Below are positions 1 through 64,000 of a stretch of DNA of 64,000 bases, one piece after another. A program made the translations under genes and the position numbers. The stretch is from Candidatus Poriferisocius sp. (lineage in GTDB: Bacteria > Actinomycetota > Acidimicrobiia > Acidimicrobiales > Bin134): the NCBI RefSeq assembly GCF_965208355.1, contig NZ_CBDBOM010000003.1:1297339-1361338 (forward strand), written 5' to 3'. The first letter of the stretch is position 1. Each line of letters starts with the position of its first letter. The notes beneath the pieces are model-generated. The model was not told the DNA's origin. It worked only from the letters and a program-made list of their open reading frames with translations, and ran no database searches.

Positions 1-207
1 TCGCCGGCTCGCACCCGTCCCGAACCGGACAGCGGAACGATGGCGGTCTCCCGGTCGGTCTCGGACCCCGACCACGGGTCCGCTGGGGTTAGCTCCACCA
101 CCGAGAAGGCCACGTTGTCCCACCCGGCCGAATCTGGCGTTACGTCCACAATCCGCCCCGGTCCCGGCTGGGGTCGGATGGGTCCTGATGCGGGTGCGGT
201 CGCCATG
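1..207 (-). CDS. iolB: 5-deoxy-glucuronate isomerase (IolB-like), 5' part only; the gene continues past the left edge
   Basis: Absent from the ORF track because it is open at the window edge. Minus strand has GGAGG (213-217), then ATG at 207-205. My translation MATAPASGPIRPQPGPGRIVDVTPDSAGWDNVAFSVVELTPADPWSGSETDRETAIVPLSGSGRV resembles IolB N-termini. It sits at the distal end of the iol operon. Confidence 0.55.
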
Positions 208-208
208 G

Positions 209-1189
209 TCAGCCTCCTAGTCCTGCCGGCACAAGGTCTCCGGCGTCCATCTCCTGCTTGAACCGCTCCAGCAGCTCCCGATTGCCCAGAGGCTCATAGC
301 CCAAGATCTCAGTCGTGCGAGGAGTTCGCATCGTGGTGTCGTAGGGAACTCGGGCACCGCCCAGCAATGCCATCATCTCCGGGTCGGGCGGCACCGAACG
401 GAGCAGCGACGGGTCGTGGCCGAACACCTCGCAGGCCATCTGGGCCAGTTCCATCCTCCCAGCCGGCTCGGCCCCGCAGCAGTGGAAGATGCCATCGGCA
501 TCGCCATCTGACGCCATCAACCACATGACTTCGGCGCACTCGCTGGCCAGGCTGGGGGTGGCCGTCATGTTGATGTCGTCGCCCTCCCACACCCCGAACG
601 GTTCCCCTTGAGAAACGGCATCGAGCACCGTGGTCACGAAGTAGCCGAAACCGGGGTCTTGGCCCCGTGGCATCTCGTCGCGGGCCCAGTGGACCCCGTT
701 GACTGCCGATACTCGGGCCACGGCGGCTCGGTCGGCCCGCAGCAGGGCAGCTTGCTCGCTCAGGGCCTTCAGCACGCCGTAGTAGTTCACCGGGTTGGGT
801 GGGGTGTGCTCGTCGGCCCCGGATTGGGTTCCGTCGAACACCCAGTCGGTGGAAACCAATATGAGCTTGGCTCCGGCTCGGTTGGCTGCCTCCGCCAAAG
901 TGAGGGTGGCATCCACATAGCTGCGCCAGGCCAAATCCCGCTGGGCGTAGATCCCGGCCAAGTCGTTGAGGATCATGGAGTGGACGATCACGTCGGGGTC
1001 GAATTGGGCCACGCTGGCCAGCACCGCGTCGGCCTCGAGCAAATCCAGCGGCTCTGTGGTGTAGCCCTGGGGGTTGTCGGGCACGAAGGTGTGGATTGGA
1101 CAGTGAACGGTGGCGCGGTGGCGCTCGGCGAACACCTTGACGATGTTGGAGCCGAGGAATCCGGTGCCCCCGGTGACATAGGCCCGCAC
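209..1189 (-). CDS. NAD-dependent epimerase/dehydratase, RmlD-like extended SDR
   Basis: Rossmann start VTGGTGFLGSN. STDWVFDG and YGVLK (YxxxK) motifs are typical of the dTDP-4-dehydrorhamnose reductase-like family. GTG start with GGGAG upstream. The stop abuts the iolB RBS. Confidence 0.7.
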   Translation of the reverse strand: MRAYVTGGTGFLGSNIVKVFAERHRATVHCPIHTFVPDNPQGYTTEPLDLLEADAVLASVAQFDPDVIVHSMILNDLAGIYAQRDLAWRSYVDATLTLAEAANRAGAKLILVSTDWVFDGTQSGADEHTPPNPVNYYGVLKALSEQAALLRADRAAVARVSAVNGVHWARDEMPRGQDPGFGYFVTTVLDAVSQGEPFGVWEGDDINMTATPSLASECAEVMWLMASDGDADGIFHCCGAEPAGRMELAQMACEVFGHDPSLLRSVPPDPEMMALLGGARVPYDTTMRTPRTTEILGYEPLGNRELLERFKQEMDAGDLVPAGLGG

Positions 1190-1245
1190 TGTTCAGGCTC
1201 CCTCTCCGGTTTGCGGCATGTCGCTAGTCATGCTTCTCCCCTTAG

Positions 1246-2253
1246 CTAGCCGATCTCGTCGATGCGCACGGGCCGCTGTTCTCTTACCGAGCGCCATGCG
1301 GCCAGTCCGATGACCAAGGGAGCCCGCCCGTCGGCCAAGGTGACCGGCGAGGGTGTGCCATCCATCATGTCGGCGAAGGCGGCCCATTCAGCCAGGTAGG
1401 AGGGGATGTACCGCTCCAAGAAGAAATAGGGCAGCGTCGGGCTGTGCGACCCGTCGGCTGTTCGGGTTACCGCAGTGGCGGTTAGGGGGTTCTCAGAGGC
1501 GGCCATTCCCGCGGAGCCAAACGCTTCCACTCGCTGGTCGTAGCCGTACACCGCCTGGCGGCTGTTGTCGATGGTGCTGATGGCGCCGTTTTCGTGAGTG
1601 CAAACGATCACTGCGGTGTCGAGGTCGCCTACTTCTCCGATGGCCTCGTCGACCCGAACCGCTCCGGTGGCGTATACCTCGGTCACCTCGCTCCCGGTGA
1701 TGAAGCGGATCATGTCGAAATCGTGGATGGTCATGTCGCAGAAGATCCCGCCGGACTCATCCAGATACATCAGCGGAGGGGGCTCGGGGTCGCGGCTGGA
1801 CACGCGCACCAGATGGACGTCGCCCAGTTCGCCCTCGGCCACTCGGTCGTGTACGTAGCGGTGGCTGGGGTCGAAGCGGCGGTTGAATCCCACTTGCACC
1901 GGGATCCCTGCGGCCTCTGCCGCGGCGATACCCCGATCGACGTCGGCAAGGTTGAGGGCCAGCGGCTTTTCCACAAAGGCGGCCTTGCCGGCCTCAGCCG
2001 CAGCCACCAGGAGGTCGATATGGGTGTGGGTGGAGGAGCAGATGGCCACCGCGTCCACGTCGTCGGCCTTCAAGATCTCCTCGGGAGCTGCGGCATGGCG
2101 CGCTCCCAATTCCTCGGCAACCGCGGCCGCAGCGGCGTCTACCACGTCGTAGACAGCAGCCAACTCGGCGCTGGGCACCTGCTTGGCGATCAGCTCGGCA
2201 TGCATCCGCCCTATCCGCCCGCAGCCCAGCACCCCGATGCGCACCGGGCTCAT
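1246..2253 (-). CDS. iolG: Gfo/Idh/MocA oxidoreductase, probable myo-inositol 2-dehydrogenase
   Basis: RIGVLGCGRIGRMHA dinucleotide fold, FVEKPLA (EKP motif), GFNRRFDP. iol context. 4-nt start/stop overlap with the upstream gene. Confidence 0.7.
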   Translation of the reverse strand: MSPVRIGVLGCGRIGRMHAELIAKQVPSAELAAVYDVVDAAAAAVAEELGARHAAAPEEILKADDVDAVAICSSTHTHIDLLVAAAEAGKAAFVEKPLALNLADVDRGIAAAEAAGIPVQVGFNRRFDPSHRYVHDRVAEGELGDVHLVRVSSRDPEPPPLMYLDESGGIFCDMTIHDFDMIRFITGSEVTEVYATGAVRVDEAIGEVGDLDTAVIVCTHENGAISTIDNSRQAVYGYDQRVEAFGSAGMAASENPLTATAVTRTADGSHSPTLPYFFLERYIPSYLAEWAAFADMMDGTPSPVTLADGRAPLVIGLAAWRSVREQRPVRIDEIG

Positions 2254-3680
2254 GATCCGGTCCCCTTGGATTCAGATTGCAGGCTCGAGACCACTCGGCC
2301 GTTGCGTATCTCCACGGGGTACAAGGTAAGGGGATCGGTGGCCGGAAACCGAACCGCCTCGCCGGTTCGAAGGTCGAATCGGCCGTTGTGCTTGGGGCAC
2401 TCCACCAGGCAGTCGAGCACCAAACCCTCGGCCAGATAGGCCTGGCCGTGGGTGCAGAGCCCTTCGGTGCACACCAGGGTGCCGTCGTCCAGTCGGAAGA
2501 GGGCGTAAGTCTCGTCGCCCACTTCGAATTGTCGGGCCGAACCAGGGGCCAGCGCGTTGGCCGGGCCGAGGTCGAACAACCCGTCGTGGCGGTCGCCGGC
2601 CCACACAGTGTGTCCGGTGTTGACAAATGAGCGTCCAGCGTCGGACACCGCGGGAACGTCGTCGCGGGGCTCGTCATAGGCCGGATTGCGCCATTGCCGG
2701 CGCAGGGTGGACAGGATGCGCCGGTAGGCCGACCAGGTATTGGGCGAAGCCGGGGCCAGATATACCTTGACCTCTTGGTGAAGGGCGGGCAGGGAGTAGT
2801 AGGGCACAGTGGGGAAGATGTGGTGCTCCACGTGGTAGTTCATGTTGGAGTACAAGAACCGGAAGACGGGGTTCATATACACCGTGCGGGTGTTGAGGCG
2901 GTGGTCGAGCACGTCCTCGCGCAGCCCGGCGTGCTGGGTGATGGCGAAGAACACCATCAGCCAGGCACCGTAAATGGTGGGCAGCCCGACGTAGAGCAAC
3001 GGCACGATGGACCAAATCGCGATCGACCATGCCGTCACTCCGGCCAAGATGGCGATGTAGGCCCGCGACTCCCACTTCAGCTTTCCGAGCTCGTCGACGG
3101 GGATGAACGAGCGGGCCTCGTCGTCGATGCGCCCAATGGCGTGCTTGGCGGTGCGCACCACCATGTTGGGCACGTTCATCACCGGCACGAACAGCAGCGC
3201 AATGGAGGTGGGTGAGGAGGGGCGGGGAAAGATGATCTCGGCGTCTCGGCCCACCACGATGGTGTCGGTGTGGTGACGGACATGCGACCAGCGCCACAAG
3301 GTGGGCTGGCGCAGCAGCATGAACGAGGCCAAGTAGTACACCACGTCGTTGAGCCACTTGGTCTTGAAGGCGGTACCGTGCCCGCACTCATGCCAGCGGG
3401 AGTCGCCTGCTCCGCCGTAGAGGGCGCCGTAGGCGGCGAAGGCCGGGACTGCCCACCAAGTGCCCAGCGATAAGAAGGCCAGATAGCCGAACCCGGCCAA
3501 AAGGCCGAGCCAGGCGGCGGTATCGAGGGCCGCTCTGGCGTTGCCCCTTACTTGGAGTTGGCGCAGGCGCTCGGGGTCAATGGGCGGGCGGAACCACTCG
3601 GCCTCCACCAATCCGTCGGCTGTGGCCCGGTCTGCCTCGGGGCCTCCAACCCGGTAGTCGCGCCGGACGGAAGTCACCAT
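2250..3680 (-). CDS. Membrane fatty-acid-desaturase-family di-iron enzyme fused to a C-terminal Rieske [2Fe-2S] domain
   Basis: Three His boxes (HECGH, HVRHH, HVEHH) and hydrophobic segments in the N-terminal ~360 aa. The C-terminal ~100 aa carries CTHGQAYL...(x)...CPKHNGRFD, i.e. CxH...CxxH. Overlaps iolD (ATGGTGA) and iolG (4 nt). Confidence 0.75.
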   Translation of the reverse strand: MVTSVRRDYRVGGPEADRATADGLVEAEWFRPPIDPERLRQLQVRGNARAALDTAAWLGLLAGFGYLAFLSLGTWWAVPAFAAYGALYGGAGDSRWHECGHGTAFKTKWLNDVVYYLASFMLLRQPTLWRWSHVRHHTDTIVVGRDAEIIFPRPSSPTSIALLFVPVMNVPNMVVRTAKHAIGRIDDEARSFIPVDELGKLKWESRAYIAILAGVTAWSIAIWSIVPLLYVGLPTIYGAWLMVFFAITQHAGLREDVLDHRLNTRTVYMNPVFRFLYSNMNYHVEHHIFPTVPYYSLPALHQEVKVYLAPASPNTWSAYRRILSTLRRQWRNPAYDEPRDDVPAVSDAGRSFVNTGHTVWAGDRHDGLFDLGPANALAPGSARQFEVGDETYALFRLDDGTLVCTEGLCTHGQAYLAEGLVLDCLVECPKHNGRFDLRTGEAVRFPATDPLTLYPVEIRNGRVVSSLQSESKGTGS

Positions 3681-5566
3681 CCCACGCGTTGATCGGCTTT
3701 GCCGGAGTCCATGGCGGCCCGGGCGGCCCGCACATCGGGGCTGGTGCTCACCTCGGGCACGCCAACCTCCCAGAACGAGCCGCCCTCGGTCCAGCGGTAT
3801 GCGTGGGTGTTCAGGGCGATCACATAAGTGCTTTCGGCGGCTCGGGCACGGCCGAACGCGGCTTCGAGTTCGGCGATGGACGTCACGGTCTCTGTTTCGC
3901 AGCCCATGGAGCCGGCGTGGGCTGCGAAGTCAACCGCCGCTGGCTCCTGCACTCGGGAGTCGGCGATGAGGTTGTTGAACGGCACCCCGCCTTGGGCCAA
4001 TTGCAGGCGGTTGATCACCGCGTAGCCGCCGTTGTCGCACACGATGACGATGAGCTTGTGGCCGGTGAGCACCGTGCTATAGAGATCGCTGTTCATCATC
4101 AGGTAGGAGCCGTCGCCTACCAGCACCACCACCTCTCGGTCGGGCAGGGCCATCTTTGCCCCCCACCCGCCGGAGATCTCGTAGCCCATGCAGGAGTATC
4201 CGTATTCGCAGTCGAAGGAGTGAACGGTTTGGCCCCGCCATCCGTTGACCAGCTCGCCGGGGAAACCTCCGGCCGCGGCCAGCACATAGGTGGACTCGTC
4301 GGCGAGCCGGTCCACCACCCCCACCACCTGGGCATAGGTGGGGAGTTCGTCGTCGGAGATGTCGGAATCGCCAGAGGACCCACCGGCCGATGCCACCGTC
4401 TCGGGGGCGGCGATCTTGTCGATGTAGGCGTGGTACTGCGAGGTCTCCGAAGAGGCCCGGTCAGACCATTCCTCTGGGGCTCGGTAGTCGGCCAGCGCAT
4501 CGCCCAATTCGGCCAGGCCTTCGCGGGCGTCGGCCACCAGGGGCAGCGACCGGTGCTTGGAGGCGTCGAAACGAGCCGCGTTCAAGCCGATGATCTGCAC
4601 GTCGTCGCCCCCGGCGAAAACCGTCCACGATCCGGTGACGAAGTCGCCCAGGCGGGTGCCCACCGCCAATACCGCATCGGCCTCGGCGGCCATGGCGTTA
4701 GCCGACGTGCAGCCGGTGACCCCGATGGGACCGCAGTTGAGCGGGTGGTCAGCCACAAACGAGGTGCGACCGGCCACCGTTTCCACCACCGGGATGTTGT
4801 GAGCCTCGGCGAAGGTTCGTAGCCGGTCTTCGGCCAGCGACCAGTGAACCCCCCCGCCGGCCACGATGAGGGGTCGCTTCGCAGCAGCCAGGGCAGCCGC
4901 CGCTCGGCGCAATTGGCCGGTGTCAGGGCGGGGGCGGCTGATCTCGTGGACGGCCTGCTCGAATAAGCGGGAGGGGAAGTCGAAGGCCTCGCCTTGGACG
5001 TCTTGGGGGAGGCTGATGAAGGCCGGGCCGCAGTCGCCGGGGTCGAGCATGACGCCGAGGGCGTTGGGCAGCGAGTGAACCAACTGCTCCGGCGTGGTGA
5101 TGCGGTCCCAATAGCGGACGACGGGCTTGAAGGCGTCGTTGACCGTCACCGTCGGGTCGCCGAAGTGCTCCACTTGCTGAAGCACCGGGTCGGGTATGCG
5201 GCTGTTGAAGGTATCGCCGGCCAGCAGAAGCAGCGGCATTCTGTTGGCCATGGCTACTGCGGCTGCGGTCACCATGTTGGTGGCACCGGGGCCGATGGAG
5301 CTGGTGGCGGCCATGATGCGGCGGCGGCGGTTGGCCTTGGCGTAGGCCACCGCGGCCAGGGCCATGCCTTGCTCGTTCTGACCCCGCCAGGTGGGCAGCG
5401 CCTCCCCGGCCTGCTCCAGCTCGTGGCCCAAACAGGTGACGTTGCCGTGGCCGAAGATGGCGAACACGCCGGCGAAGAGGGGAACGGTCTGGCCATCGAT
5501 CTCGATTCGCTGCGCGGCCAGGTAGCGCACGATGGCCCCGGAAGTTGTCATTCGGACGGTTTCCAT
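3674..5566 (-). CDS. iolD: 3D-(3,5/4)-trihydroxycyclohexane-1,2-dione acylhydrolase, ThDP-dependent
   Basis: 630 aa ThDP-enzyme architecture, GDGSYLMMNSDL ThDP/Mg motif, IolD-like N-terminus VRMTTSGAIVRYLAAQ. iol context. Confidence 0.8.
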   Translation of the reverse strand: METVRMTTSGAIVRYLAAQRIEIDGQTVPLFAGVFAIFGHGNVTCLGHELEQAGEALPTWRGQNEQGMALAAVAYAKANRRRRIMAATSSIGPGATNMVTAAAVAMANRMPLLLLAGDTFNSRIPDPVLQQVEHFGDPTVTVNDAFKPVVRYWDRITTPEQLVHSLPNALGVMLDPGDCGPAFISLPQDVQGEAFDFPSRLFEQAVHEISRPRPDTGQLRRAAAALAAAKRPLIVAGGGVHWSLAEDRLRTFAEAHNIPVVETVAGRTSFVADHPLNCGPIGVTGCTSANAMAAEADAVLAVGTRLGDFVTGSWTVFAGGDDVQIIGLNAARFDASKHRSLPLVADAREGLAELGDALADYRAPEEWSDRASSETSQYHAYIDKIAAPETVASAGGSSGDSDISDDELPTYAQVVGVVDRLADESTYVLAAAGGFPGELVNGWRGQTVHSFDCEYGYSCMGYEISGGWGAKMALPDREVVVLVGDGSYLMMNSDLYSTVLTGHKLIVIVCDNGGYAVINRLQLAQGGVPFNNLIADSRVQEPAAVDFAAHAGSMGCETETVTSIAELEAAFGRARAAESTYVIALNTHAYRWTEGGSFWEVGVPEVSTSPDVRAARAAMDSGKADQRVGW

Positions 5567-5579
5567 GGCTGCCCTCCCT

Positions 5580-6755
5580 TCACTCGATCTCTAGCGATAC
5601 CACATCTTCCCAGGCACCGGTCTCCCAGCTTTTCAGCATGGCGGCTTGCACGCTCACACAGGCCAGAGCCTGCTCCATGCCCGCGCTGTGGGGTCGGCCC
5701 TCGGCCACTGCGGTTAGGAACTCGTGGTCCTGGATGGTCACCATGTCCTCGAAGCCGATGGAGTTGGCGTCGCCGGGCACGAAAGCGCCGTGATAGGGGT
5801 GGCGTTCGCTGGCCCGCACGGTGGTGTAGCCCTGCTGGGGGTCGGATGCCCTGAACAACTGGAGCTCGTTCAGGGTCTCGTGGTTCCAGCTCAGCGCACC
5901 CTCGGTGCCGTAAATGTCAAAGGCCATCTGGCTCTGGGGGCCGACGATGGCCCTACTTGATTCGAACACGCCGTGGCTGCCGTTGGCGAACACGGCTAGC
6001 GCGGCGAAGTAGTCCTCGTTGGTGACCTCCCCAGTCGGGTCGCCGGGGCTGCCTCGGTCGTAGTGGGTGCCGGCTCCCGAGGGAAGCGGGCGCTCCTTGA
6101 TGAAGGTCTCCCCGATGCCCACCACCCGGGAAATGGGACCGTTGAGCATCAAAGCCAGGTCCACCGCGTGGCTCAGAATGTCGGTGGTGGCGCCGTGACC
6201 GGCCTGGTCGATCAGAAAACGCCAGGAGAGCAGGCCCATGGGGTCGGCCCCATACATGGAGAAGAACCGGCCCCGATAGTTGGAGATCTGCCCCAGCTGA
6301 CCGGTGGCGATTAGCTCTCGGGCGTAGAGCACCAGGGGAGCGAAGCGGTAGTTGTAGCCCACCCCGGTGACTATCCCGGCTTGGCGGCAGGCATGGGCGA
6401 TTCGGGCGGTTTGGCTGGGGGTGCCTCCCACCGGCTTCTCGCAGAACACGTGCTTTCCGGCTTCGGCAGCCGCCGTGGCCAATGGCTCGTGCAGCATGTT
6501 GGGAGCGCAGACAACGACAACATCCACGTCGGGATGCTCGACTGCGGGCTCCCAGTCTTCGGTGGCCTCCCGGAAACCGAAGGTACTAACCGCCGCATGG
6601 CGGCGGGACTCCACGTTGTCGGAGCAGATCACCAAGTCCACGTCGTAGGCCCGATCCTCGAATAGCGTGGGCAGCCGCAGGTAGGAGCGGGTGTGGGCCT
6701 GGCCCATCCAGCCGAAGCCCACCACGGCCAGCCCGAGTCGCTTTGGGGAGGTCAT
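5580..6755 (-). CDS. Gfo/Idh/MocA family oxidoreductase (second dehydrogenase in the iol locus)
   Basis: LGLAVVGFGWMGQAH Rossmann start, FCEKPV, GYNYRF. 4-nt overlap with the upstream gene. Confidence 0.7.
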   Translation of the reverse strand: MTSPKRLGLAVVGFGWMGQAHTRSYLRLPTLFEDRAYDVDLVICSDNVESRRHAAVSTFGFREATEDWEPAVEHPDVDVVVVCAPNMLHEPLATAAAEAGKHVFCEKPVGGTPSQTARIAHACRQAGIVTGVGYNYRFAPLVLYARELIATGQLGQISNYRGRFFSMYGADPMGLLSWRFLIDQAGHGATTDILSHAVDLALMLNGPISRVVGIGETFIKERPLPSGAGTHYDRGSPGDPTGEVTNEDYFAALAVFANGSHGVFESSRAIVGPQSQMAFDIYGTEGALSWNHETLNELQLFRASDPQQGYTTVRASERHPYHGAFVPGDANSIGFEDMVTIQDHEFLTAVAEGRPHSAGMEQALACVSVQAAMLKSWETGAWEDVVSLEIE

Positions 6756-7717
6756 GACCCGGTCCCTACCCGGCGGTCCACTCCCGGATGGGCTGCGGCA
6801 GGGTCGAGCAGGTGCTCGGGTATTCCGCCCCGCAGCCAGGCGAGAGCCTGGTCCAGCGCTTGGCCTATCAGCCTGACGATGCCCACTGTGGTGGTCGAGG
6901 CCACATGGGGGGTGACGACCACATTGATGCGGCCCAGCAGGGGATGGTCGGGGGGCAGCGGCTCAGGTTCGGTGACGTCGAGGCCCGCGCCGGCCACGAG
7001 ACCCGAGTCGAGGGCGGCCAACAGGGCTTCTTGGTCCAGCAATGTCCCCCGAGCGCAATTGATGATGATCACGCCGGGGCGCATGGCAGCCAGCGAATTC
7101 GAGTTGATGATGTGGTGGGTCTCGGGGGTGGCCGGCGCGTGCAGCGACACCACGTCGGCCTCGCCCCATAGATGGTCTAGGCCGACCAACTCGCCCACGG
7201 GAGAGACCTCCAGATAGGGGTCGTAGACCAGAACCCTCATCCCCAATGCCTCGGCGTAACCCCCCAGAAGGGAGCCGATCCGCCCGCAGCCCACCAAACC
7301 CAGCACTCGCCCGTCCAACTCCAGCGCGCCGGGGCCAGTAAGTCGGCCAGGGCCACCCGCGGTACCGGCAGCCAGACGTGCTTCTGAGCCCTTGAGCCGT
7401 TTGGCCACCGCCAGCATCAACGCCAGGGCGTGCTCGGCGGTGGAAACCGTGGGGGCGTCGGGGGTGTTGGTGGCGGCCACCCCGTGGGCCGCGCAGGCAG
7501 CGACGTCCACGTTGTCGTAGCCGATGCCCGAGCGGGCCACCACCTTGAGATTGGGCAGCCGGCGGCAGGCATCGTCGTCCCACGGCCGGTCGGCGGCCAC
7601 CACCACGCCGTCGGCGTGCTCTGGGCCGTCAACCAACTCAACGTCGGGGGGAATAACCAATTCAGATGGGGGAGTGCGGTCGATCCAGATCCGGATCTTG
7701 TTGTCTGATCTGGTCAT
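6752..7717 (-). CDS. D-isomer-specific 2-hydroxyacid dehydrogenase family protein
   Basis: GLVGCGRIGS NAD motif, ARG...D and PH(V/I)AS catalytic region (VVTPHVAST). I moved the start to MTRSDNKIRIW (7717). The longer track ORF (to 7921) would overlap iolC and has an Arg/Pro/Trp-rich non-protein-like N-terminus. Confidence 0.7.
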   Translation of the reverse strand: MTRSDNKIRIWIDRTPPSELVIPPDVELVDGPEHADGVVVAADRPWDDDACRRLPNLKVVARSGIGYDNVDVAACAAHGVAATNTPDAPTVSTAEHALALMLAVAKRLKGSEARLAAGTAGGPGRLTGPGALELDGRVLGLVGCGRIGSLLGGYAEALGMRVLVYDPYLEVSPVGELVGLDHLWGEADVVSLHAPATPETHHIINSNSLAAMRPGVIIINCARGTLLDQEALLAALDSGLVAGAGLDVTEPEPLPPDHPLLGRINVVVTPHVASTTTVGIVRLIGQALDQALAWLRGGIPEHLLDPAAAHPGVDRRVGTGS

Positions 7718-7751
7718 GCTCCGGCCTCGCCGGTGAAATCTGTTGGAGCGA

Positions 7752-8711
7752 TCATTGTCCTCGGGCCAGCATCTCGTCGATCTCCGCAGGGGTGGGCATG
7801 GCGTCAGAACAGGCCAGGCGACCAGCCACGATAGCCCCGGCGGCGTTGGCCCGAGTGACGATTTCAACCGGGTCGAGGCCCGCCAGCAGCCCATCGGCCA
7901 GCGACCCTCCGAAGGCGTCACCGGCGCCGAGGCCGCATACCACCTCCACTGGCATGGGGCGCACCTCGGCGCGGCTCTCTGGGGTGGCGACCAGCACGCC
8001 GTCGGCCCCCTGTTTCACTATGGCCAGCGACACTCCTCGATCCAGCAACCGATCGGCGGCGGTATGGGGATCGGAGGTGCCGATGGCAATTTCGCACTCG
8101 GTGCGATTGCCCACCGCCACGGTGGCCAATTCGACGGCCTGACCGATGTGGGTCCCGGCCTCTTGGGGGGAGTTCCAGAAGCTGGGGCGGTAGTCCAAGT
8201 CGAGCACGGTGTGGGGACGGCGATTCCGCCGGTCGAGTACCTCCATCACGGTGGAGCGGGACGGTTCTTGGGCGAAGCGGGATCCGGCCGTCCACAGCAC
8301 GGGTACCTCGTCGGCAATATTGGGGACATCGGCAGGCCGCAGGTTCATCTCCGGGCCGCGGGGCTCGCGATAGAACAGAAGCGGCGGATCGGTCGGGGGG
8401 TCGAGGGCGCAGAAGGCCAACGCGGTGCGCAGGTCGGGATCGGTGGTCACATAGCGGTTGTCCACCCCGAACTTCTCGGCCAGATCGGCCCGGATGTACT
8501 CGCCGAAGCCGTCGTCTCCCACCCGGGTCACCACCGCGGCCCTTCGTCCCAATCGCGCGCAGGCCACGGCCACGTTGGTGGGCGATCCGCCAATCGACTT
8601 GGCGAAAGTCTGGACCTTGCTCAGTGGAACACCGCTCTGCTGGGGATACAGATCGACGCTGACCCGTCCGATGGTCAGCACTTCGAGATCGGTTGCCTGG
8701 GTCTCAGCCAC
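7752..8711 (-). CDS. iolC: 5-dehydro-2-deoxygluconokinase (PfkB family)
   Basis: PfkB sugar kinase fold with C-terminal GLGAGDAFGG motif. iol context. Confidence 0.7.
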   Translation of the reverse strand: MAETQATDLEVLTIGRVSVDLYPQQSGVPLSKVQTFAKSIGGSPTNVAVACARLGRRAAVVTRVGDDGFGEYIRADLAEKFGVDNRYVTTDPDLRTALAFCALDPPTDPPLLFYREPRGPEMNLRPADVPNIADEVPVLWTAGSRFAQEPSRSTVMEVLDRRNRRPHTVLDLDYRPSFWNSPQEAGTHIGQAVELATVAVGNRTECEIAIGTSDPHTAADRLLDRGVSLAIVKQGADGVLVATPESRAEVRPMPVEVVCGLGAGDAFGGSLADGLLAGLDPVEIVTRANAAGAIVAGRLACSDAMPTPAEIDEMLARGQ

Positions 8712-8743
8712 GCAGTGATGCTAGTTGTGGCCCGAATCAACCT

Positions 8744-9523
8744 CTATGTGCCGGCTTGAGCCAGCTCGTGCTGAAGGGCGTCTAGTTCCGCGCCACCGGC
8801 CATGAGCTGGGTCAGATCGGTCTGAGACAGCTCTTCTTTGGCCCAATTGCCCATGGACACGCCCCGGTTGAGGATCACGAAACGGTCGCCCACCGGATAG
8901 GCGTGGTTGGGGTTGTGGGTGATGAAGATGACCGCCAAGCCCTGGTCCCGGGCTTCAATGATGCGCCGCAGCACCACCCCCGACTGCTTCACCCCCAGCG
9001 CTGAGGTGGGCTCGTCGAGGATCAACACCCGGGCGCCGAAATAGCTGGCCCGGGCGATGGCCACCGACTGCCTTTCGCCGCCGGAGAGCGTGCCCACGGG
9101 CTGTTCGACGTCGCGGATGTCGATGCCCATCTTGGCCATCTCTTCTTTGGCGATGCGCTTGGCCCCCTCGATGTCGATCTGGCGGAAGGGCCAGATGCCG
9201 GTCTTGGGCTCGGCACCGAGGAAGAAGTTCCGCCATACCGACATCAGCGGGACAATGGCCAAGTCCTGGTACACGGTGGCGATGCCTCGGGCCAGAGCTT
9301 CGCGGGGCGAGTTGAAGCGCACGTCTTCGCCTTCCATGCGCAATGTGCCCTCGTCGTGCTGGTGCACGCCGGCCAGGATCTTGATGAACGTGGACTTGCC
9401 CGCGCCATTGTCACCCAACACGCAGGTGACCTCGCCGGGGTTCACCGTGGTGCTCACCCCGGTTAGGGCGATGATGTTCCCGTAGAACTTCGAGATGTTG
9501 TTCAGTTCGAGGAAGTCGGCCAT
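8744..9523 (-). CDS. Sugar ABC transporter ATP-binding protein (single NBD)
   Basis: Walker [10 protein letters not shown], signature LSGGERQ, Walker B LILDEPT. Confidence 0.85.
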
Positions 9524-9575
9524 CAGCAGGTCTCCTTGAGGTTCTTGGTAGTCCGTTTGGTTTGCCGCGAGATAG

Positions 9576-11804
9576 TCATCGGACCTTCTCCGCTTGAGAG
9601 CGCACGTAGTTGTTGACCAGCACCGCCACCAGCAGCAAGGCGCCCAATACCAGGAAGCGCCAGTCGCTGTTCCATGTGGCGAAACCGATGCCGGAGGTGA
9701 TCATGCCCCAGATAACCGCGCCGATAGCCGCGCCGATAGCCGATCCGTAGCCGCCGGTGAGCAGGCAGCCGCCGACCACCGCCACGATGATGTAGCGGAA
9801 CTCGTTTCCGTCGCCCACGTTGGCTTGCACCGAATTGAGCCGGAAGGCGATCACCATGCCGGTGACCCAGGCCGACGCCGAAACCAGCATGAACAGCGTG
9901 GTCTTGGTGCGGGCCGCAGGCACACCCACCGAGCGGGAAGCATCCTTGTTGCCGCCCACCGCAAAGATCCAGTTGCCGAACTGGGTGCGGGCCAGTACCC
10001 AGGCCCCCAACACGGCAAACAACAAGAACAACATCACGCCGACGCCGAATCGGGTCTCGGCCCGGGTAGCGGCCAATTCCTCACTGGTGATGAACATCAG
10101 CTTGGCCGCTATGCCCAGCATGACTGATCCGAGCCCGACGAAGACCAGCGAACGGCCCACGCTCTCATCGGAGGTGAACAGCGTGCGGAAGAGGGTGGCC
10201 AGGGCGAAGACCGCAAATGCGACGATGCCACCCTTGGCCACCGCCATGATGATGCTGTAGAGAATTCCGTCGCCGTCGGCCAATTCCAAGACCAATGACA
10301 CCAGCCCCGCGGCCAATCCGAGCACTGTCCCTATTTGTCGAGCGAGGGGTCCGTGAATCGGAGGTGGTGGGGCACTTGTGCGCCGAGCTGCGATCAGCCC
10401 GGCGACGGCGGAGGCGGCCAGTAGGAGAGCGATCAACAGCAGCGCGGTGAACAGCTCCACCCGCAGCTTGCGGGAATCTGCTTCCGACTGGATAAAGAAA
10501 GCCAGAATCACGATACCCACCGAGGTGAGGAGGGTGAACAGCGCCGCCAGGCCGCGGCGCCGGGCGGCAATGCTGAGCAGCACCACCCCGGCGATGGCCA
10601 AGATGCCGAACAGGATGGCCCGGGCGCCCTGCACGGTGATCATGTAGCTGACGCCGGGGACGAGGGCAATGAGCGCACCGATGGCGGGGTATCCCACGCT
10701 GACCCGGCCCAGTGCGGCCAGCACGGCCAACACCCCAGTGGCGCCGATGCCGATGGCCAAAACGGCACGGCCCGGCGTGCCGGTCAAGAAGTCGAGGCGA
10801 TCGGCGTTGCTGGAGTCCATGACCGCGGCGATCAAAATGGCTCCGATGATGGCCACAACCCCGGCGATCAGGAATTGGACCACCCTCGGGTCGTGTTCTG
10901 TAGGGGCTGGTTCTCGCTCAGCTGGTTGGTAGCGGGCCAAGCACCAGCCAGCCACCCCCACCAGCACTCCCGCTCCAGTAATGATTCCGAATACCCAGTT
11001 GGAGCTCTTGCTGTCTTGGTTGAGCAAAAGGATGTAGCCGATGGCGCCAACGGCCGCACCGATCGCCGAGATCAGGTATCCGCCCATGTTGGGCTTCTCG
11101 CGTCGGGCGTAGGCCAACTCCATGGTGCCCAAGATCAAGACGACCGCGCCGATGATGAGCAGGCCGCTCCAGGCCCAGTCTCGATCGTCCCAGATGTGAC
11201 CGTTTCGGACCCAGGTGGCACCGAAGATGTTGTCCCAGAACTCATAGCCGCCCGAGCGGTCGAGACCCTCGGCGATCACTTTGTTGGTGAACAGCTTGGT
11301 GAAGCCCAGTTTGGCCCCGATGAGGATGAAGAATGTGCCCAGGGTGACGATGAAGCTGGGCAACGAGGTCTTGTCCACCAGCGTCCCGTTGAACCAGCCG
11401 ATGGCCAAGGCAAAGGCCAAGGAGAGCGGGACCGCAAGGTGAAGGCTGAGCCCGGCACCGCCCAACTCGGCGGTGTCGCTGCTCAACAAAACCACAATTA
11501 CCGCGGTGGCCCCAGTCATGGAGCCCGAGGAGAGGTCGAATTCACCCCCGATCATCAAAAGGGCCACCGGTATTGCCATCAAGCCGAGGGTGGCGGCCAC
11601 GTCCAGGTAGTTGGCCGTGCCCCCTGCGGTGCCAAATGGCGCTGACACCAGCCAGAACAAGAGCCAAACGCCGACTGCGCCGATGAGCGCGCCGATCTCC
11701 GGTCTGGTCAGCAGTTGTTGGACCGGGCCTCGATGGGCTAGTCGCTCGTCTTCAACCGGCGGCAAGCTGTCCGCAGTATCAGTCGTAGTGGTCGCTTCGG
11801 CCAC
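9576..11804 (-). CDS. CUT2 (RbsC/AraH-type) ABC permease with a very large internal hydrophobic insertion
   Basis: N-terminal [10 protein letters not shown] and SFIVTLGT motifs and C-terminal [14 protein letters not shown] ... [12 protein letters not shown] motifs of ribose-type permeases are separated by ~400 extra, mostly hydrophobic residues. GTG start after GAGGGGGGA. Confidence 0.7.
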
Positions 11805-11872
11805 GAGAGTCCCCCCTCTATACCTGGGCGATATACCCGGCCAATGAATTTTGTTGACTATAAGCGAAACGC

Positions 11873-11936
11873 AAGGAGCGCTGCCCGGATACCCGGGCAG
11901 CGCTCCTTATTTCTTGCGACGCGCTCAGCGTCGCAA
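11873..11936 (-). promoter_or_regulatory. Two strong intercistronic stem-loops between the binding-protein gene and the permease gene
   Basis: Perfect 16-bp stem AAGGAGCGCTGCCCGG/CCGGGCAGCGCTCCTT with a 4-nt loop (11873-11908). Perfect 9-bp stem TTGCGACGC/GCGTCGCAA with a 5-nt loop (11914-11936). Confidence 0.6.
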
Positions 11937-11950
11937 ATCAGTTTTTGGGA

Positions 11951-12994
11951 TTATCGGGTTCCCTGGGACACCAGTGCCTTGACGTCCGCCGCGTTGGCGG
12001 TGTCGACGAAGCCAGGACCGGTGAGGATGGGCAAGCCGCCGCCCGCGGTGTTGAGGTTGGTGGCTTGCAGGTGCATCAGGATGACCGGCAGGTAGCCCTG
12101 GAGGTACTGCTGCTGGTCGACGGTGAAGGCCACGTTGCCCTGCTCAATCTGATCGATGAGGTCGCTGGACAGGTCGAAGCCGCCGATGATGAGTTCCCGT
12201 CCGGCTTGCTCACCGGCAGCCAGGGCCCGCAGGGGCAAGTTCGGTCCTACACCCAGAACAGCATCGATTGTTGGATCACCCTGTAGGCGAGCAGCGATAT
12301 TGTTCTGCTGCTCATCGGGGGTGGCGTCGAGTCCGACGAACTCCGAGGTCACCTGGCCGTTGAAGGTTTCGGCCAAGCCATTGCAGCGCTCTTCCAGAGC
12401 CACGTTGGTCTGCTCCTGGCGGGCGCAGAGCACGTGGGTGGCACCCAGAGCGTTGAACCGCTCGCCGGCGCCGTTACCGGCCACGGTCTCGGTTTGCCCG
12501 ATGTGGGTGGTCGCGCCCAGGGCCTTGTAGTTGTTCACACCAGAGTTGAGCGTGTATAGCGGAATGCCCGCGGCGACAACGGCCTCAGCAGCCGACTGGA
12601 CGCCGGCCGGGTCGGCCAGCGAGATGGCGATACCGCTGGAGCCGGCGGCGATGGCCGCCTCAATCTCCTGGGCTTGCCTCAAGGCGTCGTTGTTGGAGCC
12701 GAAGTAGACGACGTCGCAACCGATGGCTGCGGCGGCGTCGCGCACGGCCACCTCGACCACTGACCAGAAGGTGCCGGAGTCACCGTGGGTGATGACGTGG
12801 TAGGTGTGGTCGCAACCCTGGGTGGGGTCGACTTCCACGGCCTCCGTCGGCGCTGGAGCTTCAGTGGCTGGTGCCGCTGCTTCGGTAGGTGCGCTGGGTG
12901 CAGGCTCGCTGGAGTCATCGTCGTCGTTGCCGCAGGCTGCGGCTACGAGCGTGAACGCCAGGAGCAAAGCAAACAGCTTCCATAGCTTTCTCAT
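11951..12994 (-). CDS. Sugar/inositol ABC transporter substrate-binding lipoprotein
   Basis: Signal peptide plus lipobox (LVAAAC), acidic Pro/Ala/Glu tether, then a periplasmic-binding-protein type I fold (YFGSNND..., GFDLS). Start set at MRKLWKLF. Confidence 0.75.
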   Translation of the reverse strand: MRKLWKLFALLLAFTLVAAACGNDDDDSSEPAPSAPTEAAAPATEAPAPTEAVEVDPTQGCDHTYHVITHGDSGTFWSVVEVAVRDAAAAIGCDVVYFGSNNDALRQAQEIEAAIAAGSSGIAISLADPAGVQSAAEAVVAAGIPLYTLNSGVNNYKALGATTHIGQTETVAGNGAGERFNALGATHVLCARQEQTNVALEERCNGLAETFNGQVTSEFVGLDATPDEQQNNIAARLQGDPTIDAVLGVGPNLPLRALAAGEQAGRELIIGGFDLSSDLIDQIEQGNVAFTVDQQQYLQGYLPVILMHLQATNLNTAGGGLPILTGPGFVDTANAADVKALVSQGTR

Positions 12995-13022
12995 TATTGA
13001 ATTACCCCTCTCAAGGTAGTTG

Positions 13023-13937
13023 TCATTGGTTTTGTGAGGTTCCGGCACCCGCGAGTACGGGTTCCAGACTGCGCAGGAAATCGATGCTCTGGCGGGCGTC
13101 GAACCTCAGCCGAGCTACCGCAGAGGGATCATCCTCTGAGATTGCCGCATCCTGCTCCAGGACGTACCAGAGGTCGCGTCCTGTCTTTTCAAGGAGGTCG
13201 ACGATCTCGGTGATCGGCAGCCCTCCCTGACCTAGCGGCGGGAACAAGCCACGCTGTACGCCCTCCATGAGCGACAGCTCTCCCGCCATGACCTGGGCAG
13301 CGATGCCCAGGTCGACGTCTTTGATGTGCACAAGTGCAATGCGATCCAGATAGCGCTTGGTCATGTCCAGGACGTCAGCGCCCCCTAACAGAAAGTGCGC
13401 GGTGTCGAGCACCAGAGCGGTATTGCTGATTTCCAGGATGCGCTCGGCCTCCTCTGCGGTCTCCACCAGGCATCCGAAGTGGGCGTGCAGAGCCTGAGTC
13501 AGACCATGGTCGCTGGCCACTCGTCCTACTTCGGCCAGAGCGTCGGCCACGATTTGCCATTCGTGATCGGCCAACGGCTCTTGGCGCCAGTCGTCCAAGT
13601 GGCTGACCACACAAGTGACGAAGAAGCGACCGCCTCCACCGGCGATCAGCGCCGCAGACTCAGCAGCCGAGGCCAGGCTGTCCTCGGCAAGAAGGGGATC
13701 GTGCAAAACCAGGGGTACGAAGCCCCCGAGCAGCGACAATTTGTGGAGCTCGAGTACGGCTCGCAGATCGCCGGGATCGGTGGGCAAATACCCCAGTGAC
13801 CCAAGCTCAGTATGGGTGAATCCGGCGCTGGACATCTCCGTCAGGACGGCTTCAACAGGAAGCTGAAATCCCCAGCCGGGCATCTCGCACACACCCCAAC
13901 TGATGGGCGCGGTCGCGGTTCGCTCAAACAGTGTCAT
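13023..13937 (-). CDS. Xylose-isomerase-like TIM-barrel protein, IolE (inosose dehydratase)-like
   Basis: Sugar phosphate isomerase/epimerase fold. LVLDTAHFLL...VHIKDV resembles the IolE DTGH...VHFKDV region. Start set at MTLFERTA. Confidence 0.55.
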   Translation of the reverse strand: MTLFERTATAPISWGVCEMPGWGFQLPVEAVLTEMSSAGFTHTELGSLGYLPTDPGDLRAVLELHKLSLLGGFVPLVLHDPLLAEDSLASAAESAALIAGGGGRFFVTCVVSHLDDWRQEPLADHEWQIVADALAEVGRVASDHGLTQALHAHFGCLVETAEEAERILEISNTALVLDTAHFLLGGADVLDMTKRYLDRIALVHIKDVDLGIAAQVMAGELSLMEGVQRGLFPPLGQGGLPITEIVDLLEKTGRDLWYVLEQDAAISEDDPSAVARLRFDARQSIDFLRSLEPVLAGAGTSQNQ

Positions 13938-14029
13938 GTGCGCGCCGGATCCCCTTCTTCGCGCCCCTCCAATGCCCCATTTTGCTAGTGATCTTGCCAA
14001 ATGGTCAAGCCGAAATTTCCCAAATGGCT

Positions 14030-14671
14030 CTATTTCGAGGCTATTACCATGTCGAGTTCAGCGAGAGCGCTAGAAATGTCGTGTTCCACCAGGATTCCGT
14101 GCATGCCGAGCTGGCGTGCGGCATCCACGTTGGGTTCGAAGTCGTCCAAGAATGCGCTCGTATCCGGGCTGGGAACTCCCAGCTGATCAAGGGCTAGCTG
14201 GTAGATCCTCGGGTCGGGTTTGCGCATGCCCACCGCACTGGAATCGATCACCGCCTCGAACAGCTCGTCGACGGGGATGAGGTTGCGCCACATGTCGCCG
14301 AACTCTTTGGCGTTGTTGGTGATGATGGCCTGTGGTATGCCCGCTTCGTTGATCTCTCGGACTTTTGACACCGCCATCTCTCGTCGCTCGTCGCTGTTGG
14401 TACCAGACATGGCATTGAAGAACCCCTCGGAGTTGAATCCCTCAATGCCGTCAGCCCGGCAGGCCGCCGCCGCCGCATCCAGTGCCTCAGCCAGAGTCCC
14501 CTCGCCCCGTTCCAGCCGATGCCAGGGGTGGTCGCCATTGGCCTCATAGCGCCCGAAGACGTGCTCCAGGAGACGCTCGTTGGTGGTGCCCAGCGAGCGG
14601 GCATAGTCGTCGAGGTGGAATGGCGATCCGGTGAACACCCCGCCAAAATCCCAAAACACTGCCTTGATCAT
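14030..14671 (-). CDS. HAD-superfamily hydrolase
   Basis: Motif I FWDFGGVF, IITNN (motif II region), FLDDF (motif IV). Start set at MIKAVFWDF so that it does not overlap the upstream gene. Confidence 0.7.
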   Translation of the reverse strand: MIKAVFWDFGGVFTGSPFHLDDYARSLGTTNERLLEHVFGRYEANGDHPWHRLERGEGTLAEALDAAAAACRADGIEGFNSEGFFNAMSGTNSDERREMAVSKVREINEAGIPQAIITNNAKEFGDMWRNLIPVDELFEAVIDSSAVGMRKPDPRIYQLALDQLGVPSPDTSAFLDDFEPNVDAARQLGMHGILVEHDISSALAELDMVIASK

Positions 14672-14688
14672 CAAGAGCTCCTTGAAGG

Positions 14689-20584
<5,896 letters not shown>

Positions 20585-20640
20585 GAATCTGAGCCGACGA
20601 ACAAGCGTGACGTACCCAACAAAGGCGACTCACAGCCGAG

Positions 20641-21573
20641 ATGGTAGAGGTTGGCTTTCCTTGGGGTAGGGAAGATGCTGTAGTGGGACGAGTGAAGGGT
20701 CTCTCGGGGGATCGGGCTTGGGCCTGGTTGGTGCGAGTGTGGTGGGCGGCATTGCCGTTCACTGCTGGGCCGCTCTTGGCCGATGGATTGCACGAGACCG
20801 GCGCGGCCTGGCGGACCACAGCGTCGGTGGGGCTATGGGTGGTGTGGGGCGTAGTCCTGGTGGGGTCGTTGCTGGCTCATCCGGCCACTCTGGTCTTGGT
20901 ACGACTGGCCACACCCTCCGCAGTCGTGGCTTTGGTTTGGTCGGGGAGGGAGGGGGCCGACTGGGGCGAGGTTGCCCTGGTTGCGGCCATCACCGCCGGG
21001 GTGGCCGCAGTGTCGCTGAGCGCTCCAGTGGGCCATTTGTTTGTGAATGGCATTTCCTATGGTGACGAAGCACGGCTCTTGCTGAGACCGTCGGCGCTGC
21101 TGCTGGCCGGGCCGCTGCCTGTAGCGGCGGCAGTCACGGTCGGAGGCGTGGTGAGCGGTCCACTGCTGTTGGCTGCTGAGCATTGGGCTATCGGAGGGGT
21201 GGTCACCGCGGCAGGCGGAGCTCTCGCAATGGTCGGCGCTCGCTCACTCCATTCGCTCACCAGGCGGTGGCTGGTGTTCGTTCCTGCCGGCGTCGTGCTC
21301 CACGACCACCTTGCGGTGCAAGATCCCGTTCTGCTCCGTCGCCGGGCGGTGGCCAGCTTCGGGCCCGCTAGACAAGGGTCCGATGCCTTGGACCTCACCC
21401 AAGGTGCCGCTGGTTTGATATTGGAGCTGGCCACTAGCCAGCCAATCGCCCTGACCCCGCCCACTCGACGCAAGGGTTCGGCCGAAGAGGTCCAGACCAG
21501 CGGCATCCTCATCGCCATTTCGCGTCCTGGCTATGCAGTGACCCTGGCCCACCAGCGCCAGCTCATTTCCTGA
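20641..21573 (+). CDS. Hypothetical integral membrane protein
   Basis: Several hydrophobic helices (WLVRVWWAALPF, LWVVWGVVLVGSLL, ...). No family recognised. Start uncertain. Confidence 0.35.
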   Translation: MVEVGFPWGREDAVVGRVKGLSGDRAWAWLVRVWWAALPFTAGPLLADGLHETGAAWRTTASVGLWVVWGVVLVGSLLAHPATLVLVRLATPSAVVALVWSGREGADWGEVALVAAITAGVAAVSLSAPVGHLFVNGISYGDEARLLLRPSALLLAGPLPVAAAVTVGGVVSGPLLLAAEHWAIGGVVTAAGGALAMVGARSLHSLTRRWLVFVPAGVVLHDHLAVQDPVLLRRRAVASFGPARQGSDALDLTQGAAGLILELATSQPIALTPPTRRKGSAEEVQTSGILIAISRPGYAVTLAHQRQLIS

Positions 21574-21584
21574 GCCCCTGAGCA

Positions 21585-21632
21585 CCCCTAGAACTTAGGC
21601 ACTAAGATTCCGAGTGCTGAAGCAACTAGGGG
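21585..21632 (+). promoter_or_regulatory. Nested inverted repeat just upstream of the MarR gene (candidate operator)
   Basis: CCCCTAG (21585-21591) / CTAGGGG (21626-21632) enclosing GCACT (21599-21603) / AGTGC (21613-21617). The right arm overlaps the RBS. Confidence 0.25.
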
Positions 21633-21639
21633 GGCGAGC

Positions 21640-22137
21640 ATGGCGAGTCAGTTCACTGATCCTGATCTGGACGCCTCGCCCATTGGGATATTCGGGCGGA
21701 TATCTCGGATCGACCGATTGTTCGAGCAGTCAATGGCCGAGTTCCTCCGCCCCCATGGCCTCACGCTCGGCCTATTCGACGTACTGGCGGCGCTGCGGAG
21801 AAACGGGGAGCCGTTTCAGGCCAAGCCAAGCGAGCTGGCCGCCATGACCATGCTCACTTCGGGGGGAATGACCGGGCGCGTAGACCAGCTCGAGAAGCTG
21901 AATCTGGTCTGTCGTGTGCCCGATCCCGACGACCGCCGGGTGATGATGGCCCAGCTCAGTCCGGAGGGCAAAGACCTCATAGACCGGCTCATGGGCGAGC
22001 ACTTAGAGCGCGAGCGGGACCGATTGGAGTGGTTGCAGGACGGAGAGTCGGTGGAGTTCGCCGACTACTTGCGCATGCTGGAGGCATCCCTGCGGTCCCT
22101 CGACGGAGGGGTGCAGACAGAGGGGTCTGACGACTAG
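21640..22137 (+). CDS. MarR-family transcriptional regulator
   Basis: Winged-helix MarR pattern (LGLFDVLAALRR...PSELA....LTSGGMTGRVDQLEKLNLVCRVPDPDDRR). Confidence 0.8.
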   Translation: MASQFTDPDLDASPIGIFGRISRIDRLFEQSMAEFLRPHGLTLGLFDVLAALRRNGEPFQAKPSELAAMTMLTSGGMTGRVDQLEKLNLVCRVPDPDDRRVMMAQLSPEGKDLIDRLMGEHLERERDRLEWLQDGESVEFADYLRMLEASLRSLDGGVQTEGSDD

Positions 22138-22553
22138 GAGGCTGAAAAGCACCAAGAGATGGTGTCGGAGTCGGCGGGGCCGACCTCTTGGCGCCAATAG
22201 GTCACCAGTACGCAGTTTTGTTCGGCGCGCAGGCTCTCGATCGCCTTGCCTTGATCGGGTCGAAACGTGAACCGGTTGAGATTGGGGAGATGTCGAATCT
22301 GACCAGGCGGAATCTCCACTCCGTTGATGGTCAGCCGGGCGTCGTAGCCGACGGCCAAGTCGATGCCCACAGTCTCCTGGGAGAGGACTTCAGCGTTGCG
22401 GGGAGGGATGAGTTCGTCCACCGCGGCGTTGCCGGTAACGGTCACGTCGTTGTCATCGGTGTCGGCCAGAAACAAAGCCAAGAGGATGGCCGCGGCCCCC
22501 ATCAGAGCCGCAATGCCCAACAGCACCCGGCGCAGAACGATGGATTCCAGCAC
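22134..22553 (-). CDS. Hypothetical membrane-anchored protein
   Basis: Single N-terminal TM segment (LLGIAALMGAAAILLALFL), then a ~100-aa soluble domain. Convergent 4-nt overlap with marR. Confidence 0.35.
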   Translation of the reverse strand: MLESIVLRRVLLGIAALMGAAAILLALFLADTDDNDVTVTGNAAVDELIPPRNAEVLSQETVGIDLAVGYDARLTINGVEIPPGQIRHLPNLNRFTFRPDQGKAIESLRAEQNCVLVTYWRQEVGPADSDTISWCFSAS

Positions 22554-22687
22554 GCTTCAAGTGTGCCCGCTGACAGGGTGCGGAGACACCCTGGGTGGCG
22601 CGGAACTTCTTGATTCGCCAGGTACCCTCAGAGTGTGACCCAAGCAAGCGGGGCGCCCGGTGACCCTCAGTCAACTACACCGCCTCG

Positions 22688-24595
22688 GTGGTCAGCATGA
22701 CCCAAGGCGGCGGGGAGATCGGCCGAGTTCTGGGCGGGCGCTACCGGCTCGTGACCCGCATCGGCGCAGGTCGATTCACCCATGTCTACTTGGCCTACGA
22801 CTTGTCTCAGTCGCGTCGGGTGGCGGTCAAGCTGCTGGCCGAGGAGGTTTTGCCCGAAGGGTGGAACAGAGATGGGGTATTCGCCAGCCGCTTCCTGGAG
22901 GCGGCTGAGGAGGCTGCCGCGGTGGTCCACCCGCATTTGGCCGCGGTGTACGACTGGGGAGACTCCGATGTCGGCCCTTATGTGGTGTACGAGTATCTGG
23001 TGGGCGGAAGCCTCCGGGGCATGCTCGATGCTGGACACTTGCTGTCGCCCTCTCAGACGCTGATGGTCGGATTGGAGGTGGCCCGCGGGCTTGAGCACAT
23101 TCATGGCCTTGGCCTCGTCCATCAAGATGTTCGGCCCTCCAACATCCTGTTCGACGGCCGCGGTCGATCCCGCCTGGCTGATCTGGGAACGTCATCGGTA
23201 TTGAACTCGTTCGAGTCGGGCGGGGTGCTCATGTCGAGGTCGGTCTTCTCGGAGATCGACGCGGTGCGCTACTCCTCCCCGGAGCAGGCGCAGAGACTGG
23301 TTCCCGACCACAAGAGCGACGTGTACTCCCTGGTTCTGGTGCTTACCGAGGCGTTGTCAGGCCGAGTGCCATTTGAATCCGACGATCCCGAATACACGCA
23401 GATGGCCAAGATGAGCCGCCAGCTCGACCTGGCCGGTCAATTCGACCGGTTGGGACGGGTGTTGGAAATGGCAGGCCGGCCGGAACGGGACGATCGTCCC
23501 AGCGCCCACGATCTGGGACTCGCGCTGCTGGCGTCGGCGGGAACACTGCCCCGGCCGGCGCCGCTTCCGCTGCCCAAAGAAGGGCCGGAGATCCCCGATA
23601 CCGCGGAGACCGCTGCGATAGGGGTGCCTCCGAGTCGTTCAGAGGCCGCAAGCGCACCGCCCGATGCCGGTCGTCCTCCGTACCGACGGCTGCTGGCGGC
23701 ACTGGTGGTCGTGGTCTTGCTGGGGGCGGCCGGATTTGGGGTGTTTGCCCTCTGGGAGAGGCAGTTCGGTACTGAAACCCAACCGGTGCCGGATCTGACG
23801 GGCGCCGACGACGCTGAACTGCTTCGCATTGAGAGCGAATTCGGCTGGGTTCTCAACCGCCTCGACCAGAGACAAGACGGCACGGTGGCGGGCCAAGTAC
23901 TCCGACAAGCGCCCCAACCGGGTACCGAATTGGAGGAGGGGGAGACCGTCACGGTGTGGGTGTCATTGGGTCCTGAGCTGGTGGCCATTCCCAGCAACCT
24001 GGCCGGCCTCGCCGTGGAGGATGCTGAGATTTCGCTGGGTGCGGTGGGCCTTTCGGTGGGGGATATCACCCAGCGGCCGGACGAAACAGTGATTGCCGGA
24101 GTGGTCATCGAGGTGGACGAGCTCTTCACCGAGGTGGAACCGGGCTCCAGCGTGGATTTGGTGGTTTCGCTGGGGCCATTGCCCCGCGTGGTGCCCGACA
24201 TCGAAACCGGCTCTTCGCTGGCTGTGGCCAGGGAAAGGCTGGAACAAGTCCGTCTGGGAGTGTTGGAGTGGCGGGTGTCAGACAATGAGGTGCAGGTCGA
24301 CCACGTGGTGAGATTGGAGCCTCCGCCGGGAACCGAGGTGGCCGCCGACTCGATAATCACTGTGGTGGTCTCCACAGGGCCTGAACAGGTACGAGTACCC
24401 GATGTGGCCACCCTCGGAGCTGGCGATGCCCTAGGCGTTCTGGAAGAAGCGGGTTTGTGTCTTGGCGAGATCGAGGGTCCGCTGGAATCCGAGATCCTGG
24501 CGTCCAACCCTCCCGCCGATACCGTCGTGGACTTCGGCACGTGCGTAGACCTGTTCACCCGCCCCGACGAGGAGGAGGGTGGGAGTTCCGGATAA
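22688..24595 (+). CDS. PknB-like Ser/Thr protein kinase with TM segment and about four PASTA repeats
   Basis: Kinase subdomains (GAGRFTHVY, VAVK, HQDVRPSN, DLG, SPEQ), TM LLAALVVVVLLGAAGFGVFAL, C-terminal repeats each starting VPD/IPS and ending V.LG/STGP. Confidence 0.8.
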   Translation: MVSMTQGGGEIGRVLGGRYRLVTRIGAGRFTHVYLAYDLSQSRRVAVKLLAEEVLPEGWNRDGVFASRFLEAAEEAAAVVHPHLAAVYDWGDSDVGPYVVYEYLVGGSLRGMLDAGHLLSPSQTLMVGLEVARGLEHIHGLGLVHQDVRPSNILFDGRGRSRLADLGTSSVLNSFESGGVLMSRSVFSEIDAVRYSSPEQAQRLVPDHKSDVYSLVLVLTEALSGRVPFESDDPEYTQMAKMSRQLDLAGQFDRLGRVLEMAGRPERDDRPSAHDLGLALLASAGTLPRPAPLPLPKEGPEIPDTAETAAIGVPPSRSEAASAPPDAGRPPYRRLLAALVVVVLLGAAGFGVFALWERQFGTETQPVPDLTGADDAELLRIESEFGWVLNRLDQRQDGTVAGQVLRQAPQPGTELEEGETVTVWVSLGPELVAIPSNLAGLAVEDAEISLGAVGLSVGDITQRPDETVIAGVVIEVDELFTEVEPGSSVDLVVSLGPLPRVVPDIETGSSLAVARERLEQVRLGVLEWRVSDNEVQVDHVVRLEPPPGTEVAADSIITVVVSTGPEQVRVPDVATLGAGDALGVLEEAGLCLGEIEGPLESEILASNPPADTVVDFGTCVDLFTRPDEEEGGSSG

Positions 24596-24604
24596 GGCTG
24601 ACCG

Positions 24605-25030
24605 CTATTCCAGGTCGGTGATTTCCTGAAGGCGGGTCTGAGCATGTCGGGCGAAGGCGACTTGTTCTTCGCTCATTCCCTCGCCGAAGAGTATGAGGAC
24701 AAGGGCCAAGTCGCCGTCTACCCGAAGGGTGCCGGTGAGGAAGCCGTGGGCCACGATGTCGGGGTCGTCAGTAACGAATGCGGCCAGGGCTGCGGGATAG
24801 TCGAGGATCACGGTGGCATCAGGGTCTTCCAGGTTGCCGGGAACGGGCAGCGGCCCCCCCGCTTCGGTGTCGATGTAGGCCATGAACCGGCCGTCACCGA
24901 AGGGGGTTCCGGTGACCATCAGGTTGACTCTGGCCCTTTGCCCTGTCGCTGGCGCGGTTGACGCAAGCTCCTCCCGCAGCGCCATTGCCGCATCGATCCA
25001 TTCGGGGCTGAGAAACCGGTGCGACCCCAT
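24605..25030 (-). CDS. SCP2 sterol-binding-domain-like protein
   Basis: 141 aa. FLSPEWIDA...VNL.V.G...G......D..G....PG...DPDATV..DY..A.....G..D...AF..G.L.V.GD resembles SCP2-type small proteins. Confidence 0.45.
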   Translation of the reverse strand: MGSHRFLSPEWIDAAMALREELASTAPATGQRARVNLMVTGTPFGDGRFMAYIDTEAGGPLPVPGNLEDPDATVILDYPAALAAFVTDDPDIVAHGFLTGTLRVDGDLALVLILFGEGMSEEQVAFARHAQTRLQEITDLE

Positions 25031-25093
25031 CTAGGCAACGTAGGCCACGGAGCGACTCCGGCGTGGGAATGGGCGGTACGATGTCGATTTGGT

Positions 25094-25399
25094 ATGGGGA
25101 AGCAACGCATAACTCGGGCCGAGTGCGCCCATGTGGCCGCGTTGGCCCGCCTGGAGCTGACCGATGAGGAGCTGGACCGTTTCACCGGCCAGCTCGACGA
25201 GCTGTTGGACCATGTGGCCGAGGTGGAAGCTCTCAACATCGACAACCTGTCCCCGACAATGCATCCGCTGGCGATATTCAACCGGCTTCGTCCCGATCAG
25301 CCAGGCGAGGTGCTGGACCGCGACGAAGTCATGGCTCAGGCTCCTCATCCCGAGGACGGTCAGTTCCGGGTGCCCCCGGTCTTGGGAGAAGCCCCATGA
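25094..25399 (+). CDS. gatC: Asp/Glu-tRNA amidotransferase subunit C
   Basis: VAALARLELTDEELDRFTGQLDELLDHVAEV is typical of GatC. 4-nt overlap with gatA. Start set at MGKQRI. Confidence 0.85.
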   Translation: MGKQRITRAECAHVAALARLELTDEELDRFTGQLDELLDHVAEVEALNIDNLSPTMHPLAIFNRLRPDQPGEVLDRDEVMAQAPHPEDGQFRVPPVLGEAP

Positions 25400-26811
25400 C
25401 TGCATTGGAAATCGCCGCGGCCGTACGATCGGGCGAGCGGTCGGCCCGATCGGTGGTGGACGAATGCCTAGGCGCTATAGCCGAGGGCGATGATGACATC
25501 CACGCTTTCAACCTGGTGACCGCGGCGCAGGCTCGTGCTTGGGCTGACGAGATCGACGCCGCGGTGGTCGCCGGCCAAGACCCCGGCCCACTGGCCGGGG
25601 TTCCGGTGGCCCTCAAAGACAACCTGTGTACCCGCGGGCTGGCCACCACCTGCTCCTCCCGCATTCTGGAAGGCTGGGCGCCGCCTTATGACGCCACGGT
25701 CGTGGAATCACTGCGAGATGCGGGTGCAGTATTTGTGGGCAAGACCAATATGGACGAGTTCGCCATGGGCAGCTCCACCGAGAACTCGGCTTTCGGCCCC
25801 ACCCGTAACCCGTGCGACCCTAGTCGGGTGCCGGGAGGCTCGTCGGGGGGCAGTGCGGCCGCGGTGGCCGCCGGTTTCGCCCCGGTGGCGCTGGGCAGCG
25901 ACACCGGCGGGTCAATCCGCCAGCCCGCCGGGCTGTGCGGGGTGGTTGGCGTCAAACCTACCTACGGCCTGGTGTCCCGCTACGGCCTGGTGGCCTTCGC
26001 CTCGTCTTTGGACCAAATAGGCCCGTTCACCACCACGGTGGCCGATTCGGCGGCGGTACTGGATGTGATCAGCGGCCCCGATCCTCGGGATTCCACCAGC
26101 ATCGGCGAACTCCAGCCACCGGTATCAGCCTCACTGGACGATGGGGTGGACGGGCTCCGGGTGGGGGTGCTGGCCGAGCTGAGCGGCGACGGCATCTCTC
26201 CCGACGTGTCCGCCCGATTACAGGCCGCGGTTGGCGCCCTGGAATCGGCTGGGGCCCGAGTAGAAGAGGCCAGCGTCCCCGCGGCGGTTTTCGGGCTGTC
26301 GGCCTACTACCTGATCGCCCCCGCTGAAGCGTCCAGCAATCTGGCCCGTTACGACGGGGTCCGCTATGGATTGCGGATGGACGCTTCCAACACGCCTGAC
26401 ATGAACACCGCCAGCCGCTCTGCCGGCTTCGGCGATGAGGTCAAGCGCCGCATCATGATCGGCACCTACGCCCTGTCGGCCGGGTACTACGACGCCTACT
26501 ACGGCAAAGCGCAGAAGGTCCGCACACTGATCATCAACGACTTCGCCTCGGTGTGGGAGCAGTTCGACCTACTGGTGAGCCCCACCTCGCCCACCACCGC
26601 ATTCTCGCTGGGCGAGCGCACCGCCGACCCCATGGCCATGTACATGAGCGACGTATGCACCGTTCCGGTGAACCTCACCGGACAGACCGCCATGTCGGTG
26701 CCCTACGGCGTCGGCGACGACGGCCTGCCGGTGGGCGTGCAGGTCATGGCCCCCGCCTTGGGAGAATCGGTCATGTTCCGGGCCGCTGCGGTTCTGGAAG
26801 CGAGCCTGTGA
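25396..26811 (+). CDS. gatA: Asp/Glu-tRNA amidotransferase subunit A
   Basis: Amidase signature GGSSGGSAAAVAAG, KDN motif (ALKDNLCT). Confidence 0.92.
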   Translation: MTALEIAAAVRSGERSARSVVDECLGAIAEGDDDIHAFNLVTAAQARAWADEIDAAVVAGQDPGPLAGVPVALKDNLCTRGLATTCSSRILEGWAPPYDATVVESLRDAGAVFVGKTNMDEFAMGSSTENSAFGPTRNPCDPSRVPGGSSGGSAAAVAAGFAPVALGSDTGGSIRQPAGLCGVVGVKPTYGLVSRYGLVAFASSLDQIGPFTTTVADSAAVLDVISGPDPRDSTSIGELQPPVSASLDDGVDGLRVGVLAELSGDGISPDVSARLQAAVGALESAGARVEEASVPAAVFGLSAYYLIAPAEASSNLARYDGVRYGLRMDASNTPDMNTASRSAGFGDEVKRRIMIGTYALSAGYYDAYYGKAQKVRTLIINDFASVWEQFDLLVSPTSPTTAFSLGERTADPMAMYMSDVCTVPVNLTGQTAMSVPYGVGDDGLPVGVQVMAPALGESVMFRAAAVLEASL

Positions 26812-28262
26812 TGAGCGCGGACACCCTCGACGTTCCCGGATTGGGAGCCCCGGCCGACACCGAGTGGGAGACGGTGGTGGGGTTAGAGGTCCACGCCGAG
26901 CTGGCCACCGAGACCAAGCTGTTCAGTGCCAGTCCCAACCGGTTCGGCGGCGAACCCAACACCCACATCGACCCGGTGTCTCTTGGATTGCCGGGTTCGC
27001 TGCCCGTCCTCAACGAGAAAGCGGTGGAGCTGGCCATCCGGGTGGGACTGTCCCTCAACTGCCGGGTCCAGCCATCGATTTTCGCCCGCAAGAACTACTT
27101 CTATCCCGACATGCCCAAGGACTTTCAGATCAGCCAGTACGACCAGCCGATCAACGTCGACGGCTGGCTGGAGCTGCCCTCAGGCAAGCGGATCGGAATC
27201 GAGCGGGCCCATCTGGAGGAGGACACCGGCAAGACCGTCCACATCGGCGGGGGAGGGCGTATCCACGAGGCCGGTTACTCGCTAGTTGACTACAACCGGG
27301 CCGGGGTGCCGCTCATTGAGATCGTGGGCCACCCGGAGCTGCGATCGGCTGAGGAAGCCCGCCAATACGTGACGGAATTGCGATCCATCTTGGTAGCGGT
27401 GGGGGCGTCGGACGGCAAGATGGAGGAGGGTTCGCTGCGGGTGGACTGCAATGTGTCAGTGAGGCCGCTTGGCAGCGACCGGCTGGGCACCCGGTGCGAG
27501 ATCAAGAACGTGAACTCGTTGCGCTCGCTGGGCCGGGCCATCGAGTATGAGTCACGCCGTCAGATCGACCAGTTGATCAGCGGCCATCCGATAGAGCAGC
27601 AGACCCGGCATTGGAACGAGGACGACGGGCGCACCCACGCCCTGCGCTCTAAGGAGGAGGACTACGACTACCGCTACTTTCCCGAGCCCGATCTACTGCC
27701 GCTCGACCCCAGCGCCGAGTGGGTGGAGCAGATCCGCCAGGCGCTGCCGGCATTGCCCCGAGACCGCCGGCTGTCATTGGCGGAGGCAGCCCCCACAGTC
27801 GACGCCGACCACATTGCACTGGCCGTCGAGCGCTCGATGGACGAGCTGGCGCTGGCCGCCATCAGCAGGGGAGGTCCATCCGATCGGGTGATGACCCATG
27901 TGGTCCAAAACCTGGCCGACGGAGTTGGAATGCTCTCCCCGGAATCCCTAGCCGGCTTGGTGGCCATGGAGGCGGCGGGCGAGCTGACCGCAACCCAAGC
28001 CAAAAAGGTGCTGGCTGTGCTGGTGGAGAGCGGGGGATCGCCCCAAGAAGCGGCCCAGTCACTGGGGTTTGAGGCCATGGACTCCGGCGAGCTGGAGACC
28101 CTGGTGGATGGGCTCATCAGCGAGCACCCCGACGAGTGGTCCCGCTTCTGCGACGGCGACAACAAGCTCACCGGGTTCTTCGTCGGCCAAGTCATGAAGG
28201 CCACCCAAGGCCGGGCCGACGGAAACGCAGTCACCCAGCTCCTCAACGCCCGCCGCGGCTAG
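26811..28262 (+). CDS. gatB: Asp/Glu-tRNA amidotransferase subunit B
   Basis: VVGLEVHAELATETKLFS start region and GatB/YqeY C-terminal tail. ATG at 26811 overlaps the gatA TGA (ATGA). The track ORF start at 26553 is a spurious extension. Confidence 0.9.
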   Translation: MSADTLDVPGLGAPADTEWETVVGLEVHAELATETKLFSASPNRFGGEPNTHIDPVSLGLPGSLPVLNEKAVELAIRVGLSLNCRVQPSIFARKNYFYPDMPKDFQISQYDQPINVDGWLELPSGKRIGIERAHLEEDTGKTVHIGGGGRIHEAGYSLVDYNRAGVPLIEIVGHPELRSAEEARQYVTELRSILVAVGASDGKMEEGSLRVDCNVSVRPLGSDRLGTRCEIKNVNSLRSLGRAIEYESRRQIDQLISGHPIEQQTRHWNEDDGRTHALRSKEEDYDYRYFPEPDLLPLDPSAEWVEQIRQALPALPRDRRLSLAEAAPTVDADHIALAVERSMDELALAAISRGGPSDRVMTHVVQNLADGVGMLSPESLAGLVAMEAAGELTATQAKKVLAVLVESGGSPQEAAQSLGFEAMDSGELETLVDGLISEHPDEWSRFCDGDNKLTGFFVGQVMKATQGRADGNAVTQLLNARRG

Positions 28263-28299
28263 CAGTCTGGAGAATGCCCTTCGGAGGAAAGCAGATAGG

Positions 28300-29553
28300 G
28301 TGCGGGACGATATGACGCTCTTGGAACAGTCGGCCCGTTTGATCGACGAGTCGGTCTACGAGGGACCGCGGTCGGTCCAGCCCATGGACGGCTCATTCCA
28401 TGAGATCACCGATGGCATTGCCGTGGTGTGCGCCTTCTCCCACGTCTGGTCGCTGGCCACCGACGAGGGGCTAGTGGCAATCGACACGTCGCTGCCGATG
28501 TTCGCTCCCGGCGTGCTGAGGCACCTTCATAAGTGGAGGAGCCAGCCGGTTCACACCATCGTCTACACCCACGGCCACGCCGACCACGTCGGCGGCGCCC
28601 CGGCCTTTGTGGAAGATGCCAAGGAGCGAGGAGGTCCGGCCCCCCAGGTGGTCGCCCATGAGGCAGTGGGACCCCGTTTCGACCGATACAACCTCACCCA
28701 CGGCTACAACCAAACGATCAACCGCCGCCAGTTCAGCGCCAACGACATGTTGGACCTGTTCGCCGACGACTGGGTGTACCCGAGCACCACCTATGCCGAT
28801 GCCCTCGATCTGGAGGTGGGCGGGGTGTCTCTCCAGCTCATCCACGCCCAAGGAGAAACCGACGACCACACCATGGTATGGATGCCCCAAGAACGGGCGC
28901 TGTTTGTGGGTGACCTGTTCATCTGGTTCTTCCCCAACGCGGGCAACCCCCAGAAAGTGCAGCGCTACCCCTCCGAGTGGGCCGCCGCCTTGCGGCGAAT
29001 GATCGAGTTGCGCCCGAAGTTCCTGCTTCCGGCCCATGGTCTGCCCATTGCCGGAGAGGAACGCATTGCCATGGTGCTAAACGATGTGGCCACTGCGTTG
29101 GAAGGACTGGTGGCCGACACGCTGGAGATGATGAACGCCGGAGCGCGCCTCGACGACATCATCCATCAGGTGCGGGTTCCCGACGACCTGATGGCCAAGC
29201 CCTACCTACGAGCCGCCTACGACGAACCCGAGTTCGTGGTTCGCAATATCTGGCGGCTCTACGGAGGCTGGTACGACGGCAACCCTGCTCGCCTCAAGCC
29301 CGCCCCCGACCAGGCGCTGGCCGCTGAGGTGGCCCTGTTGGCCGGAGGCGCGGCGGCTGTGGCTGCCAGGGCTAGCGAACTGGGCAAGGCCGGCAATCTA
29401 CGGCTGGCCTGCCACCTCGCCGAGTGGGCTGCCCAAGCCGCCCCTGATGATCCCGATGTTCTCGAGGTGCGAGCCGACATTTACCGCCAACGGCGAGACC
29501 AAGAGCAGTCGCTTATGTCCCGCGGCATCTACAACGACGCCAGCCAATCATGA
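28300..29553 (+). CDS. MBL-fold hydrolase, alkyl-sulfatase-like (MBL plus dimerisation domain, no SCP2 tail)
   Basis: THGHADHVGG metal motif and DDHTMVW. The C-terminal helical region (RNIWRLYGGWYDGNPARL) is typical of the SdsA1-type family. Confidence 0.65.
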   Translation: MRDDMTLLEQSARLIDESVYEGPRSVQPMDGSFHEITDGIAVVCAFSHVWSLATDEGLVAIDTSLPMFAPGVLRHLHKWRSQPVHTIVYTHGHADHVGGAPAFVEDAKERGGPAPQVVAHEAVGPRFDRYNLTHGYNQTINRRQFSANDMLDLFADDWVYPSTTYADALDLEVGGVSLQLIHAQGETDDHTMVWMPQERALFVGDLFIWFFPNAGNPQKVQRYPSEWAAALRRMIELRPKFLLPAHGLPIAGEERIAMVLNDVATALEGLVADTLEMMNAGARLDDIIHQVRVPDDLMAKPYLRAAYDEPEFVVRNIWRLYGGWYDGNPARLKPAPDQALAAEVALLAGGAAAVAARASELGKAGNLRLACHLAEWAAQAAPDDPDVLEVRADIYRQRRDQEQSLMSRGIYNDASQS

Positions 29554-30707
29554 ACATCGACACTGAAGCGGTGGATCTGGCCCTGACCACGACCAGGGCG
29601 GTGCGGAAACGGCTGGATCTGGAGCGGCCGGTGGACGACCAGGTCATCCTCGACTGCATCGACATCGCCGAGCAGGCCCCCACCGGCGGGAACCAGACCA
29701 GTCGCCGGTGGATTGTGGTTCGCGATCCCGAGATCAAGCAGGAGCTGGCCCGGCTTTATCGCGAAGTGGTGGGCGGCTTCATGCTCGAGGCTCGCGACCG
29801 CTTGGAGGGCACCGACCACCCTCGGGCTCGGACGGCGAGCTCGTCTGCCTACCTGGTGGAACACCTGGCAGAGGTGCCGGTGATCGTCATACCCACCATC
29901 GTGGGCCGCCACGACGGCAGCGGCGCACCCGGCCTTTTCGACTCGGTCATTCAGAGCGGGTGGAGCTTCTGCGTGGCCCTGCGGGCCCGGGGATTGGGCA
30001 CCGCTTGGACCACGGCCGTCCTGGCCAAAGCCCCCGAAATGAAGGAGCTGCTTGGCATCCCCGACGAGATCACCGAGATCGCCATGTTCCCGGTGGCCTG
30101 GACCAAGGGCACCGACTTCCGACCCGCTCGCCGGATTCCGGCCCGGGATATCACCTTCTTCGACGGTTACGGCCGGATCTACGAGTCAGGTCCGGGAACA
30201 TCGGTGACGATGGCCGACGGTCCCGGCATGGTGGTGGAGACCGACATCGCGGCCGAGGTGCACGACGTGTGGGCCGCGGTCACCGACATCGACCTGCCGG
30301 CTCAGTTCTCCGTCGAGTTCACCGGGGCAACCTGGGACGAGGGTTTCGACGGCCCGGCCCTGGGAGCGACCTTCACTGGCCGCAACCACCTCGAAGTGAT
30401 GGGCGACTGGGAAGTACCTTGTTTCGTGGATGTATGCGAAGCACCGGTGGCCTTCGGCTGGTGTACATCCGACCCCGACAACCCCGGGGCCCGATGGCGC
30501 TTCGAGATCCAACCGCTAATGGGAGGCGGCACCCGGCTGCTGTACCGACTGCTGCTCGGCCCCGGCCCTTCGGGCCTCAACATGTTCATCGAACAAAACC
30601 CCGACAAAGAGCACCGGATCATCGCCAACCGCCTCCGAGTCCACCGGGCCAACATGCAGCGGGTGGTAGACGGCATCAAAGCCCACGTCGAAACGGCCGC
30701 CGGCTAG
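29550..30707 (+). CDS. Nitroreductase-family domain fused to a C-terminal SRPBCC/START-like domain
   Basis: N-terminal TTRAVRKRL...APTGGNQ..RWIVV nitroreductase pattern. The C-terminal ~150 aa (VETDIAAEVHDVWAAVTDIDL...WRFEIQP..GGTRL) looks like a polyketide-cyclase/SRPBCC fold. ATGA overlap with the upstream gene. Confidence 0.6.
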   Translation: MNIDTEAVDLALTTTRAVRKRLDLERPVDDQVILDCIDIAEQAPTGGNQTSRRWIVVRDPEIKQELARLYREVVGGFMLEARDRLEGTDHPRARTASSSAYLVEHLAEVPVIVIPTIVGRHDGSGAPGLFDSVIQSGWSFCVALRARGLGTAWTTAVLAKAPEMKELLGIPDEITEIAMFPVAWTKGTDFRPARRIPARDITFFDGYGRIYESGPGTSVTMADGPGMVVETDIAAEVHDVWAAVTDIDLPAQFSVEFTGATWDEGFDGPALGATFTGRNHLEVMGDWEVPCFVDVCEAPVAFGWCTSDPDNPGARWRFEIQPLMGGGTRLLYRLLLGPGPSGLNMFIEQNPDKEHRIIANRLRVHRANMQRVVDGIKAHVETAAG

Positions 30708-30718
30708 TTCAAAACAGC

Positions 30719-32056
30719 TCAGCGGACAGCGCCGGGGACCAGCCAGCGGGAGCCGGCGAAGCGCCAGAGCAGGGTGACCAGGCGGGCGCCCATGAGGGCC
30801 CACATGGCCCCCCACAGCCAGCCGATGCCCGCGTCGGCGGCCATCACCCACAGAGCCAAGGGGATGAACACCGCCGCCGCGCCAGCCATGGCCACGGCCA
30901 GGAATCGCATGTCGCCGGCGCCGATCAGCACGCCGTCGAGTGCGAACACCACCCCGTTCACTGGCTGGATGAACGCCAAATGCAGCATCAGGAATCCGAC
31001 CAGGGACAGCACCGCCTCATCGCTGGAGAACACCAGCGGGAGCCATGGCCTGGAGATCAGAAGCAAGATGGTGGCGGCCAACCCGGTCGCCAACCCCCAC
31101 TCGATCATGCGGCGGCCGGCGGCTCGGGCCTGGGGCAACTCGTTGGCCCCCAGATAGCGGCCGATCATGGCCTGCCCGGCGATGGCCACCGCGTCCAGAA
31201 CCAAGGCCAAGAAGAACATGAGCTGGTAGATCACCTCATGGGCGGCCAGTTCGATATCGCCCAACCGGGCGGCCACGGCCACCGACATGGTGAACGAGGC
31301 CCGCAGAGCCGCGGTCCGCAGGAACAGATCCAAACCGACGACGGCGAGGCGGGCGATCATCGAGCGGTCAGGAGCCATGGTCACCCCATGGGCGGTCACG
31401 GCCTCCCGGATCCACCACACGTAGGCCCCGGCGGCGAGCCATTGGGCGACGACGGTGGACAGGGCTGAGGCGCCGATGCCGAAGCCAAGTCCATAGATCA
31501 GCACCAACTCCAGCGCGAGGTTCAGCCCGGCGGTGAATACCGCCACCTTGAGCGGGCGCAGGGTATCTTGCAGCCCTCTCAGGTAGCCCACTCCGGCCAG
31601 GGTGATGAGCATTCCAGGCAGGCCGAAAAGGCTGATACGCAGGTAGATCCGGCCTTGGGCCAGCACCTCGCCGTCTGCTCCGAGGACTTTCAGCAGGGGA
31701 TCGGCGAACACAAAGGCCGCGGCGGCCAATGCCGTCCCCACCGCAGCGGCCAGCCACAGGCCCTGCACCGCCTGCTGGGCGGCCCGGTAGTGGTCTCCCG
31801 CGCCGATCAGCCGCCCCACCGCGGCAGTGGTTCCGTAGGCCAAGAAAATGAACAGCGACAGTGCCCCCAACAGCACCTGCGAGGCCACCGCCAGCCCGCC
31901 CAAATGAGGAGTGCCCAGGTGCCCTACCACTGCAGTGTCGGCCAGGGTGTAGAGCGGCTCGGCGATCAGCGCGCCCAGAGCGGGAATCGCCAACTGGGCG
32001 ATCTCCCGGTCATAGGGCGACTTTCGCAAACCCATTTGCCCTCTAATCTGCGCCAT
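30719..32056 (-). CDS. MATE-family efflux transporter
   Basis: 445 aa, 12 predicted TM helices, N-terminal REIAQLAIPALGALIAEPLYTLADTAVVGHLG is typical of MATE/DinF. Confidence 0.8.
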   Translation of the reverse strand: MAQIRGQMGLRKSPYDREIAQLAIPALGALIAEPLYTLADTAVVGHLGTPHLGGLAVASQVLLGALSLFIFLAYGTTAAVGRLIGAGDHYRAAQQAVQGLWLAAAVGTALAAAAFVFADPLLKVLGADGEVLAQGRIYLRISLFGLPGMLITLAGVGYLRGLQDTLRPLKVAVFTAGLNLALELVLIYGLGFGIGASALSTVVAQWLAAGAYVWWIREAVTAHGVTMAPDRSMIARLAVVGLDLFLRTAALRASFTMSVAVAARLGDIELAAHEVIYQLMFFLALVLDAVAIAGQAMIGRYLGANELPQARAAGRRMIEWGLATGLAATILLLISRPWLPLVFSSDEAVLSLVGFLMLHLAFIQPVNGVVFALDGVLIGAGDMRFLAVAMAGAAAVFIPLALWVMAADAGIGWLWGAMWALMGARLVTLLWRFAGSRWLVPGAVR

Positions 32057-32077
32057 CCCACTAGGTAGCCTGTCGCT

Positions 32078-33754
32078 ATGAGCGACATGAAGCCACGTTC
32101 ACATGAGGTCACTTCCGGGGCTGAGCGGGCCCCGGCGAGGGCCATGCTGCGGGCGGTGGGCATGACCGACGACGACTGGGACAAGCCCCAGGTGGGGGTG
32201 GCGTCGTCGTGGAACGAGGTGACCCCTTGCAATCTGCCGCTGGACCGCCTGGCCAAGCGGGCCAAGCAGGGCGTGCGCGACGCCGGCGGATTCCCCATCG
32301 AGTTCAACACCATTGCGGTGTCCGACGGCATCTCCATGGGCCACGAGGGGATGCGGGCCTCGTTGGTGAGCCGGGAGATCATTACCGACTCGGTGGAGGC
32401 AGTTATGCACGCCGAGCGCCTGGACGCCTTCGTCAGCTTCGCGGGTTGCGACAAGTCGCTTCCTGGCATGCTTATGGCTGCCGCCCGGCTCAACCTGCCG
32501 TCGGTGTTCGTCTATGGCGGGTCCATCCTCCCCGGACAGCACAACGGCAAGGTGCTCGATATCGTGAGCGTGTTCGAGGCGGTGGGCGCTCACGCGGTGG
32601 GCGACATCGACGATGAGGAGCTCGACGCCATCGAGCGCAATGCGTGCCCCACCGAGGGCTCCTGCGCGGGGATGTTCACGGCCAACACCATGGCGTCGAT
32701 CGGGGAGGCGCTGGGCATGTCCCTGCCGGGTAGCGCTTCGGCCGCCGCCGTCGACCGCCGTCGCGACGACTACAGCTACGCCAGCGGCACCGCGGTAATC
32801 GGACTCCTGCGGGAGAACATCCGTCCCCGCACAATCATGTCCAAGGGAGCGTTCGAGAACGCCATCGCGGTGACCATGGCCTTGGGCGGATCGACCAACG
32901 CGGTACTACACCTGCTGGCCATCGCCTGGGAGGCCGGTGTGGAGCTGGAGCTCGACGACTTCAACAGGGTGGCGGCCCGGGTTCCCCATTTGGCCGACAC
33001 CAAGCCCCATGGGCAGTACCACATGGCCGACATCGACCGCATCGGCGGGGTCCCCGTGGTGATGAAGATGCTGCTGGAAGAGGGCCTGCTGCACGGCGAT
33101 GAGATCACCGTCACGGGCAAGACCATGGCCGAGAACCTTGCCCTGCTGGACCCGCCCGGACCGGACGGAGATGTGATTCATGGTCTGGACGACCCGCTTC
33201 ACGACGTGGGAGGAATTGCAGTGCTAACCGGGTCGCTGGCCCCCAACGGAGCAGTGCTGAAGGTGGCCGGCATCGACTTCGACCATTTCGAGGGCCGGGC
33301 CCGAGTGTTCGATGGGGAGGACACGGCCATGGACGCGGTGCTGAACGGGCGTATCGAGGCTGGCGACATCGTGGTGATCCGCTACGAAGGCCCCAAGGGC
33401 GGTCCCGGCATGAGGGAGATGCTGGCCATTACCGGCGCTATGAAGGGCGCGGGCCGCGGCGGAGACGCTGCTCTGGTTACCGACGGCCGATTCTCGGGAG
33501 GCACCCACGGGTTCTGCGTGGGCCACGTGGCCCCTGAGGCCACCGAAGGCGGGCCAATTGCCCTGGTGGCCGAGGGCGACCGGATTCGAATAGACGTTCG
33601 GGACCATTCCATCGACCTGCTGGTAGACGAGGCCACCCTGGCCGAGCGCCAGGCCAACTGGAAGCCGCCTGAACCCCGCTACACCAAAGGCGTGCTGGCC
33701 AAATACGCCCGCCTGGCCCAGGGAGCCGAGAAGGGTGCCATCACCGAGGCTTAG
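32078..33754 (+). CDS. ilvD: Dihydroxy-acid dehydratase
   Basis: [35 protein letters not shown] motifs. Confidence 0.93.
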
Positions 33755-34323
33755 TCCATTCTGTTCCTGTCGTAGAGATCGGGGTCAGACCAGGCCCCGG
33801 TGGCCTCGTCGAAGGCCCGGGCCTCAGGGGTCATCCACTCCAACCGACCTTGGCGGGCGCCGCTGGATGACACTTCGACCATCTCTGGGGCGATGTCCAA
33901 CTCCGCGCCGCTTGGCACCGCGAACGGGGGCCGAGGAGCGACGGCCAGTTCCAACCCAAGCAGGGACTCCACTGCCCGGTCGCGGGCCTCGACCGAGTTC
34001 CCGTAGAACGCCGGGTCTTGCACTTGGGCCCACTTGTCGGCGCCCATCACCACCACGTGGTATCCCTGGGCGATGTCGACGAGGAGCTGCTGGTCGGTGA
34101 CGACGACCTCCACGCTGTCGATGTCAGCCACCGAAGCCTCCAGCACTGCAATGCGGTCCTCGAATGAGGGGACCACCGCCGGCTCCTTGCCCAGCGCCAC
34201 CTGCGACACCGCCAAGTCCACCCGCTCAAGTCCTCGTTGCCGCGCCGCCGCCTGGGCGATGGCCAGGTGGCCGATGGTGGGCGGATTGAACGAACCGGGA
34301 TACACCCCAAACCGTCTTGTCAC
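33751..34323 (-). CDS. Cytidylyltransferase-family nucleotidyltransferase (NadD-like)
   Basis: [18 protein letters not shown] (H/T-x-G-H motif) and a C-terminal SSSGAR (ISST-like) motif. Confidence 0.55.
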
Positions 34324-34357
34324 AAGCAGTCCCTAGCGTTCATACTGGTGGCATCCT

Positions 34358-34405
34358 ATGAAGCGCCATCCCCACACCGGAGCGATTCTCGTAGTACGCC
34401 TTTAG
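34358..34405 (+). CDS. Candidate ilvBNC leader peptide MKRHPHTGAILVVRL
   Basis: ATG at 34358 with GGTGG 7 nt upstream. 15 codons including consecutive Ile-Leu-Val-Val (34385-34396). TAG at 34403-34405 lies at the foot of a GC-rich hairpin. Confidence 0.5.
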   Translation: MKRHPHTGAILVVRL

Positions 34406-34440
34406 CGCGCGGTCCCGGCTCGGCCCGGGGACCGGGCGCT
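34404..34440 (+). promoter_or_regulatory. GC-rich leader hairpin overlapping the leader-peptide stop codon
   Basis: AGCGC/GCGCT outer pairs and GGTCCC/GGGACC inner pairs around loop CTCGGC. Confidence 0.45.
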
Positions 34441-34443
34441 ACC

Positions 34444-34473
34444 GACCTCCCACACCGGGAGGTCTTTCCATTT
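34444..34473 (+). terminator. Candidate attenuator (intrinsic terminator) upstream of ilvB
   Basis: Perfect 8-bp stem GACCTCCC/GGGAGGTC, 5-nt loop ACACC, followed by TTTCCATTT. It lies 28 nt before the ilvB ATG. Confidence 0.5.
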
Positions 34474-34500
34474 GGGAGAAGCCCGAAAGGTTGATCCAAC

Positions 34501-36236
34501 ATGAAAATGAACGGCGGACAAGCCCTTATGAAGGCCCTCGAGAACGAGGGCGTGGACATCTTGTTCGGGCTGCCCGGCGGGGCCATCCTGCCCGTGTATG
34601 ACCCGCTGATCGACTCTTCCATCCGCCATGTGCTGGTGCGCCATGAGCAGGGCGCAGGCCACATGGCCGAGGGGTACGCCCACGCCACCGGCCGCCCCGG
34701 TGTGGCCATGGTCACCTCGGGTCCGGCGGCCACCAACATCGTCACCCCGCTGTGCGATGCCTACATGGACTCCATCCCCATGGTGGTGGTGACCGGCCAG
34801 GTTCCCTATGCGGCCATCGGCACCGACGCCTTTCAGGAGTGCGACACCACCGGCATCACCATGTCGGTGACCAAGCACAACTACCTGGTGACCGAGGCGG
34901 CCGACATCCCCCAGGTGATCCACGACGCCTTCTACATCGCCACCACCGGCCGTCCCGGACCGGTGCTGGTGGACATCCCCAAAGACATTGTCGACCCCAA
35001 CAACCCCCGTTCGGCGATGGAGTGGTACACCCCCGACAGCCACGACCTGCCCGGCTACCTCCCCAACATCGCGGGCGACGCCGAGCTGATCCGCCAGGCG
35101 GCCAAACTTATCTGCGAGGCCGAGCGCCCGATCCTCTACACCGGGGGCGGCATCTTGAAGTCGCGGGGTGCGGAGGCCCTGTTGGAGCTGGCTGAGATGA
35201 CCGGCATCCACGTGGTCACCACCTTGATGAATCGGGGCGGATTCCCCGACGACCATCCGCTGTGTTTGGGCATGCCCGGAATGCACGGCAACTACACCGC
35301 GGTCACCGCTATGCAGGAGGCCGACCTGCTCATTGCGCTGGGCGCCCGATTCGACGACCGGGTCACCGGCAAGGTGGGCGAGTTCGCCCCCTTGGCCAAG
35401 GTCATCCATGTGGACATCGACAGCGCCGAGTTGGGCAAGGTGCGCCGTCCTGATGTCGCAATCCAGGGCGATTGCCGGGTGGTCACCGAAGAACTGGTCA
35501 AAGCACTCAAGGAGATGGGGGGAAGCGAGGCCCAACCCGACCGCAATGCTTGGCGGTCCCGCATTAGCGGCTGGCAGGAGCGGTTCCCGTTGACCTATGA
35601 GCAGTCCAAGGGCGACGAGCTGCTGAAGCCCCAGTACGTGCTGGAGCAGCTCCGAGATTCTACGCCCGACGACACCATTGTGGCCTCGGGAGTGGGTCAG
35701 CACCAGATGTGGACCAGTCAGTATTGGAAGTTCAACCACCCCTACACCTGGGTGAACTCGGGCGGCTTGGGCACGATGGGGTTCGCCATCCCCGCGGCCA
35801 TCGGAGCCAAGGCGGGCCGACCGGACCGAATGGTGTGGGCCGTGGACGGCGACGGCTGCTTCCAGATGACCGCACAAGAGCTGGTCACCGCGGCCACCGA
35901 GGGCTTCCCCATCAAGGTGGCCCTCATCAACAACGCCTATTTGGGGATGGTCCGCCAGTGGCAGGAGATGTTCTACGAAGAGCGCTATTCCGAGGTTTAC
36001 CTGACCCGCGACGTGCCCGACTACAAGATGTGGGCCGAGGCGCTGGGCTGCGTCGGACTTCGGGTGGAGTCGCCCGAGGAGGTCGGCCCAGCCATCGCCC
36101 AGGCTAACGACATAAATGACCAGCCCGTGGTTGTTGAGTTTCGCTGCGAGGCCGAGGAGAACGTCTTTCCGATGGTTCCAGCGGGCATGTCCAACAGCGA
36201 CGTTGTGGTCGACCCATCACAGCGAGATCGACCCCG

Positions 36237-36240
<4 letters not shown>
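34501..36240 (+). CDS. ilvB: Acetolactate synthase large subunit
   Basis: ThDP enzyme with GGLGTMGFAIPAAIGAK and VDGDGCFQM...N motifs. Followed by ilvN and ilvC. Confidence 0.93.
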
Positions 36241-37849
<1,609 letters not shown>

Positions 37850-37869
37850 TCCCCGGCCAGCCTTCGATA

Positions 37870-37885
37870 GCTGCCAAACGGCAGC
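37870..37885 (+). terminator. Weak hairpin after ilvC
   Basis: GCTGCC-AAAC-GGCAGC followed by AATTCATT. Only a 6-bp stem and a poor U tract. Confidence 0.25.
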
Positions 37886-37933
37886 AATTCATTAGTATCT
37901 ACCCGGCAACTCCGAAAGGAAGAGAGAAGAGCC

Positions 37934-39247
37934 GTGAGCGAAAACTGGGGTTTTGAGACCAAGCAGATCCACTCCGGGCAGGAGCCCGATCCGGCCACCG
38001 GATCGCGGGCCGTGCCCATCTACCAGACCACCTCCTATGTGTTCCGCGACACCGAGCACGCTGCTGCGCTGTTCGGGCTGGCCGAGGTGGGCAACATCTA
38101 CACCCGGATCATGAATCCCACCCAGATGGTGCTGGAGGCCCGGCTTTCCGCGCTGGAAGGCGGGACTGAGACCGCAATCGGGATCCCCGGGGCGCTGGCC
38201 ATGGCCTCGGGCCAGGCCGCGGAGACGCTGGCCATCTTGAACCTGGCCGAGTCGGGCGACCACGTGATTTCCTCCGCGTCGCTGTACGGCGGCACCTACA
38301 ACCTGCTGCACTACACCCTGCCCAAGATGGGCATCGAGGTGTCGTTCATCGAGGATCCCGACGACCTGGGTGCTTGGAAGAACGCCATCCAGGAGAACAC
38401 CAAGGTGCTCTACGCCGAGACCATCGGAAACCCCAAGAACGACTGCCTCGACATCGAGGGCGTCGCCGCGGTGGGCCACGCCGAGGGAATACCCCTGATG
38501 GTGGACAACACGGTGCCGTCTCCCTATCTGATCCGCCCGCTGGAGCACGGGGCCGACATCGTGGTCCACTCAATGACCAAGTTCATCGGAGGCCACGGCA
38601 ACTCCATTGGTGGAGTCATCATCGACGGCGGCACCTTCGACTACGGGGCCAGCGGTCGCTTCCCCAACTTCACCGAGCCCGACCCCAGCTACCACGGCCT
38701 GGCTTTCTGGCCGGCATTGGGCAACGGTTCCTTCATCATCAAGGCCCGGGTGCAACTGCTTCGGGACATCGGTGCGGCCATCTCCCCGCAGAATGCCTTC
38801 TACTTCCTCCAAGGGTTGGAGACGCTCAGCATGCGCATGGAGCGGCACTGCTCCAACGCCAACGCGGTGGTCGACTACCTGGAAGGTCACGACCAGGTTG
38901 AGTCGGTGCAATTCGGCGGCCTGTCGTCCAGTCCGTGGCACGAGCGGATGAATCACTACACCGACGGCAAGGGCTACGGCTCGGTGCCCGCCTTCCACAT
39001 CGAGGGTGGACGCGAAGCCGGTGAGAAGTTTGTGAACGCTCTAACCCTGCACAGCCATGTGGCCAACATCGGCGATGTGCGCAGCCTGGTGATCCACCCG
39101 GCGTCCACCACCCACTCCCAGCTCACCGAGGAAGAGCAGATCAGCACTGGGGTGTACCCCGGACTGGTGCGGCTCTCGGTCGGTTTGGAGACGGTGGACG
39201 ACATCATCGCCGACTTGGAGCAGGGCTTCGCAGCTGCCCGGGGCTGA
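37934..39247 (+). CDS. metY: O-acetylhomoserine sulfhydrylase (aminocarboxypropyltransferase)
   Basis: Cys/Met-metabolism PLP enzyme. PLP lysine in [14 protein letters not shown] start after AAGGAAGAGAGAAG. Confidence 0.85.
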
Positions 39248-39290
39248 CCCCGCCGCCCGCGCAACCTCTACTTCGTGCGACGATAAAGGC

Positions 39291-40865
39291 GTGCGGCTCG
39301 CCCGCTTCCTCAAGCTTGCAATTGCGCCGTTCGTGCTGACGGTGGCCTTGGCCTTGGTGGTCACAGCCTGCAAGACCCCCGATCTCCAGGGACCGGTGGT
39401 GTCGTCGCCCGAGCTGGCCACCCCCACTCCCACCCCCGAGCCTCAGGACACGGTGGTGCCCGGACCGACAGCCGAGCCGATTCGTTCCGGGGTCAGCGAT
39501 GCAGTGATTCGCATAGGGGTGATCGCCGACAGCAGCACCGGCAACCCCGTTACGGGAGGCAGCGAAGCGGCTTGGCTGGCCATGCGAGCCTGGGCCCAAG
39601 CGGTGAACAGCAGCGGCGGCCTGGGGGGCCGGGACGTGGAGGTCGTCCTTTTCGACGCCAACGTATTCGACCACCGAGCCGCCATTGAGGAAGCCTGCGA
39701 GAGTGACATCTTCGCTCTAGTGGGGTCTTATGCCCTATTCGACGGCGATGGCGTGGACCTCTTGAACGACCAGTCCTGCCTCCTGCCCGACTTCCCGGCC
39801 GCCGCACTGAGCCCGGCTCGGCGGTCGTCGCCGGTGACGTTTGTCTCCAATCCAACATCCAATACCGTTTGGCAGGCCGGTCCAGCCCAGTTCATGAGCG
39901 AGCGTTTCCCGGTCGCCGCGGCCGCCGTGGGCACGGTTGTGCTGGACATGCCGGTGGCGTTCTACCGGGCCCAGCGGGATATCGAGGCGGCCACTGCTGG
40001 AGGACTCAACTTTGCCTTTCAGGCCACGGCCGACGTGATCGACGAGGACTACGACGCGCTGGCCTCAGCCATGTTGGAAGCCCAGGTTCTGGGGATCACC
40101 TGGTCGGCCGACAGGAATCGGCTGATGGAACTGCTCCAGGCCCGGGCCGACCTTTTTGAGCAGCTGCCTACCTTCGATTTCCCTGCGCCCGAGGAGGAGC
40201 CCACCACCCTGCCCGAAGAGGAGCCTGACGACACTTCCGAAGCGGGCTCTGATGAGACGGGCGAAGGAGAGCCCACTGCTGATCCTGAAGTAGAGCCCCA
40301 GGAAGGGGAGGCAGTGGAGGAGCCCGCGGACGGGCCGACCTTCGTCCTCTGCGGCGCCGACTGCTATTCGCAGAGTTGGGCGGCCGAAGTCGCTGAACTG
40401 GGCTCGGATCTGTGGGTGAGCATAGGGGTGCTCCCCTTTGAGGAGCCGGGCGACAACGTCGAGTTGGTGAGGTACGTGCTCTTCTTGAGGGAGGAAGTGG
40501 ACGAGGAGGCCGAGGTTGACCTGATCGGCCTTTCCAGCTGGGCGTCTGCGCTCTTGTTCGAAGAAGCAGTCAACCGGGCCATGTTCACCAGCGGTGGGGG
40601 ACTGACCCGGGAGTTGGTGATTGAGTCGGCCCGCACCATCACCGAATGGGACGGCCGAGGACTGCACGGGCCGACAAACCCTGCGGAGGGAATCCCATCG
40701 CCGTGCTTCCTGCTGATGAGCCCCACCCCCAGCGGCTGGATCCGGCGCCACCCTGCCACCCCGGGCACGATGGATTGCGACCCTGACAACTTGGTGGAGC
40801 TAGTGGAATCGGCGACCTTGGGTGTCGATCCCAGCCAGCCCAACACGGACGAGGCGTCGTCCTAG
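39291..40865 (+). CDS. Solute-binding lipoprotein, LivK-like (type I PBP) with an internal acidic low-complexity insert
   Basis: Signal plus lipobox (LVVTAC). Branched-chain-amino-acid-binding-like lobes. A ~70-aa Glu/Pro/Asp-rich insert (PAPEEEPTTLPEEEPDD...EAVEEPADG). Confidence 0.55.
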   Translation: MRLARFLKLAIAPFVLTVALALVVTACKTPDLQGPVVSSPELATPTPTPEPQDTVVPGPTAEPIRSGVSDAVIRIGVIADSSTGNPVTGGSEAAWLAMRAWAQAVNSSGGLGGRDVEVVLFDANVFDHRAAIEEACESDIFALVGSYALFDGDGVDLLNDQSCLLPDFPAAALSPARRSSPVTFVSNPTSNTVWQAGPAQFMSERFPVAAAAVGTVVLDMPVAFYRAQRDIEAATAGGLNFAFQATADVIDEDYDALASAMLEAQVLGITWSADRNRLMELLQARADLFEQLPTFDFPAPEEEPTTLPEEEPDDTSEAGSDETGEGEPTADPEVEPQEGEAVEEPADGPTFVLCGADCYSQSWAAEVAELGSDLWVSIGVLPFEEPGDNVELVRYVLFLREEVDEEAEVDLIGLSSWASALLFEEAVNRAMFTSGGGLTRELVIESARTITEWDGRGLHGPTNPAEGIPSPCFLLMSPTPSGWIRRHPATPGTMDCDPDNLVELVESATLGVDPSQPNTDEASS

Positions 40866-40892
40866 CGGTGTGCCCCCAGGAGCTGACTGATC

Positions 40893-42338
40893 TCAGTTCC
40901 CGCTGACGAATTCGCTGTTCTCGGAGTCCCAGTAGAGCCGGACAAGCGGTGCGTTGTCAGCGCTGTACTTTCCTTCGCTGAGAGAGGCGGAGGTGGTGCC
41001 GGTGAGATCAAATGATCCCAGGCCACGGGCGGCCTCGATGAACGAATCTTGGGTGAGCACCGGACCAGCGGCGGTGGCGATGGCAACGAAGAGCTCAATA
41101 CCACGACATGACCGGATTGTCGGGGGGAGGTTGTTGGGCCTCGGGCTGGGGACATTGACGTTGACTATGTTCCCGCTGCGGGTTTCATAGTTCTCGACGC
41201 ACTCTTGAACACCGGCTTCGCCAGCGTTGTAATAGTCCTGGAGTGTTGGGACGCCATAGGCAAATAGGTTGACTTGCCCCGGGTTGTAGCCAAATTCGAC
41301 ATATGCAGATGGGGCGACCGCGTCCGTAACGACCACCAGATCGCTCCCGGCCCGCTCCACCGCCCCAACCGTTCCGTAGCCGCCATTGAAGGTCAAGATG
41401 ACGTCGACATCGTCAGCTTCGGCGCGTTCGATCCAGACGTCGGCTTGTGCTTCTCCCGCGGGGACATCGCCTGGAGGAGTAGTCGTAACTAGCGTCCGAG
41501 TCACGGTGCCGCCAGCGGCTTCAACCAGCTCCTTTACTGGCTCGAGAAGGATCTCGTCTTCCGCCGCCGACGCATGGATCTGGATCCTCTTGCCCTCGAT
41601 CTGCCCATCGGTTGCGGCAGCAGTGATGAGACTGTTGATCCTCTCGATGAGGCCTCCCTGTGTGGTAAAGAGCAACCCGCCGCTTCGCCCGATGACGTCG
41701 GGTGCCATTTCTGCTGTGTTCACGGCCAGGGCCCCGTACAGCTCGGTGTAGCAGAGCACTCCGTCCCAGAGGACGAAGCCCACAAACGCAAAGACCTCCT
41801 CGTCTTCGACGAACCGCACGCACACTCCCTCGATGGCCGCATCGTCGACTGGCGAGTATTCCCCGAACACCGGTACCAACAGTCGTCCGTTGACGCCTCC
41901 CGCGTCGTTGGCCCTGTCAATGGCCGCCTGCCACTGGGCCTCGTGGTCGCCGTTGTCGATGCCGAATTCGGTGACGTCGACGAATCCGACGCCGATCTTG
42001 ATCTCAGTCTCGGTGACCCCGCGGTACGACGCGGTGAGCACCACTGGCTCGGGCTTGGGCTCCTCGGGGGCTGCCTCTTCAGGCGCAGCCTCTTCTGGCC
42101 CGGTGTCTTCGGGTTCGGCGGCCTGAGGCTCGGCGTCTTCAGGCTCGGGCTCTACCTGCTCAACCTCTTCAGGTTCTGTTGCTTCCGGTTCAGCAGCTTG
42201 GGGTGCAGGTGCTTCGGGTTCCGCTTCTTCGGCGATTGCCGGTGGGGCATCGCCTCCCGAACCGTCATCGTCGTTGCCCCCGCAAGCTGCTGCTACCAGC
42301 GCCAATGCGAGAAGCAAAGCCAGAATCCATCGCCGCAT
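40893..42338 (-). CDS. Solute-binding lipoprotein, LivK-like, with a long acidic PE-rich tether
   Basis: MRRWILALLLALALVAAAC lipobox, ~90 aa of (A/E/P) repeats, then a PBP fold. Start set at MRRW. Confidence 0.55.
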   Translation of the reverse strand: MRRWILALLLALALVAAACGGNDDDGSGGDAPPAIAEEAEPEAPAPQAAEPEATEPEEVEQVEPEPEDAEPQAAEPEDTGPEEAAPEEAAPEEPKPEPVVLTASYRGVTETEIKIGVGFVDVTEFGIDNGDHEAQWQAAIDRANDAGGVNGRLLVPVFGEYSPVDDAAIEGVCVRFVEDEEVFAFVGFVLWDGVLCYTELYGALAVNTAEMAPDVIGRSGGLLFTTQGGLIERINSLITAAATDGQIEGKRIQIHASAAEDEILLEPVKELVEAAGGTVTRTLVTTTPPGDVPAGEAQADVWIERAEADDVDVILTFNGGYGTVGAVERAGSDLVVVTDAVAPSAYVEFGYNPGQVNLFAYGVPTLQDYYNAGEAGVQECVENYETRSGNIVNVNVPSPRPNNLPPTIRSCRGIELFVAIATAAGPVLTQDSFIEAARGLGSFDLTGTTSASLSEGKYSADNAPLVRLYWDSENSEFVSGN

Positions 42339-42377
42339 TATCGTGCCCCCAAAAAATCCTGAGCATAGGGTAGTCAA

Positions 42378-44729
42378 CTAGAGCCCGACAGGCCGTGTGC
42401 CGCTGACGCCCTTGGCCTCCAATTCAGCCAGCTCGTTATCGGTCAAGCCCAGTTCGCCGCCCAGTATCTCGTGGTTGTGCTGGCCAAGGAGGGGAGCCGG
42501 GGTCTTGGTCCAGGGGCCGGGGGACGATTCGAACCGGAAGGGCAGGCTGGCCGCTGATACTTCCCCGCACACCGGGTGGTCGATTGGCTCAATGAATGAG
42601 CGGGTCCGCAGTTGGGGGTGGTTGCTGATTTCGGCGGGCAGCACCACCATGCTGGCCGGGACTCCGGCGTCGAGCAGTTGCGCCACCGCGTCGGCGTCAG
42701 TTTGAGGGGCCACCCATTCGGCTATTCCGGCATCGATGGAGTCGGCCGCGGCCCGGCGCTTGTCAACGGTGTCGTAGTTAGCCCAATCGGGGCGGTCTAG
42801 AAGGTCGCAGAGGCTCTTCCACTGGTGGTCGTCGGCTACTGACACGGCCACCCAGCGCTCATGCCCGGCGGCGAGGTAAACCCCCTGGGGAGCGGCCCGC
42901 GGGCCCCGATTGCCCTCGCGGGGGAGTTGGCGGCCGAGGGCGGAATACTCCACCAATTGCTCAGCCGCGGCGTTGAGGGCGGCGGCCACCATGGTCACCT
43001 CCACTAGACGCCCTTGGCCGGTGCGGTCCCGTTCCTCGAGGGCGGTGAGGGTGGCGAACACCGCGTGCATGCCGGCCAGCGGGTCGCACGGGCCTCGGGG
43101 GATTTGGGGATCCTCGTCCGGGTATCCGGTGATGTTGGCCATCCCGGTTAGCTGTTCCATGGTCTGGGCGAAACCGGTGTTGTTTCGCCAAGCGCCGCTG
43201 AGGCCGAAGGCGGGCATCCGGGCCATGATCAGCTTGGGGTTGATTTCTGACAGCCGCTCCCAGGTGAGGCCGAAGCCGTCCATCACTCGGGGGGTGAAGT
43301 TCTCGATCACCACATCGGCGTCGGCGATCAACCGCTCGGCCACCGCCACCCCTTCGGGGGAGCGGAGGTCGAGGGTGATGTCCCGCTTGTTGGTGTTAGC
43401 CCCGTGGAAGACCATGCCCCACTCCCACCACTGGTCCGCCGAGGGCGGGCGGGCGGAGGCGAAGCGCATTCCGTCGGCTCGTTGGATGGACTCGATTTTG
43501 ACCACGTCGGCGCCGAGCAGAGCCAAGGAGTGGCTGGCGATGGGCCCGGCCCACCAGGCGGTGAAGTCGATCACTCGTATTCCGGCTAGAGGGAGCGCAT
43601 TGGGCTCCCCCCGGTTGGGTTGGGGGGTGTGGGCTTCGATCTGACCGGTGTGCTCACCGGCGCCGGGGACGGGTTCGAAGGGCCGGGTGGCGGCGCCGTG
43701 CAGTTGGTAGGGGACGGCGGGCTGGGTGAACCCGCCCGAGGGGTTGGTGGTGAAGGCGTCCCGGCCGGAGAACGCCTCCAAGGTGGGCACGGTCGCCCCG
43801 CTTCCGATGGGGGCCACCGGGATGCGCCGGGCCGAGGCCTCGGCGATCACCTCGGCGGTGGTGCGCTGGGTGGTCCAGGCGTGCATGGCGGCTCGGAACT
43901 CGTCCCTCCGCTTCCAGCGGCCGCCGTAGCCGCACATCTCCTCGTCCTCCAGCCAATCGGAACGGCCGATCATCACCAGAAAGTCCAGGAATTGCTGGCG
44001 GGCCACCGTGCAGAAACCCACGTGGCCGTCGGCGGTGGGCTCGATCGAAGGAAGCTCAACGTTTCGGCTGGGACGCTCGGGGTTGGTGTCGCCACTCAGC
44101 TCGGCGGCGATCCACGCGTAGGTGTTCATGGTCATGACCATGGTCTCGAACATGGACACGTCCACATGGTCGCCTCGACCGCTGCGCCCGGCGGCTCGGG
44201 CCGCGGCCAGCGCCCCCACCCCGGCGTAGATGGCCGCGGTCCACTCGCCGATAACGCCGCCGGCCTGCACCGGGGGTCGCTCCGGGTTGCCCCGCTTGCC
44301 GATGCCCCCGCACTCGGCCTGCAAAGTGAACTCGGTGGCTGGCCGATGGGCATAGGGTCCGGTGCGCCCCCACGGGGAGATCGACACCAGCACCAGCGCG
44401 GGGTTGGCCTGGCGGGCGGCGTCGATGATTGACGGGGCAAGACCCTGGTCTGTGGAGTCGATGAGGATGTCAGCGCTAGCCAGCAGATCGGCCATGGCTG
44501 GATCGCTGGGATCGCCGACCACCGAGCGCTTGGAGGTGTTGAGGAACTGAAACAGAGGGCCGTCTCTGTCGCCCAGCTCTGCTCCCGACGCCGACCACCG
44601 CCGTAGAGGCTCCCCGCCGGGAGGCTCGATCTTGATGACGTCGGCGCCGGCGTCAGCCAGCAGCTTTCCCGCATAGGAGGCGGCAATCCCTCCGCCCACC
44701 TCGATGACTCGCAGGTGCTGGAGAATCAT
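42378..44729 (-). CDS. Tandem-fused family III CoA-transferase (two CaiB/BaiF-like modules)
   Basis: Two copies of the N-terminal signature: LRVIEVGGGIAASYAGKLLADAGADVIKIEPP near residue 5 and IRVIDFTAWWAGPIASHSLALLGADVVKIESI near residue 400. 783 aa, about twice the normal length. Confidence 0.75.
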   Translation of the reverse strand: MILQHLRVIEVGGGIAASYAGKLLADAGADVIKIEPPGGEPLRRWSASGAELGDRDGPLFQFLNTSKRSVVGDPSDPAMADLLASADILIDSTDQGLAPSIIDAARQANPALVLVSISPWGRTGPYAHRPATEFTLQAECGGIGKRGNPERPPVQAGGVIGEWTAAIYAGVGALAAARAAGRSGRGDHVDVSMFETMVMTMNTYAWIAAELSGDTNPERPSRNVELPSIEPTADGHVGFCTVARQQFLDFLVMIGRSDWLEDEEMCGYGGRWKRRDEFRAAMHAWTTQRTTAEVIAEASARRIPVAPIGSGATVPTLEAFSGRDAFTTNPSGGFTQPAVPYQLHGAATRPFEPVPGAGEHTGQIEAHTPQPNRGEPNALPLAGIRVIDFTAWWAGPIASHSLALLGADVVKIESIQRADGMRFASARPPSADQWWEWGMVFHGANTNKRDITLDLRSPEGVAVAERLIADADVVIENFTPRVMDGFGLTWERLSEINPKLIMARMPAFGLSGAWRNNTGFAQTMEQLTGMANITGYPDEDPQIPRGPCDPLAGMHAVFATLTALEERDRTGQGRLVEVTMVAAALNAAAEQLVEYSALGRQLPREGNRGPRAAPQGVYLAAGHERWVAVSVADDHQWKSLCDLLDRPDWANYDTVDKRRAAADSIDAGIAEWVAPQTDADAVAQLLDAGVPASMVVLPAEISNHPQLRTRSFIEPIDHPVCGEVSAASLPFRFESSPGPWTKTPAPLLGQHNHEILGGELGLTDNELAELEAKGVSGTRPVGL

Positions 44730-44887
44730 TGAGGGCTAGGGGCGTCGACAAAAGACATCGCCCGGCAGGTTACTCAGCAAGGGCAATGGTTACCCACGCC
44801 TGCGGGTTGGGTCCCGGCGATTCACTACTAGTATTCGGGCTGCTTCATACCGGTCGGGTATCCGACGAGCAGAGAGAAGGAGTTGAC

Positions 44888-45817
44888 ATGGCCACGGTTG
44901 CGCTGCATGAGGAGATCGAGCCGCTCAAGGACATGGTGCCCCTTGATGTGATCAATGCGGAGAACTTGCCCGAGTTGCGGGGAATGCAATTTGGCGAGCC
45001 TCCTGAGCTCAGCGACGCGGTCGAGCGCACCGATCATGTGGTGGATGAGGCCAACGGCGTGGTGGTGCGGGTGCATCGAGAGGTGGGATCGGAAGGCGAT
45101 CTACCGTGCGTGTACTCGATTCACGGCGGGGGCTACATCCTGGGCAGTCGCGACATAGATGACGCCAAATTCGATCAGTGGTGCCCCAAGTACAGCATTG
45201 TCGGGGCGTCGGTGGAGTATCGGCTGGCCCCGGAGACGCCTTATCCCGGGGCACTGGAAGACTGCTACACGGGATTGAAGTGGGCCTACGACAATGCCGA
45301 TGAGCTCGGCATCGACCGGGACAAGATCGGCATAACCGGAGTCAGTGCCGGGGGAGGGCTGTGCGCTGCGCTGGCGCTGTTGGCCCGGGACCGGGGCGAG
45401 GTGCCACTGCAATTCCAGCTGCTGGACTGCCCCATGCTGGATGACCGCCAGATCACCCCATCGAGCAAGCTCAACGACTTGATCATCTGGACCAGGGAGT
45501 CAAACTCCTTCGGTTGGCAGAGCTACCTCGGTGATCTCTACGGCTCCAATGATGTGCCCTACACCGCGGCGGCCGCTCGGGCTGAGGATTTGTCGGGCCT
45601 GCCCGAGGCCTATGTGTGCGTCGGCGGGGCCGACGGCTTCCGCGATGAGGACATCGCCTACGCCATGCGCTTGTACGGCGCGGGCGTTCCCACCGAGCTC
45701 CACGTCTACCCCGGTGCCCCCCACGGTGTGGCTTTGTTCGCCCACCTCGAGATTGCCCAGCGCTACACAGCCGACCAAGAAGACTGGCTCCGCCGTCAGA
45801 TAGAACGGCTCGGCTGA
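44888..45817 (+). CDS. Alpha/beta hydrolase, HSL-type (family IV) esterase/lipase, copy 1
   Basis: Oxyanion HGGGY, nucleophile elbow GVSAGGG, GGADGFRDE and PHG catalytic region. Start set at ATG 44888 after AAGGAG. Confidence 0.8.
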   Translation: MATVALHEEIEPLKDMVPLDVINAENLPELRGMQFGEPPELSDAVERTDHVVDEANGVVVRVHREVGSEGDLPCVYSIHGGGYILGSRDIDDAKFDQWCPKYSIVGASVEYRLAPETPYPGALEDCYTGLKWAYDNADELGIDRDKIGITGVSAGGGLCAALALLARDRGEVPLQFQLLDCPMLDDRQITPSSKLNDLIIWTRESNSFGWQSYLGDLYGSNDVPYTAAAARAEDLSGLPEAYVCVGGADGFRDEDIAYAMRLYGAGVPTELHVYPGAPHGVALFAHLEIAQRYTADQEDWLRRQIERLG

Positions 45818-45851
45818 GTATCTGAAGTACGACATCTACCAAGGAGTTGAC

Positions 45852-46781
45852 ATGGCCACAGTGGCGGTAATTGAGGAGATCGAGGCGCTCATACCCATGC
45901 TATGGCGCGGGGAGATGAATGCGGAGAGACTTGCCGAGATGCGGGGGGTGCCGTTCTTTGAACCTCCTGAGCTCAGCGACGCGGTGAAGCGCACCGATCA
46001 TGTGGTGGATGAGGCCAACGGCGTGGTGGTGCGGGTGCACCGAGAGGTGGGGTCGGAAGGGGCCTTGCCTTGCGTGTACTCGATCCACGGTGGGGGTTAT
46101 ATCGGGGGCAGCTACGACATGGATGACGCCATATTCGACCGGTGGTGCCCCAAGTACGGAATTGTCGGGGTTTCTGTGGAGTATCGGCTGGCCCCGGAGA
46201 CGCGCTATCCCGGGCCGTTGGAGGACTGCTACGCCGGTTTGAAGTGGACGTACGACCATGCCGAAGATTTGGGCGTCGACCGGGACAAGATCGGCATCAC
46301 GGGGGCCAGTGCCGGGGGAGGGTTGTGCGCCGCGCTGGCGCTGCTGGCCCGGGATCGGGGCGAGGTGCCGTTGCAGTTCCAGATCTTGGATAGTCCGATG
46401 CTCGACGACCGCCAGATCACCCCTTCCAGCCAGATCGAAAACTTGGTGGTCTGGAACAGGGAGTCGAATGCCTTCGGCTGGCAGTGCTACTTGGGTGATC
46501 TCTACGGATCCGACGATGTGCCCTACACCGCGGCGCCGGCTCGGGCCGAGGACCTGTCAGGCCTGCCCGAGGCATACGTCTGCGTAGGCGGTGCCGACGG
46601 CTTCCGCGATGAGGACATCACCTACGCCATGCGTCTCTACGGTGCCGGTGTGCCCACCGAGCTCCACGTCTACCCCGGTGCTCCCCACGGCGTTCAAGTC
46701 TTCACCCAACTCGAGATTGCCCAGCGCTACATAGCCGACCAAGAAGACTGGCTCCGCCGCCAACTAGCGCGGCTTGGGTGA
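45852..46781 (+). CDS. Alpha/beta hydrolase, HSL-type esterase/lipase, copy 2
   Basis: Same motifs (HGGGY, GASAGGG). Long identical blocks shared with copies 1 and 3. Confidence 0.8.
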   Translation: MATVAVIEEIEALIPMLWRGEMNAERLAEMRGVPFFEPPELSDAVKRTDHVVDEANGVVVRVHREVGSEGALPCVYSIHGGGYIGGSYDMDDAIFDRWCPKYGIVGVSVEYRLAPETRYPGPLEDCYAGLKWTYDHAEDLGVDRDKIGITGASAGGGLCAALALLARDRGEVPLQFQILDSPMLDDRQITPSSQIENLVVWNRESNAFGWQCYLGDLYGSDDVPYTAAPARAEDLSGLPEAYVCVGGADGFRDEDITYAMRLYGAGVPTELHVYPGAPHGVQVFTQLEIAQRYIADQEDWLRRQLARLG

Positions 46782-46815
46782 GCATCGGAATTGCGGCAAA
46801 CACTTCGGAGTTGAA

Positions 46816-47745
46816 ATGACAACAATTCCGCTGGATCCCGAGATCGAGCGGCTAAAGCACACGGTGCCAACCCGTGATCTTAGTGTTGAGCTGCTGCCTG
46901 AGATTAGAGCCACATTGCCGGTTCAGTTCCCCGAGCTGAGTGATGCGGTGGAGCGGTCGGATCATATGGTGGATGCGGCCAACGGGGTGGTGGTGCGGGT
47001 ACACCGCCCGCGAGGGATTGAGGGCTCCGTGCCGTGTGTTTATTCGATTCACGGCGGGGGCTATATCCGGGGTACCTACGACATGGACGACGCCAAATTC
47101 GACCGGTGGTGTCCGACCTACGGCATCGTCGGCGTATCAGTGGAGTACCGGCTAGCCCCGGAGACTTCGTATCCCGGGCCCTTGGAGGACTGCTACGCGG
47201 GCTTGAAGTGGACGTATGAGAATGCCGATGAGCTTGGCATCGACCGTGACAAGATCGGGATTACCGGGGTCAGCGCTGGGGGAGGGTTGTGCGCGGCCTT
47301 GGCGCTGTTGGCCCGAGACCGGGACGAGGTGCCGTTGCAGTTCCAGCTGCTCGACTGCCCGATGCTCGACGACCGGCAGATCACCCCGTCGAGCCAGCTC
47401 GATGACCTGGTGATTTGGACCAAGCAGACAAACGCATTCGGATGGAGGTGCTATCTGGGCGACCTCTACGGCTCTGAGGATGTGCCCTACACCGCGGCTG
47501 CGGCCCGAGCCGAAGACCTTTCTGGCCTGCCCGACGCCTACGTCTGCGTCGGCGGCGCCGACGGCTTTCGCGACGAGGACATCACCTACGCGATGCGCCT
47601 CTATGGCGCCGGCGTCCCCACCGAGCTCCACGTCTACCCCGGCGGCCCCCACGGCGTCGGCCTCTTCCCAAACACCAAGATTGCCCAACGCTACGCCTCC
47701 GACCGAGAAGACTGGCTCCGCCGCAAACTGGCGCGGCTGGGGTGA
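46816..47745 (+). CDS. Alpha/beta hydrolase, HSL-type esterase/lipase, copy 3
   Basis: Same motifs (HGGGY, GVSAGGG). Start set at ATG 46816. Confidence 0.8.
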   Translation: MTTIPLDPEIERLKHTVPTRDLSVELLPEIRATLPVQFPELSDAVERSDHMVDAANGVVVRVHRPRGIEGSVPCVYSIHGGGYIRGTYDMDDAKFDRWCPTYGIVGVSVEYRLAPETSYPGPLEDCYAGLKWTYENADELGIDRDKIGITGVSAGGGLCAALALLARDRDEVPLQFQLLDCPMLDDRQITPSSQLDDLVIWTKQTNAFGWRCYLGDLYGSEDVPYTAAAARAEDLSGLPDAYVCVGGADGFRDEDITYAMRLYGAGVPTELHVYPGGPHGVGLFPNTKIAQRYASDREDWLRRKLARLG

Positions 47746-47770
47746 AGGCGATTCCAGACCCAGGACGGTC

Positions 47771-48238
47771 TTAGGAGTCTTCGACGAGGCGGGCGGGGAA
47801 TCCGCCTTTGGAGATGGGGCCCCATTGGTCGATGGTGAGGCGGATGAGGCACTTGCCCTGGTGGGCCATGGCTTCGCGGTATTCGTCCCAGTCGGGGTGC
47901 TCGCCGGAGATGACGCGGAAGTATTCCACCAGGCCGTCGAGGGCTTCGGGCATATCGAGGACTTCGGCGGTTCCGTCGAGCTGTATCCACTCGCCGCCGA
48001 ACTCGTCCGACATCACCACCATCGAGGCCGCGGGGCTGCGCTTGGCGTTTATCGACTTGGCCCGCTCGGGATAGCTGGACACCACCACTCGGCCGCTGGT
48101 GTCGAGCCCCAGCGTCACCAGCGAGCTTTGGGGGCGACCGTCGCGGCGAGTGGTGAGCAGCACACCCCGGTGGCGGGGGCGGACGAATTCCTCCATCTCG
48201 GTCCGGTCGACATAGCGATCAGTAGCAATTGAAGGCAT
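47771..48238 (-). CDS. Pyridoxamine 5'-phosphate oxidase-family (PPOX-class, possibly F420-dependent) protein
   Basis: 155 aa split-barrel-like pattern (RGVLLTTRRDGRPQSSLV...VVSSY....K..N..R.P.AS..V). Confidence 0.55.
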   Translation of the reverse strand: MPSIATDRYVDRTEMEEFVRPRHRGVLLTTRRDGRPQSSLVTLGLDTSGRVVVSSYPERAKSINAKRSPAASMVVMSDEFGGEWIQLDGTAEVLDMPEALDGLVEYFRVISGEHPDWDEYREAMAHQGKCLIRLTIDQWGPISKGGFPARLVEDS

Positions 48239-48301
48239 GTGCTGAACCTACACGCTTCGCGATACACACCACGTGCGGGTAAGACGGGGCAGAATGGGAC
48301 T

Positions 48302-48727
48302 ATGGACAACATTGATTTCGGTGATCTGAACTATCTGGCTGTTCTGGTGGCAGTGGTGTTCAATCAGGTGTTGGGTGCCGCGTGGTATGGGGCTTTGTCT
48401 CGGCCATGGATGGCCGAGACTGGCATGACTCAGGAGGACATAGACGTCATGAAGGGCACGTCGCGTCAGTGGGTGCCCTATGTGGTGGCCATCGTATTGG
48501 CCATCGTCTTCACCCTGGGCTTGGCGCTGTTGGTGCAGGGCATGGGAGCTGACAACGCGGGGGAGGGTCTCGGATTGGGCGTGCTAGCCGCAGTCGGCTT
48601 TGTGCTTACGTCCCACGGGGTGAATTACGCCTTTGAAGGCCGGAGCCTAAAGCTGCTCGCCATCAACGTCGGATACCCCCTGATCTCCTATGCCCTTATC
48701 GGTCTGCTCCTTGCCGTCTGGGACTAG
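48302..48727 (+). CDS. DUF1761-like small membrane protein
   Basis: MDNIDFGDLNYLAVLVAVVFNQVLGAAWYG start and four hydrophobic segments. Confidence 0.45.
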   Translation: MDNIDFGDLNYLAVLVAVVFNQVLGAAWYGALSRPWMAETGMTQEDIDVMKGTSRQWVPYVVAIVLAIVFTLGLALLVQGMGADNAGEGLGLGVLAAVGFVLTSHGVNYAFEGRSLKLLAINVGYPLISYALIGLLLAVWD

Positions 48728-48759
48728 GCACCACCGCACGGCATCAGCTGCTGGAGGCT

Positions 48760-49644
48760 CTATAGCTTGCGTCGGGTGGGAAGGAGGTTCTGAAAGACTG
48801 GGTCGCGGCCCTCGGCTCTCGCCGCGAAGACCTCAGCCATATCGTCGGGGTGGAACATGCCGGATTGCCAGGTGGCCACATAGTTGAGTCCGTCGTCCAC
48901 GCTGTGGTCGCGGGTGTAGTTGAGCATCTCCTTTGATCCCCAAATGGCCAGCGGCGATCGGGCGGCGATCTCCCGGGCAATCTCAAAGACGCCTTCGATC
49001 ATTGCGTCTTGGTCGGAGTACACCTGATTGACCAATCCCGCGGTCTTTGCTTCATCAGCAGTGAGTCGGCGGCCGGTGTAGGCCAGCTCGCGGGCCAGTC
49101 CGTCGGGAATGATCCGGGGCAGCCGTTGCAGGGTGCCCAGATCAGCGGTCAGACCGATGTTGATCTCCTGTATGCAGAAGAACGCATCGGCTGTGCAATA
49201 CCGCATGTCGGCAGCGCTGACCATGTCCACCCCGCCGCCGACACAGCCTCCCTGAACCGCGGCCAACACCGGCATGCGGGCCTTTTCCAGGCAGCTGAAT
49301 GATTCTTGAAGGGTCAGGGCCAAGTTTCGGGTCTCTGCTCGGATTCGGCCGAACTCCGGAACCTCTGCTGTCCCTGTATCGGCATCCGAGCCACCCGAGA
49401 ACAGCGAGTCCGGCTGGGTGAACACCGACAGGTCCATTCCTGCGGTGAAATGGCGTCCGGTGGAGGAGATCACCAGCGCCCGGGCCACCCCGGAGTCGGA
49501 CAGGTCGTTCACCGCAGTGGGCAGCTCAGACCAGAACTCCGGGATCATTGAGTTTCTGGCTTCTGGTCGGCTGAGCTGTAAGTGGGCGACTCCTTCTTCA
49601 AGCGCGATCTCAAAGCAGGTGTACTTCTGGGATGAACCAGCCAT
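48760..49644 (-). CDS. Enoyl-CoA hydratase/isomerase (crotonase) family, dienoyl-CoA-isomerase-like
   Basis: LSRPEARNSM, GRHFTAGMDL, GGCVGGGVDM crotonase motifs. Start set at MAGSSQKY. Confidence 0.75.
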   Translation of the reverse strand: MAGSSQKYTCFEIALEEGVAHLQLSRPEARNSMIPEFWSELPTAVNDLSDSGVARALVISSTGRHFTAGMDLSVFTQPDSLFSGGSDADTGTAEVPEFGRIRAETRNLALTLQESFSCLEKARMPVLAAVQGGCVGGGVDMVSAADMRYCTADAFFCIQEINIGLTADLGTLQRLPRIIPDGLARELAYTGRRLTADEAKTAGLVNQVYSDQDAMIEGVFEIAREIAARSPLAIWGSKEMLNYTRDHSVDDGLNYVATWQSGMFHPDDMAEVFAARAEGRDPVFQNLLPTRRKL

Positions 49645-49725
49645 GTCTAGGCCTCCTCTCGAGCCCTCGTTGGACCAAGTGACTTCAGGTCGGCGTTCCG
49701 GGGCGCTGCCGAGCAAACTAGCCGG

Positions 49726-50490
49726 GTGCTCGTCGTCGACACCCATACCCACGTGATTTCTGATGACTTAGAGAGATATCCGCTCCAGGTGGCCGACTAT
49801 CCGGGGGTGGAGTGGGTGTACGAGGCACCGGTCACCGCTGAGGAGCTGTTGGCCGAGATGGCAGCCGCCGATGTGGACCGGGCGGTGTTGGTACAGGCCC
49901 TCGGAGGCTACGGCACGGACAACTCCTATGTCGTAGATGCCCGGGCGGCCTATCCCAATTCATTCAGCGCGGTGGCCATTGTGGACGATCCGGCTGAGCT
50001 TGACGCATTGGTGGCGGCCGGGGTTGGCGGCGTGCGGTTTTACGCCGTCGGCGGGGGAGGCCCGCTGCAAGATGAGGCCACATGGGATACAGCGCGGCGA
50101 CTGGGGCTCCGGGTCAGCGCGGCCACCGTGCCCGAGCACCTGCCCGCGCTGGTCGAAGCGGTGGCGGCCCATCCTGACGTGATCTTGGCTCTGGATCACT
50201 GCGGATTCGCTCCCGAGTCGATTGGCAATTACGCCCATCTGGAGAACTTGTACCTGAAGGTCACCCCTCATGTGCTGGATGCCGGCGAATCGGCGGCCAT
50301 GCTGGAGCGGCTGGCCGAGCAGTTCGGCCTTAACCGGCTTATGTGGGGGTCGGACTATTCCCAGACCCACGATCGGCCCTACACCGAGTTGGCCGACCAG
50401 GCTCGGGCGGCTTGCGCGGCGATGTCTCCCAGCGAGCAGGCTCAGTTCCTGGGCGGTACTGCGCTGGCTCTGTGGCCGGAGTTGGCTTGA
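49726..50490 (+). CDS. Amidohydrolase-2 (TIM-barrel metal-dependent hydrolase) family protein
   Basis: VVDTHTHV metal motif, LDHCG, WGSDYS. GTG start. Confidence 0.65.
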   Translation: MLVVDTHTHVISDDLERYPLQVADYPGVEWVYEAPVTAEELLAEMAAADVDRAVLVQALGGYGTDNSYVVDARAAYPNSFSAVAIVDDPAELDALVAAGVGGVRFYAVGGGGPLQDEATWDTARRLGLRVSAATVPEHLPALVEAVAAHPDVILALDHCGFAPESIGNYAHLENLYLKVTPHVLDAGESAAMLERLAEQFGLNRLMWGSDYSQTHDRPYTELADQARAACAAMSPSEQAQFLGGTALALWPELA

Positions 50491-50491
50491 G

Positions 50492-51355
50492 CTAGTCCAG
50501 TTCCAGCATCTGGTCGACAACCGCGGCCATAGCAGAAGCGTCGCGCTCGACCTCCCGGGTCTGGCCACCGGCGTCGAGGAAGCGCTGCATCAGCGGCACG
50601 TGCTGTCCGGTAGCGGAGCAGGCCATCATTGCCTGGGTCTCGGTCAGAAGTCCGGGCTCCACTGGTCCGAGGGCAGCATCCACGGCTTGCTTGGCCTTGG
50701 CAATGGACAACCGCGGCGATGCGGCGATGCGGCGGGCCACCTGGGCGGTGTGGGCCCGAAGCTCATCGGAGGGCAGCACCCGGTTGACGTAGCCGATGGC
50801 CGCAGCCTCCTCGGCGGTCACGTCGTTGCCTGATAGCACAATCTCCAGAGCCCGGCTGCGACCCACGAGGCGGGCCAAGCGCTGGGTACCGCTGGCCCCG
50901 GGAATGATGCCCATGGCCACCTCTGGCTGGCCCAACACAGTGCGAGGTCCAGCGAAACGCATGTCGAGCGACAGCAGGAACTCCGATCCGCCACCCCGGG
51001 CGACGCCATCGATCATGCCGATGGTGGCCACCGCCATGGTGCGACACCGGTCAAAGGTGGCCGCGGCCACATTGGGCTCGGCCGGCACATCGGCTGGAGC
51101 CTCCATGGCCAGGATCTGCTCTACGTCTCCGTGCATCAAGAAAAACTCTGAATCAGCGCTCTCAAACACCAGCACGCTGACCTGATCGCCTACTTCGTTG
51201 GCAGCTTCGACCGCGTTCAGCAAGCCGATCAACCCGCCAATCAACGCTCCGTCCACGAGTTGCTTGGGTGGATGGTCGATCACCACCCAGCCGATGCCGT
51301 TGTCAACGGTCATCGTGAAGGGTCCAAAGCTCTGCTCACTCGCCTGTTCAGTCAT
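50492..51355 (-). CDS. Enoyl-CoA hydratase/isomerase family protein
   Basis: Crotonase fold (VIDHPP.., ARGGGSEFLLSLDMRFA). Start at MTEQAS overlaps the upstream stop by 8 nt. Confidence 0.7.
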   Translation of the reverse strand: MTEQASEQSFGPFTMTVDNGIGWVVIDHPPKQLVDGALIGGLIGLLNAVEAANEVGDQVSVLVFESADSEFFLMHGDVEQILAMEAPADVPAEPNVAAATFDRCRTMAVATIGMIDGVARGGGSEFLLSLDMRFAGPRTVLGQPEVAMGIIPGASGTQRLARLVGRSRALEIVLSGNDVTAEEAAAIGYVNRVLPSDELRAHTAQVARRIAASPRLSIAKAKQAVDAALGPVEPGLLTETQAMMACSATGQHVPLMQRFLDAGGQTREVERDASAMAAVVDQMLELD

Positions 51356-51965
51356 GTTGGTCCTCCCACTGGTTCCAATAGGCAACTTCAGAGACTGGCC
51401 GGCGGCGAACCGGGCCGAAGGGCACCGCGGGCCAGCCCATGGGGATGCCGCACACGATGCGGATGTCGTTTGGTATGCCGAGTACCTCTCGCACCTCGTC
51501 GGCCCGGAAGGTGTGCAGCGTGGTCAGAACCGTGCCCAATCCCAGGCTGCGAGCCGCCACCAGGAGATTCTGCACCGCGGGGAAAATCGAGTGGCTCACT
51601 CCCCGCTGTGTGGAGCACACGATGATGAGCACCGGCACGTCGCCAATCTCGCGGGCAAACTTGGCCGCTTTCTCGACGATCGCGGCCTCTTGGTTACGCA
51701 GCCACTCTGTGCCGGCCGCGGCTGGGTTGTTGTAGGCCTCTTCCTGGGCATCGAGGTACAGCTCGCCCAACCGACGGCGCTTCTCAGGATCGGTGACCAC
51801 CACGAAGCGGGCGAACTGGCCATTGATGGCGCTGGGGGCCCGGATAGCGGCATCCAGCACCTGGGTGACCAACTCGTCGGGCACCGGGTCGGTCCGATAG
51901 CGCCGGATTGCCCGTTGGGTGTGCATGGCCTCGAACACGCCGACTTCGGCGGTTGCTTGGTTCAT
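51348..51965 (-). CDS. Nitroreductase-family protein
   Basis: HTQRAIRRYRTDPVPDELV..VLDAAIRAPSAINGQ pattern. Start set at MNQATAE (51965). The longer track ORF is an unlikely extension. Confidence 0.7.
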   Translation of the reverse strand: MNQATAEVGVFEAMHTQRAIRRYRTDPVPDELVTQVLDAAIRAPSAINGQFARFVVVTDPEKRRRLGELYLDAQEEAYNNPAAAGTEWLRNQEAAIVEKAAKFAREIGDVPVLIIVCSTQRGVSHSIFPAVQNLLVAARSLGLGTVLTTLHTFRADEVREVLGIPNDIRIVCGIPMGWPAVPFGPVRRRPVSEVAYWNQWEDQHD

Positions 51966-52031
51966 GGGCGCAGAGAGTAGCGGGCGCTGAAATGAATAGG
52001 CTGCCCATGCTCTCGGCGGTAGCCTGCACCC

Positions 52032-52304
52032 ATGGCGCAAAAGCACCGCATCACCATCACCTATTGAGTTCCTTGAGACTATTCCGAGCACGCCGTGAGC
52101 GCTGCCAAGGACCTTCTTCAGAACTACCAGCACATCATTGAGGATCTGACCCTGGTGACTGGTGCGTCGGGCATATTCGACGTGGAAGTCGACGGTGAGA
52201 TGCTCTATTCCAAGTACGCCACCGACTGCCACGCCGACACCGGCGAGGTGCTCAAGCTGTTTGCCGAGCAATACGCCCAAGGAGTGCTTGTCTACGGCTC
52301 ATAA
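52032..52304 (+). CDS. Rdx (SelW/SelT/SelH-like) redox protein with two in-frame TGA codons at the CxxC position; candidate U-x-x-U selenoprotein, 90 aa
   Basis: Same frame as track ORF 52095-52304. Upstream it reads ATG GCG CAA AAG CAC CGC ATC ACC ATC ACC TAT TGA GTT CCT TGA GAC TAT..., giving MAQKHRITITY-U-VP-U-DYSEHAVSAAKDLL...LVTGASGIFDVEVDGEMLYSK. TGAs lie at 52065-52067 and 52074-52076. The frame opens after TAG at 52020-52022. Confidence 0.6.
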
Positions 52305-52327
52305 CCGCTGAGCCAATCTAGGCAGGC

Positions 52328-53611
52328 TTGATTGCCTACGCTACGGGGGTGGATCCCGAGCCAGCAGATGTCACTGTAGATATCGACCACCAAACCCCGG
52401 AGTTCGTCGCCAATCGCCACAGCCGCTACCACGAGCTGCGAGAGCGCTGCCCGGTGGTGTTCAACGAGCACTACGGCGGGTTCTGGATGGTCACCGACTA
52501 CGAGTCGGTGGCCCAAGTAGCCCGAGACAACGAGACGTTCGCCCACAAGTACGAGCCCGATGCCCCCGACGGCATCTCCTACCAAGGCATCTGCGGCGTT
52601 CCCCGACCCGGTTATATCCCCCGCCAGGGAGTATCCGAGATCGACGGGCCCGAACATGCCGACCTGCGGCGGGTGCTGAACCCCCTTATGACCATCAACG
52701 CGGTCGAGAGCAATCGCCCCCGCATGGAAGCGGTGTCGGCCTGGTTTATCGACGAGATCATCGAGTCGGGTAAAGCCGACTTGGTGCTCGACTACACCAC
52801 CCCGGTGCCCGCCGTGTTGACGCTCGAGATGATGGGCATGGTGTCATCCAACTGGCAGCACTACGCCGACTTCTTCCACGCCACGTCGTCGTATGAGCCC
52901 ACCGACGAGCGGTACCGGAGCGCGATCACCCACCAACCGGAGATGTGGGCTGAGCTCAGGGACTTCGCCGGGTTCCGCCGGGAGAACCCGGCCGACGACG
53001 TCACCACTGCCTTGGTTTCGTCCCCACTCGACGGGCGGATGTTGAGCGACGACGAGGTCACCGCCATCATGTGGAACCTGGTGGCCGGAGGCCTCGACAC
53101 CACGACGGCGCTGGTGTCGTGGGGCCTGCACCACCTGGGATCCCACCCCGAGGACCGTGCCCGGCTCATCGAAGATCCCAGCCTTATTCCCGTCGCGGTG
53201 GAGGAGTTCCTCCGCTTCTACAGTCCTAGCGAAACCCTCACCCGTACCGCCTCCCGCGATGTTGAGCTGGGCGGCCGCAAGATCCGCCAAGGCGACATTG
53301 TGCTCATCAGCTGGGTGACGGCCAACCACGATCCGGCCGTGTTCGACGACCCCGGCAAGATTCGCATCGACCGCGCGGCCAACAAGCATTTGGCATTCGG
53401 GCTGGGCGGCCACCGCTGTATCGGTTCGTCGATCGCCCGCATCGAGTCGGAGCTGATGCTGAGGGACGTGTTGGCCCGCATGGGCGACTACGAGATCGAC
53501 CCCTACGGATTTATGCCCTATCCCGGCAACCTGCTATTGACCGGCGTGGTGTCGATGCCGGCCACCTTCACGCCTGGCACGCGCTCAGGGGCAGCCGACC
53601 CGTTCGCCTAA
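52328..53611 (+). CDS. Cytochrome P450
   Basis: Heme-binding FGLGGHRCIGSSIA, I-helix AGGLDTT, EXXR (EEFLRF). The start (TTG 52328 or GTG shortly downstream) is uncertain. Confidence 0.88.
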   Translation: MIAYATGVDPEPADVTVDIDHQTPEFVANRHSRYHELRERCPVVFNEHYGGFWMVTDYESVAQVARDNETFAHKYEPDAPDGISYQGICGVPRPGYIPRQGVSEIDGPEHADLRRVLNPLMTINAVESNRPRMEAVSAWFIDEIIESGKADLVLDYTTPVPAVLTLEMMGMVSSNWQHYADFFHATSSYEPTDERYRSAITHQPEMWAELRDFAGFRRENPADDVTTALVSSPLDGRMLSDDEVTAIMWNLVAGGLDTTTALVSWGLHHLGSHPEDRARLIEDPSLIPVAVEEFLRFYSPSETLTRTASRDVELGGRKIRQGDIVLISWVTANHDPAVFDDPGKIRIDRAANKHLAFGLGGHRCIGSSIARIESELMLRDVLARMGDYEIDPYGFMPYPGNLLLTGVVSMPATFTPGTRSGAADPFA

Positions 53612-53655
53612 CGGCTGCCTGAACCCCTTGTGGCTGGCCAAATGAGTATCTGGGC

Positions 53656-54858
53656 TCAGCTCAGCCGCTCCACGATCATGGCCATGCCCTGGCCGCCGCC
53701 CACGCACATGCTCTCCACGCCGATGGTCTTGTCGGCGTCTTCCAGACCGTTGAGCAGGGTCCCCATGATGCGGGCCCCGGTCATGCCGAAGGGATGGCCC
53801 AAAGCAATGGCCCCGCCGTTCACGTTGAGCTTGTCGTAGCTGATGCCCAGCTCGTCGGCGCTGGGGATGACCTGGGCGGCGAAAGCCTCGTTGATCTCTA
53901 CCAAATCGACGTCGTCGATGGTCATGCCGGCTCGGTCCAGCACCTGGGTGATGGCCGGAATGGGGCCGAGACCCATGATCTCGGGGTTCACTGCGGCCAC
54001 CCCTGAGGCCACGATCCGGGCCAGCGGCTGGACGCCCAGCTCGGCGGCCTTGGTGTCGCTCATCACCACCACTGCCGCGGCCCCGTCGTTGAGGGGGCAG
54101 GCGTTGCCCGCGGTCACCGTGCCATCAGGCCGGAAAACTGGGTTGAGCTGTGACACCTTCTCGATCACGGTGCCGGCCCGGATTCCGTCGTCCTTGCTCA
54201 CCAACGTGCCATCGGCCAGGGGATAGGGGGTGATCTCCCGCTCGAAGAAACCCCGCTCCTGGGCGGCTTCGGCCCGATTCTGGGACATGACGCCGAACTC
54301 GTCCTGGCGCTCGCGGCTCACGTTCCAGGCTTGGGCCACGTTCTCAGCGGTCTGGCCCATGGCGATGTAGATGTCGGGCAGTCCCTCGGGGGGCGACCAT
54401 ACCGGGGTGCCCTCCCCACTGCGCTCCACCGAACGGGCCTCGGCCTCAGCGAACTTGTCGTTCTTGCCGCCCCGATCGGAAGCGCCGGACGCAAAGCGGC
54501 TCACGCACTCCACCCCGCCGGACACGAACACATCACCCTCCCCGGCTCGAACCGCGTGGGCAGCCATGCGGATGGTCTGAAGCGACGAGGAGCAGTAGCG
54601 GTTGACGGTCACGCCAGGCACATCTAGCCCAGCCAACAGCCCCGACAGCCGGGCGATGTTGTAGCCGGCCTCGCCCGCGGGCTGGGCGCAGCCCCACATC
54701 ACGTCCTCGACGTCGGCGCCGTCGATCTGGGGGACCTTGCCGAGCACGTCGTCGATGATGAACGCCGACATGTCGTCGGGGCGGACATCGACCAGCGATC
54801 CCTTGATCGCTCGCCCGATTGGGGTGCGGGAGGTGGCGACGATTACTGCTTCGGGCAT
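53656..54858 (-). CDS. Acetyl-CoA acetyltransferase (thiolase)
   Basis: Active-site NRYCSSSLQ, GHPFGMTGAR, CVGGGQGMA. Confidence 0.9.
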   Translation of the reverse strand: MPEAVIVATSRTPIGRAIKGSLVDVRPDDMSAFIIDDVLGKVPQIDGADVEDVMWGCAQPAGEAGYNIARLSGLLAGLDVPGVTVNRYCSSSLQTIRMAAHAVRAGEGDVFVSGGVECVSRFASGASDRGGKNDKFAEAEARSVERSGEGTPVWSPPEGLPDIYIAMGQTAENVAQAWNVSRERQDEFGVMSQNRAEAAQERGFFEREITPYPLADGTLVSKDDGIRAGTVIEKVSQLNPVFRPDGTVTAGNACPLNDGAAAVVVMSDTKAAELGVQPLARIVASGVAAVNPEIMGLGPIPAITQVLDRAGMTIDDVDLVEINEAFAAQVIPSADELGISYDKLNVNGGAIALGHPFGMTGARIMGTLLNGLEDADKTIGVESMCVGGGQGMAMIVERLS

Positions 54859-54868
54859 GGTGGCTCCT

Positions 54869-54901
54869 GAATTGGTTGGGTCGAGTTTGGAATTGGTTGG
54901 G
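54869..54901. repeat. Perfect 12-bp direct repeat GAATTGGTTGGG x2, 21-bp register, immediately upstream of the thiolase RBS
   Basis: Copies at 54869-54880 and 54890-54901. On the gene strand this reads CCCAACCAATTC-N9-CCCAACCAATTC-AGGAGCCACC-ATG. Confidence 0.6.
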
Positions 54902-54921
54902 GTAAGCGGGGGCTGATCGGC

Positions 54922-56640
54922 CTAAGACAGACCGACCCGTTCGGTGTCGGTTCCGCTGCGAAGGTGCTTGCCGGGCCGGGCGTCGGTGAACTGCCCGTCT
55001 CGAACGATCTCTTCGCCGTTGCAGAACACGTGGTCGATGCCGTCGGCCTCACCGTACAGGCGGGGAGCGCCGGCGGGCAGGTCGGCCACCACGGTGAGGG
55101 GCTTGGCCCCCACCCGGGCTTCGTCGATCACAACCACGTCGCCGTGCCAGCCCTCTTGGAGCTGGCCCCGCTCCTTGAGCCCATAAAGCTGGGCCTGCAC
55201 GTCGGTCATCAGGTGGACGGCTTCTTCCATCGAGATGAGTCCCCGCTTCCGCATGCACTGGCCGAGCATCGAGGTGGCGTAGTTGGCCGTCATGAACAGA
55301 TCCAGATGGGCGCCGGCATCAGAAGCGCCGATCACCGCCCGGCCATCCCGCCAGATCTCCATGCGGGCTTTCCAGTCCTCATCGGAGGACACCGGGGGCG
55401 GGGTGCCAAAGGAGGTCTTCAGCTCGTCGGCCACCACGATGTCGCACAGGGCATCGAAGGGCTTCTTGCCCTCGTCCTCGGCAATCTGGCCCACGGTGCG
55501 ATTCCGATACTGCTGGTTCTCGGGGGCGAAGGTGTCAAAGATGATCTTGGTGGACCAGTCGGCCAGACCCTTAAGGGGTCCGGGCTGCTGGGCCAGCTCG
55601 TCGAGGCGGTCCCGCTCGGCCTGATCCGACAAGAGCGCCATTTTCTCGGCGGGCGGGGCCAGCATGGCGCCCTCCCAGTCGGGCAGGGCGTCGAGCACGA
55701 AGCCGCCGGCCATGCTCAGGCGAACCGAGAAGGCCATGGGGATAGTGAGGGCCACCACTTTGCCGCCGTTGGCCTTGGCGTAGTCGCTGGCCTCCAGCTT
55801 GCCGTAGCACTCGTCGAGGTTGCCGGCCATCACGGTCATCACGTTCCAGTTGAGCTGGGTCTGGGCGGCCACCGACATGTCGGTCATGAGGTTGGTGGCG
55901 GCATCGTCGAACGGGCCGACGCAGGGGATCAGCTCCAGAGAGGTACCCTCGAACTCCGAGCACACCCGGGCCAGCTCCACCAGCTCTTCGCGGCTGGCGT
56001 AGCGGCTGGGCACCATGTTGCCGAAGGGGTCGTTGTGGGTGCGGGCGTAGGAGGAGGAGAACCCCAGGGCCCCGGCCTCCAACCCGGCCCGGAGCAGATC
56101 CTGCATTTGGGCCAGTTCTTCGGGGGTGGCCTCCCGTTTCACGCATTCGGGTCCCATGACCACCCGGCGCAGGGCGGAGTGACCCACCTTGAAGGCGGTA
56201 TTGATCGACAGCGTGCCGTCGAAGGCGTCGAAGTACTCAGCGGTAGATCGCCAATTCCACGGAACTCCTGTTTGGAGCGACTCCAGGGGCATGCCCTCCA
56301 CCCGGGCCAGCATCTGCATCAGGTACTCGCCGTCGGCGGGGTCGTCGGTCAGCGGCGCAATCGTGAAGCCGCAGTTGCCTCCGATCACGCTGGTCACGCC
56401 GTGCAGAGGGGAAGGGCTCAGGGTGGTGTCCCAGAACACCTGGGCGTCGAGGTGGGTGTGCACGTCGATGAAGCCCGGGCACACCGCCTTGCCGGTGGCA
56501 TCCACGGTATTGGCCGCCTCGGCGGCGCTCAGATCACCGATGGCGGCGATCCGGCCTCCTTGCAGTCCCAGATCGGCCCGGTAGCGAGGGGTGCCGGTGC
56601 CGTCGACAATGTCTCCGCCGTTGATGATGGTGTCAAACAT
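54922..56640 (-). CDS. N-acyl-D-amino-acid deacylase (D-aminoacylase)-family amidohydrolase
   Basis: GGDIVDGTG....ADLG...GRI..IGDL and PGFIDVHTH N-terminal pattern. 572 aa. Confidence 0.75.
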   Translation of the reverse strand: MFDTIINGGDIVDGTGTPRYRADLGLQGGRIAAIGDLSAAEAANTVDATGKAVCPGFIDVHTHLDAQVFWDTTLSPSPLHGVTSVIGGNCGFTIAPLTDDPADGEYLMQMLARVEGMPLESLQTGVPWNWRSTAEYFDAFDGTLSINTAFKVGHSALRRVVMGPECVKREATPEELAQMQDLLRAGLEAGALGFSSSYARTHNDPFGNMVPSRYASREELVELARVCSEFEGTSLELIPCVGPFDDAATNLMTDMSVAAQTQLNWNVMTVMAGNLDECYGKLEASDYAKANGGKVVALTIPMAFSVRLSMAGGFVLDALPDWEGAMLAPPAEKMALLSDQAERDRLDELAQQPGPLKGLADWSTKIIFDTFAPENQQYRNRTVGQIAEDEGKKPFDALCDIVVADELKTSFGTPPPVSSDEDWKARMEIWRDGRAVIGASDAGAHLDLFMTANYATSMLGQCMRKRGLISMEEAVHLMTDVQAQLYGLKERGQLQEGWHGDVVVIDEARVGAKPLTVVADLPAGAPRLYGEADGIDHVFCNGEEIVRDGQFTDARPGKHLRSGTDTERVGLS

Positions 56641-56767
56641 GGTTCGCCCCTTGTGCGTGCCCCTTCGGCACGCTTTGTGAACAATCTAGGTCATGCCTGG
56701 GCTCGTTGGCGAAGAACTGGGCGTTGGGTGAATGGCCCGTCCCAGAGCCCCGATAAGCTCTCTGCCC

Positions 56768-57988
56768 ATGGCAGAGATCCCCCGCATCATCTCCGTGGAC
56801 GACCACGTGGTCGAGCCCCCCGACCTGTGGACCGAGCGTTTGCCCCGCAAGTACCACGATCGCTGCCCTCGGGTTGAGCGCGACAAGGCCAAGTTCCACT
56901 TCGAAGGCGGGGTGTTCAGCTACGAGAAGGGGGTGCCCGACGGTACATGGGGCGACTGGTGGCTCTACGACGACCTGATCTACCCGTTCCCCAAGCTCTC
57001 GGCCGCCATCGGGTTTGAGCCGCTCACCAACACCCCGGTGACATTCGACGAGATCCTGCCCGGATGCTGGAAGCAGAAAGAGCGCCTCCAAGACATGGAT
57101 GCCAACCACGTGGATGCGTCGATCTGCTTCCCCAACGTGCTGCCCCGGTTCTGCGGCCAGGCCTTCTACGAGCGGGATGACAAGGATCTGGCCCTGCTGT
57201 GCGTCAAGGCCTACAACGACTGGATGATCGACGAGTGGTGCGCGGGCGACGGTGCGGGGCGCCTCATTCCGCTCACCATCATCCCGCTGTGGGATGCCAA
57301 TCTGGCCGCCGAGGAGATCCACCGCTGCGCCGACAAGGGCAGTTTCTCGGTGGCCTTCTCGGAGAACCCCTACCACCTGGGATTGCCGTCTATCCACGAC
57401 CCCAGCGGGTTCTGGGAGCCGTTCTTCGCTGCCTGCGAGGAGACCGGGACGGTGGTGAACATGCACATCGGCTCGTCGTCGAAGATGCCGACCACTTCGC
57501 CCGACGCGCCGTTTGCGGTCAGCTCCACCATCACCTTCAGCAACGCCATGGGCTCGATGTGCGACTACATCCTGTCGGGCGTATTCGTGCGGTACCCCGG
57601 CCTCCGGGTGGCCTATAGCGAGGGCCAGGTGGGGTGGATGCCCTACGTGATCGAGCGCATGGACAAGCTGTGGGAGGAGCGGATCAACGACGACAACGGC
57701 GATTTCGGCGTGAATCTGCCCAACCCGCCGTCGTCTTACATTGCTGGCCACGTCTGGGGCTGCATGTTCGACGACGAGGTGGGACTGCGGAACCGCGACC
57801 TCATCGGCATGGACCAGATCACCTTCGAGGTGGACTATCCCCACGCCGACTCCACGTTCCCCCACACCAAGGAAGTGGCCACCAGGATCGTGACCCAGGC
57901 CGAGCTCAACGAGGAGGAGGCCTACAAGCTGCTCCGGGGCAACGCCATCGAGCTGTACGGGCTGGAGAGGTACGGCATCGCCGCCTAG
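56768..57988 (+). CDS. Amidohydrolase-2 family protein (ACMSD-like metal-dependent hydrolase/decarboxylase)
   Basis: IISVDDHVVEP, NVLPRF, VNMHIGSS, DYPHADS motifs. Start set at MAEIPR. Confidence 0.7.
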   Translation: MAEIPRIISVDDHVVEPPDLWTERLPRKYHDRCPRVERDKAKFHFEGGVFSYEKGVPDGTWGDWWLYDDLIYPFPKLSAAIGFEPLTNTPVTFDEILPGCWKQKERLQDMDANHVDASICFPNVLPRFCGQAFYERDDKDLALLCVKAYNDWMIDEWCAGDGAGRLIPLTIIPLWDANLAAEEIHRCADKGSFSVAFSENPYHLGLPSIHDPSGFWEPFFAACEETGTVVNMHIGSSSKMPTTSPDAPFAVSSTITFSNAMGSMCDYILSGVFVRYPGLRVAYSEGQVGWMPYVIERMDKLWEERINDDNGDFGVNLPNPPSSYIAGHVWGCMFDDEVGLRNRDLIGMDQITFEVDYPHADSTFPHTKEVATRIVTQAELNEEEAYKLLRGNAIELYGLERYGIAA

Positions 57989-58038
57989 CTCGGCCGGCCG
58001 TTTGGGGTAACGAGCATTTTGGCAAAGGGGGATTCGTC

Positions 58039-59520
58039 ATGGCACTGGCCGAGTTGGAGCCGTTGAACGTCGACGAGGAGTATCGCCTGCTCATCGGTGG
58101 TGAATGGGTCGCCGCCGAGTCGGGCACCTATGAGATCGTCAACCCGAACACCACCCAGGTGATCGGCCACGCTCCCGAGGCGTCGATTTCCCAGGTTAAC
58201 GATGCTGCTGCCGCGGCCAAGGCGGCCCTGCCCGGCTGGCGGGACACCCCGATGGCCGAGCGGTGCGCCATGATCGGCCGGGCCGCCGATCTGCTGGAAC
58301 AGAAGCTCGGCGGCCTGGTGGGCCTGGTCCAAGGAGAGACGGGGGCCACCATCAATGTGTCCGAGTCGATCCAGATTCCCTCTTGTGCCGACCGGTTCCG
58401 CCACTACGAAACACCGGTGAACGTGGACGATCCCATCGAGCCGTACCCGGTGGCAGAAAACCCGCTGGGGCCGGGAGGGCTGTCGTGTGCCCACGTGATA
58501 CGCCAGCCGGTGGGGGTGGTGGCCTGCATCACCTCCTACAACTTCCCGCTGGTCAACATGTCGGGCAAGATCGCCCCCGCGCTGGCCATGGGCAACACCT
58601 TGGTGATCAAGCCGGCGCCGCAAGACCCGCTGGCGGTGATCAAGATGGGCGAGATCATCGAAGAAGCCGGTTTCCCGCCGGGGGTCATCAACATCATTAC
58701 CGGATCGGGCGCCGTGGCCGGGGCTGCCCTGGTTGAGTCTCGAGACGTGAACATGATCAGCTTCACCGGCTCCTCCGCGGTGGGGGCCAAGATCATGCAG
58801 TCCGGCGGATCAACCATGAAGCGCCTACTCATGGAGCTGGGAGGCAAGGGCGCCTGCGTGCTGACTGACGACTGCAACGTGGACGGCGCGGTCGGGGCCA
58901 TCGCCTCGGTGTGGGGATTTCACAGCGGCCAGATCTGCACCGCGCCCACTCGGGTGATCGTGCACCGCTCCCGCTACGACGAGCTGGTAGACAAGCTGAC
59001 CGCGGTGGCCGGATTGCTCAAGTTGGGCGATCCCCTCGATCGAGAGACGATTGTCGGCCCGGTTATCACCGAGCTTCATCGCGACCGGGTGGAACATTTC
59101 ATCGCCAGCGGCGTAGCCGACGGCGCCACTCTGCTGTGCGGCGGGAGGCGTCCCGACCTGCCCGGCTACTTCGTGGAACCCACCTTGCTGGCCGATTGCA
59201 CTTCAGACATGCGCGTCGTGCAGCGGGAGATCTTTGGCCCGGTCGTCGTGGTGCTGGCCCATGACGACGACGACCACGCGGTGGAGCTGGCCAACGACAG
59301 CGACTACGGGCTGTTCAGCTACGTCTTCGCGGGCACCACCGCCCGGGCCTTCGAAGTCGGCAAGCGCATCGAGTCGGGCAATGTCGGTCTCAACTCAATG
59401 GCGCCCCACATTCACGCCCCCTTCGGCGGCTTCAAGATGAGCGGCGTGGGCCGCGACCGGGGCGTCTACGGCCTCCACGCCTATAGCGAGATCCAAGCCC
59501 TCAGCTGGATGTCCAGCTAG
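58039..59520 (+). CDS. NAD(P)-dependent aldehyde dehydrogenase
   Basis: LELGGKG (ELGGK motif) and catalytic Cys in HSGQICTAPTR. ATG 58039 follows AAGGGGGA. The track start at 57634 is a spurious extension into the upstream gene. Confidence 0.88.
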   Translation: MALAELEPLNVDEEYRLLIGGEWVAAESGTYEIVNPNTTQVIGHAPEASISQVNDAAAAAKAALPGWRDTPMAERCAMIGRAADLLEQKLGGLVGLVQGETGATINVSESIQIPSCADRFRHYETPVNVDDPIEPYPVAENPLGPGGLSCAHVIRQPVGVVACITSYNFPLVNMSGKIAPALAMGNTLVIKPAPQDPLAVIKMGEIIEEAGFPPGVINIITGSGAVAGAALVESRDVNMISFTGSSAVGAKIMQSGGSTMKRLLMELGGKGACVLTDDCNVDGAVGAIASVWGFHSGQICTAPTRVIVHRSRYDELVDKLTAVAGLLKLGDPLDRETIVGPVITELHRDRVEHFIASGVADGATLLCGGRRPDLPGYFVEPTLLADCTSDMRVVQREIFGPVVVVLAHDDDDHAVELANDSDYGLFSYVFAGTTARAFEVGKRIESGNVGLNSMAPHIHAPFGGFKMSGVGRDRGVYGLHAYSEIQALSWMSS

Positions 59521-59583
59521 CCGCGCCTTGGGCGGCTTCCACCCAATAGGAGCAGGCGGTGGTCTCGAGGGTCATGAGGGCCA

Positions 59584-60396
59584 TTGGGGTGTGGCACGCT
59601 GGTCGGCGTGGTTGAGGAGCCCCTCGGCGGGGGGATTGCGAACGCTGGGCGGGTGGTCCGAGTAGGTCCGCATGTTCTTCGTCCGTCCGGTCCGCACTCG
59701 GATTCGATTCATGCATTTCTTCGGGCGGTTAGACAGGCCGGATTTGAGGGTGCTCCCGAACCGATTGGCATTGACGACGATGGCCGCGAGCGCTTGGTCT
59801 TCATCGAAGGCGAGGTTCCAATACCGCCTTATCCGGAGTGGAGCCAGTCCGATGTCGCCTTGGCTTCTACGGCCGAACTGTTGCGCAGCCTGCATGACGC
59901 CGCCAACGGGTTCGACCCTCGAGATCTCGCGTGGAACGACGGTCTGGCTGATCCTGCGGGCGGAGCAGTGGTATGCCACAACGACGTGTGCCCGGAAAAC
60001 GTTGTCTTTCGTGATGGCGTTGCCGTTGCACTGCTCGATTTCGAATTCGCGGCACCGGGACGACCCATCTACGACCTGGCCTGCCTGGCCCGCTTATGCG
60101 TGCCGATCGACAACGACTTCGACCAAGCCCGCCTCGGGTGGCAGCCGGCTGACCGGCTGGAGCGGCTGCGGTTGGTAGCCGACGCCTACGGCCTGGACCG
60201 GGACGGCCGGAAGGATCTGCTGGCCATCATGGAAGTCGCCCTCACCCGCGCCGAAGAGTTCATCTGGCGCAGAGTGGAATCGGGCGACCCCAACTTCGTC
60301 GAGATGTGGAACCGGACTGACGGTGCTGAGCGCTATCACCGCCGACGCCGCTGGTGGAACGACAACCACCATCTCTTCGTTGCCGCCCTGCGATAG
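59584..60396 (+). CDS. Aminoglycoside/choline-kinase-like phosphotransferase (APH family)
   Basis: Catalytic HNDVCPENVVF and LLDFEFA (DFE) motifs. Start uncertain (TTG or a downstream GTG). Confidence 0.65.
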   Translation: MGCGTLVGVVEEPLGGGIANAGRVVRVGPHVLRPSGPHSDSIHAFLRAVRQAGFEGAPEPIGIDDDGRERLVFIEGEVPIPPYPEWSQSDVALASTAELLRSLHDAANGFDPRDLAWNDGLADPAGGAVVCHNDVCPENVVFRDGVAVALLDFEFAAPGRPIYDLACLARLCVPIDNDFDQARLGWQPADRLERLRLVADAYGLDRDGRKDLLAIMEVALTRAEEFIWRRVESGDPNFVEMWNRTDGAERYHRRRRWWNDNHHLFVAALR

Positions 60397-60444
60397 GGAT
60401 CCTTTAAGCGGGCTATCCGCCTACTGCCTTCTACCTCCAGGGCC

Positions 60445-60723
60445 CTAGCCCGATGCGGTGGATGTAGGTCCTATGGCCACATCCTTTGCATGGGAGAGGA
60501 GTTCACTGATCAGTTGCTCCTTGGTCAGTAAGGACTTCTCGACCAAGGTGAAATCGATCTCAGTGATCAGCTCTGAGCTTTTGCCCCATGTTCGGCCTAT
60601 ATGCCACTTTTCGAACTGATCCACGGACAATTGGCCATTTTCAAGCAGCTTCAGCTTCTCTATGATCTCAGCATCGATTGCTTCCACGAGAGCAATCCTA
60701 CGCGGCCGTGTGTCATAGACCAC
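60445..60723 (-). CDS. Hypothetical small protein in a low-GC islet
   Basis: 92 aa with helical-looking composition. GTG start, no clear RBS, no family recognised. Confidence 0.3.
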   Translation of the reverse strand: MVYDTRPRRIALVEAIDAEIIEKLKLLENGQLSVDQFEKWHIGRTWGKSSELITEIDFTLVEKSLLTKEQLISELLSHAKDVAIGPTSTASG

Positions 60724-60739
60724 CGGGAATTAGTCGAAA

Positions 60740-61054
60740 TTGGGTGGAAAGCAGGAGGACGCGCCTGTACGACGTGTCGAGCCCAGTGAGATCAGGGAGC
60801 GATTCAACAAGTTGGATTTGCTCGAGCGAATCATTCGCGGCGAATTGAAATCAATTTTTCTGGTTGACCGTCCGGTCCAGCCTGAAGTGGGGTTACCCGA
60901 GGGGACGAGGAGCCAGATGGTCTGGTATCTCGGTCCTGACGGCCAAGAGCTTGCTCTCGTTCACCAATACTTGCTGCCCGACGGCACGATAGGAGGATCA
61001 GGGCGACCCGACCCTAAGCGCCTGATCTTGGACGACGAGATCATCTATTGCTGA
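60740..61054 (+). CDS. Hypothetical small protein in a low-GC islet
   Basis: 104 aa. Only a TTG start is available in frame. C-terminal LPDGTIGGSGRPDPKRLILDDEIIY. No family recognised. Confidence 0.3.
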   Translation: MGGKQEDAPVRRVEPSEIRERFNKLDLLERIIRGELKSIFLVDRPVQPEVGLPEGTRSQMVWYLGPDGQELALVHQYLLPDGTIGGSGRPDPKRLILDDEIIYC

Positions 61055-61092
61055 TGTTTGATATCGGTATGAATTGTGCGCTGGGCTGTTCC

Positions 61093-61929
61093 TTAGGCCG
61101 GGCGGTGGCCGCCGGGGTAGGGGGCGGTGGCGTCGAGGGTCATGACGGTGAGGCCCAGCTCGTCAAGGAGGGGGAGGCTGGACAGGATCTGGCCGCAGCG
61201 GTCGATGGGGCAGACACAGAGGGCTACGGCGGCCTCCACCATGGCCTCCATCGACTCGATCTGATCGGGTTGCAGCATGCCGCCCACCAGCTCGTCGGCA
61301 CCCTCGGACAACACAGCGGCCAGGGGTTCGATGGTGTTGATGCGGATATTGCGGGGGTGCAGTTCCACCGCCCATGCGCTGGTCATACGGTTGAGGGCCG
61401 CCTTCGTGGTGCCGTAGAACCCGAAGACACCCTTGACCCCGTCAGCGGGGAAGGGAGGGCCGACGGCCAAGTTGGAGGTGGCGCTGGACAGGTTGACGAT
61501 CCATCCCTCGCCGGCGGACTCCATATCGGGCAAAACCGCCTCGATGAGGTCGTGAGGGGCGAGCAGGTTGATCTCCAGCATTAGACGACGCCGCTTCAAT
61601 GGGTAGCCGTTCATCGACTGGTAGATGGCCGCGGCGGCGTTGTTGACCAAGATGTCGATAGGTCCAAGCGCTTCCCGAGCCTGGGGAACAATGGCCGCCC
61701 GGCTGTCGGCGTCGCCCAGATCGGCCTGGATGGCGAGGTGGGTGCCCGAGTAGGCATTGAGCTCAGCCAGGGTTTCATTGAGCGAGCCGGGCAGGGTGGG
61801 GTGGGCGTCCAGGGTGCGGGCGGTGATGGCCACGTTGGCCCCCTCGGCGGCCAACCGCTGCGCGATACCCCTACCGATGCCTCGGCTGGCTCCAGTGACG
61901 ATGGCGTTCTTGCCCTCAAATCGCTTCAT
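61093..61929 (-). CDS. Short-chain dehydrogenase/reductase (classical SDR)
   Basis: TGASRGIGRGIA cofactor motif, NNAA, YGTTKAAL (YxxxK). Start set at MKRFEGK. Confidence 0.8.
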   Translation of the reverse strand: MKRFEGKNAIVTGASRGIGRGIAQRLAAEGANVAITARTLDAHPTLPGSLNETLAELNAYSGTHLAIQADLGDADSRAAIVPQAREALGPIDILVNNAAAAIYQSMNGYPLKRRRLMLEINLLAPHDLIEAVLPDMESAGEGWIVNLSSATSNLAVGPPFPADGVKGVFGFYGTTKAALNRMTSAWAVELHPRNIRINTIEPLAAVLSEGADELVGGMLQPDQIESMEAMVEAAVALCVCPIDRCGQILSSLPLLDELGLTVMTLDATAPYPGGHRPA

Positions 61930-62021
61930 GGCCCGCATCCTAAGTTCACAGGCGTTCCCTTCCCTCAGCCAGACACCTACAACTGCTCCCTCCAATGGTG
62001 TCGGAACTAGGGTCACCACCC

Positions 62022-62492
62022 ATGCTCAGCGAAGGCACGAATGCTCCGGAGTTCACCGCCCCCGACCAGGACGGCAATGATCTGTCGCTGGCCGATTTGA
62101 GGGGCAATTGGGTGGCCTTTTGGTGGTACCCCAAGGCGTCCACCAAGGGTTGAACCATCCAGGGAAGGGGATTCCGTGATCGAATCTCCGAGTTTGAGGC
62201 TCTTGGGGCTGTGGTAGTGGGGGCGTCGTTCGACTCAGTTGAGGATCAGAGGGGCTTTGTGGACGGCGAGAGCTTTCCGTTTGCCCTGATTTCCGATCCC
62301 GACCGAGCCGTGGGGCGGGCCTACGACGCCGAGCGGGCCGAGGGTGAGGCCTACTACGAGCACGGTTTGCCCCGCCGGATCAGCTATCTGATTTCACCTG
62401 ATGGCACCGTGGCCAAGGCTTATGACCTTGAGGGCCAAGACCTGGGCCAGCACGCTGCCGAGATCATCGCGGATATCAAGGCGTTGAGCTAG
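62022..62492 (+). CDS. Bcp/PrxQ-type peroxiredoxin with in-frame TGA at the peroxidatic Cys position; candidate selenoprotein, 156 aa
   Basis: ATG 62022 is in frame with track ORF 62211-62492. My translation is MLSEGTNAPEFTAPDQDGNDLSLADLRGNWVAFWWYPKASTKG-U-TIQGRGFRDRISEFEALGAVVVGASFD... The TGA at 62151-62153 replaces the C of the Prx motif YPKxxTxGCT. Confidence 0.7.
62167..62189 (+). promoter_or_regulatory. Candidate bacterial SECIS hairpin downstream of the Prx UGA
   Basis: 8-bp stem GGGGAUUC/GAAUCUCC (one G-U pair), 7-nt loop CGUGAUC containing GU. The stem starts 13 nt after the UGA. Confidence 0.45.
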
Positions 62493-62523
62493 GGGTTGCC
62501 TCTCTGGGGTTCCCTAGTGGTAG

Positions 62524-63465
62524 CTAGAACTCGATGACCCAGCGGCCTCGGGTGCCGCCGGCTTCCAGGCGGGCGTGGGCTTCGGAGGCGTTCTCCATAG
62601 GTACGGTGCCAGCCACCCGCAGAGAGACTTGCCCGTCTTCGGCTTGCTGGCGCAAGCGGTCGAGCTTGGCTTGCTCCTTGGCGTAGTCGAACACCCACGT
62701 GGCGTGGAACTGGATGCCCCGCTCGCCGCTGCCCGGCCATCCCCGCACTGAGGCGAAGCCTCCGCCGTCGCGCACTGCGGCCACCAGCGGATCCATCTGC
62801 ACCGATCCATCGGCCAGACCGTCCACCCCGTCGGGAGCGTGCTTTCGGATGCGGTCGGCCACGTCGTCGCCCCGCCGCACGATCACATCAGCGCCAAACG
62901 AGGCCACCAACTCCTCGTCGGCCTCGGAGGAGTCGGCGATCACCCGCAGGCCGTCGGCTTTGGCCAGCTCCACCATGTAGCCGCCGTAGCATCCGGCCGC
63001 CCCGGTCACGGCCAGGGTCTGGCCGGGCTGAAGGGCGAGCTGATCCAAGCTCAGGCGAGCGGTGAGGCCGTTCATTGGCAGCGTGCTGGCCTCGGCGAAC
63101 GACGATCCCGCTGGCATCCGGGCCACCGACTCCGCCGGCAAGGCCACATACTCCGAATAGGCCCCGTGAGAGCCGCGGGGCAACACCATGGCCATCACCT
63201 GGTCGCCCTCTTGCAGATCGGTGTCGGCGCCCTCTCCAATCTGGTCCAGCACGCCGGCCACGTCCATGCCCGGCACATAGGGCGGCGGGCCGGTCTTGGC
63301 CTGCTGCTCGGCTCTGGTACCGGCCCGCACATGGGTGTCGGTGGGGCTGACCGCGGTGGCCCGCACCCGGATCCGCACTTGGCCGGGGCCGGCTTCTGGA
63401 GTGGGTAGCTCCACCACCTCCAGTGCCTCCGGCCCGCCGTACTCAATGACTCCAACTGCTCGCAT
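62524..63465 (-). CDS. Medium-chain (zinc-type/quinone oxidoreductase) dehydrogenase/reductase family protein
   Basis: MRAVGVIEYGGPEALEVVELPTPEAGPGQVRIRVRA start and AVTGAAGCYGGY cofactor region. Confidence 0.75.
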   Translation of the reverse strand: MRAVGVIEYGGPEALEVVELPTPEAGPGQVRIRVRATAVSPTDTHVRAGTRAEQQAKTGPPPYVPGMDVAGVLDQIGEGADTDLQEGDQVMAMVLPRGSHGAYSEYVALPAESVARMPAGSSFAEASTLPMNGLTARLSLDQLALQPGQTLAVTGAAGCYGGYMVELAKADGLRVIADSSEADEELVASFGADVIVRRGDDVADRIRKHAPDGVDGLADGSVQMDPLVAAVRDGGGFASVRGWPGSGERGIQFHATWVFDYAKEQAKLDRLRQQAEDGQVSLRVAGTVPMENASEAHARLEAGGTRGRWVIEF

Positions 63466-63504
63466 GGGCCGAGAGACTATCTACTGATCATCAGGCCGCG
63501 TGAC

Positions 63505-64000
63505 TCAGTCCCAGCAACGGCCTTTGTTGTCATCGCGAAGTCCACACGCATGATTGAGCCCGGCGGAAAGAGCGATAAAGCGGTCGCCGGGAGGATCGAC
63601 AACTCCGCCGCGGCCCCAACACCGAACGGTCTGGTCGTCGCGGATGCCGCAGGTGAAGCCGGCACCGGCAGCGATGGCGGTGTAGATGCTGAGCGGGGGA
63701 TCGGCCTGCCCATCGCTGTTGTCGCCCCAGCATTGGGCGATGCCGTCGTTGCCCAGGCCGCACGCGTGGGAAGAGCCGACCGTGATCGCGCTGAAAAGGT
63801 TCTCAGGAGGAGTCTCCCAGCCGTCTCCGCCCCAGCACACCGCAGTGCCGTCGCCTCGCAGCCCGCAAGAGGCCGGACCCCAGCCCACGGAGACGGCGGC
63901 GAAAGCGCCTTCGGGGGGCGGTGGAGGATCGGGGCCTCCCATGACATTGCCCCAGCACTGAAGGGAGCCGCTGTTGCGTATGCCGCACGACTGGCTCGCG
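63505..64000 (-). CDS. RCC1-repeat protein, C-terminal part; the gene continues past the right edge
   Basis: At least four blade units ending in CWG (SCGIRNSGSLQCWG, SCGLRGDGTAVCWG, ACGLGNDGIAQCWG, TCGIRDDQTVRCWG). The frame stays open up to position 64000. Confidence 0.7.
   Translation of the reverse strand, partial: ASQSCGIRNSGSLQCWGNVMGGPDPPPPPEGAFAAVSVGWGPASCGLRGDGTAVCWGGDGWETPPENLFSAITVGSSHACGLGNDGIAQCWGDNSDGQADPPLSIYTAIAAGAGFTCGIRDDQTVRCWGRGGVVDPPGDRFIALSAGLNHACGLRDDNKGRCWD

Follow-up and report, generated by a model that had tools for sequence, protein, structure and literature searches.

Why should a gene that databases name 'fatty acid desaturase' lie inside an operon for the degradation of inositol? 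The question is raised by a locus of Candidatus Poriferisocius sp., a marine actinobacterium associated with sponges, in the 64-kb stretch of DNA that was analysed here (hereafter, the window). An earlier reading, made from the sequence only, had left the role of the encoded protein undecided between an inositol-derived substrate, an inositol lipid and a variant of the inositol pathway.

A two-domain gene coupled to iolD and iolG

The gene (P0001; 2250-3680) runs on the minus strand, which the sequence-only reading had not specified, and encodes 476 amino acids. Its translation matches two Pfam families far beyond chance: FA_desaturase (PF00487; residues 74-314, E = 2.5e-35, 122.9 bits against a cut-off of 29.7) and Rieske (PF00355; residues 372-455, E = 3.5e-16, 59.3 bits against a cut-off of 20.3). 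These matches agree with what had been read from the sequence, namely a membrane di-iron oxygenase domain with three histidine boxes, fused to a C-terminal Rieske ferredoxin. The same continuous two-domain open reading frame (ORF) is present at 41 independent loci, which excludes an assembly artefact as the origin of the single ORF.

Both ends of the gene overlap its neighbors, as read directly from the reverse complement. The fusion ATG overlaps the iolD TGA in the sequence ATGGTGA (3674-3680, minus strand), and the iolG ATG overlaps the fusion TGA in the sequence ATGA (2250-2253, minus strand), with a Shine-Dalgarno-like run, AAGGGG, 11-16 nt upstream of the iolG ATG. The fusion gene is translationally coupled to iolD and iolG; the overlaps and the tight coupling had both been proposed in the sequence-only reading.

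The operon comprises 13 genes, which include a complete IolG/E/D/B/C/J set and an importer. Upstream of the fusion, all on the minus strand, are iolD (3674-5566; TIGR04377, 841 bits against a cut-off of 715), a second Gfo/Idh/MocA dehydrogenase (Gfo2; 5580-6755) that also adjoins iolD in related fusion-less operons, a D-2-hydroxyacid dehydrogenase-family gene (2-HADH; 6752-7921, with a true start probably further downstream), iolC (7752-8711; TIGR04382, 343 bits against 300), an ABC importer (8744-13048; ATPase 8744-9523, permease 9576-11804, binding protein 11951-13048), and a xylose-isomerase-fold TIM barrel (13023-14000; Pfam AP_endonuc_2) that resembles IolE and scores 150 bits against TIGR04379 (below the cut-off of 290); no other IolE-like gene was found in the genome. 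Downstream, again on the minus strand, are iolG (inositol 2-dehydrogenase; 1246-2253; TIGR04380, 411 bits against 355), an RmlD-like SDR at the left end of the window (209-1189), and iolB (G000:C3:1296750-1297484; 214 bits against 205), whose 5' part lies in the window before the gene runs off its left edge. An IolJ-like aldolase (L089:12499-13347, outside the window) follows iolB. The solved structure nearest to the importer's binding protein is 4ru1_A (E = 7.5e-55), a myo-inositol-binding protein (PMC10747050). A promoter and terminator scan of the operon returned sites no more numerous than chance.

The N-terminal domain (residues 1 to ∼345; 2646-3680, minus strand) was delimited by homology, AlphaFold (AF2) helices and hydropathy, the latter two placing about four hydrophobic helices at roughly residues 48-70, 77-100, 195-221 and 226-250. 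The features that characterize PF00487, that is, three His boxes (HxxxH, HxxHH, HxxHH), eight His ligands and two flanking hydrophobic hairpins, are all present, the boxes reading HECGH (residues 97-101; 3378-3392), HVRHH (residues 133-137; 3270-3284) and HVEHH (residues 283-287; 2820-2834), each on the minus strand. Across an alignment of 133 sequences, all eight canonical histidines (H97, H101; H133, H136, H137; H283, H286, H287) are invariant, as are E98 of the first box and H250, H260 and H301. The Rieske [2Fe-2S] ferredoxin domain (residues ∼366-476, with the stop codon; 2250-2585, minus strand) is defined by Pfam, by similarity to MocE and by fold matches, and its cluster ligands lie in CTH (residues 409-411, nt 2448-2456) and CPKH (residues 428-431, nt 2388-2399); C409, H411, C428 and H431 are likewise invariant in the 133 sequences.

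An AlphaFold model built from this alignment (pLDDT 93.6, pTM 0.88) superseded a poor one from 15 sequences (pLDDT 65). The best structural match to the N-terminal domain is the desaturase-like chain 8xks_K (Z 20.4), and the alkane hydroxylase-type FtAlkB also matches (8sbb_A; Z 12.2, rmsd 4.8 over 269 residues, 15% identity); a PDB sequence search with this domain at E 0.01 gave no match, AlkB included. The Rieske domain matches TodB (Z 18.4, rmsd 1.4 over 105 residues) and the NDO ferredoxin (Z 17.9). An integral-membrane di-iron domain of four helices, with His boxes that would face the cytoplasm, is predicted at the N-terminus, and a linker of ∼20 residues joins it to a cytoplasmic Rieske ferredoxin domain.

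Relationship to the rhizobial MocD/MocE oxygenase

On 485 plasmid records, P0001 has counterparts in triplets of adjacent genes (labelled 'fatty acid desaturase family protein', 'MocE family ferredoxin' and 'FAD-dependent oxidoreductase') that align with 97-99% of its length. We took the locus of Rhizobium indicum pPR12A203 (L107) as canonical, based on its regulator (739 bits against 650, MocR equivalog) and its MocE (178 bits against 136, TIGR02377). The N-terminal domain of the fusion is 46% identical to MocD of this locus over 338 amino acids (E = 8e-105) and the Rieske half is 48% identical to its MocE; identity of the N-terminal domain to the pRL11 homologue is 48%. The two halves of the fusion are also colinear with mocD and mocE, which adjoin each other, and the three His boxes are shared with MocD. 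Judged by sequence, the 'fatty acid desaturase' gene is a fused relative of the rhizobial MocD/MocE oxygenase. Such oxygenases are known as split, two-domain and three-domain forms, are widespread (more than 7,700 clusters at 90% identity), and are routinely mislabelled 'fatty acid desaturase' or 'NqrF'.

Curated profiles mark the limits of this relationship. The best NCBIfam match of the Rieske domain is the MocE family TIGR02377, at 87.1 bits (below the cut-off of 136.15) and over positions 16-98 of 101 only; MocD of R. indicum itself matches no NCBIfam family at E 1e-10, and no curated MocD model exists. In a quick tree, P0001 groups with actinobacterial fusions in a clade of 37 rows (SH-aLRT 97), outside the rhizobial MocD clade and sister to a clade of split, rhizobial and three-domain forms.

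Comparison with the canonical locus extends to its surroundings. The rhizobial moc locus, too, is connected with inositol catabolism (MocA is similar to IolG, and MocC to IolE), whereas the fusion is a single polypeptide of a separate sister clade, lies inside a full iol operon of an actinobacterium, and has no adjacent MocF, MocR, PanB-like or PurU gene. In R. indicum, mocF is followed by genes for a PanB-like hydroxymethyltransferase and PurU (428 bits), both belonging to one-carbon handling, which is what the release of a methyl group would call for. LacI-linked mocDEF-like clusters (R. johnstonii 3841 pRL11, S. meliloti pSymB, P. syringae mocDEF-xylA2, and also Burkholderia) encode the same three putative functions at 44-48% identity, with sugar-type regulators and a TIM-barrel partner, but as three separate genes that include their own reductase and are not embedded among iol genes. 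Three-domain MocD-MocE-FNR fusions of ∼745 amino acids (Verrucomicrobiota, Planctomycetota, Acidobacteriota, Bacteroidota, Chloroflexota) share the first two domains (44-47% identity) and the same ligands; in contrast to the fusion studied here, they branch as a clade of their own, possess a C-terminal FAD_binding_6/NAD_binding_1 reductase domain that makes them truly self-sufficient, and showed no iol linkage in the loci examined.

The sequence-only reading had considered the two-domain fusion self-sufficient as well. It is not, because a Rieske ferredoxin still requires an NAD(P)H:ferredoxin reductase, and the operon encodes none. No MocF-type FAD ferredoxin reductase occurs in the operon, nor is one encoded within 10 kb of the fusion at the 36 loci of its actinobacterial clade; in split systems this function belongs to a separate gene (MocF), and in other phyla to a third, FNR-like domain of the fusion itself. 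Genome-wide, the best candidate is P0127 (G000:C3:577257-578252), which lies ∼720 kb away and is 43% identical to a MocF-like protein. Electrons would pass from NAD(P)H to a separately encoded FAD ferredoxin reductase, possibly P0127, and from there to the fused Rieske cluster, the di-iron center and O2. In this respect, the fusion resembles AlkB-rubredoxin (AlkG) and XylM/XylA, in which a membrane di-iron His-box oxygenase of related fold (FtAlkB) is fused to or paired with an Fe-S carrier and requires a separate reductase; it differs in that the carrier is a Rieske [2Fe-2S] protein rather than a rubredoxin, and in that the substrate is presumably a polar cyclitol rather than a hydrocarbon.

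Recurrence beside iol genes

Orthologues of the fusion are repeatedly linked to iol genes. The sequence-only reading had named two outcomes that would speak against it, a Rieske motif that failed profile searches and orthologues never linked to iol genes, and neither was obtained. Orthologues of the window's iol operon occur within 10 kb at 19 of 36 loci in the actinobacterial fusion clade, and these 19 are spread over at least five subclades. Among 301 sampled Acidimicrobiia genomes, iolD was present in 23 and the fusion in five, four of which carry iolD within ∼1 kb of the fusion; the fifth carrier (G075, 98% complete) has no detectable iolD. Operons with the same genes and no fusion were found in the same order in G191 and G079, and in other orders in 16 further cases. 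Because related iol operons do without it, the fusion is an accessory module, and the earlier judgement that it is foreign to the canonical Iol pathway is upheld. The three extra dehydrogenases of the operon (Gfo2, 2-HADH, SDR) were considered as fusion-specific partners and ruled out, being present in fusion-less operons as well.

Close relatives of the fusion are all MocD-type, and the genes around them encode sugar or cyclitol transporters, LacI regulators and catabolic functions. Across the whole family, neighbors are varied (MFS transporter, esterase, LacI and AraC regulators, TIM barrels), which suggests that substrates probably differ between subgroups. When Pfam domains were tallied for 115 genes flanking the 63 loci that lack iol genes, no single partner emerged. 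Of the one-carbon or formaldehyde genes sought near the fused loci (PurU, PanB-like), a PanB-like gene was found at only 4 of 80 and PurU at none.

Candidate substrates and reactions

The MocD/MocE/MocF precedent from rhizopine catabolism, which the sequence-only reading had overlooked, turns the unexplained step into a hypothesis of O-demethylation and makes an inositol lipid unlikely as the substrate; an inositol-derived compound or a pathway variant, the other options left by that reading, are both plausible. In our assessment, the fusion is probably a cytoplasm-facing monooxygenase that converts O-methyl-inositols to inositol and formaldehyde. A substrate of the pinitol, ononitol, sequoyitol or O-methyl-scyllo-inositol kind would enter through the operon's inositol-type ABC importer, and its methyl carbon would be hydroxylated by the fusion enzyme. 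The resulting hemiacetal would collapse to formaldehyde and free inositol, the latter being oxidised by IolG (encoded by the next cistron) and then degraded by IolE/D/B/C/J. The fusion may in this way serve as an accessory front-end module, through which an iol operon of otherwise ordinary content could use additional substrates. Soluble O-demethylases (VanAB, guaiacol demethylase 7qwt, and the P450 demethylases of 6-O-methyl-galactose) carry out the net reaction proposed here, and they too release formaldehyde and use a ferredoxin and reductase. Their catalytic domains are unrelated, however, with mononuclear iron or haem in a soluble protein, whereas the Rieske domain of the fusion would be an electron carrier only, with catalysis assigned to the membrane di-iron domain.

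In many plants and root exudates, methyl-inositols such as pinitol and ononitol rank with the most plentiful soluble carbon compounds, and to our knowledge no bacterial enzyme that demethylates them has been characterised. A literature search on MocD biochemistry and on bacterial pinitol or methyl-inositol demethylases returned a genetic model from 1998 and transcriptome correlations, and no assay; a search on inositol use by sponges or 'Poriferisocius' returned nothing usable. The role assigned to MocDEF is itself that genetic model, and the precedent for the chemistry is the 1998 work (as cited in PMC13434037; PMC10107442). In R. mesoamericanum, root exudate with pinitol as its main component induces iol genes together with mocDEF homologues (PMC5789663). 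A 2022 study of a pinitol-degrading Erwinia examined only vanillate-type demethylases, and concluded that demethylation is unnecessary (PMC9788770).

Several observations weigh against demethylation. The fusion's Rieske domain, at 87 bits, falls short of the MocE cut-off of 136, and the fusion's clade is sister to the rhizobial MocD clade rather than within it. Neighbors vary across the family, with a probable difference in substrates between subgroups; one carrier, G075, is without a detectable iolD; and no formaldehyde or one-carbon gene is present in the fusion's operon. O-methyl-inositols, moreover, are best known from land plants, and the organism that carries the fusion is a sponge symbiont. 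An unlikely but serious alternative is an enzyme of the same architecture and electron path that acts on another cyclitol or by another reaction, with a product that enters the iol pathway. It might hydroxylate a deoxy-inositol (of the quercitol or viburnitol type) or a C-methyl-inositol (mytilitol and laminitol, known from marine algae and invertebrates), or it might cleave off a different O-alkyl group. As a class, membrane di-iron enzymes with this fold hydroxylate unactivated C-H bonds; the family's weak NCBIfam matches include GntB (a hydroxylase of free L-arginine) as well as carotenoid hydroxylases and ketolases; its neighborhoods are varied; and plant methyl-inositols may be scarce in a marine, sponge-associated setting. 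The three extra dehydrogenases might be taken to point the same way, but their presence in fusion-less operons shows that they are not specific partners. O-demethylation is the only functional assignment within the family, and the canonical moc locus includes one-carbon genes. A still bolder proposal, which we regard as rather improbable, is that the iol-embedded fusion does not cleave methyl ethers but performs a new reaction on a marine cyclitol from sponges or algae, such as hydroxylation of a deoxy- or C-methyl-inositol; if true, this would be a new O2-dependent entry route into inositol catabolism, and the first membrane desaturase-fold enzyme shown to act on a free, water-soluble polyol.

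That MocD and MocE are the nearest characterised homologues could also suggest a true rhizopine-type demethylase, acting on 3-O-methyl-scyllo-inosamine or another aminocyclitol, and the top NCBIfam match of the importer's binding protein is indeed a 'rhizopine catabolism SBP' model. That match, however, reaches only 193 bits against a cut-off of 420, the canonical locus has, at the MocB position, a protein that gives no match to this model and is only 23% identical to the window's SBP, and the nearest structure is myo-inositol-binding; as a lead to an inosamine substrate, it was rejected. The 64-kb window and L089 contain no MocR-like gene, and neither the operon nor its surroundings encode MocR, an aminotransferase or a deaminase, which favors an O-methyl-inositol over an inosamine. 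Legume nodules, and not sponges, are where rhizopines are made, and P0001 lies outside the rhizobial clade; we consider an aminocyclitol substrate very unlikely. Equally slim are the prospects of a lipid-modifying enzyme, be it a fatty-acyl desaturase or hydroxylase or one acting on phosphatidylinositol or PIM lipids. Actinobacteria do make inositol lipids, and both the Pfam FA_desaturase domain and the match to 8xks_K could be read in this sense, but P0001 falls far short of the lipid-desaturase equivalogs (DesB, 32.6 bits against 500; DesA, 25.5 against 500), its close relatives sit beside transporter and catabolic genes, and the gene itself is translationally coupled within a catabolic operon. 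We also know of no lipid desaturase that uses a Rieske ferredoxin.

Demethylation of O-methyl-inositols is the reading that we prefer, and MocD-type oxygenases are obvious candidates for this reaction, the iol-embedded fusion being the clearest genomic pointer to the substrate class of the family. With one polypeptide and one reductase, it offers a compact construct suited to a first biochemical test of MocD-type enzymes, and it adds to the case that membrane desaturase-fold enzymes may act on polar small molecules.

A membrane oxygenase-Rieske fusion within the iol operon

The fusion gene (2250-3680, minus strand) encodes a protein of 476 amino acids in which a MocD-like membrane di-iron domain is joined to a MocE-like Rieske domain. 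Translation bears out the sequence-only reading of an ORF with three His boxes (HECGH, residues 97-101; HVRHH, 133-137; HVEHH, 283-287) and a C-terminal Rieske motif (CTH, 409-411; CPKH, 428-431), and Pfam profiles match both domains (FA_desaturase, residues 74-314, E 2.5e-35; Rieske, residues 372-455, E 3.5e-16). No variation occurs in a 133-sequence alignment at the eight canonical histidines, at H250, H260 and H301, or at the four Rieske ligands. On the minus strand, iolD lies directly upstream (TIGR04377, 841 bits) and iolG directly downstream (TIGR04380, 411 bits); the overlaps proposed for the start and stop of the fusion gene are real, reading in reverse complement as ATGGTGA with iolD (3674-3680) and ATGA with iolG (2250-2253).

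In the direction of transcription, the minus-strand operon encodes a HAD hydrolase, an IolE-like TIM barrel (13023-14000), an ABC binding protein, permease and ATPase, IolC, a 2-hydroxyacid dehydrogenase, a second Gfo/Idh/MocA dehydrogenase, IolD, the fusion, IolG, an RmlD-like SDR, IolB (which crosses the window's left edge) and an IolJ-like aldolase (just beyond the window). The structure closest to the ABC binding protein is PDB 4RU1 (E 7.5e-55), an Acidothermus protein described as a verified component of a myo-inositol transporter (PMC10747050). The permease ORF (9576-11804, minus strand; 742 amino acids) matches BPD_transp_2 only at residues 462-728, and has a long N-terminal extension. 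Two hairpins lie between the genes for the binding protein and the permease (11872-11936), one strong and GC-rich with 16-17 bp, the other of 9 bp; they are the sole conspicuous terminator-like structure within the operon.

A sequence search of the PDB returned relatives for the Rieske part only. In an AlphaFold2 model derived from the 133-sequence alignment (pLDDT 93.6, pTM 0.88), residues 26-337 match the desaturase-like chain 8xks_K (Z 20.4, rmsd 3.6 over 298 residues), followed by FtAlkB (8sbb_A, Z 12.2) and, most weakly, stearoyl-CoA desaturase (4ymk, Z 5.9), and residues 365-473 resemble ring-dioxygenase ferredoxins of the Rieske type (TodB, Z 18.4; NDO ferredoxin, Z 17.9). Predicted helices and hydropathy are consistent with the usual four-helix topology, as judged from the family, in which all His boxes would be cytoplasmic; the Rieske domain is therefore predicted to be cytoplasmic too.

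Kinship with rhizopine catabolism genes

[quoted passage not shown] In NCBIfam, the fusion's C-terminal domain scores best against TIGR02377, the MocE family, with 87 bits, below the cut-off of 136. By tblastn against plasmids, the whole fusion is colinear with adjacent gene triplets in 485 records, mostly from Rhizobium, Sinorhizobium and Burkholderia, annotated 'fatty acid desaturase family protein | MocE family 2Fe-2S ferredoxin | FAD-dependent oxidoreductase'. A canonical rhizopine locus was found on Rhizobium indicum pPR12A203 (L107), with genes for an IolE-type MocC, the Gfo/Idh/MocA protein MocA, a binding protein, MocR, MocD, MocE and MocF, in that order; its regulator and MocE exceed the curated MocR equivalog and TIGR02377 cut-offs (739 vs 650 and 178 vs 136 bits, respectively). 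The fusion is 46% identical to this MocD (338 amino acids, E 8e-105) and 48% identical to this MocE, with much the same identities to a LacI-linked paralogue on R. johnstonii 3841 pRL11. This LacI-regulated mocDEF-like cluster, distinct from the rare rhizopine locus, is near-universal on S. meliloti pSymB (L106) and R. leguminosarum-group plasmids (L001), occurring at 80-100% identity in 85 Sinorhizobium and 144 Rhizobium records.

On pPR12A203, mocF is followed by genes for a PanB-like hydroxymethyltransferase paralogue and PurU, a formyl-THF deformylase (L107:11747-13483), and a PanB-like gene also lies 3' of mocDEF-like genes on pRL11 (L001:11672-12487) and at three alphaproteobacterial loci (L060, L071, L075). 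These genes look like a one-carbon disposal route for a released methyl group. In the canonical locus they amount to one-carbon handling such as is found beside other demethylases, which we take to support methyl release independently.

Electron supply and domain architectures

Rieske ferredoxins require a reductase. The operon encodes none, and so the suggestion that the fusion is self-sufficient does not hold; nor was a reductase gene found within 10 kb of any of the 36 loci that make up the actinobacterial clade of fusions. The genome's one MocF-like, HcaD-type FAD reductase, P0127 (G000:C3:577257-578252; L006:8246-9445), is encoded about 720 kb from the fusion, has Pyr_redox_2 and Reductase_C domains, and shares 43% identity with the MocF-like protein of pRL11. 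There is no in-frame ATG, GTG or TTG start upstream of its Rossmann motif; the probable start is a CTG located 10 nt downstream of GAGGAG. The gene stands alone, among thiolase-like and TetR/MerR genes.

Of 80 family loci surveyed in species-representative genomes, 78 were classified. Split MocD and MocE, mostly with MocF directly 3', account for 22 loci (Burkholderia, Cohnella, Labrys, Roseiarcus and a few Acidimicrobiia), two-domain fusions of 460-500 amino acids for 41, and single-chain three-domain fusions of about 745 amino acids, with a C-terminal FAD_binding_6/NAD_binding_1 reductase, for 15. The last (L048, L051, L057-L059, L062, L064, L065, L068, L070, L073, L074, L076, L084 and L086; for example L058:10001-12247) come from Verrucomicrobiota, Planctomycetota, Acidobacteriota, Bacteroidota and Chloroflexota. 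A quick maximum-likelihood tree built on the MocD domain places the two-domain fusions of actinobacteria in a single clade (37 rows, SH-aLRT 97) and the three-domain forms in another (17 rows, SH-aLRT 99), with only five changes of architecture. The closest relatives of the fusion are annotated as Candidatus Poriferisocius and other sponge-derived Acidimicrobiia. Many family members carry the JGI label 'NqrF'. A 5.7-kb contig of 61% GC (L026, CALQEM020000224.1), assigned to a MAG under the name Bifidobacterium breve, bears a fusion that clusters with Nocardioides (support 100); this contig is probably mis-binned.

Recurrent iol linkage and a proposed demethylation

Linkage of the fusion to iol genes recurs: orthologues of the window's iol-operon genes (at least 45% identity, within 10 kb) were found at 19 of the 36 clade loci (L007-L016, L021-L024, L027-L029, L036, L037), spread over at least five subclades. 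Among 301 evenly drawn Acidimicrobiia genomes, 23 encode IolD (one of them, G254, unpublished) and nine have MocD-like genes, five fused and four split. Four of the five fusion carriers (G000, G043, G167, G271) have IolD, each with less than about 1 kb between fusion and iolD; it was not found in the fifth, G075. All four iol-embedded cases belong to the window's order, in which seven genomes are IolD-positive, and none to the 16 IolD-positive genomes of other orders, counts that are descriptive rather than a statistical test because the genomes are related to one another. Operons that lack the fusion (among them G191 and G079) share all the other genes, with IolD, a 271-amino-acid SDR and then IolG, which makes the fusion an optional insertion between iolD and iolG. 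This classical SDR lies directly 3' of iolD in related Acidimicrobiia with or without the fusion (L102:9469-10284, L091:9836-10651), and is missing from that position in the window.

Elsewhere, neighbours include a translationally adjoining MFS transporter (L017/L090), an Abhydrolase_3 esterase in Nocardioides, LacI or AraC regulators, MIP channels, aldose epimerase and divergent xylose-isomerase-fold TIM barrels. Such barrels (AP_endonuc_2), of two sequence families, recur beside split and three-domain MocDE(F) genes (L058:12252-13061, L062, L063, L072, L074, L055, L084, L051, L048; L001:6848-7660, L060, L067, L078, L080-L083), a sign that the oxygenase may be followed by a conserved second step.

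From homology and gene context we infer a substrate, a chemistry and a reductase. Electrons would pass from NAD(P)H through a trans-encoded FAD reductase, for which P0127 is the candidate, and the fused Rieske cluster to the di-iron site and O2. An imported methyl-inositol would be hydroxylated at its O-methyl carbon, giving a product that would decompose spontaneously to formaldehyde and free inositol; oxidation of this inositol would fall to IolG, whose cistron comes next and overlaps that of the fusion. R. mesoamericanum offers indirect support for this mechanism: there, an exudate with pinitol as its main component induces both the mocDEF homologues and the iol genes (PMC5789663).

Another cyclitol substrate or hydroxylation reaction is conceivable, if rather unlikely; the family as a whole, with its varied neighbourhoods, is sugar- or cyclitol-flavoured but probably not mono-specific. 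Resemblance to the rhizopine genes could point to a true inosamine demethylase, but neither MocR nor an aminotransferase accompanies the fusion, and we regard this as very improbable. We give equally little credence to a lipid desaturase or inositol-lipid enzyme: despite its FA_desaturase domain, the fusion falls more than 460 bits short of the DesA and DesB models, and every close relative has a catabolic or sugar context.

A literature search found no description of the fusion and no assay of a MocD-type family member; fused forms are already in public databases, wrongly named. The hypothesis of methyl-inositol demethylation is specific, could be tested cheaply, and touches on the way in which bacteria remove methyl groups from plant cyclitols.

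Follow-up and report, generated by a model that had tools for sequence, protein, structure and literature searches.

Insertion of selenocysteine (Sec) in bacteria depends on a hairpin that follows the UGA codon at a short, set interval. When the minimal SECIS of Escherichia coli fdhF is moved from 11 nt, Sec insertion reportedly becomes sharply lower. Until now, only SelL and, in 2026, hydrogenases have prompted discussion of how a pair of UGAs 9 nt apart can both be served. In 2007, Shchedrina et al. reportedly proposed that bacterial SelL uses one in-frame SECIS for both of its UGAs. SelL occurs in aquatic organisms and its diselenide has been reported (PMC2397514), and in the UXXU group 4 [NiFeSe] hydrogenases one downstream SECIS has been proposed to serve both UGAs (PMC13582414). 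UxxU-type SELENOW is known from amphioxus and Ostreococcus lucimarinus (PMC7539508). Bacterial SelW-like proteins are described only as CxxU, with one Sec, in a 2008 review and in the catalogues of 2022 and 2026. Here, we report an Rdx/SelW-like gene with UGA at both redox positions in a 64-kb stretch of DNA (64,000 nucleotides, hereafter the window) from Candidatus Poriferisocius, a lineage of sponge-associated Acidimicrobiia. We consider it probable that this is a functional selenoprotein gene for a 90-residue Rdx/SelW-like protein, in which an ancestral CxxU has become UxxU and both UGAs are recoded via one hairpin.

The full-length gene lies at 52032–52304 on the forward strand and comprises 90 codons including the two UGAs, from an ATG at 52032 to a TAA at 52302–52304, with the frame open throughout apart from the two TGAs. 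UGA1 (codon 12, 52065–52067, forward strand) occupies the first position of the CxxC-type motif and is TGC in the outgroups L027–L039; UGA2 (codon 15, 52074–52076, forward strand) occupies the second and is TGC or TGT in Cys forms. They are separated by GTT CCT, i.e., TGA GTT CCT TGA at 52065–52076, and the translated read-through product is MAQKHRITITY-U-VP-U-DYSEHAVSAAK...VYGS. Gene callers give a 69-aa ORF from a GTG start (52095–52304, forward strand), the only entry for this gene in the ORF finder list; the gene is called as this short ORF in every public assembly examined, and nearly all database homologs are 69 aa long. The short ORF corresponds to the C-terminal three quarters of an Rdx/SelW-like domain, without strand β1 and the redox motif. 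When both TGAs are translated as Cys, the 90-aa product scores 58.2 bits against Pfam Rdx PF10262 (cut-off 22.6) over profile positions 1–71 of 74, and the 69-aa ORF 32.8 bits over positions 20–71. Against NCBIfam TIGR02174 (CXXU_selWTH, cut-off 34.2) the full product reaches 40.7 bits versus 19.7 for the short ORF, and since this cut-off is passed only with the N-terminal part included, the comparison supports family membership. The product matches six Rdx-family chains of solved structure (E from 1.6e-6 to 1.2e-3), which points to a putative thioredoxin-like β-α-β-β-β-α fold. In the phmmer alignments, residues 12 and 15 fall on both Cys of Y-C-T-Q-C in the solved Rdx structures 3DEX, 2FA8, and 2OJL, I-T-I-T-Y-[UGA]-V-P-[UGA] being aligned with I-E-Y-C-T-Q-C (3DEX) and I-R-Y-C-T-Q-C (2FA8). 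The redox motif directly follows the first β strand, as the Rdx family requires, with UGA at both motif positions. Translation and Pfam thus agree with the initial annotation, in which the listed ORF was taken as only the C-terminal part of a gene beginning at ATG 52032, and the structural alignment likewise places both TGAs on the two redox positions, as proposed there. A gene for a full-length Rdx/SelW-like domain, shortened by gene callers, is supported by these comparisons.

The series TGA-GTY-CCT-TGA is present in all 26 related species genomes (L001–L026; GTDB species representatives, including complete long-read chromosomes), which together with the window makes 27 species, and both TGAs also occur in another 10 independent assemblies, which come from the same strain or a near-same one. 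The nearest outgroups (L027–L039) carry TGC-GTC-CCT-TGA, i.e., CxxU, and a more distant homolog (P0021) carries CVPC. At the UGA2 position, TGA is shared by the window, L001–L039, and most SelW-like loci of other phyla. A neighbor-joining tree built from the neighboring thiolase gene groups all UxxU genomes in a single clade and leaves the CxxU loci L028, L029, and L033 outside it. Codons and tree point clearly to a single origin of UxxU, with UGA1 derived and TGC in the outgroups, and they identify UGA2 as the ancestral Sec codon of bacterial SelW-like CxxU proteins. Where Cys or Sec was looked for at residues 12 and 15 of homologs, CVPC, CVP-UGA, and UGA-VP-UGA were all found, and this progression is, as read from the alignment, a classical selenoprotein signature: the in-frame UGA, by which selenoproteins are recognized, aligns with Cys in homologs and the flanks are kept on both sides. 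The initial annotation had preferred Sec insertion over two chance nonsense mutations, and the presence of both TGAs in all 26 related species bears this out; because both UGAs are kept in 27 species, the double-selenocysteine (UxxU) form is the most likely one. In L014, one of the 26 related species, TAA stands in place of the Tyr codon that immediately precedes UGA1, and a frameshifted remnant was found in one unrelated MAG (L040).

A candidate bacterial SECIS hairpin lies at 52083–52111 on the forward strand, as indicated by folding, conservation, and frozen synonymous sites. Its lower stem pairs UCC (52083–85) with GGA (52109–11), and its upper stem, 6 bp with one bulge, pairs GCACGC (52088–93) with GCG-(C)-UGC (52099–52105), C52102 being bulged; the apical loop is CGUGA (52094–98) with G at the second position. 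Measured from UGA2, the hairpin starts at 11 nt and the loop lies at 17 nt; measured from UGA1, these distances are 20 and 26 nt. The predicted minimum free energy (MFE) is −9.4 kcal/mol. [quoted passage not shown] Folding predicts this hairpin for each of the homologs, and in the RNAalifold consensus with pair counts 96.7% of cells are paired versus 49% or less in slid controls. One lower-stem pair shows compensatory changes in eight sequences, and a register-shifting double change (A to G, U to G) is seen in L252 and the CxxU group. In the CxxU outgroup L029 the hairpin sequence is identical to that of the UxxU clade. With sequences this conserved, there is little formal covariation. Two subgroups use different upper-stem registers, bulged versus unbulged, and when the upper stem was set to a fixed register, in two versions, the covariation statistics were weak; we took the support for the hairpin from the RNAalifold core and the lower stem, not from a fixed-register upper stem. 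Please note that the stability of the hairpin is not exceptional for a G+C-rich sequence (z = −0.9), and that Rfam at a permissive threshold gave no credible RNA match, SECIS included, for the window. An earlier sketch of a SECIS in this region stands insofar as a SECIS-compatible hairpin exists at 52083–52111; the pairing that is conserved differs from its outer pairing of UCCUUG with CAAGGA.

Conservation within the gene is highest upstream of GTG 52095. The mean pairwise nucleotide difference in the UxxU clade is 0.053 between the ATG and the GTG, 0.127 in the rest of the gene, and 0.327 in the 37 nt upstream, pN/pS is 0.38 in the N-terminal part and 0.25 in the C-terminal part, and the frame and start codon of the ATG-to-GTG segment are kept in 26 of the 27 sequences. 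This pattern of substitution indicates that the N-terminal segment is under purifying selection. Synonymous-codon mismatch is 0.042 in codons 13–27 versus 0.221 in codons 28–90 (Mann-Whitney p = 0.0004), i.e., synonymous change is suppressed about five-fold from UGA1 to the end of the hairpin, which indicates RNA-level constraint on the hairpin region.

A nitroreductase-family flavoprotein gene (51348–51965, reverse strand; Pfam PF00881, 96 bits) is divergent from the Rdx gene, and a cytochrome P450 gene (52328–53611, forward strand; Pfam PF00067, 104 bits) lies just downstream, 23–44 nt away depending on whether its start is TTG 52328 or GTG 52349; both neighbors had been named in the initial annotation with a distance of 23 nt for the P450, in agreement with Pfam and the coordinates. 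By synteny the two genes adjoin Rdx only in the UxxU clade, and a functional link of Rdx to the P450 and the nitroreductase may exist. The NCBIfam scores of the P450, the nitroreductase, and a peroxiredoxin encoded further downstream are all below cut-off and give no specific names. Six nucleotides upstream of ATG 52032 is TAGCCT (52020–52025, forward strand), a −10-like TANNNT hexamer which is shared by the window and each of the 29 sponge-clade loci compared (L001–L026, L028, L029, and L033; TAGTCT in L026), with the rest of the intergenic region diverging around it; the hexamer suggests a leaderless transcript. A scan of 51850–52450 for sigma-70 consensus and terminators found nothing.

That peroxiredoxin is the product of a second selenoprotein gene in the window, 10 kb from Rdx. 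It is of BCP/PrxQ type (62022–62492, forward strand; Pfam AhpC-TSA, 107.8 bits), and the in-frame TGA scan located a UGA (62151–62153) at the peroxidatic Cys (T-K-G-U), followed by a SECIS-like hairpin at 62167–62189 with loop CGUGAUC and −10.2 kcal/mol. The TGA is kept on the same contigs or genomes as the UxxU gene and in other phyla, with TGC at that position in the Cys-form relatives L120, L121, L124, and L125, and the conserved peroxiredoxin TGA supports the use of Sec by the organism. The wider in-frame-TGA scan of the window gave no convincing selenoprotein candidates beyond Rdx and the peroxiredoxin. TGA is otherwise an ordinary stop here, ending 23 of the 51 long coding-like ORFs in the window, and UGA is not reassigned.

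SelB and tRNA-Sec are presumably present in Poriferisocius genomes. A tblastn search with E. coli SelA, SelB, and SelD found no match in the window or the first 80 loci, and with ARAGORN the window and all loci up to L125 yielded no tRNA-Sec. The operon selA-selB is present in three other Acidimicrobiia contigs, and a DNA pattern for the SelA motif GDKLLGGPQAG identified two Acidimicrobiia selA-selB loci (L222 and L225) among at least 120 matches listed. The pattern EIGG.[YF]RLP-13aa-GTTNRTR is found in 120 of 122 Acidimicrobiia SelA versus 1 of 117 other sequences. In searches with two SelA proteins of Acidimicrobiia, the best 120 of ~8000 matches name SelA in many Acidimicrobiia MAGs and include no known Poriferisocius chromosome. 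A 4.16-Mb ENA contig with selA-selB (L254) was considered as the same lineage and rejected, its tetranucleotide correlation with the window being only 0.71, about the level of Ilumatobacteraceae. For all Actinomarina genomes, selABCD has been reported (bioRxiv 10.64898/2026.04.03.716425).

The preferred reading would run as follows. The Acidimicrobiia ancestor would have been CxxU with one UGA and a hairpin beginning at the canonical 11 nt downstream; a single TGC-to-TGA change at the base of the sponge-associated Poriferisocius clade would then have given the second UGA, with the downstream hairpin unchanged when UGA1 arose. SelB with Sec-tRNA(Sec) on that one hairpin most likely recodes both UGAs, because the hairpin is unchanged across the CxxU-to-UxxU step. 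UGA1 would then probably be read as Sec, and the U-x-x-U center could form a diselenide, a very low-potential and highly nucleophilic redox pair; such a bond between the two Sec is plausible. The same constancy of the hairpin also fits mixed decoding, in which UGA2 is Sec and UGA1 is read as Cys via a SelB-dependent tRNA-ReC/selC*-type tRNA, or as a mixture of Cys and Sec, so that the mature protein is functionally CxxU and the TGC-to-TGA change nearly neutral. No adaptation to a second Sec is visible, since the SECIS was unchanged at the origin of UGA1, and UGA1 stands at a non-canonical 20 nt from the hairpin. It has been found that tRNA-ReC reads a SECIS-linked UGA as Cys and is significantly commoner in genomes with UxxU hydrogenases (~56% versus 2.3%) (PMC13582414). 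A neutral change should, however, revert or vary among 27 species, whereas the TGA is invariant, and the synonymous sites around UGA1 are unusually frozen, and no tRNA of the ReC type was seen in the sequence covered here; we regard mixed decoding as rather unlikely.

Termination at UGA1 most of the time is favored by the 69-aa ORF given by gene callers and databases, the additional TAA in L014, and the multiplied inefficiency of Sec insertion at two UGAs in series. The gene would then mostly yield a peptide of 11 residues or, with translation starting at GTG 52095, the 69-aa product; what lies upstream would be either a remnant in decay or a gate that depends on selenium and is rarely passed by ribosomes. 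Yet the stretch from ATG to GTG, far from decaying, is the most conserved segment, with pN/pS of 0.38 and its frame and start kept in all sequences except one, the 69-aa product would lack β1 and the whole redox motif of the fold, and the −10-like box precedes the ATG and not the GTG; this makes predominant termination improbable. The bare presence of stops, together with the frameshifted remnant in L040, could also be taken as a pseudogene or a sequencing artefact with two nonsense mutations or errors on Cys codons by chance, but the same TGAs recur in 26 species genomes, complete long-read chromosomes among them, and in 10 independent assemblies, and the gene is under purifying selection, so that this reading is effectively refuted. 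A bolder proposal ties the origin of UGA1 to the arrival of the nitroreductase and P450 genes as a selenium-dependent redox module of the sponge-symbiont clade, in which the UxxU protein would serve the P450 or the flavoprotein as a dedicated partner or protector with a diselenide/diselenol couple of very low potential, and UGA1, at codon 12 of a probably leaderless mRNA, a selenium gauge. If true, one SECIS would have to bring in SelB two times in the space of three codons, first at 20 nt and then at 11 nt; we think such a module unlikely. Recoding of both UGAs as Sec via the one hairpin stays our preferred account.

The locus offers a natural series within one lineage, CxxC to CxxU to UxxU, with the SECIS unchanged at the last step. 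With 27 species, several complete genomes, and a tiny protein, expression and mass spectrometry are expected to be easy, and the tolerance of SelB/SECIS spacing, the choice of Sec versus Cys (tRNA-ReC), and diselenide chemistry in an Rdx fold are directly testable here. The neighboring peroxiredoxin is split in two in several public assemblies, and with the Rdx gene shortened as well, the selenoproteome of abundant sponge symbionts is likely under-reported.

Compared with the known systems, the gene is closest to the bacterial SelW-like CxxU proteins (PF10262/TIGR02174), of which it has the family, the size, the position of the second UGA, and a SECIS 11 nt after that UGA, and CxxU orthologs of this very gene exist in sister Acidimicrobiia; it differs in that the first redox Cys is also UGA-encoded. 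UxxU is a new form of a known family, because the catalogues give bacterial SelW-like proteins only as CxxU, and calling it unusual at the outset agrees with those of 2022 and 2026. SelL/Prx-like UxxU proteins of fish, invertebrates, and marine bacteria resemble it in having two Sec two residues apart in a thioredoxin-fold redox motif. They belong, however, to an AhpC-TSA/Prx-like family; in Pfam, which matched Rdx only, no sequence relationship of our product to SelL was detected, and since only Rdx/SelW models (Pfam, NCBIfam) are matched, the gene is no SelL member and is analogous in motif only. The eukaryotic UxxU SELENOW belongs to the same family, and its first motif position likewise went from Cys to Sec (PMC7539508), but there the SECIS is in the 3′-UTR and can serve any number of UGAs, whereas here a distance-limited bacterial SECIS within the coding region stands after UGAs only 9 nt apart. 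The UXXU [NiFeSe] hydrogenases are likewise bacterial, with UxxU derived from CxxC/CxxU and a SECIS core common to CxxU and UxxU forms (PMC13582414); their residues are metal ligands in a large enzyme, in contrast to the redox dithiol-type center here, and the hydrogenase study found no clear stepwise path from CxxU to UxxU (PMC13582414), whereas this locus has CxxU sisters with an identical SECIS.

The 69-aa ORF with a GTG start (52095–52304, +) is the sole entry for this locus in the mechanical ORF list, and the initial annotation had proposed a hidden full-length Rdx/SelW-like gene that extends upstream of it. Read in frame at 52032–52304 (+), the gene translates as MAQKHRITITY-TGA-VP-TGA-DYSEHAVSAAKDLLQNYQHIIEDLTLVTGASGIFDVEVDGEMLYSKYATDCHADTGEVLKLFAEQYAQGVLVYGS-stop, with two internal stops, both TGA, at 52065–52067 (UGA1, codon 12) and 52074–52076 (UGA2, codon 15). 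With cysteine written at both TGAs for the profile searches, the 90-aa product scored 58.2 bits against Pfam Rdx (PF10262) over profile positions 1–71 of 74, whereas the 69-aa ORF scored 32.8 bits over positions 20–71 only; against NCBIfam TIGR02174 (CXXU_selWTH, cut-off 34.2) the long form alone passes (40.7 bits versus 19.7). The gain in both profiles bears out the hidden gene, and the predicted product is a member of the Rdx family. A PDB sequence search returned the bacterial Rdx structures 3DEX, 2FA8, 2OJL, 2OKA, and 2OBK together with human C17orf37, and in the alignments displayed, positions 12 and 15 of the product coincide exactly with the two cysteines of the Y-C-T-Q-C motif, i.e., the two in-frame TGAs do occupy the two redox positions, as had been claimed. 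The 69-aa product would be without strand β1 and the whole redox motif. Database proteins of this subfamily almost all have the same length of 69 aa, indicating that gene callers truncate it everywhere.

No part of the locus is more conserved than the 63-nt stretch running from the ATG up to the GTG. In the UxxU clade, i.e., the window and 26 related loci carrying both TGAs, the mean pairwise difference is 0.053 in this segment, 0.127 in the remaining gene, and 0.327 in the 37 nt 5′ of the ATG. Nei-Gojobori-type counts in the same clade gave a pN/pS of 0.38 (pS 0.114) for codons 1–21 and 0.25 (pS 0.298) for codons 22–90. Start codon and frame are maintained throughout the UxxU genomes with the sole exception of L014 (NZ_OZ244791.1), a complete chromosome in which Tyr codon 11 has changed from TAT to TAA directly before UGA1 and the remaining gene is intact; the change reflects either a recent loss of function in this species or an error in base calling. 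A decaying 5′ remnant would not be expected to show such conservation, pN/pS values, and a kept start codon and frame. A reassigned genetic code was rejected, since TGA serves as a normal stop codon in this organism: 23 of the 51 long window ORFs with coding-like composition end in it, including the neighboring nitroreductase and thiolase genes.

Relatives of the 69-aa part were sought in one genome per GTDB species, which gave 80 loci whose upstream sequence was then read in frame. The best 26 of the 80 are 79–97% identical to the 69-aa part and come from metagenome-assembled genomes (MAGs) labeled Acidimicrobiia, Acidimicrobiales, Candidatus Poriferisocius, or marine group Sva0996, many of them complete chromosomes of 3.3–4.1 Mb; all 26 carry both TGAs (ITITY-TGA-GT(T/C)-CCT-TGA-(D/N)(Y/F)SEHA). 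The 13 loci that follow are CxxU, with TGC as the first and TGA as the second of the two codons, and include three further sponge-clade Acidimicrobiales (L028, L029, L033) as well as Ilumatobacteraceae, acIV, and one Chloroflexia MAG. The homolog comparison proposed for residues 12 and 15 is completed by a metagenomic protein, P0021, which is a full-length Cys form (CVPCDYSEH). The familiar bacterial SelW-like C-x-x-TGA was found in loci of Planctomycetota, Myxococcota, Proteobacteria, and others, and CYDC or CWEC in a few Actinomycetes MAGs. The window's exact 69-aa product occurs on at least 22 independently assembled contigs, from NCBI MAGs and from ENA metagenome assemblies with record names starting ENGE20-1, ROBB21-1, and SHAF22-1, and both TGAs are present in all six of these contigs whose upstream sequence was read. 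A neighbor-joining tree of the adjacent thiolase gene unites all UxxU genomes in a single clade that leaves out the three sponge-clade genomes with CxxU; under the simplest history, TGC would have changed to TGA once, at the clade's base, and the new codon would have been retained as the clade split into at least 27 species. That the gene can be lost is indicated by L040 (CAWCAF010000030.1), an unrelated Acidimicrobiales MAG with a frameshifted gene remnant of this Rdx subfamily.

A small hairpin just 3′ of the UGAs is predicted in every homolog folded. Its lower stem pairs UCC 52083–52085 with GGA 52109–52111, its upper stem pairs GCACGC 52088–52093 with GCG-UGC 52099–52105 (C52102 bulged), and its apical loop is CGUGA 52094–52098 (all +). 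The upper stem starts 20 nt past UGA1 and 11 nt past UGA2, the latter matching the spacing of the minimal fdhF SECIS element in E. coli. Folding of the region, suggested at the outset as a check, supports this SECIS-compatible hairpin (52083–52111), but not the outer UCCUUG/CAAGGA pairing first put forward, which is not conserved outside the UxxU clade. The bacterial SECIS consensus model (PMC13188914) describes a loop of 3–9 nt with G as its first or second nucleotide and usually G or U after it, an upper stem of 4–16 bp, a UGA-to-loop spacing of 16–37 nt, and a minimum free energy of −7.5 kcal/mol or lower; the hairpin agrees on all four counts, with −9.4 kcal/mol for 52077–52115 and spacings of 17 nt from UGA2 and 26 nt from UGA1. 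An Rfam search of the window gave no matching model for it.

The stability of the hairpin is unremarkable for its composition (z = −0.9), and the evidence for its probable importance is comparative rather than thermodynamic. Synonymous change is about five-fold lower between UGA1 and the hairpin end (codon mismatch 0.042 in codons 13–27 versus 0.221 in codons 28–90, p = 0.0004), and the synonymous sites of codons E19 to S23 are frozen in all 37 Acidimicrobiia sequences (window and L001–L036), CxxU lineages included. In the RNAalifold consensus (lower stem and upper core), 96.7% of cells are paired versus at most 49% after sliding of the 3′ partners. In eight sequences, a single lower-stem pair is altered on both sides (CG to GC, AU, or GU). 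The outer upper stem exists in two registers separated by a coupled A-to-G and U-to-G change: an A-U form with the bulged C in the UxxU clade and L029, and an unbulged G-C form in the other CxxU lineages and in the UxxU variant L252, which explains the poor pair counts in a fixed register. This variant (L252/L263; ENA ERZ25069412, ctg810644_3x_l) reads MAQRHRIKITY-U-VP-U-NYSERAVSAAK, and its CAC-to-CGC and GCT-to-GCG changes turn the bulged A-U hairpin into an unbulged all-GC one with the helix preserved. As the element hardly varies, covariation lends it modest support. The hairpin of the CxxU outgroup L029 is identical in sequence to that of the UxxU clade, and the second UGA arose without a new or altered recoding signal. 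A further predicted hairpin at about 52157–52191 (+; −15 kcal/mol, z = −2.15 versus shuffles) lies within the part coding for TGASGIFDVEVDG, under the most conserved protein motif.

No sel genes or tRNA-Sec were found in the window or in the fetched flanks of these genomes. An in-frame-TGA scan of the window revealed a second candidate selenoprotein gene, an unannotated BCP/PrxQ-type peroxiredoxin at 62022–62492 (+; Pfam AhpC-TSA, 107.8 bits), with TGA 62151–62153 at the peroxidatic Cys (WYPKASTKG-U-TIQGRGFRD) and a SECIS-like hairpin 13 nt past it (62167–62189, +; 8 bp, loop CGUGAUC, −10.2 kcal/mol). Its T-K-G-U matches the T-x-x-U peroxiredoxins, a known selenoprotein type. Public gene calls split it into AhpC-TSA pieces of 43 aa and 92 or 111 aa. 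The contigs that carry the Rdx gene keep this TGA, as do Myxococcota, Rhodospirillaceae, and Vicinamibacteria; the position is TGC in Marinobacter, Solirubrobacteraceae, one Pirellulaceae MAG, and one unclassified bacterial MAG. Sec-type recoding seemingly occurs elsewhere in the same genomes. selA-selB operons are present on two other Acidimicrobiia contigs (L222, L225) and on a 4.16-Mb ENA chromosome (L254), in which selA directly adjoins selB and genes for WhiB and NfeD come next. Several SelA homologs among the matches listed, named L-seryl-tRNA(Sec) selenium transferase, are from Acidimicrobiia MAGs; selD, selB, selA, and tRNA-Sec occur together in some Actinomycetes MAGs (L150, L202), and selABCD was reported in 84 of 84 complete Actinomarina genomes (2026 preprint). 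We consider this good indirect evidence that the organism probably uses Sec.

In UxxU and sponge CxxU genomes alike, the Rdx gene is bracketed by genes for an enoyl-CoA hydratase and a thiolase. It is flanked by a nitroreductase-family gene (51348–51965, −) and a cytochrome P450 gene (52328 or 52349 to 53611, +) in the UxxU clade alone; these two are absent from the enoyl-CoA hydratase–Rdx–thiolase arrangement of the nearest CxxU genomes (L028, L029, L033). Both genes are therefore co-distributed with the second Sec, which may be functional or merely shared ancestry. In actinobacteria, −10 TANNNT boxes near the start codon mark leaderless mRNAs. A TAGCCT hexamer (52020–52025, +) 6 nt before ATG 52032 is kept in the window and all 29 sponge-clade loci (L001–L026, L028, L029, L033; L026 with the single-base variant TAGTCT), and the intergenic region outside it diverges; a TACGCT or TAGGCT hexamer (about 52337–52342, +) precedes the P450 GTG 52349 by 6 nt when the same positions are compared in these loci. 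A sigma-70 consensus scan of 51850–52450 found nothing, and no Shine-Dalgarno sequence is evident at the Rdx or P450 start. The hexamers close to both starts suggest that the two genes are leaderless and separately transcribed. About 5–8 kb upstream of Rdx, L261–L263 carry a PemK-type toxin gene and a small partner gene inserted between esterase genes, and L263 additionally an acetyltransferase/TacA-like pair; this toxin-antitoxin content varies at strain level. Towards the window end, an ORF at 63505–63942 (−) repeats a C-W-G motif every ~35 residues.

We are highly confident that the selenoprotein gene is real and that at least UGA2 is decoded as Sec, and consider Sec at both UGAs probable. 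At UGA1, a complex of SelB and Sec-tRNA(Sec) sitting on the hairpin 20 nt downstream would deliver Sec; three codons on, with UGA2 in the A site and the hairpin at the canonical 11 nt, another SelB complex would deliver the second Sec from the same element. The chief alternative is decoding of UGA1 as Cys by a tRNA of the tRNA-ReC type, which gives Cys at a SECIS-linked UGA; such tRNAs are enriched in genomes having UxxU hydrogenases (PMC13582414). If Sec is inserted at both positions, the product would be a 90-residue Rdx-fold protein with a U-V-P-U center, whose two selenols at the N-terminus of helix α1 could form a diselenide, a kind of bond with a very low redox potential that resists reduction (PMC2397514).

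In the sea, bacterial SelW-like proteins rank among the most abundant selenoproteins. The GOS study and the 2022 and 2026 reviews give them as CxxU with one Sec, in contrast to the UGA at both motif positions here, so the initial view of a bacterial SelW-like UxxU as unusual is justified; we found no report of one in the literature and no selenoprotein analysis of Poriferisocius, a genus that came up in only two papers and there just in passing. Prokaryotic UxxU proteins catalogued are Prx-like/SelL proteins, a MerA-like metal-binding protein, and an FmdB-family protein, and group 4 [NiFeSe] hydrogenases were added in 2026 (PMC13582414). UxxU SELENOW has been reported from amphioxus and Ostreococcus, in which a 3′-UTR SECIS removes the spacing problem. 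Bacterial SelL, which reportedly has a single SECIS, is analogous and not homologous to the Rdx gene product. Judged by its sequence features, the Rdx gene seems to work like a SelB-dependent selenoprotein gene.
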